A stretch of DNA of 64,000 bases from Gammaproteobacteria bacterium (lineage in GTDB: Bacteria > Pseudomonadota > Gammaproteobacteria > UBA4575). The position numbers were made by a program, and so were the translations under genes. Numbering within the stretch: position 1 is the first letter of the stretch; each line of letters starts with the position of its first letter. Under the pieces are notes generated by a model, which worked only from the letters and a program-made list of their open reading frames with translations, had not been told where the DNA came from and made no database searches. The DNA is taken from contig CBDCUI010000009.1 of assembly GCA_965222615.1 (NCBI GenBank), positions 704,001-768,000 of the forward strand, in the 5' to 3' direction. Positions 1-64,000 of the stretch are shown piece after piece.

Positions 1-1
1 A

Positions 2-694
2 GAAAGTGTCGCAAAAGCGATTTATGCATCGCGACTGCCAATCGTTACAGGTATTGGGCATGAGGTAGATTTTACCATTGCCGATTTTGTTGCCGACTTA
101 CGCGCCGCAACCCCTTCAGCCGCTGCTGAGCTAATTGTTCCACACCAGGACGAACTGCTGGAGACCTTAGATCAATTGCAAAGATCATTACTATATATAG
201 TTCAAGATCAGCTGATTACCAGGCAACAATCCATTGACTGGCTAGCGCAACGGCTAGAATTTTTACACCCCAAACAGATGCTAGAAAGAAGTACGGAACG
301 CCTCATCGAGTTAAGAAGACGCGTACTCAGTGCCATCACACTGCATTTCTACAGCTATCACAACCTACTCAACAAATTATCGATACGACTCGAAAACCAA
401 TCACCCAAATCTCGTCTAGCTGAGTCAAGAATCAAGCTCACGAGTTTGCATAAAGACCTGCGATATATGACAGAACAAGCCATAGATCAACGCAGGCAAC
501 AGCTCATGACATTAACACGCACGTTGGAGGCGGTAAGCCCCCTAGGTACCCTGAATCGTGGCTATGCGATTGTTTCTAGTACAAAAAATGGCCAGATTAT
601 CCATGATGCACGTCAAGTGACTGAAAATGAGAAGATCCTGATCCAGCTGGCCACCGGGCGCCTCAGCGCAAGAGTTGATAAGAAAGAGACATAA
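2..694 (+). CDS. xseA: Exodeoxyribonuclease VII large subunit, 5'-truncated by the window edge
   Basis: Frame open from position 2: IVTGIGHEVDFTIADFVADLRAATPSAAAE; C-terminal SPLGTLNRGYAIV. Confidence 0.95.
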   Translation, partial: ESVAKAIYASRLPIVTGIGHEVDFTIADFVADLRAATPSAAAELIVPHQDELLETLDQLQRSLLYIVQDQLITRQQSIDWLAQRLEFLHPKQMLERSTERLIELRRRVLSAITLHFYSYHNLLNKLSIRLENQSPKSRLAESRIKLTSLHKDLRYMTEQAIDQRRQQLMTLTRTLEAVSPLGTLNRGYAIVSSTKNGQIIHDARQVTENEKILIQLATGRLSARVDKKET

Positions 695-781
695 CCCCTC
701 CATCGCCCAAGGCCATATGTTGCTTGCCAGATGCGGCGTTATCTGGTATCAAAGCGGGCCTCATTTTTAAGTGATAGCTCA

Positions 782-1669
782 ATGCCGGTAAAAAAATCCA
801 CGACCAAGAGAAAAACTGCAACTAAAAAGAGAGTTGCGGCCAAGAAGAAAGTTGCTACTAAAAAAAGAGTAGTAACAAAAAAGAAAGCTGTACCTAAGAA
901 AAAAGCAGCAGTTAAGAAAAAGGTTGCCAAAAAGAAAAAGGCCGCGCCTAAAAAACGTATAGCCACGAAAAAGAAGGCTGCTCCTAAGAAAAAAACAACG
1001 GCTAAGAAAAAAGCAGCGGTTAAGAAAAAAGTATCTAAGAAGAAAAAAGCCGCGCCTAAAAAACGTGTAGCCACAAAAAAGAAAGCGGCTCCTAAGAAAA
1101 AAACGGCAGTTAAAAAGAAGGCTACTCCTAAAAAAGCAAAGGTAGTAGAAAAAAAACCAACTAAAGCTGAATTGGCAGCTGAAAAAGCCAGATTAGAAAA
1201 AGAAGAAAAAAAGAAAAAACGTATCGAATTACTCAACAAACGTTCTGTTGTAGATTTACCTGTAGATGGCATTACTCCATACACAATGCATCGTGGCGAA
1301 AGTTATATGAGCCCCAAGCAACTTGAGCATTTTCGAAACATTTTATTACGTTGGAAACAAGACTTGCTTGATGAAGTTAGCCGTACGGTTGATCACATGA
1401 AAAAAGATGCCAGTAATTTTGCTGACCCTGCAGATCGTGCTACTCAAGAAGAAGAATTTAGTTTGGAGTTACGCACTCGTGACCGTGAAAGCAAACTAGT
1501 TCGTAAAATAAATCAAACTCTAGCGAGTATTGACTCAGATGAATATGGCTATTGTGAGTCATGTGGCATAGAAATAGGAATTAAAAGATTAGAAGCCCGA
1601 CCCACTGCAACATTGTGCATTGATTGTAAGACCTTACAGGAAATTAAAGAAAAACAAATTTTTTCATAG
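782..1669 (+). CDS. dksA: RNA polymerase-binding factor DksA with a long Lys/Ala-rich N-terminal extension
   Basis: DPADRATQEEEF coiled-coil tip; CESC...CIDC zinc finger; followed by gluQ; start placed at MPVKK (ATG 782). Confidence 0.92.
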   Translation: MPVKKSTTKRKTATKKRVAAKKKVATKKRVVTKKKAVPKKKAAVKKKVAKKKKAAPKKRIATKKKAAPKKKTTAKKKAAVKKKVSKKKKAAPKKRVATKKKAAPKKKTAVKKKATPKKAKVVEKKPTKAELAAEKARLEKEEKKKKRIELLNKRSVVDLPVDGITPYTMHRGESYMSPKQLEHFRNILLRWKQDLLDEVSRTVDHMKKDASNFADPADRATQEEEFSLELRTRDRESKLVRKINQTLASIDSDEYGYCESCGIEIGIKRLEARPTATLCIDCKTLQEIKEKQIFS

Positions 1670-1704
1670 CTCTTTGCACCATAACACTCATGCCATTTTG
1701 AACT

Positions 1705-2637
1705 ATGAGTGCACATACTAATAATAGTTCTAATTACCCAGCTTATATCGGTCGTTTCGCGCCCTCACCCACTGGCCCTTTGCACTATGGCTCGCTCCTA
1801 GCAGCCGTAGCTAGCTATCTTCAAGCCAAAAAGAACAGTGGTCAATGGTTAATCCGCATCGAAGATATAGACCCTCCACGTGAAGTGCTCGGTGCAACAG
1901 ATAATATCTTACGGACTTTAGAGCTCTATCAATTTGAATGGGACCAACGGCCACTATATCAATCTACACGCCCAGACGCTTATCATGAAAAACTTAATAA
2001 ATTAAAAGAGAAAAGCTTGCTATATGCTTGTTCTTGCTCGCGTAAACAAATTGGAGAATTCGCAAAAGATTCTGTTTTAGGTAAACGCTATCCCGGTACT
2101 TGTAGCAATAAAACGTTAGATGTAGACCCATTAAATTATAATTTAAGATTGCGCACTTCGAACCAAACTATTCATTTTATTGATGCAGTATATGGACAAC
2201 AGACCGCAACAATTTTTAAAGATATTGGTGATTTTGTAATTTATCGAAAGAATGACTTACCCACGTATGCACTTGCTGCCAGCGTTGATGATGCCTATCA
2301 AGGTATAACCGAAGTTGTGCGCGGCCATGATTTACTTGCATTTACCCCACTACAAATCTACCTGTGCAAAATATTGCAATTACCCATACCAAAATTTCTT
2401 CACATTCCAATCGTAATTGATGAAAACGGATGCAAACTAAGCAAACAATCAAACGCAGATGCTTTATCTAAAAACAACTGTACTAGTATGTTACTAAAAG
2501 CATTGAATGACTTAGGCCAGAAGACTCCTAAAATTCTTGATGATGAGAATTTAGAACAAATATGGAACTGGGCAATACAACATTGGGATATTACCAAGAT
2601 CCCTCGCTCAAAAACTCTAACACTTAATGATATTTAA
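1705..2637 (+). CDS. gluQ: Glutamyl-Q tRNA(Asp) synthetase
   Basis: GRFAPSPTGPLHYGS, RIEDIDPPRE, CSCSR, KLSKQ; no anticodon domain; downstream of dksA. Confidence 0.93.
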   Translation: MSAHTNNSSNYPAYIGRFAPSPTGPLHYGSLLAAVASYLQAKKNSGQWLIRIEDIDPPREVLGATDNILRTLELYQFEWDQRPLYQSTRPDAYHEKLNKLKEKSLLYACSCSRKQIGEFAKDSVLGKRYPGTCSNKTLDVDPLNYNLRLRTSNQTIHFIDAVYGQQTATIFKDIGDFVIYRKNDLPTYALAASVDDAYQGITEVVRGHDLLAFTPLQIYLCKILQLPIPKFLHIPIVIDENGCKLSKQSNADALSKNNCTSMLLKALNDLGQKTPKILDDENLEQIWNWAIQHWDITKIPRSKTLTLNDI

Positions 2638-2652
2638 TTAAGTGCACTCAAT

Positions 2653-2680
2653 AAAACGGCCGTACTGAGACGGCCGTTTT
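2653..2680. terminator. Bidirectional intrinsic terminator
   Basis: aaaacggccgt-actgag-acggccgtttt between convergent genes. Confidence 0.8.
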
Positions 2681-2710
2681 CTGTACTAGTTATTAGAAGT
2701 AAGCTAATGT

Positions 2711-2935
2711 TTATTCGCCATCCCCAGCCTTACTCTTATCCCACTCCCATGGCTCTTCTTTGGCAATCGTAAAAAAGATCCAAAAGTTGCCAATCAGCAT
2801 AATGACAAATAACACCGCTGCACCCAGCGCCCAAAGTGGCTCACGAAAATGCTCATCAAAATTCACAAAATTGATAATGGCAAAAATCGCAATGGTCCAA
2901 AGTACCATTACGGCTAAAGCTTGAAGTGTGCGCAT
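2711..2935 (-). CDS. Small two-TM membrane protein, last gene of the monooxygenase cluster
   Basis: 74 aa, two hydrophobic helices, GGAGG RBS, 32 bp after the reductase. Confidence 0.75.
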   Translation of the reverse strand: MRTLQALAVMVLWTIAIFAIINFVNFDEHFREPLWALGAAVLFVIMLIGNFWIFFTIAKEEPWEWDKSKAGDGE

Positions 2936-2967
2936 ATACGCCTCCTATACTTTCTAATATCTATTCT

Positions 2968-4059
2968 TTACTTTCGCCCACCGGGCATCGAACTCGCGTC
3001 TAAGAATTTATCAAAGAAGATATCATCCTTGTTCATGCCTTGATCTACCATAACTTCTATAGCTGCATCAATCATGGGCGGAGGACCACATAGATAACCC
3101 TGTGCCTCGCCTAGGGCTAGTTTACCAGTATCTACGTAAGCTGACTTCAAATAATCGGTTACCAGGCCGGTAGCCCCTTTCCAATCACTGCCTTCCGGTT
3201 CCATGTTCAGTACAGGCACAAACTCAAAGGAGTGATTCTGATTCCATTTTGAGCCAATTTCAGCCATTTCCTCTAAACAATACAAATCGTCTTGGGTACG
3301 CGCACCAAACAAAAACAAACAATCTCGCGTAACTTGGTCATTTACAGCCGATTCTAAAATCGCCTTAATTGAGCTCACTCCACTACCCCCTGCAATACAT
3401 ACTATATGCGATGCATCAGGACGTAACCAAAAATGTCCAAATGGCCCTGAGACAGTTACCTTTTCGCCAGTGCGATCTTCTGCAAATAACCATTCTGTAA
3501 ATTCGCCGCCAGGCACCAAACGTACAAAAAATGTCATCTCATCTTTGGCTTCATTTTCAGGTGCTTTAGCAAAGGAATAAGAACGTGGAGCACTTAGACC
3601 ATCGATACTTATCTCAGCATATTGACCAGCGACGCCACTACGTTCTGGCAAAGAATATTCTGACTTTATGACGATCTCTTTAATGTCGTGAGTTAAGTCG
3701 TTAATCCGTGTAAATGTGCCTTCAAAAGAAACAACTTGATGTGCATGCTCAGAATCTTCTAACTCAACTTCAACTTCTACATCGCTTTTTAGGGCGGTCT
3801 GGCATGCTAAGATCATTCCATCCTTAAGCTGGTCTGGATCTAGTACATAGGAAAAATCGGTTAACGCCTTGATCTTGCCATCCTTAAGCTTACATTTACA
3901 AGTTGCACAGCTACCTACTCGGCAATCATGTGGCCAAGGTATGCCAAGTTCTAAAGCAGCATTTAAGAGATTATCACCAGCCTTTACGGTGACTTTATGT
4001 TCGCCAGTATTAATACTGGCCTGCCAGTCTTTTTTACTACTACCAAATAATCCAAACAT
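2968..4059 (-). CDS. XylA-type monooxygenase reductase ([2Fe-2S]/FAD/NAD(P)H domains)
   Basis: CRVGSCATC...LAC 2Fe-2S motif; RSYS FAD motif; AGGSG and YLCGPPPM NAD motifs. Confidence 0.92.
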   Translation of the reverse strand: MFGLFGSSKKDWQASINTGEHKVTVKAGDNLLNAALELGIPWPHDCRVGSCATCKCKLKDGKIKALTDFSYVLDPDQLKDGMILACQTALKSDVEVEVELEDSEHAHQVVSFEGTFTRINDLTHDIKEIVIKSEYSLPERSGVAGQYAEISIDGLSAPRSYSFAKAPENEAKDEMTFFVRLVPGGEFTEWLFAEDRTGEKVTVSGPFGHFWLRPDASHIVCIAGGSGVSSIKAILESAVNDQVTRDCLFLFGARTQDDLYCLEEMAEIGSKWNQNHSFEFVPVLNMEPEGSDWKGATGLVTDYLKSAYVDTGKLALGEAQGYLCGPPPMIDAAIEVMVDQGMNKDDIFFDKFLDASSMPGGRK

Positions 4060-4132
4060 AAAAATTAGTACCCACTGGCATCCACTCCAGTGAAAGAACG
4101 TTTAGCTATAAGTTTTAAGAGCTACAGCTCTA

Positions 4133-4786
4133 CTAGGCGTTTATTGCAATGCCTCGTAAAGTCCCTGACTTAACATCCTCAGCTGTTGGTAGACACTCAA
4201 ATGGATTGAGCTTTTCTTTACTTGTTGATGGATGTGCCTTCACCTTATTGTACCAACTATTCACTCCCTGGCGCGAACTGATTAAATCTCCTGCTCCAAG
4301 TATTTCGATACAATTGCAACAAGCAGACCAATGAATATCTGCCAGAGAAAATTCACCGCAAATGAAATCACCTTTCTTAGGTGGATTTTGAACTTGCTGT
4401 TCAAATCCATCAAGAAGTGTGGCTAAAGCTGATTTATCGATATTTTCTCCAAGCAATAGCTGAACTTTTTCAGTCGCAATACCTGCCCACTGATACATTA
4501 CTGCACGAATTACACCATTTCGTGGAACAAGTGAAGGTCCAAATCCCTTGTCATCAAGATAAGACATTACTGCACCTGTTCCATACACCACAAAATCTGT
4601 ATCTTGAAGTACTGGCGCAATACCATAAGGAGACTTTGATAAAAACTCGCTATCATCCTCACCGCTGATGATCTTAGTCTCCATATCTATGCCTTTTTCA
4701 CCTGCTGTTTGCAAACATTTACCTGTGTTTGGACAAGCTGGGTGTCCACTTAATATCATTTTTGTTCTTAGTTGATCTCCAATCAT
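4133..4786 (-). CDS. Glutathione S-transferase family protein
   Basis: N-terminal CPNT; SPYGIAPVL cis-Pro region; FICGEFSLADI C-domain motif. Confidence 0.85.
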   Translation of the reverse strand: MIGDQLRTKMILSGHPACPNTGKCLQTAGEKGIDMETKIISGEDDSEFLSKSPYGIAPVLQDTDFVVYGTGAVMSYLDDKGFGPSLVPRNGVIRAVMYQWAGIATEKVQLLLGENIDKSALATLLDGFEQQVQNPPKKGDFICGEFSLADIHWSACCNCIEILGAGDLISSRQGVNSWYNKVKAHPSTSKEKLNPFECLPTAEDVKSGTLRGIAINA

Positions 4787-4924
4787 ATCTCCCCCTAACT
4801 GACAAGTCTCATTAGGCTAGTTGTAAAATTTAAAAATTATTACCAAAGACAATCTCAAACTAGATTTTCTCAGCACTTAATATCAAAAAGCAATTTAGTT
4901 ATTTTGATACGTAATTAAATTTAG

Positions 4925-5104
4925 TTAGTCTTGGATTTTCAAAGCTCCAGAGGGGCATTTAGAAACTGTTTCACGAATTTCAGCTTCAGGTGCAGCATCC
5001 GTGTCAATTACAAATTGACCATCTTCTACCTTAAATACACTGGGCGAACCTTTTACACACTCGCCAGCGTGGCTACAAACATCGGCATCGTATGTTACTT
5101 TCAT
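4925..5104 (-). CDS. Small mono-cluster Fe-S ferredoxin (YjdI/Fer4_19-like), 59 aa, absent from the ORF track
   Basis: Manual translation MKVTYDADVCSHAGECVKGSPSVFKVEDGQFVIDTDAAPEAEIRETVSKCPSGALKIQD*; CxHxxxC...CPSGAL; AGGAG RBS. Confidence 0.85.
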   Translation of the reverse strand: MKVTYDADVCSHAGECVKGSPSVFKVEDGQFVIDTDAAPEAEIRETVSKCPSGALKIQD

Positions 5105-5215
5105 TCTTCTGACTCCTCTTTTTGTGTTGTCATTATCTTATTTTTTAATGCTCAGTTCACTGATTTAGATTACTATATTGCCGCTTTTTTACAATTTTTT
5201 ATAGATGTTTTTGAC

Positions 5216-5261
5216 AAAAAAAGCCCCTATTCTCGGCATCTGCAGAGAATAAGGGCGGTAG
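5216..5261 (-). terminator. Intrinsic terminator after the monooxygenase gene
   Basis: Minus strand gcccttattctc...gagaataggggc followed by a T-run. Confidence 0.75.
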
Positions 5262-5282
5262 GGGGTTGGCTTCGCTAGGGGG

Positions 5283-6425
5283 CTATGCGTAGCCTGCTTG
5301 TTGATTCATCTTCGCTGCGATCTTTAACTCGCCTTCACTCGCCATCTCGTCATCCCACTTTGCCAGCTGTTGCTTCATGTAGCTGTGAAATACCGGTGGT
5401 AATAGGCCTAAGGCAAATAAGGTGAAGTACCCGCGCCCACAATTCGGCGCCCCCACTTCATCCAGCTCCCAAAAATGCGTCTCGCCGCGATCATGATGGT
5501 CGGCTTGCCGGCCGATCTCGATGAAAAACCAGCTGGTAAACGCTGTGCTGTTGTCCCAGCTATGCCGATAGTCGATCGGTTGCCCTTTCTCGCGGATCAA
5601 CCCATAGTGCTCTAAATAGTTCAGCACTTCCAGCTCGAAGTTGGAGATGATCCACACCCCCGCTAAACACAGCATGCCGATCCATCCCCCAACAAACCAA
5701 AACAAAAATAGCGTCGGTAGCGCCATGAAGTACCCCCGTATCCAGCGGTTTTGCCAGCTTAAAAATGGTGCGCCTAAGCGCTCCAGGCGTTGCTTTTCCA
5801 TCATGAATAGAAATTTGCTTTGCCCTAACCCACAGATCGGGTAGTGCGCATACATGCTGCGCCCGCGCGGGGCCGTCGCCGGGTCGTCTTGATGCCCCAA
5901 CTCTAGATGGTGGTTGTACACATGTGCATAGCAAAAGTGTGCCTTGCCACTTAAGGCCATCATCCAGCGTGAAATCACGAAGCTAAAGCCTTTGGTGTGC
6001 GCCAGCTCGTGCCCATAGATGATGCCGATACCGGCAAAGATCCCGGTCGAGTACACCGCGCCGGCCAGTTGTGTGCCGGTGATCCCGTCTTGCACCGTTA
6101 ACCCTAAAATCTCCGTGGTGCCGATCGGCACGCCATTTACGTATTGCCAGATCCGCCACGCCAACGCCACTTGTAAGCAGATGAATACGCCTAGCATCCC
6201 GTACATGGTCCCGTTTAATAACGGCACTACGCCGTAGGTGTCGCCTTCGTCATCGACCCCCGCGCCCGGCGTCTGTGCGGTCGTTAACGTATCGACGATG
6301 ATCCCGACCCCGAGCAATACCACGCCGGTCCATACCCACGGCCCGCCCGCTAATACCCCAAACATCGCGCATAAGATTAATAACGGCGCTAAAAAATAGC
6401 GGATGTTGATTATGAATTTCTTCAT
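5283..6425 (-). CDS. Membrane non-heme diiron monooxygenase (AlkB/XylM, fatty-acid-desaturase superfamily)
   Basis: HELAH, HVYNHH, NYLEHYG and variant RQADHH boxes; XylM-like C-terminus; start MKKF with GGAGG RBS. Confidence 0.9.
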   Translation of the reverse strand: MKKFIINIRYFLAPLLILCAMFGVLAGGPWVWTGVVLLGVGIIVDTLTTAQTPGAGVDDEGDTYGVVPLLNGTMYGMLGVFICLQVALAWRIWQYVNGVPIGTTEILGLTVQDGITGTQLAGAVYSTGIFAGIGIIYGHELAHTKGFSFVISRWMMALSGKAHFCYAHVYNHHLELGHQDDPATAPRGRSMYAHYPICGLGQSKFLFMMEKQRLERLGAPFLSWQNRWIRGYFMALPTLFLFWFVGGWIGMLCLAGVWIISNFELEVLNYLEHYGLIREKGQPIDYRHSWDNSTAFTSWFFIEIGRQADHHDRGETHFWELDEVGAPNCGRGYFTLFALGLLPPVFHSYMKQQLAKWDDEMASEGELKIAAKMNQQAGYA

Positions 6426-6544
6426 CTTGGCCTCCATCAGTAAATGAAGAGAAAGATTGTGTGCCTTATTTGGTTACATAAGGCGATTATGAGAAGTCTC
6501 GATCAAGAGGGCAGACATACGCTTGCATCTTGATTAATAAGGAA

Positions 6545-6586
6545 ATTATATCACTCGGAAGTACATAAATTGTAGTATGTATTTCG
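6545..6586 (-). promoter_or_regulatory. Extended -10 promoter (TGATATAAT) with an inverted-repeat operator over the -35 region
   Basis: 6545-6553 reads TGATATAAT on minus; gaagtacata-N8-tatgtatttc at 6558-6585. Confidence 0.55.
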
Positions 6587-6686
6587 TAATATAGGGTTCG
6601 TTTACAGAACAAACTAACCCACTGATCCCCCATTGAACTGCGTTATTGTAGTTAGAAGCTTCGTCTTGCCTCAGCAAGGTTAGAAG

Positions 6687-7088
6687 CTAAGATGTTTCTT
6701 TAGAATCAAAATCTAAACATATGGAATTAATACAATATCTTAAATTTGTTGGAGCGGGACCATCTTCAAATACATGCCCTAAATGGGCTCCACATTGGCT
6801 ACATAATACTTCTGTACGGTGCATGCCTAAACTTTGGTCGGACTTCGTCGAAACACACTCTTGATTTGCTGGTTGCCAAAAGCTTGGCCACCCCGTACCG
6901 GAATCAAATTTATGCCGAGAATCAAACAAGGTAGCCTGACAACAAACACAGCGATAGAGCCCATGCTCTTTATGGTTGTAGTATTTACCACTGAACGCAG
7001 GCTCAGTACCCTTTTGCCTGCAAACATGAAATTGCTCCGGCGTTAATTGTTTACGCCACTCTTCGTCAGATTTTTTTATTTTTGTCAA
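6687..7088 (-). CDS. msrB: Peptide-methionine (R)-S-oxide reductase
   Basis: KGTEPAFSG, SGTGWPSF, HLGHVFEDGP, RYCINS. Confidence 0.96.
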   Translation of the reverse strand: MTKIKKSDEEWRKQLTPEQFHVCRQKGTEPAFSGKYYNHKEHGLYRCVCCQATLFDSRHKFDSGTGWPSFWQPANQECVSTKSDQSLGMHRTEVLCSQCGAHLGHVFEDGPAPTNLRYCINSICLDFDSKETS

Positions 7089-7126
7089 TTAGTTAGTTAA
7101 ATAGCCTAAAGTCAAATATTAGAAAG

Positions 7127-9211
7127 CTATGCACTTTCAACTGCTTTCATACTAAGTCGTATTCGACCCTGCTTATCGATTTCTAATACTTTGACTTTGA
7201 TAACGTCACCCTCTGAGAGCTCATCAGTAACATTTTCAACGCGCTCATGTGAAATTTGTGAGATATGAACCAGACCATCTTTCCCAGGCAGTACACTTAC
7301 AAAGGCACCAAAATCCATGATTTTCACGACCTTACCTTCATAGGTTTTACCAACTTCTACATCCGCAGTGATTGCCTCAATACGTCTTTTCGCATCATCA
7401 CCCGCCGCCTTATCCACCGACGCAATACGTACTACGCCTTCATCATCAATATCGATGGTAGTACCGGTTTCTTCTGTCAATGAGCGTATGGTGGCGCCTC
7501 CTTTCCCTATGACATCACGTATTTTGTCTGGATTAATTTTTAACACCGTAAATCTAGGCGCGTACTCAGACATCTCTTCACGTGGGCTGGCAATGGCCTC
7601 TTGCATCTTATCTAGTATATGCAGACGCCCTTCGCGAGCTTGCTGTAAAGCAATATCCATAATTTCTTCGGTAATGCCTTCGATCTTGATATCCATTTGT
7701 AATGCAGTAACCCCATTTCGTGTCCCCGCCACTTTGAAATCCATATCGCCCAAATGATCTTCGTCGCCAAGAATGTCGGTAAGCACGGCAAAATCTTCCC
7801 CTTCTTTTATTAGCCCCATGGCAATGCCTGCCACCGGTGCTTTCGTGGGTACACCCGCATCCATTAAGGATAAACTCGTACCACAAACACTGGCCATCGA
7901 ACTTGAACCATTCGATTCTGTAATTTCAGAAACTACACGGATCACATAGGGAAATTCTTCCTCACTGGGGACCACTGCCTGAATACCACGCTTGGCAAGT
8001 TTTCCATGTCCAATTTCACGTCGTTTTGGAGAACCTACAAAACCTGTTTCGCCTACACAGAATGGAGGAAAGTTGTAATGCAACATAAAATGATCTTTAA
8101 ATTCTCCTTCAATTGCATCAATAATCTGCGCATCTCTTCCAGTCCCCAGCGTTGTGATCACCAAGGCTTGGGTTTCACCACGGGTAAATAAGGCACTGCC
8201 ATGGGTTCGCGGCAATACACCCGTGCGAATTGTTATTGGCCGCACCATGGTCTTGTCTCGACCATCTATACGCTTTTCACCGGATAATATTCGACCCCGT
8301 ACAATTTTCTTCTCAAGTTTTTTGAAAGCACCTTGTACTTCCGCCTCACTTGGTCCTTCTTCATCATTTACTATGGCCTCAAGTAAACTAGTTCGAATCT
8401 CACCAACTTTGTCTTGGCGTTCTAACTTTTCTGCAATTTGATAGGCTTCGCCCAATTGTTGACTACATTGTGCATTAACATTATCAGCCAATGTCTCATC
8501 GGCCTCAGGGGCTTGCCAATCCCATGCTTCACAATTCACTTCAGCAGCAAATTCTTTGATTGTGTTGATAGCCGATTGAAGCTGCTCATGGCCAAACATC
8601 ACTGCACCCAGCATGACTTCTTCAGGCAGTACGTCTGCCTCAGACTCAACCATCAATACAGCACTTTGCGTTCCGGCAACCACTAGATCAAGTGCAGAAT
8701 TTTTCAACTGTGAATTACTTGGATTGAGAACATATTGATTATTAATATAGCCAACACGTGCAGCACCCATTGGCCCATTAAATGGAATACCAGACACCGC
8801 CAAGGCTGCCGAAGCACCAAGCATGGCAGGAATATCCGGATCAATATCAGTATTCATTGAAACAACGGTAGCAATTACTTGTACTTCATTGGTAAAGTCT
8901 TTCGGAAACATTGGCCTTAAAGGTCGATCAATCAGGCGGCATGTCAGTGTTTCTTTTTCGCTTGGTCGACCTTCACGTTTAAAAAATCCGCCAGGAATTT
9001 TGCCCGCGGCATAGGTTTTTTCTTGGTAGTTGACAGTTAGCGGAAAAAAATCACGACCCGGCTCGGATTCTTTACTTCCTACAACAGTTACCAAAACTGT
9101 GGTTCCTGCCATATCAACCATCACCGCACCATCTGCTTGGCGTGCAATTTCACCGGTTTCCAAAGTGACTTGGTGCTCTCCATATGAGAACGATTTTGTT
9201 ACTTTACTCAC
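7127..9211 (-). CDS. pnp: Polyribonucleotide nucleotidyltransferase
   Basis: [33 protein letters not shown]; KH and S1 domains. Confidence 0.99.
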
Positions 9212-9366
9212 TGCTAGTTTCCATTTATTGATTAATCTATTTGTTAATTAAATTCATATTCATAACAAGCTTGTTTAGCCGCACAAATATGTATGAAGAT
9301 AACTTTGAATTTCTTGCTATTACTTACCAACACTAATTAACATCTCTCAATGAGAGATTTTTTAAA

Positions 9367-9636
9367 TTAGCGTCTCAATCCAAGTGAACCAATAAGATCT
9401 TGGTATCTTTTTTGATCTTTTGATCGTAAGTAATCAAGAAGTTTGCGTCGGTGATTGACCATCCTAAGAAGCCCATGACGCGAGTGGTGATCTTTTTTAT
9501 GTGTTTCGAAGTGCCCGCTGAGGTGATTAATACGTGCGGACAACAATGCCACCTGCACTTCGGGAGAACCGGTATCGGTATCGTCTCGTCGATATTTCTG
9601 AATTATCTCTGCCTTCTCTACTGCTGTAATTGCCAT
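9367..9636 (-). CDS. rpsO: 30S ribosomal protein S15
   Basis: [20 protein letters not shown]. Confidence 0.99.
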
Positions 9637-9699
9637 TTTTCAATCTTGCCTTTTCTTACTTACATTACCTACATTTTTGCCTGAAAATTTAAGAGGGCG

Positions 9700-9708
9700 A
9701 TTCTACCA
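9700..9708 (-). promoter_or_regulatory. Extended -10 promoter for rpsO
   Basis: TGGTAGAAT on minus followed by a GC-rich discriminator (cgccctc). Confidence 0.5.
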
Positions 9709-9789
9709 CGTAACCCATAGTGAACAACAAAAATTCCTGATTGCATCTAAAAACCAGCAAGATTTCCGAATTTGCCTCGATTTATAAAA

Positions 9790-10698
9790 CTAACTTAAGC
9801 ATTTAGGTGCAATACGACCATCTTCCAATACATTACCCACACCATAAAAATTATCTTGCTCATCATAAATTCTAACGAGCCCATTTGATGGCGCTCCTTC
9901 TACCCATATGGGAAGACCATTTTGTACTTTCTGCATGGTTTTTTCAGCTACAGACACAGCAGGGTAGTCTTGCAAGGCACTATCAGTTGATATTAATAAA
10001 TTATCTAATAATGAAGGCTGTTGCTCAGCATAATGTTGTAATTCTGAAAGAGTCGGCAATTTTGAGTCAACAAAAGGTCCAATACTCGTTCGTCTAAGAT
10101 TGATTACATGTGCACCACAGCCCAGTTTTTTTCCTAAATCTTCCACTAAGCTACGCACATAAGTGCCTTTTGAACAGTGTACATGCATAGCTAAACAATC
10201 TCCTTGTCGAGTTATTAAATCGAACTTATATATATGTACGGTTCTAGAACGTCGTTCTACTTCTATTCCTTGCCTGGCCAATTTATGCAATCTTGTCCCA
10301 TGATGTTTGATGGCAGAAAACATTGGTGGAATTTGATCGATTACACCTGTCAACTGTTCTTTGCTTTGAATGATGGCTTCATCAGTGACTAAAGATGCAT
10401 CCTTAGTCTTTAATACATTGCCATCCGCATCTCCTGTATCGGTAGTGACACCAAGCTGCAGTGTGACCTCGTATTGTTTATCTGCATTGAGTAGATAATT
10501 AGAAATTTTGGTTGCCTTGCCAAAACATATGATTAACATGCCGGTCGCAAGTGGATCTAAACTTCCGGTATGACCAGCTTTCGCAGCATTAAATAGTTTT
10601 TTTACTTTGCGTAATGCTAAATTTGAAGTGATGCCAGCAGGTTTATCAAGCAACAATAAACCATTTAATACGCGCCCTTTGCGTTGGTTAGCTCGCAT
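9790..10698 (-). CDS. truB: tRNA pseudouridine(55) synthase
   Basis: LDKPAG, GHTGSLDPLATG, CSKGTYVRSL. Confidence 0.98.
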   Translation of the reverse strand: MRANQRKGRVLNGLLLLDKPAGITSNLALRKVKKLFNAAKAGHTGSLDPLATGMLIICFGKATKISNYLLNADKQYEVTLQLGVTTDTGDADGNVLKTKDASLVTDEAIIQSKEQLTGVIDQIPPMFSAIKHHGTRLHKLARQGIEVERRSRTVHIYKFDLITRQGDCLAMHVHCSKGTYVRSLVEDLGKKLGCGAHVINLRRTSIGPFVDSKLPTLSELQHYAEQQPSLLDNLLISTDSALQDYPAVSVAEKTMQKVQNGLPIWVEGAPSNGLVRIYDEQDNFYGVGNVLEDGRIAPKCLS

Positions 10699-10820
10699 AC
10701 TTTACTAGATAAAGATACAAATTGTATTTAGTAAGATCTTGTAGCTTCTCCAACTCATCAGTTATTTCAAATATTATTTATGATCTAGTGCAATATGAGG
10801 GGTGTACATTTACTACTTAT

Positions 10821-10959
10821 TTAAAGAAGCCCTGATTTATTAATGAAATGACTGAGATTAGGCAAAATGATTTCGAAAAAACGGAGTGTATATAGGCATA
10901 CATGAGTATTTTGAGAAATCATTTTAACGACATATCAGAATAAATCAGGGCTTCCTTAA
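10821..10959 (+). mobile_element. Palindromic MITE-like element, copy 1 (short form); supplies the last codons and stop of rbfA
   Basis: 21-bp terminal IR ttaaagaagccctgatttatt / aataaatcagggcttccttaa (1 mismatch); central cggagtgta..tacatgag. Confidence 0.8.
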
Positions 10960-11298
10960 GCTCTCTTGAATCAGTTGCTCAATCCTCTCACTTTTGGCTT
11001 CAGTATCATCAATAATAAATCGTAAATCCGGCATTTTACGTAGTTTTAAATTGCGACTAAGCTGAGTTTTTAAGAACCCACTTGCACTTTGTAAACCCTT
11101 GAGCGTCTCTGCAGCATCTTGCTGAATATCTATGGGTCCGAAGTAAACTCTTGCCAAGCCCAAGTCATTGGTCACCACTACATCATAGATAATAATTTCT
11201 GACACACGGGGATCTTTTACTTCGTTACGCAATAGCATAGTAAGTTCACGACGAAGTAATTCTCCCACACGCAGAGACCTTGCTGACTCCTGTGGCAT
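10945..11298 (-). CDS. rbfA: Ribosome-binding factor A
   Basis: RVGELLRREL, KDPRV, LRKMPDLRF; between infB and truB. Confidence 0.96.
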   Translation of the reverse strand: MPQESARSLRVGELLRRELTMLLRNEVKDPRVSEIIIYDVVVTNDLGLARVYFGPIDIQQDAAETLKGLQSASGFLKTQLSRNLKLRKMPDLRFIIDDTEAKSERIEQLIQESLRKP

Positions 11299-11324
11299 GC
11301 TAGATATGTTTATTATTAATAATT

Positions 11325-13862
11325 CTAAATAGTTCGAGCGACTTCGGTGCGTTCATAGACTTCAATTTGGTCGCCGACTTTTACATCGTTGTAATTCTTA
11401 ACGGCGATACCGCACTCGGTGCCTGCCCGTACTTCATTGACATCATCTTTATGACGCCGCAAAGACTCAAGTTCACCTTCATAGATAACCACATTGTCTC
11501 GAAGTACGCGAATGGGATTACCACGGCGAATCACGCCTTCAACTACTTGTGTTCCTGCAACCGCTCCCATTTTTGAAGACCTAAATACGTCTTTCACCTC
11601 TGCCAAACCGATAATCTCTTCACGCAATTCTGGCGAAAGCAAACCACTCATTGCTTTTTTTACATCATCGATGGTTTCGTAAATGATGCTGTAATAACGA
11701 ATATCGATACCTGAATCTGCTGCTAAGCGTTTCGCAGCATTATCCGCTCGTACATTAAAACCAATAACAATAGCATTAGAAGCCTCTGCTAAATTTATGT
11801 CTGATTCATTGATACCGCCGACACTCGACATTACAATTTTTACTTTTACTTCATCTGTAGAAAGTTTCTCTAAAGAATCGCGTAAAGCTTCTGCACTACC
11901 CTGCACATCTGCTTTAATCAATACATTTATTGAAGCCGCTGCTCCATCCCCAATTTCATTAAATATATTTTCTAGTTTAGATGCTTGCTGTGCAGCAAAT
12001 CGAGTATCTCTGGATTTGCTTTTACGCAAATCAACAATTTCACGAACTTTGCGTTCATCTGTAACAACTATGGCTTCATCTCCAGCATTAGAGGTGCCAG
12101 AGAGCCCCAATACGACCACTGGAGTAGAGGGACCTGCCGTTTCAATTTCTTGACCATGTTCATTGAACATGGCACGTACACGCCCAAATTCTTCGCCTGT
12201 AAGTAGCATATCGCCTTTTGATAACAATCCCTGTTGCACCAACACGGTAGCAACCGGGCCACGGCCTTTGTCCAATGAAGATTCAATGACAACACCTGTT
12301 GCTGGCCCGTGGTCAACGGCCTTTAATTCTAAAATTTCCGCTTGTAGTGAAATTGCTTCCAGCAAATCATCGATACCTTCACCGGTCAGGGCCGAAACAT
12401 TGATAAAGATATTGTCGCCGCCCCATTCTTCTGGAATGACTTCAAGTGCAGCCAGCTCGTTACGAACACGATCAGGGTCAGAGTCTTCTTTATCGATTTT
12501 ATTCACAGCAACAATCATTGGAACATTTGCTGCACGAGAGTGTTCAACTGCTTCCGCTGTTTGTGGCATCACACCATCATCTGCAGCGGTTACTAACACA
12601 ACAATATCCGTAACTTCAGCACCTCTGGCACGCATCGCTGTGAACGCAGCGTGACCCGGTGTATCCAAAAACGTAATGGTGCCCTTATCGGTATTAACAC
12701 TATAGGCGCCTATGTGTTGGGTAATTCCACCGGCTTCGCCGGAAGCGACTTTAGTGCGACGAATATAATCAAGTAAAGATGTTTTCCCGTGGTCTACATG
12801 ACCCATGACCGTTACTACGGGATTACGCGTATGCGCTTGTGTATCATCATATTCAACTTGTAATACATCTGCCTCAATATCAGCAGCTTGCATCGGTTTC
12901 GCTTCGTGGCCAAGCTCTTCCACTACCAAGATTGCTGTATCTTGATCGATGACTTGATTAATGGTCGCCATCACACCCATTTTCATCATCACAGCAATAA
13001 CTTCCGCGGCTTTAATGGCCATCTTTTGCGCCAGATCCGACACAGAAATACTCTCTGGTACAAGTATTTCTCGCTTAATCGGTTCAGTGGGTTTTTCAAA
13101 TTTATGCTTATCGCTTGGTGCTACTTTCCCTGGTCTACGTTGTTTGGGCTTGGCTTTCCGTTTGCCGCGCTTGTCACTGGCAACATGCAATTCACGACGT
13201 TTGATTACTGTATCCGTTAATTCCTTTTCGGGTTCAGCTGGTTCTTCTTGCTGCGGTTCTTCAACTTTTACTTCAGATTCTTGTACTTCTTCCTCTTGTG
13301 ACTGTAACGGTTCTTGAGCAAGCTCTTGAACTTCAGGCACTGCTTGTTCTGTTTTTTCCTCTACTAGCTGGTCAACTTTTTCAGCGGCTTTTTGCTGCTC
13401 TTGTTCCGCTAATTTTTCTTTTTCTCTCGCTTCTGCTTCTCTTGCTGACTGTTCTAATTGCTCAGCAACTTGCTTTTCTCTTTCAGCTTCTTGCTCTAAT
13501 CTTTTTTGCTCAGCTTTGGCCTCTTCTTCTAATACAACACTTCTTTTCACGTAAGTGCGTTTGCGCCGCACTTCAACATTAACGGTTGTACCACTAGCAC
13601 CGCCTCGGCCTTGCGCTCCACTAACCTTCAATTGTGAAGTAGTTTTTCTCCGCAAGGTAATTTTTCTACCATCGTCTGCAGGTGCAGATATAACCTTGCT
13701 ACGATTGTTGCGTAAATGGTCAAGCAATTGCATTTTTTGCTCATCACTAACAACTTGATCCGCTGCATCAAATTCCATACCAGCCTCCGAAAATTGCTCT
13801 AGCAATTTCTCGACTGGTGTTTTGACTACTTCAGCTAATTGTTTAACAGTAACTTCAGACAT
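11325..13862 (-). CDS. infB: Translation initiation factor IF-2
   Basis: [25 protein letters not shown]. Confidence 0.99.
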
Positions 13863-13901
13863 CATTAATAATTATTAAACTAATATTTTTTAAAAAACCT
13901 G

Positions 13902-15407
13902 TTAACTTGTTGCACCTTCATTTTCAAACCAAGGCGCACGCGCAAGCATGATTAGTGAGCCAGCACGCTCGGCATCTAAGCCATCTATATCCAATAAATC
14001 ATCCACAGCCTGTTCGGCCAAATCTTCCATAGTGGAAATTCCTCTACAGGCAAGCTCAAAGGCTAAATCTTTATCCATGCCATCCATATTTAACAATTCC
14101 GCAGATGGCTCTGCCTCGGCAAACTTTTCTTCAACAGCAATTGCAGAAGTTAACAATACATCACGTGCACGCGTGCGCAGTTCTTCAACAATCTCTTCAT
14201 CGAATTCTTCAACTTCGATTAATTCTTTTGGTGGCACATATGCAATTTCTTCAACACTTGAAAAACCTTCCTGCGCCAAGATCACCGCAACTTCTTCGTC
14301 AACATCAAGTTGTGACATGAACATATCAACAATTTGACGTGTTTCCACTTCACTCTTTTCTTCTGCTTGACCTTCTGTCATTACATTGAGCTCCCAACCG
14401 GTAAGTTGACAAGCCAATTTTACATTTTGTCCACCACGACCAATAGCTTGAGATAGTTTTTCTTCATCTACAGCGATATCCATGCTTTTCTTGTCTTCAT
14501 CAACGACGATAGATGTCACTGCTGCTGGTGACATGGCATTAATCACAAACTGAGCTGGATTTTCATCCCATAGAATAATATCGATACGTTCACCAGCCAG
14601 TTCATTTGACACAGATTGCACACGTGAACCTCGCATACCTACACATGCACCAACAGGATCTAATCTAGGATCATTGGATTTCACTGCAATTTTTGCTCGC
14701 AATCCTGGGTCACGCGCAGCTGATATCACTTCAATCAGCCCTTGCCCAACTTCAGGTACTTCAAGTTTAAATAATTCAATTAAAAACTCTGGCGCAGTAC
14801 GAGTTAAAAACAATTGCGGACCGCGTGTTTCTTCGCGCACTTCTTGTAAAAATGCACGCACGCGATCACCTGGACGCATGGCTTCGCGTGCGATCATATG
14901 CTCACGTGGAATGAATCCTTCAGCATTGCCACCCAAATCAATATAGGTACCTGCATGGTCACTACGTTTCACCACACCCATCACCAGTTCACCAACACGA
15001 TCTCGAAAAGCATCGACAACCTGTGACCGCTCTGCTTCACGCACTTTTTGCACAATAACTTGCTTGGCGGTATGAGCAGAGATACGACCAAATTCCACTG
15101 ATTCAATCTGCTCCTCAATGTATTCACCCACTTGCATTTCAGGGTGATCTTTTATTGCATAGCTATGTAGTATTTGCCGTTCCGGTGATTCAAATTCGGG
15201 GTCTTCATCGTCCATCACTAACCAACGCCGAAACGATTCGTAGTCACCAGATTCTCGATCTATTGCAACGCGCACATCCATTTCCAGACCATGCTTTTTT
15301 CGTGTTGCTGTAGCTAATGCCGCCTCAATCGCTTCAAAGATAATCTCTTTATCCACGCCTTTTTCATTTGATACTGCATCAACAACTAACAAAATTTCTT
15401 TATTCAT
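13902..15407 (-). CDS. nusA: Transcription termination/antitermination factor NusA
   Basis: [32 protein letters not shown]; S1/KH domains and acidic repeats. Confidence 0.99.
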
Positions 15408-15424
15408 ACTCTTTAACTCAATGT

Positions 15425-15901
15425 TCAACCATTAAATTTAATATCTACATCCAATTTTGCATTTTTAATTGCGTTGATAGGAACCGTATAGAAATCCTTC
15501 CCATCAACTTTAACTTCAATATCTTCATCTCCAACTTTTTCTAAGATACCGCTAAAATTCCTACGCTCTCCAATGGCCCAAAGTGTTTTAATTTTGACTT
15601 TACTGCCAATAACACCTTTCATTTGCTCGGCACTAAATAACGGACGATTAATTCCCGGTGATGAAATCTCCAATGTATAAGGCACTTGAATTGGATCTTC
15701 TACATCTAATACAGCACTTAATTGCTGACTTACTCTTGAACAATCATCCAGTGTTATTCCTTCTTGTCGATCGATGTAAATGCGCACATGCGCGGTCTTT
15801 ACACCAGATTGACATTCCAGGCCCCAAAAGTCGTAGCCCATGCCGACAATCACTGGCTCAACAACTGGCAAAATGCCATATGGGTCTCTATACAAATTCA
15901 T
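15425..15901 (-). CDS. rimP: Ribosome maturation factor RimP
   Basis: [25 protein letters not shown]; upstream of nusA. Confidence 0.96.
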
Positions 15902-15910
15902 TTACACAAT

Positions 15911-16040
15911 AAAAAAATGGGCTTATGAGCCCATTCTTATTAAATTCATTTCCTTATGCAGCGACATTTGCAACTACCTTCTCAATCTTTACAGAATGAG
16001 AAAAACAAGCTGCAATAAAAAAGGCCCACTTGGGGCCCTC
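15911..16040 (-). promoter_or_regulatory. rimP leader with two terminator-like hairpins
   Basis: Minus strand gggccccaagtgggcctttttt and aatgggctcataagcccattttttt, like the gammaproteobacterial metY-rimP leader. Confidence 0.6.
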
Positions 16041-16218
16041 CTATTCATTGATTAAACAATGACTTATCACTTATCAACTGCGCAATATTATAAGTAAAAA
16101 AAATCACTTCATCAAGCCAGTGACAAAAATAGACATCATAAGCTTACCAATGGGAGCAATTTGAAGATAAACCATGAATTCATCGAATTAAGAATTGATA
16201 TTAATTAGCAATGGACAC

Positions 16219-16252
16219 AAAAAAGCCTGAATACTTAGCATATTCAGGCTTT
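16219..16252 (-). terminator. Intrinsic terminator after the globin gene
   Basis: gcctgaata-N7-tattcaggc with a T-run on minus. Confidence 0.75.
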
Positions 16253-16271
16253 CTTGACTGATTAAGCGTTT

Positions 16272-16634
16272 TTAGACGTCGACAATATCACCTTTCATTG
16301 AATATAAAATGCAAAGTACTTCGTCACGTTCTTTTTGACCTACATTGTTTTTATCCAATGCAGCGAGTACGTCATCACATACAGCATTAAATTCAGTATC
16401 ATTAATATTCATGCCTCGATGTGCGGTGAGCATGTCTTGCCCAGTATACTCTTGGGGTCCACCAATACCTGAGCAGAAAAATTCCCATACCACTTGCTTG
16501 ACCTTTTCACCGTCACTATTGATATAGCGATTTTGTACTTTGGGGTTACTCGTATGATTGGCCCAAACATCCGCTACGATCTGTCTTATTTTATCGCCTC
16601 CGCCCAAACGGTCATATAAACTGGCTTCACTCAT
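16272..16634 (-). CDS. Group I truncated hemoglobin (2/2 globin)
   Basis: SLYDRLGG, GGPQEYTGQDMLTAHRGMNI with proximal His; GAGGAG RBS. Confidence 0.88.
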   Translation of the reverse strand: MSEASLYDRLGGGDKIRQIVADVWANHTSNPKVQNRYINSDGEKVKQVVWEFFCSGIGGPQEYTGQDMLTAHRGMNINDTEFNAVCDDVLAALDKNNVGQKERDEVLCILYSMKGDIVDV

Positions 16635-16922
16635 TTGCAAAACTCCTCTCTTAAATTATTGAAATTATTACGTCTTCTTTTACAAGTTTTGAGGCCTTAT
16701 TGTACCTATATCTAGACACCAGTTTCTAGCAAATATCTATACCTAATCCTAGTTGCAACGGCACTTTGAAAATTGGCTTTTAATTGCAGCTTTTGGGTCC
16801 GTAACACTAGCCAAGTTACTGAATTATGTGGGTAAATATCGATTGCAGAACAGTCTAAGAGATAAAATGCAGCCTATTCAGATAGCTAATAATAGGACTT
16901 CGTATTTGCTAAAGAATCTTAA

Positions 16923-17843
16923 TCACAGCAACAATTTGCCTGATCCTTGACTTTGGTTGAACCTTGTTAAGGTGTCTGCGGTGCGCTGATAACCAAACTC
17001 AATGAGTTCCTCTGCCCGATCAAATTCATACCACGTGCAAATATTACGTGGGATCTCAATTACCACATCTGGACGATAGGATGCCAATTTGAACCGAGCC
17101 ACTGATGTCTGCATAGTATCCATAGACTGTGTAACAAGATTAAAAACGCTTAACTCTTCAGAACTATCGTCAGTCGTTTTAGGCAATAGATTATCGATAA
17201 ATTTCTCAATCGCTTGTTGATATTTATTCTTTGCCACAGCTGTTTTTTCTTTTTGTTTTTTCTTTTGCTTTGGTTTGAATACTTCATCGGGACCATTTAG
17301 TGCCACCGCAATCGTCATTTGAGTATCATCATTTAGTGTAGGTGCAATCGGTATTGGATTGATAATACCTCCATCCACTAGCACTCGACCTGACAATTTA
17401 ACCGGCGAAAATATCATTGGTATGGCCATCGAGGCTCGAATTGCTTCAAACAAAGGCCCTTGTGTGAACCAGATTTCTCTTTGTTCGACTAGATCCGTTG
17501 CGACAGCAGTAAAACCAATAGGTAAATCTTCAATATTGTGGTCCCCGATCATCTCATTGATCACTTCAATGATTCGCTCACCTTTGAAAATCGATTTTTT
17601 ACTGAAGGATACGTCCAACAAACGCAAAATGTTTCGCCTTTTTAAAGCAGTGATCCATTCTGTGTAGACATCAAGCTCACCAGCTGCATAGATCCCGCCT
17701 ATCAAGGCACCAATTGATGCACCAGAGATATATTGAATTTTATAACCGCGTTCTTCTAAACAGTGGATAACGCCGATGTGTGCTAAACCTCTCGCGGCTC
17801 CACTACCAAGTACTAATGATATATTGAGCTTTTTTTTACTCAC
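16923..17843 (-). CDS. Patatin-like phospholipase (RssA family)
   Basis: GSGAARGLAH, GASIG, DGG. Confidence 0.92.
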   Translation of the reverse strand: MSKKKLNISLVLGSGAARGLAHIGVIHCLEERGYKIQYISGASIGALIGGIYAAGELDVYTEWITALKRRNILRLLDVSFSKKSIFKGERIIEVINEMIGDHNIEDLPIGFTAVATDLVEQREIWFTQGPLFEAIRASMAIPMIFSPVKLSGRVLVDGGIINPIPIAPTLNDDTQMTIAVALNGPDEVFKPKQKKKQKEKTAVAKNKYQQAIEKFIDNLLPKTTDDSSEELSVFNLVTQSMDTMQTSVARFKLASYRPDVVIEIPRNICTWYEFDRAEELIEFGYQRTADTLTRFNQSQGSGKLLL

Positions 17844-17953
17844 TTTGTTTTAAAAATCTCCTTCTTAATTTAAGAAAAGCCCTAATCATTCCTGTAGACC
17901 AAGTTGACCTCATTATAATGGAGATAAAAAAACCGTATACATTCGAACTGCAT

Positions 17954-19372
17954 TTATAAGTAAGGTGAAAATAACCACGCTATACCATCACGTATTTTTG
18001 TAAGCAATGAGCGCCCATCTACTTCTTCTAAAGTGACTTGTCTGCATGTTGGTAAGGCACCATCAACATATCGAATTAATTGTTCAGCAATATTGGCATC
18101 ATAAATTTCCAACCCGATTTCATAATTAAGCCGCAGACTTCGAGGGTCAATATTTGCCGAGCCAATCAAGCTATAGTGATTATCAACAACAAATAATTTT
18201 GAATGCGCAAATGGACCTGGCTGATAGTAAATGCATAGTCCCCTTTCAAGTAATTCCCATAGCATGTGGCGTGATGCCCAATGCACATAAGCCAAGTTAT
18301 TCTTCTCAGGAAGAATGATGTTTACTTTGACACCACGTAATGCAGCAAGTTGCAATGCACTGATTAATTCACGACTTGGTAAAAAATACGGTGTCATTAA
18401 AGTGATCTGACTCACCGCAGAATTGATAGCCGTGAGCAAGATGACGGATAAATGATCAAGGCTTTGGCCAGGACCATCAGTTATCGCTCGACAAATAGCG
18501 GGGTCGTCGGATAAATTTTCTATAGCACTGCTATTCGCAAGGCCCTTCCCTCCGGCAAAACGCCAATCCGATTCAAATACGCTTTTTAATTGTGAAGTTA
18601 TATCCCCTTGAATTTTAAAATGAATATCAACAAGCGACTTGGTAGCGCTATCATTATGGTAGTACTCATCGCTTATATTCATTCCTCCAAGATAGCTTGT
18701 TTCATCATCAATGATTAATAACTTCCGATGATTGCGTAAATTTATATATAAGTTAAAAGGAAAAAATTTGGGCGGTAAAAACAGTAGAGCCTGAATACCA
18801 TGTTTTTCTAATGCACTACGTACTTTTTTCCATGAATAAAATTCACCAATTCCATCAATTAATACATATACGCTTACACCGCGTTTATGTGCATCAATTA
18901 AAGAATTTACAAACTGACTACCGATTTCGTCATTTTTAAAAATATAGACACATAAATATATATTTTTTCTTGCGCCATTAATGGCGTTCAACATAGACGG
19001 ATAGGTTTTTTCACCTGCATATAGAATTTCTATCGTGTTGCCACCGATCAAAGGCAATTTAGTAATTTGCGATGAAACATTATGCAAATCTTTCAGCGAT
19101 TCAGGTATTTTTGCATCGAATGTTTCTGCATGTTTATTAAACTGAGCTTGAGATAAAGTAGGTTGAAGCTTTTGTGCACGCGTGTGTACGCGGTTTATGC
19201 CAAACAAAAAATATAATAGTGGGCCAAAAAAAGGCAGGAATAGACATACGGCAATCCAACCAAACGCAGCTCTCGGGTCTTTCTTATATATTAGTGCATG
19301 AACTGCCGCATAAACTGCCAGCAATAGCAAGAAAATACTGATAAGAAAGATGTAGGACATATCAAGTTTCAA
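17954..19372 (-). CDS. cls: Cardiolipin synthase (phospholipase D family)
   Basis: Two N-terminal TMs; HRKxxxxD and HSKxxxxD motifs; GGMN and GSAN. Confidence 0.9.
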   Translation of the reverse strand: MKLDMSYIFLISIFLLLLAVYAAVHALIYKKDPRAAFGWIAVCLFLPFFGPLLYFLFGINRVHTRAQKLQPTLSQAQFNKHAETFDAKIPESLKDLHNVSSQITKLPLIGGNTIEILYAGEKTYPSMLNAINGARKNIYLCVYIFKNDEIGSQFVNSLIDAHKRGVSVYVLIDGIGEFYSWKKVRSALEKHGIQALLFLPPKFFPFNLYINLRNHRKLLIIDDETSYLGGMNISDEYYHNDSATKSLVDIHFKIQGDITSQLKSVFESDWRFAGGKGLANSSAIENLSDDPAICRAITDGPGQSLDHLSVILLTAINSAVSQITLMTPYFLPSRELISALQLAALRGVKVNIILPEKNNLAYVHWASRHMLWELLERGLCIYYQPGPFAHSKLFVVDNHYSLIGSANIDPRSLRLNYEIGLEIYDANIAEQLIRYVDGALPTCRQVTLEEVDGRSLLTKIRDGIAWLFSPYL

Positions 19373-19435
19373 ATAGAGCTACGTATTAGAAAGAAATTTA
19401 ACCACACTTAGGTGTGGTAGTGGTGATCAGAATAG

Positions 19436-19521
19436 GAATCGCTTTGCGTAATAGATATGTGTGACTTCGTCACGCTTAATTTGCGCATAATACCCATGCG
19501 CACGTGTCCCACTCGCAAGTG
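19436..19521 (-). repeat. tRNA-trailer hairpin repeat
   Basis: gaatcgctt.gcg...atttgcg..taataccc motif shared with 21130, 21383, 37437 and 37593. Confidence 0.65.
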
Positions 19522-19563
19522 TGGTAGCGGGGGCAGGATTTGAACCTGCGACCTTCGGGTTAT
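19522..19563 (-). repeat. 42-bp exact duplication of the tRNA-fMet 3' half (att-like site)
   Basis: tggtagcgggggcaggatttgaacctgcgaccttcgggttat is identical to 20868-20909. Confidence 0.9.
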
Positions 19564-19785
19564 AAGCCTGTTTACTTTATATAGCGCACCAAGAGTCAAT
19601 TACTTACACACCTAAATTAGTCACATAGACACATTTATGGCCACACTTGTGACTATAGTTATCAAATCACTTGTGTATTACTTCCACTAGTTGACCTTTT
19701 CTCGAAATTGGCTGAAAAATAAACTTATACCCCTTTTCACCCATTAGGGAGAAAATAGGACTTTAATTTTGATTCAATCAAATGG

Positions 19786-20589
19786 GTGAAAACTATGGCG
19801 CAGTTCTTGAGAGATCTATTTATAACAAATACAAAAATTAAAGAAGATGACATTATTCAACTAATAGAAGTATTTGCTAATAGAGGGAAAGCTCTAATTG
19901 AATATAAGAAAAATGCAGGAGTTAATGATTACAAACCTGGACTCTCCTTAGTAATTAGATTTGATGGTAAAGGTTACCGTCTTTTTAGCACAGAAGAATT
20001 ACTTAGGCATTTTAATAGAGCAAAGAAAGTAGAAAGAATGATATTCACAATCGAGTCCACAGAAAGCATAAAAAGTAACAGAGCAGCTGGTGAATATTTA
20101 GAAGTTAGATTTGATACAAAAGATTTAAATAATTGCTACCTACAAGTTTCATCAGATGATTCAGATTGGGTTGATTCTTCGTACTCGGCTGTACAAGAAT
20201 TTTTAAATAAATGTAAAACAAAATATGGTTGGGTAAGAACTGGATGGACTACCTTAGCAATTCAACTTTTAGGTGTGATAGGTGGTTTTGGTCTTAGTTT
20301 ATGGGCTGCATCAATAATTGCACCAAGTCTGAAAATAGAGAATGCATTTATTATCACTTTTTTCTTTGCCTTACTTATATTCTCTAACTTCTGGGCATAT
20401 ATATACAAATGGGTTTTATTGTATGTAGATTCAGTGTTTCCAAATATTCACTTTTATCGTCCTAATAAAGACCGTATTAACTGGTTGATGCAAGCTCTAA
20501 TAGGCGGTATTGCCACAGCATTCGCACTTTGGATATTGAATTTAATATTTAAATATATTGGGAGTGTTCTTAGCGGAATACCGAAGTAG
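19786..20589 (+). CDS. Hypothetical membrane protein (soluble N-domain, about three C-terminal TMs), cargo of the tRNA-fMet islet
   Basis: 267-aa ORF, very AT-rich, opposite strand to neighbours; start may be ATG 19795. Confidence 0.75.
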   Translation: MKTMAQFLRDLFITNTKIKEDDIIQLIEVFANRGKALIEYKKNAGVNDYKPGLSLVIRFDGKGYRLFSTEELLRHFNRAKKVERMIFTIESTESIKSNRAAGEYLEVRFDTKDLNNCYLQVSSDDSDWVDSSYSAVQEFLNKCKTKYGWVRTGWTTLAIQLLGVIGGFGLSLWAASIIAPSLKIENAFIITFFFALLIFSNFWAYIYKWVLLYVDSVFPNIHFYRPNKDRINWLMQALIGGIATAFALWILNLIFKYIGSVLSGIPK

Positions 20590-20672
20590 GTACTAATTTA
20601 AATAAGTGCCGTGGACACACAGGCAACTTCAATCAAGTTGTAGGCATTTAGTAATGCTACTATTTTTATTAG

Positions 20673-20720
20673 TGGTCAAAAGCAAGGTTTTAAATTACGG
20701 CCTTCGGGCTATTACCCCGA
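20673..20720 (-). repeat. Degenerate additional copy of the tRNA-fMet 3' half
   Basis: cggccttcgggctattaccccga vs tRNA cgaccttcgggttatgagcccga (19/23), preceded by tggt...aggttttaaa. Confidence 0.55.
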
Positions 20721-20867
20721 TTCTTTGTTAGATACACTTGTGTAATTAAGGACTTAATTGCAATGAAGTGACAAAAATCACACTTCTAACTGTCACACTG
20801 AGTGGCAAATAAAATCACTAGTGACTCTATTTAGAACACTAACTAGATGATTTTATGAAATTTTATT

Positions 20868-20944
20868 TGGTAGCGGGGGCAGGATTTGAACCTGCGACCT
20901 TCGGGTTATGAGCCCGACGAGCTGCCAGACTGCTCCACCCCGCA
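20868..20944 (-). tRNA. metY: tRNA-fMet (CAT), initiator
   Basis: TGCGGGGTGGAGCAGTCTGGCAGCTCGTCGGGCTCATAACCCGAAGGTCGCAGGTTCAAATCCTGCCCCCGCTACCA; three G-C anticodon-stem pairs; unpaired 1:72. Confidence 0.97.
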
Positions 20945-21460
20945 TCAATCTGAGCCGAGGAAGTGTACGCAGATAGCCTTAATATTTCAAGAATGTGAAT
21001 GTATCTTAAATTAATACTGACTCGCGCTCTTCATACATCCTTATATTCATTCAACTATCAGTCGACAAAAGTTTATTAAAAATAGAATCTTGTCAAGCTC
21101 GTTATACTCAACCGTTAAGACAATTTAAGGAATCGCTTCGCGATACTTGATTTGCGAGTAATACCCACTCGCATGTGTCCCCGCATCAATCTGAGCCGAG
21201 GAAGTGTACGCAGATAACCCTAATATTTCAAGAATGTGAAAGCATCTTGAATGACAAGCATCCCCTTTAGATCTCTCAGTTTATATCCAAAAATCAACAG
21301 CCAAAGATTTATTAAAATAGAATCTGCTGAGTTCAATACACTCAACTATTAGGACAATTTAAAAAATTATTTTTATATACAGGAATCGCTTCGCGATCAT
21401 TAATTTGCGAGTAATACCCACTCGCAAGTGTCCCCGCATCAATCTGAGCCGAGGAAGTGT
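20938..21460 (-). repeat. Tandem direct repeat of 241 and 253 bp plus a 29-bp partial unit (tRNA promoter, leader and trailer)
   Basis: ccccgcatcaatctgagccgaggaagtgt recurs at 20938, 21179 and 21432. Confidence 0.88.
20962..20990 (-). promoter_or_regulatory. Sigma70 promoter of tRNA-fMet (duplicated at 21203-21231)
   Basis: TTGAAA-17bp-TACACT followed by a GC-rich discriminator. Confidence 0.75.
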
Positions 21461-21566
21461 CCGGTGTACCCGGACTAGCTCACTTCGATGTTCTACTTTA
21501 CATCTCTTGTTATCAACCACTACTATTTGTGGTGCACTTTAAATTTGAACTCACCTTCTGCAACAC

Positions 21567-22592
21567 TCATGGCAATTTGTGGGAAGAGAGAAACTCCCAG
21601 ATATCGTCGTTTGTCAGTTCGCGTGTGACGGCACCAATTCTCCGCGCCGGCTGATATTGGTAGCCATTGGGCCAGGTATGTCCGCCGCCATTAATAAGAT
21701 AGCCAACGAGTGGCGCCTTGCAGCCGTTCCACGTATACCGAGTCACATGGGTAGCGTCGTCGAACTGATTCTTTAGGTTTACCGCTGTTGGTTCATTGGC
21801 GCAACCATTGATATCTCGCCACACGTGCATGCTACGTTTTATACCAACATATCTACCTTCGAATAGTCGCTTTGCACCCGCACAAGTCGGTGCGCCGCCA
21901 CTGTAGGGCCAGGCACAGTCGGCCGTTCCATGTATCTGCAAAACTGGTACTGGTCGCTTTGGTCGACAGCCTTGAACCGTGCTTACTTGATTGCCGCCTT
22001 CCACTGCCGCAATCGCCGCGATTCGTTGTGGCAATTCACAGGCTAAGCGGTGAACCATGGCGGCACCGTTCGATATACCCGTTGCATAAACCCGCCGCAT
22101 GTCCAGTTGCTTACTAAGTTCCAATGCATCTAGCAAGACGTTAAAATATCGAATGTCATCGACGTTGTTTTTACACGCTGGCCCTGACGTGCAAATCCAC
22201 TGCTTACCTACATCACCGCCACCAGCGTTCCATGAGCGCATTTTTTTCATTAGCGGACGCGATGTGCCGCGAGGGAAAACAGCAACATAGCCATTGCGCA
22301 CCGCATGGTTCGTAATGCAGTCCTGATGCTTGAGGTCACCGTTCGGACAGGTCGTGCGAATGGCATTGGATGCATCCGCGCCGCCGCCATGCAGCACAAG
22401 TAGTACCGGCGCTGGAGTTTTTAGGTCGTCTGGAATGAAAACATCATAAGGCCTCTTTGGAAATCCCGGCAGTGCGACATGCTCGCGGAGGTGACCATTT
22501 TGAGAGCCAGCAGATACCGCGTACGTTACACCCACCACCACTAGAGCAATCACAATTGCGGCGGCTTGTGTTCCAGCTTGCCTCAAGTTCAT
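21567..22592 (-). CDS. Secreted alpha/beta hydrolase, LpqC/PHB-depolymerase-like esterase
   Basis: Signal peptide; LHGGG, GISNG nucleophile, HGTAD, GGGHTWP; GC-richer than flanks. Confidence 0.85.
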   Translation of the reverse strand: MNLRQAGTQAAAIVIALVVVGVTYAVSAGSQNGHLREHVALPGFPKRPYDVFIPDDLKTPAPVLLVLHGGGADASNAIRTTCPNGDLKHQDCITNHAVRNGYVAVFPRGTSRPLMKKMRSWNAGGGDVGKQWICTSGPACKNNVDDIRYFNVLLDALELSKQLDMRRVYATGISNGAAMVHRLACELPQRIAAIAAVEGGNQVSTVQGCRPKRPVPVLQIHGTADCAWPYSGGAPTCAGAKRLFEGRYVGIKRSMHVWRDINGCANEPTAVNLKNQFDDATHVTRYTWNGCKAPLVGYLINGGGHTWPNGYQYQPARRIGAVTRELTNDDIWEFLSSHKLP

Positions 22593-22686
22593 GTCGTTTC
22601 CCCCTAGTAGCCCTCAGTAATCCGACAGAATACCAGAGAGTTGTTTAATTGCTATTTGTTAACTCTTCTTTTTTTAATTCACTTGA

Positions 22687-24123
22687 TCAAGTTACTACTT
22701 GAATGCAGTAATTTAACAATGCATTAGGGAAAATAAATAAGGCAACGATTAGTAAACCATTAATGGATAGCACTGTTTGCGCAAGTATAGGTTTTTGTTG
22801 GTTAAGTAGCAGGCCAGTTTCATCGAAATACATATATTTAACTACGCGTAAATAATAATACGCACCTATGATAGACATGACGATTGCAAGAATTGCCAAC
22901 CAAAGCATGTCATTGCCGATTAAGCTTTGTAACACATACAGTTTTGCATAAAACCCAACGGTAAGCGGAACACCTGCCATCGAAAACATAAGAAGCAACA
23001 TAATTAACGCAATCCAAGGATGAGTTTTGCTTAGCCCCTTGAGGTCTACAAGATTCTCTACTTCATTGTCTTGATTACTAAGTATTGTTAACACACCGAA
23101 TGCACCAGCTGCCATTAAAACGTAAATGACTGTATAAAAAAGTGCTGCTGCATAACCAACTTCATCACCGGATAAAAACCCAAGCAGCACGAAGCCAATG
23201 TGCGAAATGGTTGAATAGGCCAACATGCGTTTAATATTGCTTTGTGCAATGGCAATGATATTTCCAAATATTAAAGACAAAGCCGCTAATATCATAAGCA
23301 TGCCTTGCCAATCATCAAGCAACTCTAGTAAACCATCATTTAATAAACGAAATGCCATCACAAACGCTGCCAGCTTAGGCGCGGATGCAATAAACAGTGT
23401 AATCGCGGTGGGTGCCCCTTGATATACATCTGGAACCCACATATGAAAAGGAATTGCGCCAAACTTAAAGGCGATGCCAACTACCACAAATGTCAGCGCA
23501 AATACTAAAGCGATACTAAACTCTTTTTGACCTCCCAGATATAAATTCAACCCAGCTAAATCTAGTGTTCCAGATACTCCATACAATATGGATATTCCAT
23601 ATAAAAGCATTCCTGAAGCAATCGCTCCCAGTACAAAATATTTGATGGCCGCTTCCGATGTGTCATTAGAATCGCGTACATAAGCAACCAAGGCGTATAA
23701 ACATAATGATAAGAGTTCTAAACCTAAATAGATCAGGATAAAGTTATGCGCAGACGCCATAACTAACATTCCAAGCGTGGCAAAAAGACCTAGAATATAA
23801 AATTCAGCTTTGGCGTGACCACGTTGAATTAAATATGGGCGCGCGTAGATAAAAACCACAGCAACCGCTACACAAACAAATAGTTTAATTGCCCTTGCAA
23901 GTTCATCATTAATATACAAACCCTCAAAGGCAAACGATTCAGAGTGTTGTGGCGCTAAATAGATGGTGATAAATGTAATCAGCAAGGCAACTAAACTTAA
24001 CCAATATGCCATAACCTCGCTTGCCCGCCCTGCAAAGAGACTAAAGAGCAGTACCAACGTCGTAGCCGCTAACAACACAACCTCTGGCATTGCTATGATT
24101 AGATCTGTATTTAGATTTTCCAT
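22687..24123 (-). CDS. nuoN: NADH-quinone oxidoreductase subunit N
   Basis: EAAIKYFVLGA, FKFGAIPFHMWVPDVYQGAP. Confidence 0.97.
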   Translation of the reverse strand: MENLNTDLIIAMPEVVLLAATTLVLLFSLFAGRASEVMAYWLSLVALLITFITIYLAPQHSESFAFEGLYINDELARAIKLFVCVAVAVVFIYARPYLIQRGHAKAEFYILGLFATLGMLVMASAHNFILIYLGLELLSLCLYALVAYVRDSNDTSEAAIKYFVLGAIASGMLLYGISILYGVSGTLDLAGLNLYLGGQKEFSIALVFALTFVVVGIAFKFGAIPFHMWVPDVYQGAPTAITLFIASAPKLAAFVMAFRLLNDGLLELLDDWQGMLMILAALSLIFGNIIAIAQSNIKRMLAYSTISHIGFVLLGFLSGDEVGYAAALFYTVIYVLMAAGAFGVLTILSNQDNEVENLVDLKGLSKTHPWIALIMLLLMFSMAGVPLTVGFYAKLYVLQSLIGNDMLWLAILAIVMSIIGAYYYLRVVKYMYFDETGLLLNQQKPILAQTVLSINGLLIVALFIFPNALLNYCIQVVT

Positions 24124-24128
24124 ATTCG

Positions 24129-25640
24129 TTATCTAATATTGGTCAGCTGCGCCTGTTGCAACAGATGTGTAACTGATGCATCCATCATTTCAATCAAAGG
24201 AGCCGGCCAAAGCCCAAGCCATAACACAAGAACAGTTAACACAAATAAGCAAATGAATTCTCTATGATTGAGATCATTTAATTCTGCGACCTGTTCGTTA
24301 CGTACTTCTCCAAATACAACACGTTTTATCATCCAAAGCGTGTATGCCGCACCAAGAATTAGTGTTAAGCCTGCAAGAAATGCATACCAAATATTTGCAT
24401 TAAAGCTCGCTAAGATCACCATAAATTCTCCGACAAAACCGGAAGTACCCGGTAAACCTGCATTGGCCATGGCAAAAATTACAAAAAACGTTGCAAATTT
24501 AGGCATGCTATTCACGACACCACCATAGTCTGCAATTTGTCGACTGTGCATACGGTCATAGAGCACGCCAACGCATAAAAACATTGCGCCCGAAATAAAT
24601 CCATGTGAAATCATTTGTACCATTCCGCCTTGCATCGCTAATGCAGCATGGGCATGACTTTTAGAGAACAAAGAAAAAATTACAAAGAAGCCAAGTGTGA
24701 CAAAACCCATGTGGGCAATGGAAGAATAGGCAATCAGTTTTTTCATATCACGTTGTGCCAAGGCCACAAACCCGATATAAACCACTGCGATCAGCGACAT
24801 GGCAATAATTAAATAAGCAAGCTGATCACTGGCGTAAGGAGTGATCGGAATGCTAAAGCGCAAAAAACCATAGCCGCCTACTTTCAACATGATCGCTGCT
24901 AACACAACCGATCCACCCGTGGGTGCTTCTACATGGGCGTCGGGCAACCAGGTGTGTACCGGCCACATTGGAATTTTTACTGCAAATGCAATCAGAAAAG
25001 CCAAAAAGATAAGTATTTGTTCATTAGCTTCTAAGGTGAATTTTTGTAGTTGCGCAATCTCAAAAGTCCCGGCATTCAAATATAGATAAATCAATGCAAT
25101 CAATAAAAAAACCGAGCCAAAAAAAGTGTATAAAAAGAACTTGATGGTTGCATAGACTTTTCTAGGTCCACCCCAAATCCCAATAATTAAGAACATGGGG
25201 ATTAACATGCCTTCAAAGAACACATAAAAAAGAATGGCATCCAGCGCACAAAACACGCCTATCATCAAGCCTTCTAGAATTAAAAACGAGGCAAAATATT
25301 CTGCAATACGCTCTTGCGATACTTCCCATCCAGCAATAATTACCAGGACTGTGATGATGGTTGTTAATAGAATTAACGGTACCGATATGCCATCTACACC
25401 GAGTGAATAAAAAATATCAAAAGCCTGAATCCAAGGGAAATGTTCCTTAAACTGCATTGCATAGCTACTACTATCAAAACCATTGGCTAAGGCAATGCTT
25501 ACCAAGAAGGTAACTACAGCAATTATTAATGACAGCCAACGCACTGTATTTACCGAGACTTTTTTAGCAAGCAGCACTAACACGCCGCCCAAAATGGGCA
25601 GCCATATCAAAACACTAAGTATCGGTAATGAAGCAAACAT
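24129..25640 (-). CDS. nuoM: NADH-quinone oxidoreductase subunit M
   Basis: KIPMWPVHTWLPDAHVEAPTGGS. Confidence 0.97.
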   Translation of the reverse strand: MFASLPILSVLIWLPILGGVLVLLAKKVSVNTVRWLSLIIAVVTFLVSIALANGFDSSSYAMQFKEHFPWIQAFDIFYSLGVDGISVPLILLTTIITVLVIIAGWEVSQERIAEYFASFLILEGLMIGVFCALDAILFYVFFEGMLIPMFLIIGIWGGPRKVYATIKFFLYTFFGSVFLLIALIYLYLNAGTFEIAQLQKFTLEANEQILIFLAFLIAFAVKIPMWPVHTWLPDAHVEAPTGGSVVLAAIMLKVGGYGFLRFSIPITPYASDQLAYLIIAMSLIAVVYIGFVALAQRDMKKLIAYSSIAHMGFVTLGFFVIFSLFSKSHAHAALAMQGGMVQMISHGFISGAMFLCVGVLYDRMHSRQIADYGGVVNSMPKFATFFVIFAMANAGLPGTSGFVGEFMVILASFNANIWYAFLAGLTLILGAAYTLWMIKRVVFGEVRNEQVAELNDLNHREFICLFVLTVLVLWLGLWPAPLIEMMDASVTHLLQQAQLTNIR

Positions 25641-25648
25641 TATTGTTT

Positions 25649-27595
25649 TTATAAAAATAATTTAGTAAGCAAGAACAGCAATCCTATAATCATTGCAAAC
25701 GCATAATGGTATAAGTAGCCGGTTTGTATTTTGCGTACCTGTCCTGAAAACCAATTGATAATTTTGGCCGAACCGTTTACGACCAAACCATCAATCAACA
25801 AACGATCTCCAAACGAATCACAAAACGAGCCCATCTTTTTCACGCCACCTGCAAATAAAAATTGATAGAGCTCATCAATTCCATATTTATTCAATAAAAT
25901 TTTATAAATGAAATTGAATTTTTGTTTTAATTGCTCGGCAAGTTGTGGTTGTTTGATATAAATCCACCACGCACAAATAATTCCGGCAAAAGCAAGCCAC
26001 ACTGCATAGCCTTGAAAACCATGCGTAATAAACGACCAGACGCCATGGTAATGCTCTTTCATTTCTGCAATCGCACGATGATCATCGGCTACAAAAATAC
26101 TATTGGCAAAATAGTCGCCAAAAACAAATTGGCCAATAAATAACCCGGCAACGATTGAAGGGATAGCTAATAAAATAAGTGGTACGGTAATGACCTTAGG
26201 TGATTCTTTTACATGCTCTAATGTATGAGCATCCATTCTGGTTTCACCGTGAAAGGTCAAAAACAATAATCGAAATGAATAAAATGCCGTAACGAAAACT
26301 CCAATAAGTACGAGTACATAGGCAAACTGGGCACCTGGCAGATGGGAATGATGTACTGCTTCTATGATGGCATCTTTAGAGAAAAATCCTGAGAACCCTG
26401 GAAATCCGATTAATGCAAGTGTGCCAATAAATGCAGTCCAATAGGTGATCGGCATGTATTTTCGTAATCCACCCATGTTGCGCATGTCTTGTTCATGATG
26501 TAGCGCGACAATTACCGAACCTGCGGCGAGAAATAACAGTGCCTTAAAGAAGGCATGTGTAAATAGATGAAAGATTGCAATGGAATATGCCGAAGCACCT
26601 AAGGCAACCGTCATATAACCCAGTTGTGACAAGGTAGAATATGCCACTACTCTTTTTATATCGTTCTGCACAATGCCCACTAGGCCCATAAAGAACGCAG
26701 TCAATGCACCAATCACTAAAATTACAGAAAGCGCCGTTTCACTGAATTCAAACAAAGGCGACATTCTTGCCACCATAAAGATACCTGCCGTCACCATGGT
26801 TGCCGCATGAATGAGTGCAGAGATTGGTGTTGGACCTTCCATCGAATCCGGTAACCAGACATGTAATGGGACTTGTGCAGACTTGCCCATTGCGCCTACA
26901 AACAGACATAAACAAATTACCGTGATCACGGGCCAATGAATATTTTCTGAAATGGAGAAGGTCTGATCGGTAACCGTAGGTGCTTGCGCGAATACAGTTT
27001 GATAATCCAAGCTATTAAATACCGCTAAAATCGCCGCGATCCCTAAAAGAAACCCAAAATCCCCAACCCGGTTAACTAAAAATGCCTTTAAATTTGCAAA
27101 TATGGCAGATTCTCTTGTATACCAAAATCCAATCAATAAATAAGAAACTAGACCAACGGCCTCCCAACCAAAAAATAACTGCAGGAAGTTGTTTGCCATG
27201 ACTAACATCAACATGGAAAACGTAAATAAAGAAATGTAACTGAAGAAACGTTGGTAGCCCGGATCATCATGCATATAACCGATGGTGTAGATATGTACCA
27301 TTAATGACACAAAGGTCACGACCAGCATCATCGTTACCGTTAGGGGATCAATTAAAAATCCGATCTCGAAATCAAGACCGTTTAGACTGAACCAGTTATA
27401 AACATCGATTATGGTTTGTGGTTTATTCTCAAAAATTACTTGCTTGAAAACTACTAGACTTAAAACAAAAGAAATAAATACACCTAAAATTGTAACGCTG
27501 TGTGCACCAACGCGACCGATCTTGCGACCAAACAACCCCGCAATTAGCGAGCCGAGTAATGGCGCAAGTACAATTATTAAGCACAGAAGTTTCAT
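25649..27595 (-). CDS. nuoL: NADH-quinone oxidoreductase subunit L
   Basis: KSAQVPLHVWLPDSMEGPTPISALIHAATMV. Confidence 0.98.
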   Translation of the reverse strand: MKLLCLIIVLAPLLGSLIAGLFGRKIGRVGAHSVTILGVFISFVLSLVVFKQVIFENKPQTIIDVYNWFSLNGLDFEIGFLIDPLTVTMMLVVTFVSLMVHIYTIGYMHDDPGYQRFFSYISLFTFSMLMLVMANNFLQLFFGWEAVGLVSYLLIGFWYTRESAIFANLKAFLVNRVGDFGFLLGIAAILAVFNSLDYQTVFAQAPTVTDQTFSISENIHWPVITVICLCLFVGAMGKSAQVPLHVWLPDSMEGPTPISALIHAATMVTAGIFMVARMSPLFEFSETALSVILVIGALTAFFMGLVGIVQNDIKRVVAYSTLSQLGYMTVALGASAYSIAIFHLFTHAFFKALLFLAAGSVIVALHHEQDMRNMGGLRKYMPITYWTAFIGTLALIGFPGFSGFFSKDAIIEAVHHSHLPGAQFAYVLVLIGVFVTAFYSFRLLFLTFHGETRMDAHTLEHVKESPKVITVPLILLAIPSIVAGLFIGQFVFGDYFANSIFVADDHRAIAEMKEHYHGVWSFITHGFQGYAVWLAFAGIICAWWIYIKQPQLAEQLKQKFNFIYKILLNKYGIDELYQFLFAGGVKKMGSFCDSFGDRLLIDGLVVNGSAKIINWFSGQVRKIQTGYLYHYAFAMIIGLLFLLTKLFL

Positions 27596-27605
27596 CGGAG
27601 TTTAT

Positions 27606-27911
27606 TTAGCCTTTTAAATTCTCAAGATCTTGAACATTTATGGTTATTCTATTTCTGTACAACACAACTAAGATCGCTAAACCAATGGCTGCCTCTGCAG
27701 CCGCAACCGTAAGAATAAAAAATACAAACACCTGTCCAGATAAATCATTTAAATAATGGGAAAAGGCAATAAAGTTCATGTTTACTGCTAGTAACATTAA
27801 CTCTATGGCCATTAACAGTAGAATCACATTCTTTCTATTTAAAAATATGCCCGCAATACTAATAGAAAACAGAATTGCGCCCAGCACAAGAAAGTGAGTT
27901 AAACTAATCAT
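27606..27911 (-). CDS. nuoK: NADH-quinone oxidoreductase subunit K
   Basis: [19 protein letters not shown]. Confidence 0.97.
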
Positions 27912-27966
27912 TGTTATAGTTTTAAAAAAGTTTCCCTATTTAATTACAAGCTTTGTTACAAAATTA

Positions 27967-28554
27967 TTATTCTTTTTCTATTGAGACCAAACGTATACGA
28001 TCCTCTCTATTAACGTTAATTTGTTTTGATGGGATCTGATGTTTTTTATACGCTCGCTTGCGCATGGTTAACGTAATCGCTGCAATAATCGCTACTAATA
28101 AAATTACGCCCGCAATTTCAAATGGATATACGTACTGGGTATACAAAAGCTCACCTAACTCTTGGGTATTATCGTAATTTGCTGGTTTGGGAGGTGGTTT
28201 TTGCAAATCAAAGGCTGGACTATTAAGTACAACAAACATCTCTACCACCATAACTGCGCCAACCAATATGCCCAGTGGTAAATATTTAGCAAAACCTGCA
28301 CGCACCTTTGCAATATTGATATCAAGCATCATCACCACAAACAAAAACAAGACCATTACCGCGCCGACATACACTAACACTAAAGCAATGCCTAAAAATT
28401 CTGCTTCAAGTAACAACCATAGTGCGGCACTAGTAAAAAATGCCAAAACTAAAAATAATGCTGCATGTACAGGATTGCGCACTGTAATCATTGCCAGTGC
28501 CGAAAGAACTAACACTGCGGCAAAGAAATAAAAAACTGCGCTTTGAATTATCAT
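27967..28554 (-). CDS. nuoJ: NADH-quinone oxidoreductase subunit J
   Basis: RNPVHAALFL, VYVGAVMVLFLFVVMML. Confidence 0.97.
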   Translation of the reverse strand: MIIQSAVFYFFAAVLVLSALAMITVRNPVHAALFLVLAFFTSAALWLLLEAEFLGIALVLVYVGAVMVLFLFVVMMLDINIAKVRAGFAKYLPLGILVGAVMVVEMFVVLNSPAFDLQKPPPKPANYDNTQELGELLYTQYVYPFEIAGVILLVAIIAAITLTMRKRAYKKHQIPSKQINVNREDRIRLVSIEKE

Positions 28555-28570
28555 TTGTTTTTATTTTTAC

Positions 28571-29059
28571 TTATCTATAGGCAGAATCGGTTTCACGATC
28601 CGCCGCTATTTGCTCTTCATGCTGTCTTCCTACATCAAGCAACATATCTTTCGTCATAATCTGCGTGCCACGTTCAAAGAATGAGTACTCAAAAATGCGT
28701 GTTTCCACAATGGCGTCGACTGGACATGCCTCTTCACAAAACCCGCAGTAGACGCACTTAAATAGATCAATATCATAGCGTGTGGTACGTCGACTTCCGT
28801 CTTCGCGTTCTTCAGTATCAATGGTGATCGCAAGTGCGGGACATACTGCTTCACATAACTTGCAACCAATACAACGTTCTTCTCCACTTGAATAACGACG
28901 CAGGGCGTGCAAACCTCGAAATCTTGGCGATTGCGGAGTTTTTTCTTCTGGATAACGAATCGTAGACTTCTTTGTTCCAAAACGTTTCCCCGTCAAACTC
29001 ATACCCTTAAGTAATTCAGATAAGGTAAAGCTACGAAAATAATGTTTAAAGGTATTCAT
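28571..29059 (-). CDS. nuoI: NADH-quinone oxidoreductase subunit I
   Basis: [12 protein letters not shown] and [12 protein letters not shown]. Confidence 0.98.
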
Positions 29060-29067
29060 ACTTAATA

Positions 29068-30138
29068 CTAATCAAACCATGGGGAAATTTTAAAATACAG
29101 CAGCACACCTTCGACAAATATCCAAATTAATGTCAGTGGCAATAACACTTTCCAACCCAAGCGCATGATTTGATCATAACGATAACGTGGAAAGGTTGCA
29201 CGAAACCATAAAAAGCAAAATATAAAAAAGCAGGTCTTGGCAATAAACCAATGTGGACCAGAAGATAATACCGAGCCTATAAATGGCAAATGAAACCAAT
29301 GTGCTGGGAAGAAAGGTATTCCTTCTAAAGGACTTAACCAACCGCCTAAAAACAGTAACGCCGTCAGTGCAGAAATTAAAATTATATTGGCGTATTCTGC
29401 CAAGAAAAATATCGCAAAGCCCATGCCGGAATATTCAACATGAAATCCAGCGACGATTTCGGACTCTCCTTCAACTACATCAAATGGTGCACGATTGGTT
29501 TCAGCTACTCCGGCAATTAAATAAGTCAGAAATAACGGTAACAACGGCAACCAATACCAATGCAAAACACTCCCCTGCTGTGCCCTGACAATATCTCCAA
29601 GATTAAGGCTACCACTCGCCATCAGTACACCGACTAAGGCAAATCCCATGGCAATTTCATAGGCCACAATTTGTGCAGCCGAACGTAACGCGCCTAATAG
29701 TGCATACTTTGAATTCGAGGCCCAACCCGCAACAATGACGCCATATACCCCTAGTGATGTCATTGCCAAGATATATAACAAACCTGCATTAATATCGGCA
29801 AAATTCCAACCATCTGCAAATGGAATCACAGCCCATGCCGCTAATGCGGGGATCATGGACAACAATGGCGCAATTCGAAATAAAAAACGATCTGCATCGG
29901 TTGGCAAGATCATTTCTTTAAACATCAGTTTTAATGCATCGGCAATCGGTTGACCAAATCCCTTTGGACCAACTCGATTTGGGCCCAAGCGCACTTGCAT
30001 GAAGCCAATGACCTTACGCTCTGCTAAGGTGACATAGGCAACACAACCAAACAACACCAGAATAAACATAAACATATAAATAGTAGTCAGCACTACTGGA
30101 GGAATTGCCGCGATAATGTTCATTATCCAATCAAGCAT
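29068..30138 (-). CDS. nuoH: NADH-quinone oxidoreductase subunit H
   Basis: [26 protein letters not shown]; start MLDW overlaps the nuoG stop. Confidence 0.97.
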
Positions 30139-32506
30139 TTGCCACCCTCTGGATTTCAACTGGCGCAATGGCAGTTCCAAGCTGATCGATGTGTTTTGAA
30201 CTTCTTTCTATCCAAACACATTCCATTGGAATGGTTTGATCTATTTTCAAATCTAGTGTCATTTCCTTGTTGCCCTGTACAACACGTACTTTTGTTTCTT
30301 GCAAAACATCAAGTTGTTGCGCCTGTTGTTCACACATACTCACACAAGGTGGTCTTTCATATACAGTTTCTTGCAAAGAGTTGGCGCGGCGAACAATATT
30401 GTCGGTAGCATAAATCGGTGTGCTGGATACTCTATACAACTTCTCTTGTCTGCCATTTAAATTCACCACACTTAAATCTTTGAGACTACTGTTGAATTCA
30501 ACGTCTACTTCAAATTGTGCTTTAAGTTCTTCGCGTACATCTTGGCAAGTTTGATATTGCGCATCTTCAAGGCCTAATTTATTTGCTAGCACTCTTAATA
30601 TGCGCCATGCAGGACGAGATTCACCTAAGCTTGGTACAGATTGGTTTATACTTTGCCATCTTCCTTCTGCATTAATATACGTACCATCCGTTTCTGAAAA
30701 AGTAGCGATGGGTAAAATAACATCTACATATTCCTGCATTGATTCAGTTATATAAGGAGTGAAAAGCACTACGAAGTCTGCTTGTTGCATGGCGTCGATT
30801 GCCAATGGCGCATTGGCAAAATCAAACTCTGGTTCCAAATTAAATAACACATAAGCTTTTCTAGTATTTTCAAGCATTTCATTGGTATTTAAACCAACAT
30901 TTGCATTGCTTTTTCCTGCAGGCAATCTATGTGGAATCATTCCAGCCAACCATGCGCCTGCAGTATTTCCAGCCGATGCAATGATTCCAAAATTTGAATT
31001 CGTTGCGTTCGCAATAAAATTTGCCAGTGCGCGCAAGCAGGATGCTTGCGGATGGGAATCAACCATTGAACCTAGCAATATACTTGTGCAATTTGTATTA
31101 CTCAAAGAATTGAAAATATCCTGAGCATAATCTGAAACTGATACTTCATTGATTAACTGCTTCAGCGTATCTGGTAATTGTTGCACAGCATTTGTTTCTG
31201 CACATTTTGCAATCTCAGCAAGTGCACCTACCCATTGTTGCGGCGCACAATTCCAAGTATTTTGATGGGCAAAAAGAAAATCAAAATTTTGTGCATTTAA
31301 ACTTACAACCTGACAACCATTCGCTTTACGTATTCGATGCGCAAGCATCGGCTGTTCGGTTCGAACATCACAACCAATTAAAAAGATGGTGTCATTTTCT
31401 TCAATCGATTCAATTGATTGGCCCAAATAAGGAAACAGTGGCATAGACTCCTGATCAACGAAATCGACTTGTCGTGTGCGGTGGTCGAGATTTTGGACAT
31501 TCAGGCGACGAAATATTTTTTGCAATAAATATAACTCTTCCACTGATGAATGTGGTGATGCCAATACTCCAATTTGTTCAGTAGAGATGCTTTGTAATTT
31601 TTCTGCTACTTGGTCTAAACATGTATTCCAGTCCGGCGTTTGCCAGCCATGATCACCTTTAAGCATGGGTTGATCTGCCCGTTCATTTGAATGTAAACCT
31701 TCGTAACTAAAACGATCACGATCGGATATCCATGTTTCATTTACTGTACTATTTTCTCTAGGCACAACCCGCATGACCTTGTTGCGCAAAGTATGTAAAT
31801 AAATATTTGAACCAACACTATCATGTGGTGCAACACTGGAAGATTGCAACATCTCCCAAGCTCGTGCATGCATACGTGATGGTTTGGCGTTTAATGCACC
31901 AACTGGACAAACATCAATTATATTGCCAGACAACTCTGAACTAAGGGAACGCTCTATATAAGTACCGATTTCCATAAACTCGCCACGTCCCGTTGCGCCG
32001 AGCTCTGCTATCCCCGCAATCTCTCTTCCGAAGCGTACGCAACGTGTACAGTGTATACAACGTGTCATGTCCGTTGAAACTAACGGGCCCAACTCTTTAT
32101 CAGGTACCACACGTTTTCTTTCCGTATATCGCGAAACATCTTCTCCATATCCCATCGCGACATCTTGCAGTTCACATTCACCACCTTGATCACAGACCGG
32201 ACAATCAAGTGGGTGGTTAATCAACAAAAACTCCATCGTGCCGCGTTGTGCATCCAGGGCTAAAGACGACTTGGTATAGACCTTCATCCCTTCTGCAACA
32301 GGTGTCGCACAGGCAGGTAATGGTTTTGGTGCTTTTTCTACTTCCACCATACACATGCGACAATTCGCAGCAACGGATAACTTTTTATGGTAACAAAAAC
32401 GTGGAATATCGATGTCATACTGATCGGCAACCTCTATGACCATTGCACCTTTTGGTGCCGTGACTTCTTTATCGTTAATAAATAATTGAACAGTATCTTC
32501 AGACAT
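30131..32506 (-). CDS. nuoG: NADH-quinone oxidoreductase subunit G
   Basis: [32 protein letters not shown]. Confidence 0.98.
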
Positions 32507-32518
32507 AATATTTATTGG

Positions 32519-33820
32519 TTACGCTGCAACACTTTCATTGTTTGGCTTATCTAAAATACTACAGCCATGTTTAATATAGTGAATAAATTCATGGCGATAA
32601 TGTTTAATAAAACTATGTACTGGCATCGCAGCAGCATCACCCAATGCACAAATGGTTCTGCCTTCAATTTTACTTGCTACGTCATCTAGCTTTTCGATGT
32701 CTTGCTGCTTGCCATTTCCTTCAATAATGCGAGTAATCATTCGATATAACCAACCGGTTCCCTCTCTACAGGGTGTGCATTGCCCACACGACTCAGAAAA
32801 ATAAAAACGGGATATACGTTGTAAGACTTTTACCATATCCGTTGAATCATCCATTACCACTACCGCACCAGAGCCTAATAAAGAACCTGCTTGTGAAATG
32901 GATTCATAATCCATATTGGCATTTAGCATTATGTCGCCAGGTACCACAGGTACTGAAGAACCTCCGGGAATAACTGCTTTAAGTGCAGCACCGTTACGGA
33001 CACCTCCAGCAAGCTCTAATAACTTTGCAAATGGCGTCCCTAGTGGTACTTCAAAATTTCCCGGGTTATTGATATGCCCTGAAACTGAGAAACATTTTGT
33101 GCCGCCACTTTTTTCTACACCTAAAGAGGCAAACCATTCTGCCCCTTCTCGCATAATGCTTGGCACGGATGCAAAAGTTTCCGTATTGTTTATCGTGGTC
33201 GGCATGCCGTATAAACCTACATTGGCAGGAAATGGTGGTTTAAAACGTGGCTGACCTTTTTTACCTTCTAACGACTCGAGCAATGCAGTTTCTTCGCCAC
33301 ATATATAGGCACCAGCGCCAAGTGTGTCATATAAATAAAAAGTAAAGTCAGTTCCAAGAATATTGTCGCCTAAATATCCTGCAGCGTAGGCCTCATCTAA
33401 GGCATCTTTAAATCTTAGATAAGGTTCATCTAAAAATTCACCGCGCAAATAATTGTAGCCTACCGATGCTCGCATGGCGTAAGCAGCAATTGCCATGCCC
33501 TCAATCACAGCATGAGGATTAAATCTTAATATGTCACGGTCTTTGCACGTGCCTGGTTCGGACTCATCAGAATTACATACTACATAACTTTGAATAGCTA
33601 GATCTCTTGGCATAAAACTCCATTTCAATCCGGTGGGAAATCCTGCACCTCCACGACCGCGCAAACCCGATGCCTTCACCTGTTCGATCACATCATCGGG
33701 TGAAATATTTTCTTGCAGAATTTTTTCCCAGGCAGAATAACCACCAACACTTAAATAATTTTCCAGCGTCCATGGCTGGTCAAATTTTAAGGTTTGATAG
33801 CAAACATTATTTAATTCCAT
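32519..33820 (-). CDS. nuoF: NADH-quinone oxidoreductase subunit F
   Basis: [31 protein letters not shown]. Confidence 0.98.
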
Positions 33821-33836
33821 AATAGACCTAATCTAA

Positions 33837-33876
33837 TTTTTTAACGCCATATCAGAATAAATCAGAGTTTCCGTAA
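33837..33876 (+). repeat. MITE-like element copy 2 (right-end remnant); supplies the nuoE stop
   Basis: ttttaacgccatatcagaataaatcagagtttccgtaa matches the right ends of copies 1 and 3. Confidence 0.75.
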
Positions 33877-34365
33877 CTCTTCTAAAATTTTATCGACTTT
33901 TTCAATAGTCAAATTCTCTTTATAAACATGATCCACCTGCATCATGGGTGCGCCACAACAGGCAGCTAAACATTCTTCTTCTTGTTTTAAATAAAACTTT
34001 CCATCTTTGGTGGTTTCACCTAATTCGATACCCAATTTTTTCTTCAAATGTTCTACAATTTCATCAGCACCACACAACATGCAAGACAGGTTTGTACATA
34101 CCGAGATTGTATGTTTCCCCACAGGCTTAAGCTCAAACATGGAATAAAACGACGCAACTTCATAAACAGCAATTGCTGGCATATCTAAATACTCTGCAAT
34201 GGCATCCATTTTCTCTACGGGTAAATAACCTTCTTCATGTTGCAACGCGCGTAAAGCGCCTAGTACAGCAGATTGCTTTTGATCAACGGGATAACGTGCT
34301 AACCATGCTTCGATTTCACCACGCAGGTGTTCCGATAATTTTTCAGATGTAGATGTTTCTGTCAT
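33862..34365 (-). CDS. nuoE: NADH-quinone oxidoreductase subunit E
   Basis: [16 protein letters not shown]. Confidence 0.97.
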
Positions 34366-35615
34366 CGATCAATTTCTCCAAACACAATGTCTTGTGTACC
34401 TATAATTGCAACCACATCGGCTAACATATGTCCACGTGACATCTCATCTAAAGAGGCTAAGTGTGCAAAACCTGGTGCACGAATTTTTAAACGGTAGGGT
34501 TTATTCGCTCCATCCGACACTAAGTAGATGCCAAATTCACCTTTAGGATGTTCAATTGCGGCATACACTTCACCAGGGGGCAAACAATATCCTTCCGTAA
34601 ATAACTTAAAGTGATGAATGAGTTCTTCCATCCCCATTTTCATATCTCCACGTTTGGGTGGAGAAACTTTATGATTATCAACCATCACTGGGCCTGGATT
34701 GTTTCTTAACCAATCAACACATTGTTTAATAATCAAATTAGATTGACGCATTTCCTCTATGCGCACTAAATAACGATCGTAACAGTCACCATTCACACCA
34801 ACGGGAATTTGAAACTCAAGCTGATCATAAACTTCATACGGCTGCTTGCGACGCAAATCCCACTCTATACCTGAACCACGCAACATGGGTCCAGTGAAGC
34901 CTAATTGCAATGCACGCTCTGGACTCACGATTCCAATGTCGACAGTACGCTGTTTCCAAATTCTATTTTCCGTTAACAGTGTTTCATACTCATCAACACA
35001 AGCTGGAAATCTATTAGTAAAATCTTCAATAAAGTCTAACAAGGAACCACTGCGTGCCTTGTTTAATTTATTAACAGTCTTTTCATCGCTCCATCTCGAT
35101 TCAACATATTTCGGCATTTCATCTGGTAAATCACGATACACTCCCCCTGGACGATAATAGGTTGCGTGCATACGCGCACCCGAGACCGCTTCGTAACAAT
35201 CCATCAAATCTTCGCGTTCGCGAAAAGCATAAAGAAAGACGGTCATTGCACCGATATCTAATGCATGTGCACCTAGCCATAACAAGTGATTAAGAATTCG
35301 TGTGATTTCATCAAACATCACCCGTATGTATTGCGCTCGCTCTGGAGGAGTTATGCCAACTAACTTTTCTATCGCCATAACATATGCGTGTTCATTACAC
35401 ATCATCGAGACATAATCCAAGCGGTCCATGTACCCTATGCTTTGGTTGTAGGGCTTACTCTCTGCAAGTTTTTCCGTTGCACGATGTAGAAGACCAATAT
35501 GAGGGTCTGCGCGTTGCACAACTTCGCCTTCCATTTCCAGTACTAAACGAAGCACGCCATGGGCAGCCGGATGCTGTGGACCAAAATTCATGGTGTAGTT
35601 TCTAAGCTCAGACAT
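34362..35615 (-). CDS. nuoD: NADH-quinone oxidoreductase subunit D
   Basis: [23 protein letters not shown]; start MSELRN. Confidence 0.98.
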
Positions 35616-36333
35616 CGGCTTCACCTGCATCAACATCGCTAGCTTCAAAACGATGATCGTCACGAATAACCTTAGGTACACCGATGCGTGGTTCGATAGA
35701 GACCGGTTGATAAATTACGCGTTTTTGTTCGGGGTCATAACGAACTTCTACATGTCCTATCAGTGGGAAATCTTTGCGAAATGGATGACCAGTAAACCCA
35801 TAATCGGTAAGAATGCGGCGCAAGTCCGGATGCCCTTCAAAAATAATCCCGTACAAGTCAAATGCCTCACGCTCGTACCAATTTGCCGAAGACCAGATAT
35901 CGACAACAGAAGGTAGTATGGGAAAATCATCATCCTCACAAAAGACTTTTACACGCAATCTTTGATTATGTGAAACCGAAAGTAAATGATAAACAACCGC
36001 ATACCGAGGTCCGTCCAATTCGCGCTTTTGAGGACCATCATCAAAAGTAAAACGCCCAAAAGAAGTTTTTTCCACGCCTCTACTGAAACCAGATGACGTA
36101 GCGGTCTCAGTATTCCATTCATCCACACCAAATTCTAAATAATCAACCGCGGAAAGATCCATCAGCTGTTCAAATTTAAATTCAGGCGAGATGCATAATT
36201 GTGACAATACATGGATGAGATGTTCACTATTCACAATGATAGTTACCTCATCATGCTGGATTTTTACCGACTGTAAATCAGATGCAAAAACATCATGCAA
36301 TTTGGAACTTAGGGTAGTTAATTGTTCTTCCAT
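35608..36333 (-). CDS. nuoC: NADH-quinone oxidoreductase subunit C
   Basis: [22 protein letters not shown]. Confidence 0.97.
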
Positions 36334-36344
36334 GAGATATTTGC

Positions 36345-36821
36345 TTAACGTGCAATAGTATTTGTACGACGAATTTTATTTTGTAATTGTATAATTCCGT
36401 AAAGCAATGCTTCAGCAGTTGGAGGACAACCTGGGACGTAGACATCAACCGGAATGACACGGTCACAACCTCTTACTACTGAATAGGAATAATGGTAATA
36501 CCCGCCACCATTTGCACAGGACCCCATCGAAATCACCCACTTTGGATCTGCCATTTGGTCATATACTTTGCGCAATGCAGGTGCCATTTTATTAACCAAT
36601 GTGCCTGCTACAATCATCACATCTGATTGACGTGGGCTCGGTCTGAACATCACACCAAAACGATCTAAATCATAACGTGATGCTCCGGCATGCATCATTT
36701 CAACTGCACAACAAGCCAGACCAAAAGTCATGGGCCACATTGAACCGGTGCGCGCCCAATTAATGAGCACATCTAAATTCGTGGTTACAAAACCTTCGGA
36801 TAACTTACCTTCAATGCCCAT
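36345..36821 (-). CDS. nuoB: NADH-quinone oxidoreductase subunit B
   Basis: [17 protein letters not shown]. Confidence 0.98.
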
Positions 36822-36842
36822 TAGATTCCTCAGTTAAAAATT

Positions 36843-37199
36843 TTAATCCCAGTCCAGTGCGCCTTTTTTCCATTCGTATATAAAGCCCACAGTTAGAACA
36901 ATAAGAAATAACGCCATAGCCAGAAATCCTATCAGCCCAACTTCTCTGATAGCTACTGCCCAAGGAAATAAAAATGCAATCTCTAAATCAAAAATAATGA
37001 ATAATATGGCAACTAAATAATAACGCACATCAAATTGCATTCGTGCATCTTCAAATGCCTCAAATCCGCATTCATAAGGCGAATCTTTTGCATCATCTTT
37101 ATTCCGTGGACCAAGACCAAGACCAAGCAACATGGGGATAAGCCCCATAATTGCAGAAATTATGATAAAGATGAGTATTGGAAGATAATTTTCAATCAT
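36843..37199 (-). CDS. nuoA: NADH-quinone oxidoreductase subunit A
   Basis: [22 protein letters not shown]. Confidence 0.98.
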
Positions 37200-37299
37200 G
37201 ATTATAATACTTTAAAGCTTGAACCTATTTATTACTGTAATAAACAAAGTTTTATTAAATATAGCTTAAAGAATAATTCGCTTAAGTTATTCAATGTCT

Positions 37300-37727
37300 G
37301 GCTTCGCCAGTCTTCATTTGCATGGAGTGCCAGGTCTCATCCATGTACTTACAATAACCCCTCTCTCTCACGAGACCTATCATCCATAGTGTATAAGTGC
37401 TAAAACTACTCTAAGTTACTCCGCACATTTTCTAAAGAATCGCTGCGCGATATCACTATTTGCACATAATACCCAGGTCACATCCAGGTCCTGTCCACAG
37501 CAGCTACAACGACTTCAAAGTTACACAGGATCTAATATCCCTAGCTTATAGACACTAATAACTACTCTAAGTCACTCCACACATTTTCTAAAGAATCGCT
37601 TCGCGATGCTTTAATTTGCGTGTAATACCCAGGTCACATCCATAGTTCCCACAACAGCTCTACTGCAACATGTGACCTATCATCCTTAGTTTATCAGTGC
37701 TAGAACAATGCTTTATTACTCCGCACA
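37300..37727 (-). repeat. Degenerate ~150-bp tandem repeat downstream of tRNA-Leu (about 3 units)
   Basis: actactctaagt.actcc.cacattttctaaagaatcgct.cgcgat...taatacccaggtcacatcca occurs twice 156 bp apart; gacctatcatcc at ~37374 and ~37674. Confidence 0.8.
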
Positions 37728-37745
37728 ATACTAAGTACAAGCTCT

Positions 37746-37832
37746 TGGTGCCGATGGCCGGACTCGAACCGGCACGAGGTTGCCCTCACTAGCCCCTCAA
37801 GCTAGCGCGTCTACCAATTCCGCCACATCGGC
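37746..37832 (-). tRNA. leuU: tRNA-Leu (GAG)
   Basis: 87-nt cloverleaf with a long variable arm, CTAGC-TTGAGGG-GCTAG, CCA end; downstream of secG. Confidence 0.96.
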
Positions 37833-38061
37833 TTTGCATCCAGGACTATTCTAACTGAAGGCTATCGGGCTTGGATCATTTTTCACTGATAGTGATATAA
37901 GACGGGATAATTCTATATATTACTTTAGATAACAGGAGGTTAAGAAATTGGGCGATTTGAAGTGTGCGTATATAGACAACCTTTTAAGTTCATGGGATCA
38001 TGCTAAAAAAACAATAATTATCACAAGCTTAGCTATTATTATTTACTAGGAGAAAAAACAA

Positions 38062-38160
38062 ATGCCTGAAGAAAATGACTATAGGTCCTATGACACGATT
38101 GCCTTAATCGTAGGCGTAGTGATCGTCCTCGTTGCGTTAGTGATGGCATTCTTTTTTTAA
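38062..38160 (+). CDS. Putative 32-aa single-TM microprotein
   Basis: AGGAG RBS; MPEENDYRSYDTIALIVGVVIVLVALVMAFFF*. Confidence 0.55.
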   Translation: MPEENDYRSYDTIALIVGVVIVLVALVMAFFF

Positions 38161-38214
38161 ACAGTTGAAAAACTGAACCCTCAATAATCTAAATAGATTA
38201 TTTTTTATACAGCA

Positions 38215-38682
38215 TTATTCTGGCACATCATCTGGAATAGTCGCAGAGTTTTCTTGTATAGATTCGATGCCATCTTCTTCTTTTATGGTGGCATCCGTAC
38301 CTGCTTTTTCTTCAACATTTGACACATCAGGCAGATCCGTTGTTTCTATTTCAGAAGTTGTCTCATTAATCTCATCTACAGTACTCTCTACCTGAGGCGC
38401 TTCTTCGATGGCCTCTTGTGCAGCATCGATTACACTTTCTGCCTCCGGGCGATGACTGGCTAAATAGGCAAGCCCTAAACTATTAATAAAAAAAAGAGTA
38501 ACTAATATCGCTGTTGCGCGTGTTAAAAATGAAGCAGACCCGCGTGCACCAAATACGGTTCCAGATGCGCCACTTCCAAATGCAGCGCCAACATCTGCAC
38601 CTTTGCCTTGTTGAATCAATACTAAAAAGATGATGCCTAGCGCTAACAAAACATCGATTGCTACTAATATGCTGTATAACAT
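38215..38682 (-). CDS. secG: Preprotein translocase subunit SecG with an acidic tail
   Basis: QQGKGADVGAAFGSGASGTVFG. Confidence 0.97.
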   Translation of the reverse strand: MLYSILVAIDVLLALGIIFLVLIQQGKGADVGAAFGSGASGTVFGARGSASFLTRATAILVTLFFINSLGLAYLASHRPEAESVIDAAQEAIEEAPQVESTVDEINETTSEIETTDLPDVSNVEEKAGTDATIKEEDGIESIQENSATIPDDVPE

Positions 38683-38709
38683 TTTTTATATGTTCATCTA
38701 TTATTAATA

Positions 38710-38848
38710 TTGAAGAAACTCTGATTTATTAATGAAATGACTGAGATTAGGCAAAATAATTTCGAAAAAACGGAGTGTATTTATATATACATGAGTATTT
38801 TGAGAAATCATTTTAACAACATATCAGAATAAATCAGAGTTTCCTTAA
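38710..38848 (+). mobile_element. MITE-like element copy 3 (short form)
   Basis: Nearly identical to copy 1; IR gaaactctgatttatt / aataaatcagagtttc. Confidence 0.82.
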
Positions 38849-38857
38849 CCTGTAAAA

Positions 38858-39610
38858 TTAATTTGCTGCCATCGCAATAGCAATAAAATCATCCGCTTTA
38901 AGTGCAGCACCACCAATCAAGCCACCATCAATGTCATTTTGACTCAATAGCTGCTTGGCATTATCTGGCTTCATGCTACCACCATAAAGAATTCGTATAT
39001 TTGCCGCAATATTTTTGTTCAATGCATCTAGTTTACAACGAATAAAATCATGGACTTCTTGCGCTTGCTCCGGAGTTGCAGTTTGACCCGTACCAATTGC
39101 CCAAACCGGTTCATAGGCAATAACGGCATTTGCAAAACCTTCAATACTTAAGCGATCAAGAACCGCATCTACTTGTTTTGCAATGACGACTTCAGTATGA
39201 CCGTCCTCACGATCTTGCAATGTTTCCCCAACGCATAGTATTGGGGTCAGATCATTTTTTATCACCTGTTCAAATTTTATTGCAACCATTTCATTACTTT
39301 CACCATACAGGTGCCTACGCTCAGAATGACCAACAATAATATATTTACAACTGAACTCTTTTATCATTCCAGCTGCAACTTCACCAGTATATGCACCAGT
39401 TGCTTGATCCGAACAATCTTGAGCACCTAAGCTTATGTTCGTACCGTCTAATAAATTTTGCACTTGACTCAAATAAGTATAAGGGGGACAAACTGCTAGT
39501 TCAGCTACATTCACGCTGGACGATTTGCTTTTTATTTCAGAAATCAACTCAGAAATGGACTGCAGAGATCCGTTTAACTTCCAATTTCCTGCTACAAGTG
39601 GTTGTCGCAT
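38858..39610 (-). CDS. tpiA: Triosephosphate isomerase
   Basis: VAGNWK, GHSERR, AYEPVWAIGTG; start MRQPL. Confidence 0.98.
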   Translation of the reverse strand: MRQPLVAGNWKLNGSLQSISELISEIKSKSSSVNVAELAVCPPYTYLSQVQNLLDGTNISLGAQDCSDQATGAYTGEVAAGMIKEFSCKYIIVGHSERRHLYGESNEMVAIKFEQVIKNDLTPILCVGETLQDREDGHTEVVIAKQVDAVLDRLSIEGFANAVIAYEPVWAIGTGQTATPEQAQEVHDFIRCKLDALNKNIAANIRILYGGSMKPDNAKQLLSQNDIDGGLIGGAALKADDFIAIAMAAN

Positions 39611-39726
39611 AAGTAAAACAATACCAATTAAGAATATAAAGGCGCGCAGCTTACCGATGACGCGCTCGTTAAGCAAATACTATTAAATCAAGAAAACACC
39701 TGCATAATAATAGTTCTAATAATAAT

Positions 39727-39947
39727 TTAAGGAGTCTCTGATTTATTAATGAAATGGCTGAGATTAGGCAAAAAATGTCGAGACAAATCTGCCGAGAGCA
39801 GATTTGGGAAGCTCTGCTAGCCACAGGCCGAGCACCAGGAAGGTGCGAGTCAAAGCGGAGTGTATAGGCTAATACATGAGCATTTTGAGACATTTTCCTT
39901 TATCAAATTTCTTAGGGACATCTCAGAATAAATCAGTGGCTCCTAAA
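39727..39947 (+). mobile_element. MITE-like element copy 4 (long form with nested 70-bp module at ~39782-39851)
   Basis: ttaaggagtctctgatttatt ... aataaatcagtggctcctaaa; close match to copy 8. Confidence 0.8.
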
Positions 39948-39953
39948 GATTGT

Positions 39954-41300
39954 TTAGCAGGAAGCAGAAACACTATCCTCAATCTGCCTTGCAATCTGTT
40001 GAGCTAACTGCTCAACCTTAGGGGCATCAACACCTTCCACCATCACTCTGATCAATGGCTCGGTACCAGAAGGTCGTAACAAAACTCTACCATTTTCGGC
40101 TAGATCTGCTTCTGCATCTTTGACAGCCTGCTGAATTTGAGGTGCATCATCAATATTAATTTCTGTTTGAACAGGGACATTAATAAGAGTCTGTGGATAC
40201 TTTGCCATGCCCGATTTAGCTTCATGCAAACTCTTTTGTCTACTGACAAGAATTTGTAATACTTGAAGTGCAGCGATAATGGCATCTCCTGTAGTAGTTT
40301 GATCAAGACAAATAATGTGCCCAGAGGATTCACCACCTAGTAACCATGACTGATCTTGCATCATCTCCAAGACATATCGATCACCAACAGCAGCACGTTT
40401 AAAATCAATACCACTATCACGCAAGGCATGCTCTAAGCCTAGATTACTCATCAAGGTGCCCACTACACCACCTTCAAGCATGTTTTTAGATTTTCTAGCC
40501 TGAGCAATTATGTATAGAAGCTCATCACCATCAACGATATCACCTTTATTATCCACCATAATAATACGATCGCCATCGCCATCAATCGCAATTCCTAAAT
40601 CAGCTTTATGTTCAAGCACAGCTTTGCATAATTGTGATGGATTGGTAGCACCACATGCATCATTGATATTTAATCCATTAGGTTTAGATGCAATACTTAT
40701 AACTTCAGCACCTAATTCTGAAAAAACATTAGGTGCAATGTGATACGTGGCACCATGTGCACAATCTACTACTATCTTTAAACCATTTAATTTAATGCGC
40801 GTTGGTATAGTGCTTTTACAAAATTCAATATAGCGGCCCGCTGCGTCACCTACTCTTTCTACTTTTCCTATTTTGTCTGAATTAACAACACTGAGGGGTT
40901 GATCTAATTGTTTCTCAATCTCTAACTCAACATCATCTGGTAGTTTTCTGCCATTTGCAGCAAAGAATTTTACGCCATTATCAAAATAAGGATTGTGCGA
41001 TGCACTAATTACAATCCCAGCAGCAGCACGTAGTGTACGTGTTAAATAAGCTACGGCAGGAGTAGGCATCGGGCCTAGTAAACGAGTATTGACTCCAGCA
41101 GCAGATAAGCCTGCTTCTAGTACAGATTCAAACATATAGCCAGAGATTCGAGTATCTTTCCCAATTAAAACTAAGTTTCTATCTTCACTACACAGTACTC
41201 GACCTACTGCCCAGCCCAACTTCAACACAAACTCTGGATTCATTACGCCATCACCGACACGACCGCGTATTCCATCTGTACCAAAATATTTGCGTCCCAT
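39954..41300 (-). CDS. glmM: Phosphoglucosamine mutase
   Basis: [29 protein letters not shown]. Confidence 0.98.
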
Positions 41301-41479
41301 TAGAATTTTAATATTTAGCGATTACTTGAACGAAGTGTATTAATAAATCTAAGCAAGCCAGTTAGTTTAGGCGCGGCATTTCGACGAAACTATATAATAA
41401 TAAGACTGACTGGAATTAGATGCTGCGTTAGTCACATCTATACGAACTTGTTTCTATTTAAAGTAATAATAACAGCGGC

Positions 41480-43405
41480 CTAGTGCTCACTCGCTGGCCC
41501 ACCAATTGTATCCGTATCTTTGCGATCGTCTGCTTTAGGTTGCTTAGCTTCAGAACCAGAACTTGGTTCATCATCTATCCAATCTTCTGGCGGTCGTGGC
41601 TCTTTACCTTCCATGATGTCATCAATCTGTTCTTTATCGATGGTCTCATATTTCATCAAGGCCTTTGCCATGATATGCAGCTTGTCCATATTTTCTTTAA
41701 TGAGTTCTACTGCACGGTCGTAATTAAAGTCAATAATCCTTCTAATTTCCTGGTCAATCGAGTTAGCTGTATCATCGGACACACTCTTATGTTGTGTCAC
41801 AGAATGACCGAGGAACACCTCACCGTCTTCATCTCCATACGAGAGTGGCCCCATTGTCTCAGATAGGCCCCACTTGGTAACCATGGCACGCGCTATTTCA
41901 GTTGCGCGTTCAATATCATTCGATGCACCGGTAGTAACCGCCTCACCACCAAAGATTAGTTCTTCGGCAACGCGCCCGCCAAACAAGCTTGAAATTTGGC
42001 TCTCTAAACGTTGTTTACTATGACTGTAACGGTCCTCTTCAGGCAGAAACATGGTGACGCCTAAAGCTCGACCACGTGGAATGATTGTCACCTTATATAC
42101 AGGATCGTGTTCTGGAACGAGTCGACCGACAATCGCATGACCGGATTCATGATAAGCAGTGAGCTTTTTTTCTTCATCGCTCATGACCATGGATTTACGT
42201 TCTGCGCCCATAAGAATCTTATCTTTAGCGCGCTCAAACTCTTCCATATCCACAGTACGTTTATTTGCACGTGCAGCAAATAATGCGGCTTCATTTACCA
42301 AGTTAGCTAAATCCGCTCCTGAAAAACCTGGAGTACCGCGAGCAATAAAATCCGCGCGCACATCTTTTCCAATAGGTACTTTACGCATATGTACTTTTAA
42401 AATCTGCTCACGACCACGGATATCTGGTAACGGTACAGTTACTTGTCGATCAAAACGACCAGGACGCAATAAAGCTGGGTCTAGTACATCAGGTCGGTTT
42501 GTTGCGGCAATCACGATGACACCTTCATTACCATCGAAACCATCCATTTCAACGAGTAATTGATTTAAGGTCTGTTCGCGTTCGTCATGACCGCCACCTA
42601 GTCCTGCGCCACGATGACGTCCGACGGCATCAATCTCATCGATGAAGATAATACATGGTGAATGTTTTTTGGCCTGACTAAACATATCACGCACACGTGA
42701 TGCACCAACACCAACAAACATTTCAACAAAATCAGAACCAGAGATTGTAAAAAATGGAACCTTAGCCTCACCGGCAATAGCTTTTGCTAAAAGTGTTTTA
42801 CCGGTACCTGGCGGGCCAACCATCAATACACCGCGTGGAATCTTGCCGCCCAGCTTTTGAAACTTACCGGGATCGCGTAAAAATTCTACCAGTTCAGAAA
42901 CTTCTTCTTTAGCTTCCTCTACACCAGCAACATCATTAAAGGTTACCTTAATTTGATCTTCGCCCATTAAGCGAGCTTTACTTTTGCCAAATGACATGGC
43001 GCCACGCCCCGAGCCACCCCCTTGCATTTGTCGCATGAAGAAAATCCATACGCCTATCAAAAGCAACATGGGGAACCAACTGATCAATATTTCAAATAGC
43101 AATGAACGTGGTTTGGCTTCCCCGGCTTCAATAACAACATTGTTATCGAGTAAATCTTTAACTAAACCCGAGTCTCCTGGACTAAATGTTTTAAAAGTTT
43201 CTCCACTGTGATACGTGCCTTCAATCTGACGATTATCAGGGCTGATTAAAACTGACTTGACGTTACCTGATTGCACTTCTTCAATAAATTTAGAATAGGT
43301 GGGCATGTCAGGTCGCTCTGGACGCGGTGCAAAATTATTAAAAACTGTCATCAAAACTACTGCGATCACAGCCCAAAGCATTAAGTTTTTAACCATATCG
43401 TTCAA
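41480..43405 (-). CDS. ftsH: ATP-dependent zinc metalloprotease FtsH
   Basis: [20 protein letters not shown]. Confidence 0.99.
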
Positions 43406-43450
43406 ATGGACGTACCTCTTACTTTCAAATACTTATATAAGTTGACCATA

Positions 43451-44059
43451 CTATATCTTTATTTTAGTCGCTAGGGCATATACCTCTCGACTACGTGATC
43501 TTGAAGCGCCTGGCTTACGAATCAATACCTTACAAAACTTATTTCGCAACATTTTTACATAACCCTCAAAACCAACCCCATGAAACAGTTTTACCAGCAG
43601 ACTACCGTTTGAATTCAACACCTCAATACTAAAATCAGCGGCTAATTCTGCAAGATATATGGCTTTTGGCTGATCAACACTATCTATACCACTTATATTG
43701 GGGGCCATATCGCATAAAACAAGGTCTACTGATTTTTGACCAATTAATTTTCGTAACGATGCATAGGTTTCATCTTGGGTAAAATCGCCCTGTATAAATG
43801 AGACATTGGGAATGGCTTGCATGTCCAGTACGTCCATCGCGATTACTTTGCCTTGATTACCAATACGTTTCGCAGCATATTGACTCCAACTCCCTGGGGC
43901 TGCACCAAGGTCGACAATCGTCATTCCCTTTTGGATGAGATTATATTTTTCATCTAACTCTTGTAGTTTAAAAACCGCGCGCGATCGCCATCCTTCTTGA
44001 TGCGCACGTTGCACATAAGGATCCTTAGCGTGCTCTTTATTCCAAGTTTTACTGCGCAT
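43451..44059 (-). CDS. rlmE: 23S rRNA Um2552 2'-O-methyltransferase
   Basis: WRSRAVFKL, DLGAAPGSW, DMAPN, SRSREVY; start MRSKTW. Confidence 0.96.
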   Translation of the reverse strand: MRSKTWNKEHAKDPYVQRAHQEGWRSRAVFKLQELDEKYNLIQKGMTIVDLGAAPGSWSQYAAKRIGNQGKVIAMDVLDMQAIPNVSFIQGDFTQDETYASLRKLIGQKSVDLVLCDMAPNISGIDSVDQPKAIYLAELAADFSIEVLNSNGSLLVKLFHGVGFEGYVKMLRNKFCKVLIRKPGASRSRSREVYALATKIKI

Positions 44060-44094
44060 GAAACATGCTTTAAAAATTTTAACCGGCAAAAAGC

Positions 44095-44220
44095 TTAAGG
44101 GTTTTTGATTTGCGCTGAGACGAGGCAAAAAATATCGAAATGAGTGAAGTGTATTTAACTATACATGAGCGAAATTGAGATTATTTTTTAACAAAGTATC
44201 AGAGCAAATCAGAAAGCCAA
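44095..44220 (+). mobile_element. MITE-like element copy 5 (diverged)
   Basis: tgatttgc...ctgagacgaggcaaaa...agtgtatttaactatacatgag...gtatcagagcaaatcag. Confidence 0.68.
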
Positions 44221-44221
44221 T

Positions 44222-44704
44222 CTATTCGGTTCCGTAACGAACTTCAACAACTTCGTAATCTTTCTGTCCAGCCGGCGCATCGACCGTTACAATATCGCCT
44301 TCTTCTTTACCAATCATGGCACGTGCAATAGGGGAACTTACTGAGATCATACCTTCTTTAATATCGGCTTCATCTTCACCAACTATAGTATAAGTAGATT
44401 CTTCACCACTTTGTTCGTCTGCTAACACGACAGTGGTCCCAAAAACAACGCGACCATTGGGATTAAGCTTAGTGACATCTATTATTTCTGCATTAGAAAG
44501 TTTGCTTTCAATTTCTTTTATACGCCCTTCAGTAAATGATTGTTGTTCTCTTGCAGCGTGATATTCCGCATTCTCTTTTAGATCACCATGCGCACGAGCC
44601 GTTGCAATGGCCTCAATTATTTGAGGACGCCTTACGCTTTTAAGTTCTTCTAACTCTTCGCGCAATTTGTCTGCACCGCGCACGGTAAGTGGAACTCTAT
44701 TCAT
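44222..44704 (-). CDS. greA: Transcription elongation factor GreA
   Basis: [28 protein letters not shown]. Confidence 0.98.
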
Positions 44705-44739
44705 AATTTTTTAATTTCACTGTTATTTTGAGGCCAAGA

Positions 44740-47700
44740 CTAGTGTAGATTTTCAGCATGTAAATCTTGTAGACGATAGACCTTATACTGGTCACGAATC
44801 TGCATAGCCTCTTTTAATGCCCATGCCCCCGCTATCGTTGTGGTATAACACACCTTGTGCTGCAACGCCTCACGTCTAATTGTAAACGAATCTGCAATCG
44901 CTTGTTTGCCTTCTGTTGTATTTACAATTAAGTCAATTTTACCATCGATAATCATATCGACGATATGTGGCCTGCCTTCTCTGACCTTATTCACTGCTCG
45001 ACAGTTCAGTCCCTTATCATTTAAGGCTTTAGCTGTGCCTTTGGTAGCCACTAAATCGAAACCTAATTGTTGTAACTCACGAGCTATTTCAAATGTTTGC
45101 TTTTTATCTGCATCACGCACACTCAACAATGCTCTGCCTGATTCTGGCAAAAGTGTGCCTGCGGCAAATTGTGCTTTACCAAAGGCCTCGCCAAAGGTCT
45201 CGCCTATTCCCATCACTTCTCCAGTTGATTTCATCTCGGGACCTAATATTGGGTCAACACCACTAAATTTAATAAATGGAAATACTGCCTCTTTAACAGA
45301 AAAATATTTTGGAATATTTACAACTAAAGCGTTTTGCTCACGCAAAGAAGTTCCTACCATGCAACGTGCAGCAATTTTAGCTAGTGGAAAACCTATTGCC
45401 TTTGAAACGAATGGAACTGTACGTGAAGCACGTGGATTCACTTCAATTAAATATACTTTTTCATTTTTAATTGCAAATTGAATATTCATTAAACCTACAA
45501 CTTTCAACGCTAAAGCGAGTTTACAAGCTTGATCCCGCATTTCCTTCTGCACTTTTTCACTCATATTATAGGGTGGTAATGAACATGCACTATCACCGGA
45601 ATGAATCCCCGCTTGTTCAATATGTTGCATAATCCCGCCTATCAGCACATCTTTACCATCACAAATTGCATCCAAGTCCACTTCTACGGCATCTGCCAAA
45701 AAGTGATCGATCAATACCGGTGCATCGTTAGAGACTTTAACTGCTTCACGCATATAACGTTCTAGGTCAGCTTGGTTATAAACAATTTCCATGGCACGCC
45801 CACCTAACACATAGGACGGTCGTACTACGACCGGATAACCAATTTCGTTTGCTGCAGTAATCGCTTCTTGAGTACTACTTGCTGTCGCATTGGGGGGTTG
45901 CAATAAATCTAATTCGTTCACGAGTTTCAAGAAACGTTCGCGATCTTCGGCAAGGTCGATCGAATCAGGTGAAGTACCTATGATCGGAACACCAGCTGCC
46001 TCTAGATCACGGGCAAGCTTTAATGGTGTCTGCCCACCGAATTGCACAATGACACCATGTGGTTTTTCAATACGTACAATCTCTAATACGTCTTCTAACG
46101 TTAAAGGTTCAAAATACAATCGGTCTGAAGTGTCATAGTCTGTTGATACGGTTTCAGGATTACAATTCACCATGATCGTTTCGTAACCATCATCTCGTAA
46201 TGCAAACGCAGCGTGCACGCAACAATAGTCAAATTCGATACCCTGACCAATACGATTGGGCCCTCCACCAAGCACAATTATTTTTTTATTCTCAGTGGGC
46301 CGCGCTTCACATTCTTCATCGTAACTCGAATACATGTATGCAGTGCTAGTGGCAAACTCTGCTGCACATGTATCTACACGTTTAAAGATTGGATGCACAT
46401 TTAGTGTATGCCTGGCCTGACGTACTTCTTGTTCATTACATTGCAACAACTTTGCTAATCTGCGATCAGAAAAGCCTCTACGTTTCAAATCACGTAAAGA
46501 AGATGCATCCAAATCATTTAATTGTTTGCCAGAAAGTTCTTTTTCTACACTAATAAGCATCTCGATCTGCGCAAGAAACCACGGATCAATTGCTGACAAG
46601 TTAAATAATTCATCTAATTCGTAACCCATTCGAAACGCATCCGCCACAAACCAAATTCGATGCGGACCAGGGTCCTGCAATTCTGATTCTAACAATGCGC
46701 GATGTTCATCATCGTAATTTGCAACTATAGGATCTAAACCATCCACTCCAATCTCAAGACCTCGCAAAGCCTTTTGTAAGGATTCTTGAAAAGTTCGCCC
46801 AATTGCCATCACTTCGCCAACCGATTTCATTTGTGTGCTGAGTTTGGCTTTAGCTTGAGGAAATTTTTCAAAGGTAAAACGTGGAATTTTAGTTACCACA
46901 TAGTCGATGCTTGGTTCAAAAGATGCTGGCGTTGCGCCACCAGTTATTTCATTTTTCAATTCGTCCAAGGTATACCCCACAGCAAGCTTGGCAGCGACTT
47001 TCGCAATGGGAAAACCAGTGGCCTTAGAAGCAAGCGCTGAAGATCTTGAAACCCTGGGATTCATTTCAATGATAACCAATCTGCCATCTTTTGGATTTAC
47101 CGCAAATTGGACATTGGATCCACCAGTATCCACGCCGATTTTACGTAACACTTCAATCGAAGCATTACGCATAATTTGATACTCCTTATCTGTTAGCGTT
47201 TGCGCAGGTGCGACAGTAATCGAATCCCCAGTGTGCACACCCATTGGATCAAGGTTTTCGATTGAACAAATAATAATACAATTGTCATTTCGATCACGTA
47301 CTACTTCCATTTCAAATTCTTTCCAACCTAATAACGATTCCTCTAATAACACTTCTGTTGTCGGAGATAAATCTAAACCATGTTCAACAATGGTTTTAAA
47401 TTCTTCCATGTTATAAGCAATGCCTCCGCCACTGCCTCCTAAGGTAAACGACGGACGAATGATGGTTGGAAAACCAAGTCTAGGTTGTTGCTGTATGGCT
47501 TCTTCTAAACTATGTGCAAGTGCAGAACGTGCCGATTGCAGACCGATTTCATCCATGGCGTGGCGAAATTGCTCACGATCTTCTGCCATATCGATGGCTT
47601 TCTTGTTAGCCCCTATCATCTCAACTGAATATTTTTCTAATATGCCTTCACGATCTAAATCCAGCGCACAATTCAAGGCCGTTTGCCCACCCATAGTTGG

Positions 47701-47961
47701 TAATAAGACATCGGGTTTTTCTTTTTCAATTATTTCTGCAACGGTTTGCCAAATAATCGGTTCCACATAAATTGCATCGGCAACTTCAGGATCCGTCATG
47801 ATCGTAGCAGGATTAGAATTCACTAAAATTACGCGATAACCTTCTTCCTTTAGCGCTTTGCATGCTTGCACTCCGGAATAATCAAATTCACACGCCTGAC
47901 CGATAATGATGGGTCCTGCTCCAATGATTAAAATACTTTCTATGTCGGTTCGTTTTGGCAT
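44740..47961 (-). CDS. carB: Carbamoyl-phosphate synthase large subunit
   Basis: [22 protein letters not shown]; duplicated ATP-grasp domains. Confidence 0.99.
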
Positions 47962-47971
47962 TTGCGTGTTG

Positions 47972-49105
47972 CTAAGGCTTATATTCTTCCATCATTTGAA
48001 TAAATTCTTGAAACAGTGGTCGTACATCTTGTGGTCCAGGGCTTGCTTCGGGATGGCCTTGAAAACTATAGGCGGGTTTTTGCGTATGACGTATTCCCTG
48101 CAAGGAACCATCAAACAAAGATCGATGCGTTGCCTGCAAGCTAGCTGGTAAAGTTTTTTCATACACGGCGAAACCATGATTTTGACTGCTGATCATTACC
48201 GTCCCGGTAGCTAAGTCTTGAACAGGATGATTTGCACCATGATGACCAAATTTCATTTTGATAGTTTGTGCACCACAGGCAAGTCCAAGCAATTGATGAC
48301 CAAGGCATATACCAAAGGTAGGTACACCCGCTTCAATAATTTCTTGTATGGCATTAATCGCATAGTCGCATGGTTCGGGATCGCCTGGCCCATTGGAGAG
48401 AAAAACACCATGAGGCTTTTTTGCTAGAACTTGTTTAGCAGGAGTTGTAGCCGGAATTACTTCAAGATTACAACCATAGTCGTGCAAGATGCGTAAAATA
48501 TTGCGCTTTACGCCAAAGTCATAGGCCAGAACCGAGAAACGTTTTTGCTGAGTATTGGTTTGATACCCATCGCTTAAGGACCAACAGCCTTCATTCCAAT
48601 TATAGGCCTGATCCGTAGTGACTTCTTTGGCGAGATCCATGCCCTTGAGACCAGGAAATGCCTTAGCTGCTGCCAGGGCCTTTTGCTCATCGATGTCGCC
48701 ACACATGAGCGCACCGTTTTGTGCACCCTTTTCTCGCAATATGCAAGTCAATTTTCGAGTATCGATATCGGCAATGGCTACAACTTTGTGTTGTTGTAAA
48801 TACTCTGATAATTCAAATTGATGTCGCCAATTGCTCAATTGAACTGGTAAGTCACGAATCACTAAACCCGTCGCAAAGATCTGATCAGATTCCTCATCTT
48901 CTGCGTTAGTGCCCACATTGCCAATGTGTGGGTAAGTCAGGGTAATGATTTGTTGTGCATAAGAAGGGTCGGTGAGGATTTCCTGATACCCTGTCATGGA
49001 AGTATTAAAAACGACTTCCCCTACCGACAATCCCGATATCCCAATAGACTTCCCCCAAAAAAGACTCCCGTCCTCTAAAGCCAGTAAGGCGGGTTTATCG
49101 CTCAA
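47972..49105 (-). CDS. carA: Carbamoyl-phosphate synthase small subunit
   Basis: [27 protein letters not shown]. Confidence 0.99.
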
Positions 49106-49127
49106 TCAATTTCCTCCGTGTACACGT

Positions 49128-49196
49128 AAAAACGGGACGTCCAGATAGGCCGTCCCGTTAAAAAGTCTGTGTTATAGGTTGACCAAAAGGATTGTA
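49128..49196 (-). promoter_or_regulatory. carA promoter and leader with an attenuator-like terminator hairpin
   Basis: TACAAT -10, then ccttttgg start region, then aacgggacg...cgtcccgtttt upstream of the GGAGG RBS. Confidence 0.6.
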
Positions 49197-49379
49197 CTCA
49201 ACTCAAGCGAATTACGAAACCAAGAATTAGAGATATTTTGCACATCTTGTGATCAATACAGCGGGAATTCCAATCGTCATGGCAATGTTATCCTAGTTAC
49301 GCGTGAGGGTTCCTGTATTGACACTATTATGACCTGTTAATTTAAACATCCCTTTGGCCCTTGTGACGTTTTCTTCTTT

Positions 49380-49700
49380 ATTAACTAAACCCTATCGCAA
49401 AGAAATTTTCTCATAATAATATTTAAGATAGCCCGAAGTATTTGGACACGGATAGGAGGTTTTACTGAAAACTTTACCACGTACTTTCTTGCCATTAACT
49501 TTCTCAAAATTCAATGTAGTAGGAGCCGTTTCATATTCATCACTCAGTATGCATGCCCAGGTTTTATTAAGAAAATATTCCTTAACAACTACATCATCAG
49601 AAAATCTACTGCTTGATCAGCTATCACAACACTAGGAAATAAAAAACAAAACATACAGCCAAAACTATGGTGCCAAAAGAAAGCAATCCCATAACATCCC
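49380..49700 (-). pseudogene. Possible frameshifted remnant of an exported protein
   Basis: Signal-like FLFPSVVIADQAVDF in one frame; ~70 open codons (DDVVVKEYFLNKTWAC...) in another frame without a start. Confidence 0.3.
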
Positions 49701-49815
49701 CACATCGAATCTATAACGGCGCAAATATTACACACGCTTATCTTTTTACTTTTAAAAATTAGTTGTGTAAATTTTATCTATTCTATAAGTTAACTAACTA
49801 TTACTCTTCTATCAT

Positions 49816-50175
49816 TCATTTTTGAAAAAACAAATAAGCCGCCAAGCCAACAAGAAGTAATGCAAAGATCTTTTTGAAATTGGCAGTAGATACATGCTCA
49901 AGCAAATGAGGCCCGATCTGCGCGCCAATCAAGCCCCCTATGCCGAGTGCAATTGCAATTTTATAGTCAATATTACTTAATTTTGCATGTGCGGTTATTG
50001 CTGACACTGAAATAATGAGTATGGCTAAAAAAGATGTGCCTACCGCGCGTTGTGCTGTGTAGCCCATGGCAACAAGTAAAGGTACCATCAAAAACCCGCC
50101 ACCAAGTCCTGTAAACGAGGCCGCTATGCCAATAAAAAAACCGGAAACAATATATATTGCATAGTTGAGGATCAT
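49816..50175 (-). CDS. Half-size TauE/SafE (TSUP) family transporter
   Basis: TGLGGGFLMVP, AVGTS; about four TMs. Confidence 0.85.
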   Translation of the reverse strand: MILNYAIYIVSGFFIGIAASFTGLGGGFLMVPLLVAMGYTAQRAVGTSFLAILIISVSAITAHAKLSNIDYKIAIALGIGGLIGAQIGPHLLEHVSTANFKKIFALLLVGLAAYLFFQK

Positions 50176-50385
50176 TTTTTTATTACCTCTTAGATTAATT
50201 TATAAAGAATCTCTGAATGCATCAGATGTTCTATTATCAAACATGTTATATCTGCAAAACTCTACATAGAGATTACAAAGATACAAATATATAAATAAAA
50301 CTTAAAGTAGCCACATTTCAATAAGAGTTTATTGAGCGACCATAGCAGAAATTTTTTATGTATTCTAAAGAAATGAAGTAGTTTT

Positions 50386-50907
50386 TTACGTTTGACTAAA
50401 AAATTTGTCTGACAATCTTTGATTTCTAATATCAGATAGTGACTGAATTAACTCTAAAAGATCTTTACCATGTATCATTTTTACTCTTTTTTCTACCCTA
50501 ACAGTAACATTTTCTGCAAACTCTCCTGCAGTTACAAATACTCCCAATGGTATTTGATTTTTTATGACAATTTTTGCAAATTGATTCACTTCTTCCGAAT
50601 CGACTTTAATTGCCTTAGTTTCCCAACATTTAACCACCCCGAATGGTTTAATGGCTGAATAACTTCCTTTAAAGAGCCAAATACTTATAAAATTTTTATC
50701 GTGTTGGGTGTTTATGGTAGTACGATAGCCCTTTTCTTCAAAATAACCAGCACATAGTTCTATAAATTGTTCCTGCTTAAGAGATCTAATGATGTCTAAA
50801 GACCATTTCGATCCACTCTTAGTATCACAGTCAATTGCTCGTGTAACCGAATAACCATTCGTGAAAACGAATATTTCTTGAAGCGATTTACGAAGTGATA
50901 GCGCCAT
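50386..50907 (-). CDS. Mrr-like (type IV) restriction endonuclease-fold protein, catalytic motif degenerate
   Basis: FIELCAGYFEEKGY, GVFVTAGEF, IHGKDLLELI fit the Mrr_cat pattern. Confidence 0.65.
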   Translation of the reverse strand: MALSLRKSLQEIFVFTNGYSVTRAIDCDTKSGSKWSLDIIRSLKQEQFIELCAGYFEEKGYRTTINTQHDKNFISIWLFKGSYSAIKPFGVVKCWETKAIKVDSEEVNQFAKIVIKNQIPLGVFVTAGEFAENVTVRVEKRVKMIHGKDLLELIQSLSDIRNQRLSDKFFSQT

Positions 50908-50982
50908 AGCGCTAAAATTAGACCTAAGTTGGTCAGTACACTATCGAATAAGTACTCAGATGGGTAGAAAAACGGACTAGAA

Positions 50983-51783
<801 letters not shown>

Positions 51784-51955
51784 TTAAACTTCTTATAAAA
51801 TATTTTGCACTTTGAAATAATGGATTTTACCTCAAGACGAGATGCAATGTTTTGAAGAGCGGAGTTTACCCTTAATATAGACACAGGGTAAATGAGTAAC
51901 GGAAAAATTTTGCAACAAAGTATTGAGGTGAAAGATGCCCAAAAAAATAGACAAG

Positions 51956-53080
51956 TCAATCTGACCAAAATTTAAGGTCATCGAAAAAGCTCTTAACATT
52001 ATCTGTCCAAGAATGTGAACGCGGACTGTGACGGTTGCCACCCTTTTCAATTTCTTCAGCAAACTGTTTAATTAAATCCTTTTGTTTTTTAGTTAGATTT
52101 ATTGGAGTTTCTACAGTTGTGGTACACAACATATCACCTACAGTCCCACCTCGTACTGGCTTGACTCCTTTCCCACGCAATCTAAACAAGCGACCAGTTT
52201 GAGTTTCGGCAGGTATTTTTAATTTTACTTTGCCATTTAGCGTCGGAACTTCCAATTCTCCACCTAAGGCTGCCATATCAAAACTAACCGGTACTTCACA
52301 AAGTAAGTTGTTACCTTCTCGGCTAAATAAATCGTGTGGTCGTACACTGATTTGCACGTACAGATCCCCTGGCGGGCCATTATTGGCCCCCACTTCACCT
52401 TCACCAGCCAATCGAATTCGATCACCCGTATCTACACCAGCAGGTACCTTTACCGATATTTTTTTATTTTCACGACCGAGTCCAGTGCCATTACAATAAT
52501 CACAAGGAACCCGAATGGTTTTGCCTTTACCACGACAACTTGGACAAGTTTGTTGAATAGAAAAAAACCCTTGTTGCATGCGCACTTGACCCATCCCGCC
52601 GCATGTATTGCAGGTTTCTATACTGGAGCCAGGTGCTGCACCTGATCCATCACATTTTTTACAGACCGTTTGCTTTGGAAACTCAATGGTAGATTCAGCC
52701 CCAAAAACCGCTTCTTCGAGATCAATTTCTAAATCGTACTGAAGATCAGAACCACGATAAGCTCGCTGTGATGAACGACGACTTCCTCCAAAAATATCGC
52801 CAAAGATATCGCCGAAAATGTCACTAAAATCTGCCGTGCTTCCCGCGGCACCACCCTGGACCCCTGCATGGCCAAACTGATCGTAGGCCTGACGTTTTTG
52901 AGCATCACCTAATATTTCATAGGCTTCTTTTGCTTCTTTAAATTTTTGTTCGGCTTCTGTATCGCCTTGGTTTCGATCAGGATGATACTTCATAGCTAAA
53001 CGGCGATAGACTTTTTTTAGATCGCTGTTACTTACCGTACGATCCACACCTAAAACTTCGTAATAGTCTTTTTTTCCCAT
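51956..53080 (-). CDS. dnaJ: Chaperone DnaJ
   Basis: HPD J-domain; four CxxCxGxG repeats. Confidence 0.99.
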
Positions 53081-53091
53081 ATCGCCTAAAT

Positions 53092-53129
53092 AAACAAAAG
53101 CCCGAGATTGTTTTCACAAGCTCGGACTT
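53092..53129 (-). terminator. Terminator-like hairpin between dnaK and dnaJ
   Basis: Minus strand aagtccgag...ctcgggcttttgttt. Confidence 0.55.
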
Positions 53130-53181
53130 AATTAATTAACCTTGTTATCTAACGTTTAATTAAGGTAATTCTAAGAAGTGC

Positions 53182-55110
53182 TTAAGATTTGTTGTCATCT
53201 ACCTCTTCAAATTCCGCATCCACAACATCATCATCTGCAGCTGCACTCCCCGCATCACCTGCTGTTGTTCCTTCTGCTGCTTCAGCAGATCCAGTTTGTG
53301 CATACATGCGCTCAGCTAATTTACCGGATGCTTGTGCAAGTGCTTGCGTTTTCGTTTCGATAATATCCTTGTCATCTTTATCTAACACTTCTTTCAAATC
53401 TTTAATTGCATTTTCGATTTGCATACGCTCTTCTTGCTCAACTTTTTCGCCCATTTCCTCTAGTGACTTCTCAGTTGCATGAATCATTTGATCGGCTTGA
53501 TTGCGTACAGTAACGAGCTCAGCAAATTTCTTATCTTCTTCTGCATGCGCTTCTGCATCCTTAACCATATTCTCGATTTCATCATCAGATAAACCACTTG
53601 AAGCTTTGATTACAATCGACTGCTCTTTACCGGTTGCCTTGTCTTTTGCAGACACATTGAGTATTCCATTTGCATCGATATCGAAGGTAACTTCAATTTG
53701 TGGCACACCGCGTGGAGCTGGTGGAATATCTGACAAATCAAATCGACCTAAGGACTTATTCGCAGAGGCTTGGTCACGTTCACCTTGTAGTACATGTACA
53801 GTAACTGCGGTTTGATTGTTCTCTGCAGTTGAAAACACTTGCTGTGCGTTGGTCGGAATCGTGGTGTTCTTTTCTATGAGTTTGGTCATCACTCCACCCA
53901 AAGTTTCGATTCCAAGTGATAATGGAGTTACATCCAACAACAACACATCTTTAACGTCACCACCCAAGACACCAGCTTGAATTGCCGCTCCGACTGCAAC
54001 GGCTTCGTCTGGATTAACATCTTTGCGTGGCTCTTTACCGAAAAAGTCTTGTACAACCTCTTGCACTTTAGGCATACGCGTTTGCCCACCCACAAGAATG
54101 ACATCATTAATATCGGAAGCCGACAAACCTGCATCTTGTAAAGCTTGCTTACATGGTGGAATGGTACGTTGTATCAACTCATCCACTAACGATTCTAATT
54201 TGGCGCGCGTAAGCTTAATGTTTAAATGCTTTGGTCCTGATTGATCGGCAGTAATATACGGAAGATTCACTTCGGTCTGTTGACCTGAAGATAGTTCTAT
54301 CTTGGCTTTTTCTGCAGCTTCTTTGAGTCGCTGTAATGCGAGTGGATCATTGTGCAAATCAAAGCCTTGATCCTTTTTAAATTCATCCGCCAAATAATCA
54401 ATTAGGCGCATATCGAAATCTTCACCACCCAAAAAGGTATCGCCATTCGTAGATAGCACCTCAAACTGATGTTCGCCATCTACTTCTGCAATTTCGATGA
54501 TGGAGATATCAAAAGTACCACCACCTAAGTCATATACGGCGATTTTGCTATCACCGCGTTTTTTATCCATACCATAAGCTAAGGCAGCCGCAGTCGGTTC
54601 GTTGATGATACGCTTGACTTCTAATCCGGCAATTTTTCCGGCGTCCTTAGTGGCTTGTCGCTGTGAGTCATTAAAATAAGCAGGTACAGTAATTACCGCC
54701 TCGGTAACTTCTTCGCCAAGGTATTCCTCTGCGGTCTTCTTCATTTTCATTAATACACGAGCAGAAACTTCTGGTGGTGCCATTTTTTTGCCACTGGCTT
54801 CCACCCATGCATCACCATTTTCAGCCTTGATGATCTTATAAGGAACAAGTTTGATATCTTTTTGCACCGCTTCTTCATCAAAGCGACGACCAATTAATCG
54901 CTTGATCGCATATAAAGTGTTATTGGGATTGGTAACAGATTGGCGTTTTGCTGCTTGGCCAACCAATACTTCACCATCATCAGTAAATGCAACAATGGAA
55001 GGAGTAGTACGATCGCCCTCACTATTTTCGATCACTTTAGGCGTAGTGCCTTCCATAACCGCCACACATGAATTTGTGGTCCCTAAATCTATGCCAATTA
55101 TTTTACTCAT
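53182..55110 (-). CDS. dnaK: Chaperone DnaK
   Basis: [23 protein letters not shown]. Confidence 0.99.
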
Positions 55111-55136
55111 TGCTTATCTCCAAAAAAACTCTCAAA

Positions 55137-55274
55137 TAAGGAAAGCTCTGATTTATTCTGATACTTTGTTAAGAAATGTCTCTAAATACTCATGTACGAT
55201 TGTGTACACTCCGCTTTTTCGACATTTCTTGCCTCGCCTCAGTCGCTATCGCTAACAAATCAGAGCTCCCTTAA
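55137..55274 (-). mobile_element. MITE-like element copy 6 (inverted), in the dnaK leader
   Basis: agctctgattt ... aaatcagagct IR; central ctcatgta..tacactccg. Confidence 0.78.
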
Positions 55275-55304
55275 GCTGTTAAATTTGTATGTTTATTGTG
55301 CTAA

Positions 55305-55333
55305 ATATTGGGCCTTTTCGCCGCAATTCAAGG
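55305..55333 (-). promoter_or_regulatory. Sigma32 (RpoH) promoter for dnaKJ
   Basis: CCTTGAA-14bp-CCCAATAT on minus. Confidence 0.65.
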
Positions 55334-55374
55334 TTTTTAGAATAAAAAAGTACTTTTCATTACCCATTTAACCC

Positions 55375-56013
55375 TCATTCATCAGCCACTTTTTCTGAGG
55401 CCTTAGCCACAATCACCATGGCTGGACGTAATAGCCTATCATGTATGGTATAGCCCTTTTGCATCACATTAATTACTGTATTGGGTTGATGCTCCGTGCT
55501 TTCTTGTGTCGTCATTGCCTGATGAAGATTGGGATCAAATACCTCTCCAATTGGATCAATTTCGTCTATGGCAAATTTTTGCAATACACTTGTCAGCATC
55601 TTCAACGTTAACTCGGTGCCTTCTTGTAATTTAGCGGCATCCACATCTCCCGCATTAAGCCCAAGCTCTAAACTATCTTTCACCTGCAATAATTCACTAG
55701 CAAATTTTTCTATGGCGTATTTGTGCGCATTGGATAAATCACGCTCGGAGCGCTTACGCAGATTTTCCATTTCGGCCTGCATGCGTAGCATCTTGTCATG
55801 GTATTCCGTTACTTGCTGCTGTGCTTGCCCCAGCTCGGATCCCTCATCTAAATTTTGCCTTCCTGCATGATCAACTGGTGGCTCAACAGCTTCATTTACT
55901 GAATTAATGTTGTTGTTCTCGTTGTTATTCTCGTTAACGTCTTGGTCTTGGTCTTGGTCTTGATCTTTATTTTGGCCCATGTCTTGATCCATGTTGTGGG
56001 TAGGTTCAGTCAT
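55375..56013 (-). CDS. grpE: Nucleotide exchange factor GrpE
   Basis: AEMENLRKR, FDPNLHQAM, QKGY...RLLRPAMV. Confidence 0.97.
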   Translation of the reverse strand: MTEPTHNMDQDMGQNKDQDQDQDQDVNENNNENNNINSVNEAVEPPVDHAGRQNLDEGSELGQAQQQVTEYHDKMLRMQAEMENLRKRSERDLSNAHKYAIEKFASELLQVKDSLELGLNAGDVDAAKLQEGTELTLKMLTSVLQKFAIDEIDPIGEVFDPNLHQAMTTQESTEHQPNTVINVMQKGYTIHDRLLRPAMVIVAKASEKVADE

Positions 56014-56065
56014 ATCATTACATGCTCACTAAATAGCATAATATTTGTTCATAAAAATATATGGA

Positions 56066-57124
56066 TTAATTTTGATTATTCAAGGCTTCGCCTAGTAATT
56101 TAGCGGTTAAATCCACTATAGGGATTACCCGATCATATGACATGCGAGTAGGACCCACTACTGCAAGCACCCCCATAATCTCATCTTCCACTGCATAGGG
56201 AGAGGTTACTACACTACAATCATCCAAAACTTTATATCCTGCTTCTTGACCAATAAAAATTTGTATGCCATCTGCACAAATACATCGATCCAACAAATTT
56301 AAAAATTCTCGTTTCTGTCCAAACGCTTCAAATAGGTTTCTTAATTTTTCTATATCAGAAAGTTCGTCATATTCCATCAAATTGGTTTGACCCACTACAA
56401 CAAAATCTGCTTTCTCACTATCCGAGTCCGAGAATACTTTTTCTCCCATCTCCACAGCTGAGCGCATTAAGTCATTCATGTGTTCACGTACTTTATTCAA
56501 CTCATCCAAAATTTTCTGTCTGGCTGCAACTAAGTCCTGACCTTCACATAACTCATTTAGGTAATTAGCAGCTTGTTGCAATTCCGACTCTGTATATTCG
56601 CGTTCAGTATGTAGTATTCGATTTTGCACTTCTTTTTGATTAGTCACCAAAATTGCCAAAACCCGTTGATCTGATAGTGGTAAAAATTCAATTTGACGAA
56701 ATTCTGCACGCTCGTGTTTTGGCAATGTAACCACACCGGCCATACTGGTTAATCCTGACAATAAACCTGAAGCGCTTTCCACTAAGCTATTCACCGTCTG
56801 GTTCGGATTTAAGTTTTCAACTAGTTGCGAAATAACTTTAGAATTTACTGGTTGCACTTTAAGCATAGTGTCTACAAATAACCGGTAACCTTTAGTAGTC
56901 GGTACACGACCTGCAGAGGTATGCGGAGACTCAACATAGCCTAACTCTTCTAAGTCTGCCATTACATTGCGTACGGTAGCAGGGCTGATATCAAGCTCTG
57001 AAAGCTTAGCCAAAGTACGTGAACCCAGTGGATGACCATCTGAAATGTAGCTCTCAACCAACACCTTAAGCAGGCGTTGAGTACGCTCATTTAGAGAATT
57101 TGTTGAATCTTCAATCGAAACCAT
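56066..57124 (-). CDS. hrcA: Heat-inducible transcription repressor HrcA
   Basis: SPATVRNVMADLE, PHTSAGRVPT, VGPTRMSY. Confidence 0.98.
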   Translation of the reverse strand: MVSIEDSTNSLNERTQRLLKVLVESYISDGHPLGSRTLAKLSELDISPATVRNVMADLEELGYVESPHTSAGRVPTTKGYRLFVDTMLKVQPVNSKVISQLVENLNPNQTVNSLVESASGLLSGLTSMAGVVTLPKHERAEFRQIEFLPLSDQRVLAILVTNQKEVQNRILHTEREYTESELQQAANYLNELCEGQDLVAARQKILDELNKVREHMNDLMRSAVEMGEKVFSDSDSEKADFVVVGQTNLMEYDELSDIEKLRNLFEAFGQKREFLNLLDRCICADGIQIFIGQEAGYKVLDDCSVVTSPYAVEDEIMGVLAVVGPTRMSYDRVIPIVDLTAKLLGEALNNQN

Positions 57125-57149
57125 GAATACGTGGCATCCTAGCTATGTT

Positions 57150-57176
57150 TTAGCACTCCCCTGAGAAGAGTGCCAA
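57150..57176. promoter_or_regulatory. CIRCE operator
   Basis: TTAGCACTC-N9-GAGTGCCAA (1 mismatch to consensus) just upstream of hrcA. Confidence 0.92.
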
Positions 57177-57277
57177 AAACATAATTGCAAATACTGCGTA
57201 GACCTGTCAAGGAGTGTTCTGACTAGTGCAAACATTAGATCCGTGATAGCTTTCTAGAAAACTAGAAAAACCTTGTC

Positions 57278-58168
57278 GTGAGCCAATTTTCCAAAATCGG
57301 AATCGTTTCCAAGCCTAACGATCCGCATATTGCCGGTACCGTAGCTTCGCTGCATCGCTATTTATTGGCCAGAGCAGCCGACATTTATATGGATGCCGTT
57401 TCCGTGACGCTACTCAATCAAAAATCGGTAAAGCCAAGCAATATTGAAGAAATTGCCGAAATCTGTGATTTGGTTATTGTGGTGGGCGGCGATGGCACCA
57501 TTCTACATGCTGCCCATACCATTATAGAAAAAGACTTACCTATAGTAGGCATTAATATGGGGCACCTCGGATTTCTTGCTGAAATTACGCCGCTGGAAAT
57601 CGAAAAGCAGTTAGACGAAATATTTATAGGGAATTTTATCGAGGAACAACGCTTTGTATTGCAAACGAGTTTAATACGAGACGAAAAAACGATTAGCACG
57701 TCATATGCCGTAAACGATGTAGTTGTGCACGCCATGCAAATGGTTCGTATGATTGAAATGGAAACACGCGTGAACAGCCAGTATCTTAATACACTACGTG
57801 CCGATGGGTATATTGTTGCTACTCCAACAGGCTCTACTGCGTATGCCTTATCGGGAGGAGGTCCGATTTTACATCCAAACTTAGGTGCAATCGTATTGGT
57901 TCCAATATGTCCACATACATTAAGTAATCGCCCTATTGTCGTAGATGCAAATAGCCAAGTTGAAATCATGCTAGCCACAAAAAACCGTTATACCGCATTA
58001 GCTTCTATTGACGGACAAATCAATATGGATTTTAAGCCTGGAGATAGATTAACCATTCAAAAAGGCAAACACACATTGCGCTTGATTCAACCCATGCATT
58101 ATGATTATTTTGATGTGTTGCGCGAAAAATTACGCTGGAGCACGCCCCCTAATAGCAAAAATTCTTAG
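57278..58168 (+). CDS. nadK: NAD kinase
   Basis: GGDGT, GHLGFL, ND motif, TPTGSTAY. Confidence 0.96.
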   Translation: MSQFSKIGIVSKPNDPHIAGTVASLHRYLLARAADIYMDAVSVTLLNQKSVKPSNIEEIAEICDLVIVVGGDGTILHAAHTIIEKDLPIVGINMGHLGFLAEITPLEIEKQLDEIFIGNFIEEQRFVLQTSLIRDEKTISTSYAVNDVVVHAMQMVRMIEMETRVNSQYLNTLRADGYIVATPTGSTAYALSGGGPILHPNLGAIVLVPICPHTLSNRPIVVDANSQVEIMLATKNRYTALASIDGQINMDFKPGDRLTIQKGKHTLRLIQPMHYDYFDVLREKLRWSTPPNSKNS

Positions 58169-58195
58169 GCCTCTCATTATTTACTATGCAGATTA

Positions 58196-59872
58196 ATGCT
58201 TAAATCAATCTACATTAGTAATTTTGCAATCATTGAACAGCTAGAACTAGATTTCTTCACTGGTATGAGCGTGTTAACAGGTGAAACAGGTGCTGGCAAA
58301 TCAATAATTATCGATGCGCTTAACTTAGCGCTGGGTGATCGTGCGGATCGTTCTGCTGCTCGTAATGCTGGAAAGAAAGTTGAGATAGTTGCCACGATTG
58401 AAATAAGTAACTTAAATGAAGTGACAGCTTGGTTGCAAGAACGCGATCTACAAGCTGGGGATGACTGTGTATTAAGACGTGTGGTATCACCAGATAGTAA
58501 ATCTAAGGCATATATCAACAATACTCCATGTTCATTAACGGTGTTGCGCAATCTTGGCGACTTACTAGTTGATGTCTACGGCCAACATGAACATCAGTCA
58601 CTTATGCGCAAAGATAAACAACGTATATTATTAGATAATTATGCTAGTAATGATACAAAAACCGAAAAACTAGCAACCGTTTATCGTCTTTGGCAAAGTT
58701 TAAACAACCAACTACAAAAAATTTTAAACAACCACGAAAATACTCTTTCACAATTAGAGTTGTTGCGCTATCAAAACGCCGAACTTGAGCAGCTCGGTTT
58801 AGGCAATAATGAGTATGAGAAAATAAATGAGCAGTATCTACGCTTAAATAGTGCCAAAGAATTAATAGAAGGCTGTAACCGAATGTCACAACAACTTGCA
58901 GGGGATAACGAAAATACAACCTATGACCACTTAAGTAGCACTGTAAGTGAATTAGAAAAATTAAGCCGATCTGATTCTATGCTTGAAGAACCTTTGGAGG
59001 AATTACAATCTATTCATATTCGTATAAAAGACATCGCAAATACTCTACGTGATTATTCTGAGCGTATATCCACAAATCCTCAAGAATTACAGCAACTCGA
59101 AGAACGCATCAGTGCAGTTGAAGAAATAGCGCGCAAACATAAAGTAAAACCCACAGAACTTGTGTCTCTACACTCATCTATTCAAGCTGAACTAAATAGT
59201 CTTGAAAACGAGCACGAAAATCCGAATAAGATAAAAAATGCTATGCAAGAAGCAGAACTTCATTATCAAATGCTGGCAAAACAAATAAGTTCCTCAAGAA
59301 AGCTAGCTGCTAAAAAATTAAACAAAAAAATAACGGATTTGATGCAATCCCTTGGCATGCAAGGAGGACAATTTCAAATCAACATTCAACCCAAGAAAAC
59401 TCAGGAGCTATCTCTCAATGGGTTAGACGATATTCAATTTATGGTGAGTATGAATCCAGGGCAATCATTACTCCCTATACAAAAAGTTGCATCGGGTGGT
59501 GAACTTTCTCGTTTGAGTTTAGCCATACAAATGGCAACAGCAAATAATCTTGGTATACCAACTCTTATTTTTGATGAAGTAGATGCCGGAGTAGGTGGTG
59601 CGACTGCAGAAGTTGTAGGTAGACATTTACGTAAACTCGGTAATGATGCTCAGGTGCTGTGCGTAACACACTTAGCCCAAGTTGCTGCACAAGCACACCA
59701 TCATTATAAGGTAAATAAATTTGAACAAGATGACTCAGTTAGCACTGAAATTAGCCACCTCACTGAAAACGCGCGTATCGACGAATTGGCGCGCATGTTA
59801 GGTGGTATAGAAATGACACAAAACACTCATGAATACGCCAAAGAAATGTTAAGTCAAACAAAAAATAATTAA
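58196..59872 (+). CDS. recN: DNA repair protein RecN
   Basis: TGETGAGKS, SGGELSR, FDEVD. Confidence 0.98.
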   Translation: MLKSIYISNFAIIEQLELDFFTGMSVLTGETGAGKSIIIDALNLALGDRADRSAARNAGKKVEIVATIEISNLNEVTAWLQERDLQAGDDCVLRRVVSPDSKSKAYINNTPCSLTVLRNLGDLLVDVYGQHEHQSLMRKDKQRILLDNYASNDTKTEKLATVYRLWQSLNNQLQKILNNHENTLSQLELLRYQNAELEQLGLGNNEYEKINEQYLRLNSAKELIEGCNRMSQQLAGDNENTTYDHLSSTVSELEKLSRSDSMLEEPLEELQSIHIRIKDIANTLRDYSERISTNPQELQQLEERISAVEEIARKHKVKPTELVSLHSSIQAELNSLENEHENPNKIKNAMQEAELHYQMLAKQISSSRKLAAKKLNKKITDLMQSLGMQGGQFQINIQPKKTQELSLNGLDDIQFMVSMNPGQSLLPIQKVASGGELSRLSLAIQMATANNLGIPTLIFDEVDAGVGGATAEVVGRHLRKLGNDAQVLCVTHLAQVAAQAHHHYKVNKFEQDDSVSTEISHLTENARIDELARMLGGIEMTQNTHEYAKEMLSQTKNN

Positions 59873-60364
59873 ATGAGATATCTATTCGCTATCATATTTA
59901 CAATCTACTGTTCATTAAGCTTGAGTAGTTGCCAAAGCAAATTGTTAACTGTTTATAAAATTGATGTGCAACAAGGTAATGCATTAGAAACAAAAACGGT
60001 TAATAAAGTTAGTCTTGGCATGAACAAAGAACAAGTTCGCTTTCTTTTGGGCAGCCCACTAATTGTCGATAGTTTTCATCCAGACCGTTGGGATTATGTG
60101 TATCTTTTTAAACCGGGATACGGGAAAGAAGAAAGACGACAATTAACTGTGATTTTTGATCGAAATGAAGTCATCGATATTATTAAGCAAGATATTGATA
60201 CAGACGATACAACGATTATTGAACAAGAAATACAAGATGAAAAAGATGAACAAGAATCAGATACAGAGATTACAGAGAAAGAAAAAGAAGAGCAGGAAGA
60301 ATTAGAACATCAAGCGGAAGAATTAAAAGATATATTGGAAACTAATAAAGACCCAATCAATTAA
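59873..60364 (+). CDS. bamE: Outer membrane assembly lipoprotein BamE with an acidic tail
   Basis: LSSC lipobox; IDVQQGN, GMNKEQV, LGSP, RWDY. Confidence 0.94.
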   Translation: MRYLFAIIFTIYCSLSLSSCQSKLLTVYKIDVQQGNALETKTVNKVSLGMNKEQVRFLLGSPLIVDSFHPDRWDYVYLFKPGYGKEERRQLTVIFDRNEVIDIIKQDIDTDDTTIIEQEIQDEKDEQESDTEITEKEKEEQEELEHQAEELKDILETNKDPIN

Positions 60365-60494
60365 TATCCGGTTCAAAATACATTTAGGTGTAAAAGTTTA
60401 AGTTTATCAACCAGGCACTCTAAGACATGAGCCTAAACAGGCCAAGATTCAAAGGTATTGTTCTTCAATAGCACCTCTTCTATGCGCATTACAT

Positions 60495-60730
60495 CACGCT
60501 GAGAAGCGCAAGATATTTTCAGAGTAAGGCGAGCGGTGTTTAAGCGTAGCGAGTTTGCGATGCCGCTGGGATCATCAACGCAAGAGTAAGTGATGTTCTG
60601 CGCAATGGTTTTGGCAAGAATCGGCTATTTTATTGGGTCGCAACTTCCATGATGCGAACTCTCTCTCGTACTTCCTTGTACTCGCTATTGCCGTAACAAA
60701 AGTACCTTGCTCTCGAGTGAACCTGTTGAG
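60495..60730. repeat. Possible decayed REP/MITE-like intergenic element
   Basis: GC-richer non-coding tract with gcggtgtttaagcgtagcgagttt...gccgc and gtactt...aagtac motifs; single copy in the window. Confidence 0.25.
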
Positions 60731-60888
60731 GAAGAGAACTGTAGTGGTGAGAGAGCGAAAACCGTATATCGCTATCTCTTACGAGCACGGAATGGCTTTA
60801 CTTGATTGGCAATGACTAGTTTCGATTTATTCTGTCTCTGTCTGTTAGTTTAAATTCATGCTAATACAATTTAGCATACTTCAGCTAA

Positions 60889-61323
60889 TTAATTACAAGC
60901 ACCGATATACTTGCCTTCCCACTTAGTAGACATTGTGATTTGTTGCCCATCATAGCTTGCAGAAATATCCATTCCGCCTGAGATGTTAGTGCCCTCCGAT
61001 TTGGCATGCCCTTCGCCTATCATTTCTACTTGTTGATTTTGACAGCGAATTGTCCATGTCATAGATTTTTCGTCTACTTTAGAATCCTGAATCTCACAAT
61101 CCGTCGCATCATCTGTCATCAACTTTTCTGGTGTAATGCTAGATGTCTCTATACAGTCTTTTGCAGTTCTTTCTTGTGTTCCGCCACCAGGCATCGTGAT
61201 ATAACTTTGAATTTCCCATAAACCAGATTTAATCTGCATGCCTCCAGCATAGACAATGCTGACAAAACTGATCACTAAATATATGCTGAATACATGTAAC
61301 AATTGCTTTTGGATGAAACGCAT
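60889..61323 (-). CDS. Exported protein, DUF3617-like
   Basis: Signal peptide; GLWEI; paired Cys; GKYIGAC C-terminus. Confidence 0.75.
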   Translation of the reverse strand: MRFIQKQLLHVFSIYLVISFVSIVYAGGMQIKSGLWEIQSYITMPGGGTQERTAKDCIETSSITPEKLMTDDATDCEIQDSKVDEKSMTWTIRCQNQQVEMIGEGHAKSEGTNISGGMDISASYDGQQITMSTKWEGKYIGACN

Positions 61324-61361
61324 GAAATTCCTTTAGTTAGTTAAGTATTATTATAGCGACC

Positions 61362-61652
61362 TTAGCTACTTAATTCAGCTCGCATTCGCCGTGCTTCCAT
61401 AGGGTTTTTGTGTAAAGGTCGATATATCTCGACTCTGTCATTATCAGATAAGACATGTTCCAGGCTTACTATGTTCCCATGGATACCAACGTTATTATTA
61501 TTCAAATTAATCTCAGGATATTTATCCAAAATTTTAGAATGCTGAATGGCCTGTAACACACTCGCATGCTTGGGCATGGATAGAGAGATTATCTCTTGGT
61601 AATGAGGCAATGCATAACAAACCTTCACAGAAATTGAAGCTTTATTTCCCAT
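61362..61652 (-). CDS. rnfH: RnfH/RatB ubiquitin-like protein
   Basis: VCYALP, DRVEIYRPL..P..ARR; overlaps the ratA stop. Confidence 0.9.
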   Translation of the reverse strand: MGNKASISVKVCYALPHYQEIISLSMPKHASVLQAIQHSKILDKYPEINLNNNNVGIHGNIVSLEHVLSDNDRVEIYRPLHKNPMEARRMRAELSS

Positions 61653-62076
61653 ATAGATCTTCAGCTCTTTGCGCAAAAGCCGAAACCAGTTTGTTCGTTA
61701 CTTGGTTGAAAATTGGCCCAAGTGTAGCCTCATACAAACGATTTGCAAATGAAAATTCCATATCGAGCTCAACACGACATGCCTTAGTATCTATCTCGTG
61801 AAACTGCCACGTACCGATTAAATGATTAAATGGGCCTTCAACTAAGTGCATAGTAATCTTTTCATTTTTTACCAACTCATTCTTAGTCGTCACTGATGCC
61901 GTAATACCTCGATTTGCAAAGTGCATGGTGGCTTGTTTTTCATATTCAGTTTCATTGTGCACCTCACATTTTACACACCATGGGATAAATTCAGGATAAA
62001 CATCAACATCATTAACTAACAAATACATTTGTGTTGCTGAGTATGGTAACAATGCACTGCGTTGAACATGTGTCAT
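61642..62076 (-). CDS. ratA: RatA/PasT (Coq10-like START domain)
   Basis: RSALLPYSA..MY.LVNDV..YPEFIPWC, GPFNHLIGTWQF, AFAQRA. Confidence 0.93.
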   Translation of the reverse strand: MTHVQRSALLPYSATQMYLLVNDVDVYPEFIPWCVKCEVHNETEYEKQATMHFANRGITASVTTKNELVKNEKITMHLVEGPFNHLIGTWQFHEIDTKACRVELDMEFSFANRLYEATLGPIFNQVTNKLVSAFAQRAEDLYGK

Positions 62077-62085
62077 AGGAGTACT

Positions 62086-62224
62086 TTAAGTAACCTCTGA
62101 TTTATTCTGTCCTAATTAATTTTCTTAGGTCGTTAAAAATGATCTCAAAATGCTCATGTATTGTCATATACCTTCCGCTTTTTTGACCATCTCAGTTATT
62201 TCATTAATAAATCAGAGCCTCCTA
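62086..62224 (-). mobile_element. MITE-like element copy 7 (inverted); its end overlaps the transporter stop codon
   Basis: ctctgatttatt ... tctcagttatttcattaataaatcagag; central gctcatgta. Confidence 0.78.
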
Positions 62225-63619
62225 TGCAATACTTAATTTTTCTAGAACACCAATCACATGTAAAAAGATAAGTATCACTCCTATGGGGGTTATATATCTT
62301 GCTAGGAAGCGCCAAAGTTGATAAGCACCTTCGTGTTTGATTTTCAGTTCATCGCGTTGTGAAGATTCATGCATTAACCATGCAGCAAAAATGCAAATTA
62401 AAATGCCGCCCAATGGCAGCATGATATTTGAAGTTGCATAATCTAATAAATCAAAAAATGATTTTCCTTCAAGAAAAGTACCATTGAATAACTCGATTTT
62501 GTTCCAGTTATTAAATGAAAAAACTGTACCCAAGCCAATTGCCCAGGTCACAGCTCCACAAATTAGCGACGAAGTCAGGCGTGAAATAGAAAACTTTTCA
62601 ATCATCCATGCTACTGCTGGCTCAATTAGCGATATTGCAGATGTCCATGCCGCAAAAACCAATAATATGAAAAACAAAGTTCCAAATATGATCCCACCTG
62701 GCATCTGTCCAAAAGCAAGTGGCAGTGTATTGAAAATTAATCCAGGCCCTTGTCCAGCTTCTAAACCATTTGCAAATACTATAGGGAAAATTGCTAAACC
62801 AGCTAACAATGCAACAAGAGTATCTGCAATCGCAACTTGAAAACTCGTAGTGGCAATCGATGCATCATCGGGAAGATAAGATCCATACATCATAATTGCA
62901 CCCATACCTAAGCTTAAACTAAAAAAAGCCTGGCCCATTGCCTTCAGTACGACTTCAGGACTTAATTTCGAAAAATCCGGTGCAAATAAAAACCTCAAAC
63001 CGGTGAGAAACTCTCCTTTAAAGATTGCATAAACGATCATCACAAGGATCAACACAAATAAAGCCGGCATTAAAAAACGAACCGCAGTTTCTAAACCTTT
63101 ATTAACCCCTCGAACCACTACCGCTATAGTAAGCACCATAAATATGGTGTGCCAAAAAATCAGACGGGTGGGATTTGATATTAAGGAATTAAAGATATCT
63201 CCAGCACCTTCACTGGAAATTTGAACGAAGGTGCCCGAACCAATTTCAACCACATAGGCTAATGCCCAACCGGCAATCACGCTGTAATAGGAAAGAATTA
63301 GAAAACCCGCTAATACACCCATTAGTCCTAATAGACTCCATGAGTTACTACGCTTTTCTTCTGCTGCTAATGTACTCATGGTATTTACTGGACTACTTCT
63401 ACCTCTGCGTCCGAGTAATACTTCAGACATCATTACAGGAATACCAAACAACACAATACAGATTAGATAAAGTAATACAAAGGCACCGCCGCCACTGTCA
63501 CCTGCCATGTAAGGAAATTTCCAAATATTGCCCAGCCCAACCGCAGACCCAGCTGCCGCCAAAACAAACGCAAATCTTGAAGACCAGTAACCGTGGATAG
63601 ATGTTCTTGAGGCAGTCAT
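62222..63619 (-). CDS. Sodium-dependent transporter (NSS/SNF family)
   Basis: WSSRFAFVLAAAGSAVGLGNIWKFPY, GQAFFSLSLG. Confidence 0.95.
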   Translation of the reverse strand: MTASRTSIHGYWSSRFAFVLAAAGSAVGLGNIWKFPYMAGDSGGGAFVLLYLICIVLFGIPVMMSEVLLGRRGRSSPVNTMSTLAAEEKRSNSWSLLGLMGVLAGFLILSYYSVIAGWALAYVVEIGSGTFVQISSEGAGDIFNSLISNPTRLIFWHTIFMVLTIAVVVRGVNKGLETAVRFLMPALFVLILVMIVYAIFKGEFLTGLRFLFAPDFSKLSPEVVLKAMGQAFFSLSLGMGAIMMYGSYLPDDASIATTSFQVAIADTLVALLAGLAIFPIVFANGLEAGQGPGLIFNTLPLAFGQMPGGIIFGTLFFILLVFAAWTSAISLIEPAVAWMIEKFSISRLTSSLICGAVTWAIGLGTVFSFNNWNKIELFNGTFLEGKSFFDLLDYATSNIMLPLGGILICIFAAWLMHESSQRDELKIKHEGAYQLWRFLARYITPIGVILIFLHVIGVLEKLSIA

Positions 63620-63717
63620 TGATTTTACATTATTGAGTAATCAATTCAGCACGCATAAATATTATTTAACATATACTACGGAGTTAACAGAAACAATCTT
63701 ACGTATATAAAATTCAA

Positions 63718-63940
63718 TTGGGAAGACTCTGATTTATTAATGAAATGACTGAGATTGAGGCAAAAAATGTCGAGACAAATCTGCCGGGAGCAGATTCGGA
63801 AAACTCTGCTAGCCGCCGGCCGAGCACCTGGAAGGTACGAGTCAAAGCATAGTGTATTGGTGAATACATGAGCGTTTCGAAACATTTTACTTTAACCACA
63901 TTTCTTAGGGACATATCAGAATAAATCAGAGCCCCTCTAA
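63718..63940 (+). mobile_element. MITE-like element copy 8 (long form, nested module at ~63774-63843)
   Basis: ctctgatttattaatgaaatgactgagatt ... catatcagaataaatcagag; matches copy 4. Confidence 0.8.
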
Positions 63941-64000
63941 ACCATATTAGACCAATGGCTAAAGCCAAAACTAAATTCGATAATAATATAGCGATCAATA

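Follow-up and report, generated by a model that had tools for sequence, protein, structure and literature searches.

A five-gene cluster around a membrane oxygenase

The window (the whole 64,000-nucleotide stretch of gammaproteobacterial DNA that we analyzed) carries a cluster of five minus-strand ORFs between gluQ (1705-2637, plus strand) and msrB (6687-7088, minus strand). The ORF list and Pfam confirmed the original prediction of five co-directional genes in this interval, and none of the five was identified by Pfam or NCBIfam as a rubredoxin, an alcohol dehydrogenase or an aldehyde dehydrogenase, again as predicted. The features are as follows.

5283..6425, minus strand: HYD, integral-membrane diiron oxygenase of the AlkB/XylM fold (PF00487, AlkB PDB matches, fold)
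4925..5104, minus strand: FDX, single-cluster ferredoxin of 59 aa, putative extra electron carrier (Fer4_19, PF06902)
4133..4786, minus strand: GST-like protein of 217 aa with a non-canonical G-site (GST_N_3)
2968..4059, minus strand: RED, XylA-type NAD(P)H reductase of 363 aa (Fer2 + FAD_binding_6 + NAD_binding_1)
2711..2935, minus strand: TM2, predicted 2-TM protein of 74 aa, putative accessory membrane partner (no Pfam or NCBIfam match)
5215..6442, strand not applicable: duplicated segment, HYD gene alone (blastn against own genome)

HYD is 380 aa long when translated from the start at 6425 and 384 aa long (5283-6437) when translated from an upstream ATG at 6437. Because a GGAG sits 8 nt upstream of 6425 and the second genomic copy of HYD, described below, also begins there, 6425 is the likelier start codon, in agreement with the end coordinate first assigned to the cluster.

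HYD belongs to a separate clade of AlkB/XylM-type oxygenases

HYD matched the Pfam family FA_desaturase (PF00487, E 1.3e-27), and phmmer aligned it with the solved AlkB chains 8sbb_A (E 1.8e-24) and 8f6t_A (E 1.6e-23). Its predicted model (pLDDT 80.8) shares the fold of AlkB 8f6t and 8sbb over the whole length (Foldseek TM 0.73), with only 2 of the 266 listed matches reaching E <= 0.001, both of them AlkB. The His boxes are HELAH, HVYNHH, NYLEHYG and QADHH. NYxEHYG is a motif specific to AlkB/XylM-type hydroxylases, and it is present as NYLEHYG or NYMEHYG in 9/9 HYD family rows of our alignment. Eight of the nine canonical iron-ligand His are retained, as is the ligand Glu, and the ninth His is replaced by Gln. 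At this position (311), Gln occurs in 8/9 HYD family rows and is invariant in 12/12 rows of the HYD sister subfamily; the residue is His in 112/113 other representatives and in 8/8 named AlkB, XylM-type and reductase-linked reference rows. The equivalent His311 of FtAlkB is reported as an Fe2 ligand (PMC10113152).

A quick LG+G4 tree built from 130 rows gives the HYD clade a branch of its own (SH-aLRT 100) with a stem length of 0.65 changes per column, apart from the AlkB proteins of Rhodococcus, Marinobacter and Methylibium and with XylM as a weak sister (SH-aLRT 87). The next relatives are only 30-37% identical. The enzyme thus lies outside the characterized alkane and xylene clades, as had been predicted, and by its sequence HYD is a member of a tight, uncharacterized clade of AlkB/XylM-type membrane diiron oxygenases.

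Among known systems, XylMA of the TOL plasmid pWW0 also consists of a His-rich diiron hydroxylase in the membrane and one Fer2-FNR reductase. XylM is 30% identical to HYD, hydroxylates a methyl group, as we propose for HYD, and like HYD departs from AlkB at one Fe2 ligand position. However, HYD falls outside the XylM clade, and the motifs differ: the Glu of NYLEHYG is Gln in XylM, whereas the first His of XylM's third box is Gln in HYD. Benzyl-alcohol and benzaldehyde dehydrogenase genes, which are present on pWW0 and also on the Alteromonas plasmid, are absent from the window's cluster and from its mapped relatives, and the HYD cluster differs further in its extra ferredoxin, GST-like and 2-TM partners and its link to mtoX. 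AlkB with its rubredoxin AlkG (8F6T, 8SBB) shares the fold and the motifs given above, but is about 24-30% identical to HYD, keeps the ligand His that is Gln in HYD, and works with a rubredoxin that has no counterpart in the HYD cluster. The ferr_ferrR_AlkB class, in which AlkB is fused or adjacent to a ferredoxin reductase (Nie 2014 and Williams 2021, as cited in PMC8918992), has the AlkB fold, is independent of rubredoxin and depends on an FNR-type reductase. It includes the top-scoring plasmid matches to HYD (32% identity, E 5e-44), a 752-aa fusion on Polaromonas pPNAP01 and an adjacent pair in Hydrocarboniclastica, but these proteins are placed elsewhere in the tree, keep all nine His, and lie in loci with GMC oxidoreductase, acyl-CoA ligase, aldehyde dehydrogenase and OmpW genes, that is, in an alkane pathway.

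Partner genes and their conservation

RED has an N-terminal plant-type 2Fe-2S domain and a FAD/NAD FNR module. It was predicted to be XylA-like and is 39% identical to pWW0 XylA over 342 aa (E 6e-84); the two proteins share their domain order. FDX matched Fer4_19 (E 3.6e-18); it shows 64-95% conservation in relatives, and a homolog adjoins mtoX-sco1-mauG in the metagenome loci L187, L198 and L221. TM2 is homologous to an 88-aa ORF downstream of a paralogous hydroxylase (45% over 40 aa, E 2e-12) and keeps its position in the cluster among relatives. The five-gene arrangement is not due to chance: the cluster's gene order recurs in relatives' loci, bearing out the expectation that the genes stay clustered across genomes, and a TM2 homolog accompanies the paralogous hydroxylase.

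The GST-like protein combines a thioredoxin-like N-domain with a helical C-domain. It matched GST_N_3 (E 2.8e-10), GST_N_2 and GST_N, with GST_C_3 just below the cut-off, and had 59 GST-family matches in the PDB at E <= 0.01. In catalytic GSTs, the Glu-Ser pair of the G-site is a defining feature and binds the gamma-glutamyl end of glutathione. The G-site 'fes' of the phi-class GST 9sn8 aligns with 'ygt' in our protein, and Gly69 replaces the canonical Glu in 27/27 aligned GST-like sequences; Cys18 is conserved in 21/21 A-type orthologs. The sister subfamily has HYD-globin-RED as its conserved unit, and just 4 of its 45 long metagenome loci include a GST-like gene. The suggestion that the core logic of the cluster is capture of a reactive product by glutathione is therefore weak, judging from these alignments and gene counts.

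As for other neighbors, the A-type locus has msrB immediately upstream in several families, 38/80 loci have a divergently oriented CarH-like MerR/B12-binding regulator next to HYD, and FabA is a conserved neighbor. At locus L089, HYD is flanked by a MerR-DCC1-DUF3429 set on one side and by two photolyase-family genes on the other. The msrB, CarH-like, FabA and photolyase neighbors point to photo-oxidative stress or lipid metabolism rather than to the DMS chemistry discussed below. The paralogous hydroxylase has an FNR/Crp-type regulator on one side and ccoNOP on the other. About 15 loci carry a FadL-like channel gene near HYD, suggesting that the substrate is imported. None of the mapped loci has a gene for an alcohol or aldehyde dehydrogenase, a CoA ligase or an epoxide pathway beside HYD, nor were isoprene- or styrene-type downstream genes seen in any of them; the epoxide/alkene option first put forward is without support.

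A blastn search of window positions 2601-6700 against the genome of origin returned a second HYD copy (G000 C8:93874-95099, 99.67% nucleotide identity), without partner genes. The two copies are 99.6-100% identical at the nucleotide level in 9/9 two-copy relatives (10/10 two-copy genomes with our own), and the GC3 of HYD in two-copy genomes is abnormally high (0.49-0.71 vs a locus GC of 0.39-0.52). Near-identical copies and high GC3 fit a dosage-critical catabolic enzyme. Where a genome has its single HYD at a different locus, pnp-msrB-FDX-GST-RED-TM2 persists without it, so the partners are retained as a functional set. HYD itself is present in 24/24 same-family genomes, some of only 1.1-1.8 Mb.

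HYD co-occurs and clusters with mtoX

Across a class sample of 400 scored genomes, the SBP56 methanethiol oxidase MtoX was found in 15/16 HYD holders vs 30/384 non-holders (Fisher p 8e-15, which overstates the case, as the genomes are related and not independent). The only HYD holder lacking it, G123, is 80% complete. Thirty of the 45 SBP56 holders, a count that takes in the unpublished G165 and G319, have no HYD, so methanethiol oxidation does not need HYD. In the set of relatives, SBP56 was present in 23/24 same-family genomes (the exception, G018, is 77% complete), and among the 16 other genomes only in G036, the sole one with a true HYD. HYD holders span 11 families, 10 of which have SBP56. 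Within the G036 family, HYD and SBP56 each occur in 1/8 genomes, the same one; within the G294 family, HYD occurs in 2/7 and SBP56 in 3/7, with the HYD holders nested among the SBP56 holders.

The two genes also cluster physically, in four different arrangements across lineages. G036 and L181 have HYD-globin-RED-MtoX-Sco1/MauG-TlpA; the 1.1 Mb genomes G210 and G369 have a co-directional HYD-GST-RED-90aa-FadL-like-MtoX-Sco1/MauG-TlpA; L187, L198 and L221 (and L199, inverted) have MtoX-Sco1-MauG-FDX followed after about 5 kb by HYD-globin-RED; and L196 has HYD-globin-RED followed after about 6 kb by MtoX. Genes of the mtoX cluster lie within 10 kb in 7/45 metagenome loci (loci of at least 8 kb). 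Co-occurrence and clustering lend support to the earlier suggestion of S-demethylation of a substrate such as DMS.

The genome of origin carries three mtoX genes, the nearest about 114 kb away from HYD, and one of the three belongs to a canonical mtoX-sco1-mauG-tlpA operon that has formate-dehydrogenase-like and Fwd-like genes next to it. This genome (99.79% complete) has no gene of the Bac_luciferase family (PF00296), which we take to include DmoA, at E <= 0.001. It does carry FadE- and FadB-like genes. A search of RNA runs found none containing the stretch.

A candidate DMS monooxygenase and its alternatives

The domain make-up and fold of HYD, its clade separation, the gene order and its conservation, and the co-occurrence and clustering with mtoX are established here. 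On the basis of this genomic context, our preferred reading, about as likely as not, is that the cluster encodes a XylMA-type membrane DMS monooxygenase that would yield methanethiol and formaldehyde; electron path, substrate and products are what we infer. In the original prediction, the clade, the reductase, the clustering and the DMS option have stood up, but glutathione capture and the epoxide/alkene option have not.

Hyphomicrobium and Thiobacillus are classical DMS degraders, and named holders of the HYD sister subfamily include both. In Methylophaga thiooxydans, which is reported to have no dmoA, the enzyme that opens DMS degradation has yet to be assigned (PMC6548844). Growth on DMS strongly induced a 'fatty acid desaturase', an 'NAD(P)H flavin reductase' and a fatty-acid-transport-type porin in this organism, along with mtoX (PMC6548844); MDMS009_226 of this organism is a possible member of the HYD clade. 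The original prediction named desaturase-like enzymes as proposed candidates for DMS oxidation in marine methylotrophs, which is half right: such a gene is induced on DMS, but the authors took the desaturase and flavin reductase as lipid homeostasis, not DMS oxidation, and NADH-dependent DMS monooxygenase activity is reported there as undetected in DMS-grown cells (PMC6548844).

The authors' reading can be extended to HYD, which would then be a membrane-lipid stress enzyme, a hydroxylase or desaturase fed by RED and FDX and acting on acyl chains or lipid-oxidation products. Cys-type GST-like proteins would handle peroxidized or electrophilic lipid products, and the link to MtoX would be indirect, as methanethiol oxidase yields H2O2. 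We consider this main rival unlikely. It accords with the msrB, CarH-like, photolyase and FabA neighbors, with the position of the paralog beside ccoNOP, and with the Q-x-x-H-H third box of HYD, which is otherwise known from front-end desaturases. However, it leaves unexplained why HYD occurs with mtoX (15/16) and most H2O2-exposed bacteria have no HYD, why mtoX and HYD-RED run in the same direction in 1.1 Mb genomes, and why the module was gained jointly with mtoX in 1/8 genomes of one family. HYD also groups with XylM/AlkB, not with acyl-lipid desaturases, and the FadL-like channel suggests an imported substrate.

It is rather improbable that the substrate of HYD is a different small methylated compound or thioether tied to methanethiol metabolism (dimethyl disulfide, methylthio-alkanes, methylmercaptopropionate or dimethylselenide, for example) or that HYD S-oxygenates DMS to DMSO. 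The mtoX association would be the same, and more than one substrate is compatible with the sequence. AlkB-type enzymes carry out sulfoxidation as well as methyl hydroxylation, and AlkB S-oxygenates thioethers, so that DMS would yield DMSO, not methanethiol; SBP56 proteins, going by the family name alone, also bind selenium. But a DMSO-forming enzyme need not travel with mtoX, and DMS is the abundant natural methanethiol precursor, for whose initial conversion dmoA-less degraders lack a known enzyme (PMC6548844).

An ordinary hydrocarbon oxygenase, hydroxylating alkanes or methyl-aromatics or epoxidizing alkenes with the GST opening the epoxide, is very unlikely: the closest characterized relatives do oxidize alkanes or xylenes, public annotation labels members 'alkane 1-monooxygenase', and Fad-like genes in the genome and the adjacent GST-like gene would suit it, but HYD forms a separate long-stemmed clade, lacks at its mapped loci the dehydrogenase, CoA ligase or epoxide genes that plasmid relatives have, is kept in all 24 family genomes, small ones of 1.1-1.8 Mb among them, and is accompanied by GST-like proteins without the G-site Glu, and a SUP05 isolate, which may or may not hold HYD, is reported to have grown on 0/10 hydrocarbons (PMC7368058).

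If HYD is a DMS monooxygenase, NAD(P)H would reduce RED, FAD first and then 2Fe-2S, and, by analogy with XylMA, electrons would pass to the His-rich diiron site of HYD, directly or via FDX, for activation of O2. The likeliest reaction would be hydroxylation of one methyl group of DMS, giving a hemithioacetal that would break into methanethiol and formaldehyde; methanethiol would pass to periplasmic MtoX, and formaldehyde to the products of C1-oxidation genes. The GST-like proteins and TM2, and elsewhere the truncated globin and the FadL-like outer-membrane channel, would be lineage-specific accessories, with possible roles in O2 supply, substrate entry and product handling. DmoAB, the flavin-dependent DMS monooxygenase of Hyphomicrobium sulfonivorans, contains the luciferase-family flavoprotein DmoA. 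The proposed overall reaction upstream of MtoX, from DMS, O2 and NADH to methanethiol and formaldehyde, would match that of DmoAB, but HYD is a non-homologous membrane diiron enzyme in a genome without a PF00296 gene.

More tentatively, the HYD clade could be the missing primary enzyme of aerobic DMS degradation in dmoA-less bacteria, a XylMA-like membrane diiron enzyme with a Gln-substituted Fe2 site, present as two copies that evolve in concert and answer to different regulators, of which one would be a putative light-sensing CarH-type repressor. If so, these hosts would comprise Methylophaga-type methylotrophs, Thiobacillus, Hyphomicrobium and abundant uncultured marine and symbiotic sulfur oxidizers; a clade conserved in uncultured marine sulfur bacteria would supply the long-missing first enzyme in the breakdown of the climate gas DMS, and the CarH-type repressor would couple DMS consumption to light.

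A five-gene cluster around a membrane diiron oxygenase candidate

Five co-directional ORFs occupy the minus strand of the window at 2711-6437, between gluQ (plus strand) and msrB (minus strand), as the original prediction described. Pfam and NCBIfam domain assignments likewise bore out its statement that the cluster includes neither a rubredoxin nor a dehydrogenase.

Genes of the window cluster
5283-6425, minus strand: HYD, AlkB/XylM-fold membrane diiron oxygenase candidate (PF00487; the full ORF reaches upstream to 6437)
4925-5104, minus strand: FDX, single-cluster ferredoxin (Fer4_19)
4133-4786, minus strand: GST-like protein (N-domain, E 2.8e-10)
2968-4059, minus strand: RED, XylA-like reductase with Fer2-FAD-NAD domains
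2711-2935, minus strand: TM2, predicted two-TM protein (74-aa ORF, family-less)

Translation of HYD probably starts at the ATG at 6425, because GGAG precedes this codon and the second genomic copy starts there. A promoter and terminator scan of window 2500-7200 returned three promoter-like sites, versus 9.5 expected, and gave no guide to operon structure. Among the RNA runs listed, none covered window 2700-7100. RED shares 39% identity with pWW0 XylA across 342 residues, and its best NCBIfam rows, BenC, MmoC and AntC, each scored under their cut-offs. TM2 is homologous to an 88-aa ORF located after a paralogous hydroxylase. The GST-like protein had been proposed to capture a reactive product with glutathione, an idea undercut by the finding that all 27 sequences carry Gly where the G-site Glu would be expected; glutathione use therefore should not be assumed for these proteins. 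Their ADIHW motif is nearly invariant (H and W in every row; 90% or more of rows for A, D and I), and conservation of Cys18 is confined to the 21 A-type orthologues.

Two other features of the window were noted. A truncated globin gene at 16272-16634 (minus strand) shares the strand of the cluster at a distance of 10 kb and encodes a 62% orthologue of the cluster globin, which in other genomes is placed between HYD and GST (or RED). The DksA homologue at 731-1669 has a repetitive, Lys/Ala/Thr/Val-rich N-terminal extension of ~190 aa with KKKxA-like repeats, such that its Pfam DksA_N match begins only at residue 197.

HYD forms an isolated clade with a substituted iron site

HYD matched two solved AlkB chains at E of about 1e-24. 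AlphaFold, given a 29-row alignment, produced a model (pLDDT 80.8, pTM 0.85) that superposed on 8f6t and 8sbb with a TM of 0.73 in Foldseek, and these were the sole matches with E <= 0.001 among 266 listed. A word-indexed search, with 8000 candidates scored, yielded 1247 proteins at E <= 0.001, the best 120 of which showed 71-94% identity; named matches are annotated 'alkane 1-monooxygenase' (JGI) or 'fatty acid desaturase' (NCBI). An exhaustive search of 50%-identity representatives returned one full-length sequence at 627 bits (71%), plus fragments, with the next representatives at 185 bits or less and 30-37% identity. Given this drop in bit score, the HYD clade is tight and isolated.

We built a quick LG+G4 tree with SH-aLRT supports from 130 rows, comprising 113 unnamed representatives, nine family members and eight named references. 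The HYD family formed a single clade (SH-aLRT 100; stem length 0.65 changes per column), grouping weakly with XylM (SH-aLRT 87 in this quick tree) and standing apart both from rubredoxin-type AlkB and from the reductase-fused or reductase-adjacent AlkB class that is described in an excerpt of PMC8918992 and was represented here by Polaromonas pPNAP01 and Hydrocarboniclastica. The phylogeny, set against AlkB and XylM, thus placed HYD outside the characterised alkane and xylene clades, in keeping with the proposal of an undescribed system.

All canonical ligand positions are retained in HYD but residue 311, which is Gln in eight of nine family rows and His in 112 of the 113 other representatives and every named reference. 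The Gln is also invariant (12/12 sequences) in a sister subfamily of HYD relatives. According to an excerpt of PMC10113152, the equivalent His311 of FtAlkB ligates Fe2, the iron closer to the substrate methyl. In XylM the Fe2 ligand change lies elsewhere, with Gln for the Glu of NYxEHYG.

HYD co-occurs with methanethiol oxidase genes

To see how HYD is distributed relative to mtoX, which encodes methanethiol oxidase (SBP56), we used an evenly drawn sample of the class, with 400 genomes scored (G271 was not) and a HYD threshold of E <= 1e-80. Sixteen genomes, from 11 families, contained HYD, and 45 contained SBP56. The two co-occurred: 15 of the 16 HYD holders carry SBP56 versus 30 of the 384 others, related genomes not being independent. 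The same pattern held in the relatives set of 41 genomes: SBP56 is present in our own genome (G000) and in 23 of the remaining 24 members of the family, and the one non-family genome with it, G036, is also the one non-family genome with a true HYD. In the family of G036, HYD and SBP56 each occur in one of eight genomes, the same one in both cases; in that of G294, HYD (2/7) is nested within SBP56 (3/7).

Three SBP56/MtoX genes are present in G000 (C9:591900-603000, C9:51553-52947 and C6:11590-12984), and no luciferase-family gene was found in this genome. Contig C6 (13.5 kb) repeats C9:44-60 kb including the mtoX copy, as a duplication or an assembly variant. One operon, mtoX-sco1-mauG-tlpA (with two tlpA genes), adjoins formate-dehydrogenase-like, pterin-dehydratase-like and Fwd-like ORFs, names taken from translations and from homology to Pfam-scanned ORFs of locus L166.

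Physical linkage was also observed. The order in G036 is HYD-globin-RED-MtoX, and two 1.1 Mb genomes (G210, G369) carry HYD-GST-RED-90aa-500aa-MtoX-Sco1/MauG-TlpA. In the G210 cluster, neither the 500-aa nor the 90-aa ORF has a Pfam family; the former resembles a FadL/TodX-type channel by ESM Atlas features alone. FadL-like homologues lie close to HYD in about 15 loci, none of them in G000. In the sister subfamily, whose named members come from Hyphomicrobium, Thiobacillus, Granulosicoccus, Acidiferrobacterales and Chromatiaceae, 45 metagenome loci were 8 kb or longer; 7 of these have mtoX-cluster genes within 10 kb and add three arrangements to those above. The conserved unit of this subfamily is HYD-globin-RED (globin in 24/45 loci, RED in 25/45, FDX in 20/45, GST in 4/45); in high-GC loci HYD was visible only with tblastn, not in ORF maps. 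A recurring set precedes this unit in L047, L178 and L179 and in the metagenome loci L189, L200 and L209-L222: two ORFs of ~95-100 aa, an acyl-CoA-dehydrogenase-family protein (~390-400 aa), a ~820-aa sensor and a ~205-aa response regulator. This set may be a dedicated sensing module.

A proposed XylMA-type monooxygenase acting on DMS is the simplest account

Dimethylsulfide (DMS) is the main biogenic sulfur gas escaping the ocean, and for many of its degraders no enzyme is known for the first step of the breakdown. The simplest account of the family, genomic, mtoX and literature facts is that HYD is a XylMA-type monooxygenase on DMS, as judged from gene context. HYD would hydroxylate a methyl group of DMS, yielding methanethiol, which would pass to MtoX, and formaldehyde, which would enter C1 oxidation.

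An excerpt of PMC6548844 reports that six Methylophaga genomes all lack dmoA and DMS dehydrogenase, that their primary DMS enzyme is unidentified, and that M. thiooxydans grows on DMS without either gene. Highly induced on DMS in M. thiooxydans, according to the same excerpt, were mtoX and a 'fatty acid desaturase' (MDMS009_226), the latter read by the authors as membrane repair; the same strong induction is given for MDMS009_61, an 'NAD(P)H flavin reductase', and for MDMS009_906, a porin of the fatty-acid-transport type. These three genes, as named in that excerpt, would make a striking parallel to HYD, RED and the FadL-like ORF. The main text of PMC5739008 contains no mention of desaturase, alkane or ferredoxin. 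Literature searches found nothing on an AlkB-like enzyme in Thiomicrospira or an alkane 1-monooxygenase in Thioglobus, and no paper on a gene cluster combining alkane 1-monooxygenase, glutathione S-transferase and ferredoxin reductase. Among the matches listed, papers on diiron, alkane or xylene monooxygenases or desaturases did not mention DmoA or methanethiol; prior publication is possible.

A gene family marking the conversion of DMS to methanethiol would provide a functional marker of DMS sinks in metagenomes, and a corrected HYD annotation would mend over-counts of 'alkB' hydrocarbon-degradation potential in sulfur oxidisers and symbionts. With a role for HYD in DMS oxidation, AlkB/XylM enzymology would also gain a type of reaction new to it, along with a diiron site bearing a natural Gln substitution.

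HYD copies are maintained in distinct genomic contexts

All 24 same-family genomes searched contain HYD. The three family members in G000 are the window copy, a C8 copy of the HYD gene alone (C8:93874-95099, 99.67% nucleotide identity to window 5215-6442 across 1228 nt) and a C7 paralogue (62%).

Contexts recurring in the family
A: pnp-msrB-HYD-FDX-GST-RED-TM2-gluQ-dksA
B: AbgT-CDGSH-FabA-(CarH-like MerR + B12-binding regulator), then divergent HYD-U236
C: Crp/FNR-type regulator, then divergent GST-GST-HYDp-U88-Yip1-ccoNOP

The A and B copies are 99.6-100% identical in DNA in 9 of 9 two-copy relatives (L015-L041), or 10 of 10 with our own genome, compared with 5-20% difference in HYD protein between genomes. 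HYD has a GC3 of 0.49-0.71 versus a locus GC of 0.39-0.52 in two-copy genomes, and of 0.69 in G000 versus 0.27-0.45 in neighbouring genes (genome GC 0.39). Recent horizontal transfer was rejected as the source of the high GC, since synteny at the locus extends across the family and both copies in relatives share the high GC3. We conclude that the two copies, each retained behind an upstream region of its own, evolve in concert, with GC-biased gene conversion or strong selection on codons as possible causes. Where B is the sole copy (G010, G004 and, from another family, G076; loci L261, L262 and L263), the A locus keeps pnp-msrB-FDX-GST-RED-TM2 but lacks HYD, and its FDX is 66-92% identical to that of the window; the partner genes have thus been retained and must act in trans.

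Among the 80 best HYD loci from named species genomes, all of them uncultured MAGs or SAGs, GST adjoins HYD in 20, a CarH-like gene is present in 38 and U236 in 24. Neither U236 nor a 139-aa ORF has a Pfam family. At L089, HYD is flanked by MerR-DCC1-DUF3429 genes and two photolyase-family genes. In many lineages (e.g. L013 6717-7700, on G000 C8) a MerR + B12-binding (CarH/LitR-like) regulator lies divergently beside the second HYD copy, which suggests light control of one copy.

The main rival to a DMS monooxygenase, a lipid or oxidative-stress enzyme, is kept alive by such neighbours, namely msrB, CarH-like, photolyase, FabA and cco/FNR genes. Control of a DMS enzyme through light and oxygen might account for these neighbours just as well. 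A ubiquinone ring hydroxylase was ruled out, the genome having two Ubi-OHases over the cut-off and Coq7, as was a carotenoid or hopanoid enzyme, there being no SQS_PSY gene in the genome.

The cluster of the 62% paralogue (L014, G000 C7:272000-289000; 7731-10697), in which two GST-like genes and a TM2 homologue border the hydroxylase, is placed between a Crp/FNR-type regulator and the ccoNOP genes for cbb3 oxidase. On reading the intergenic sequence upstream of this cluster we found no clear FNR box (TTGAT-N4-ATCAA); the regulator-GST intergenic region of L014 contains a 14-bp perfect palindrome, CTGACTTAAGTCAG.
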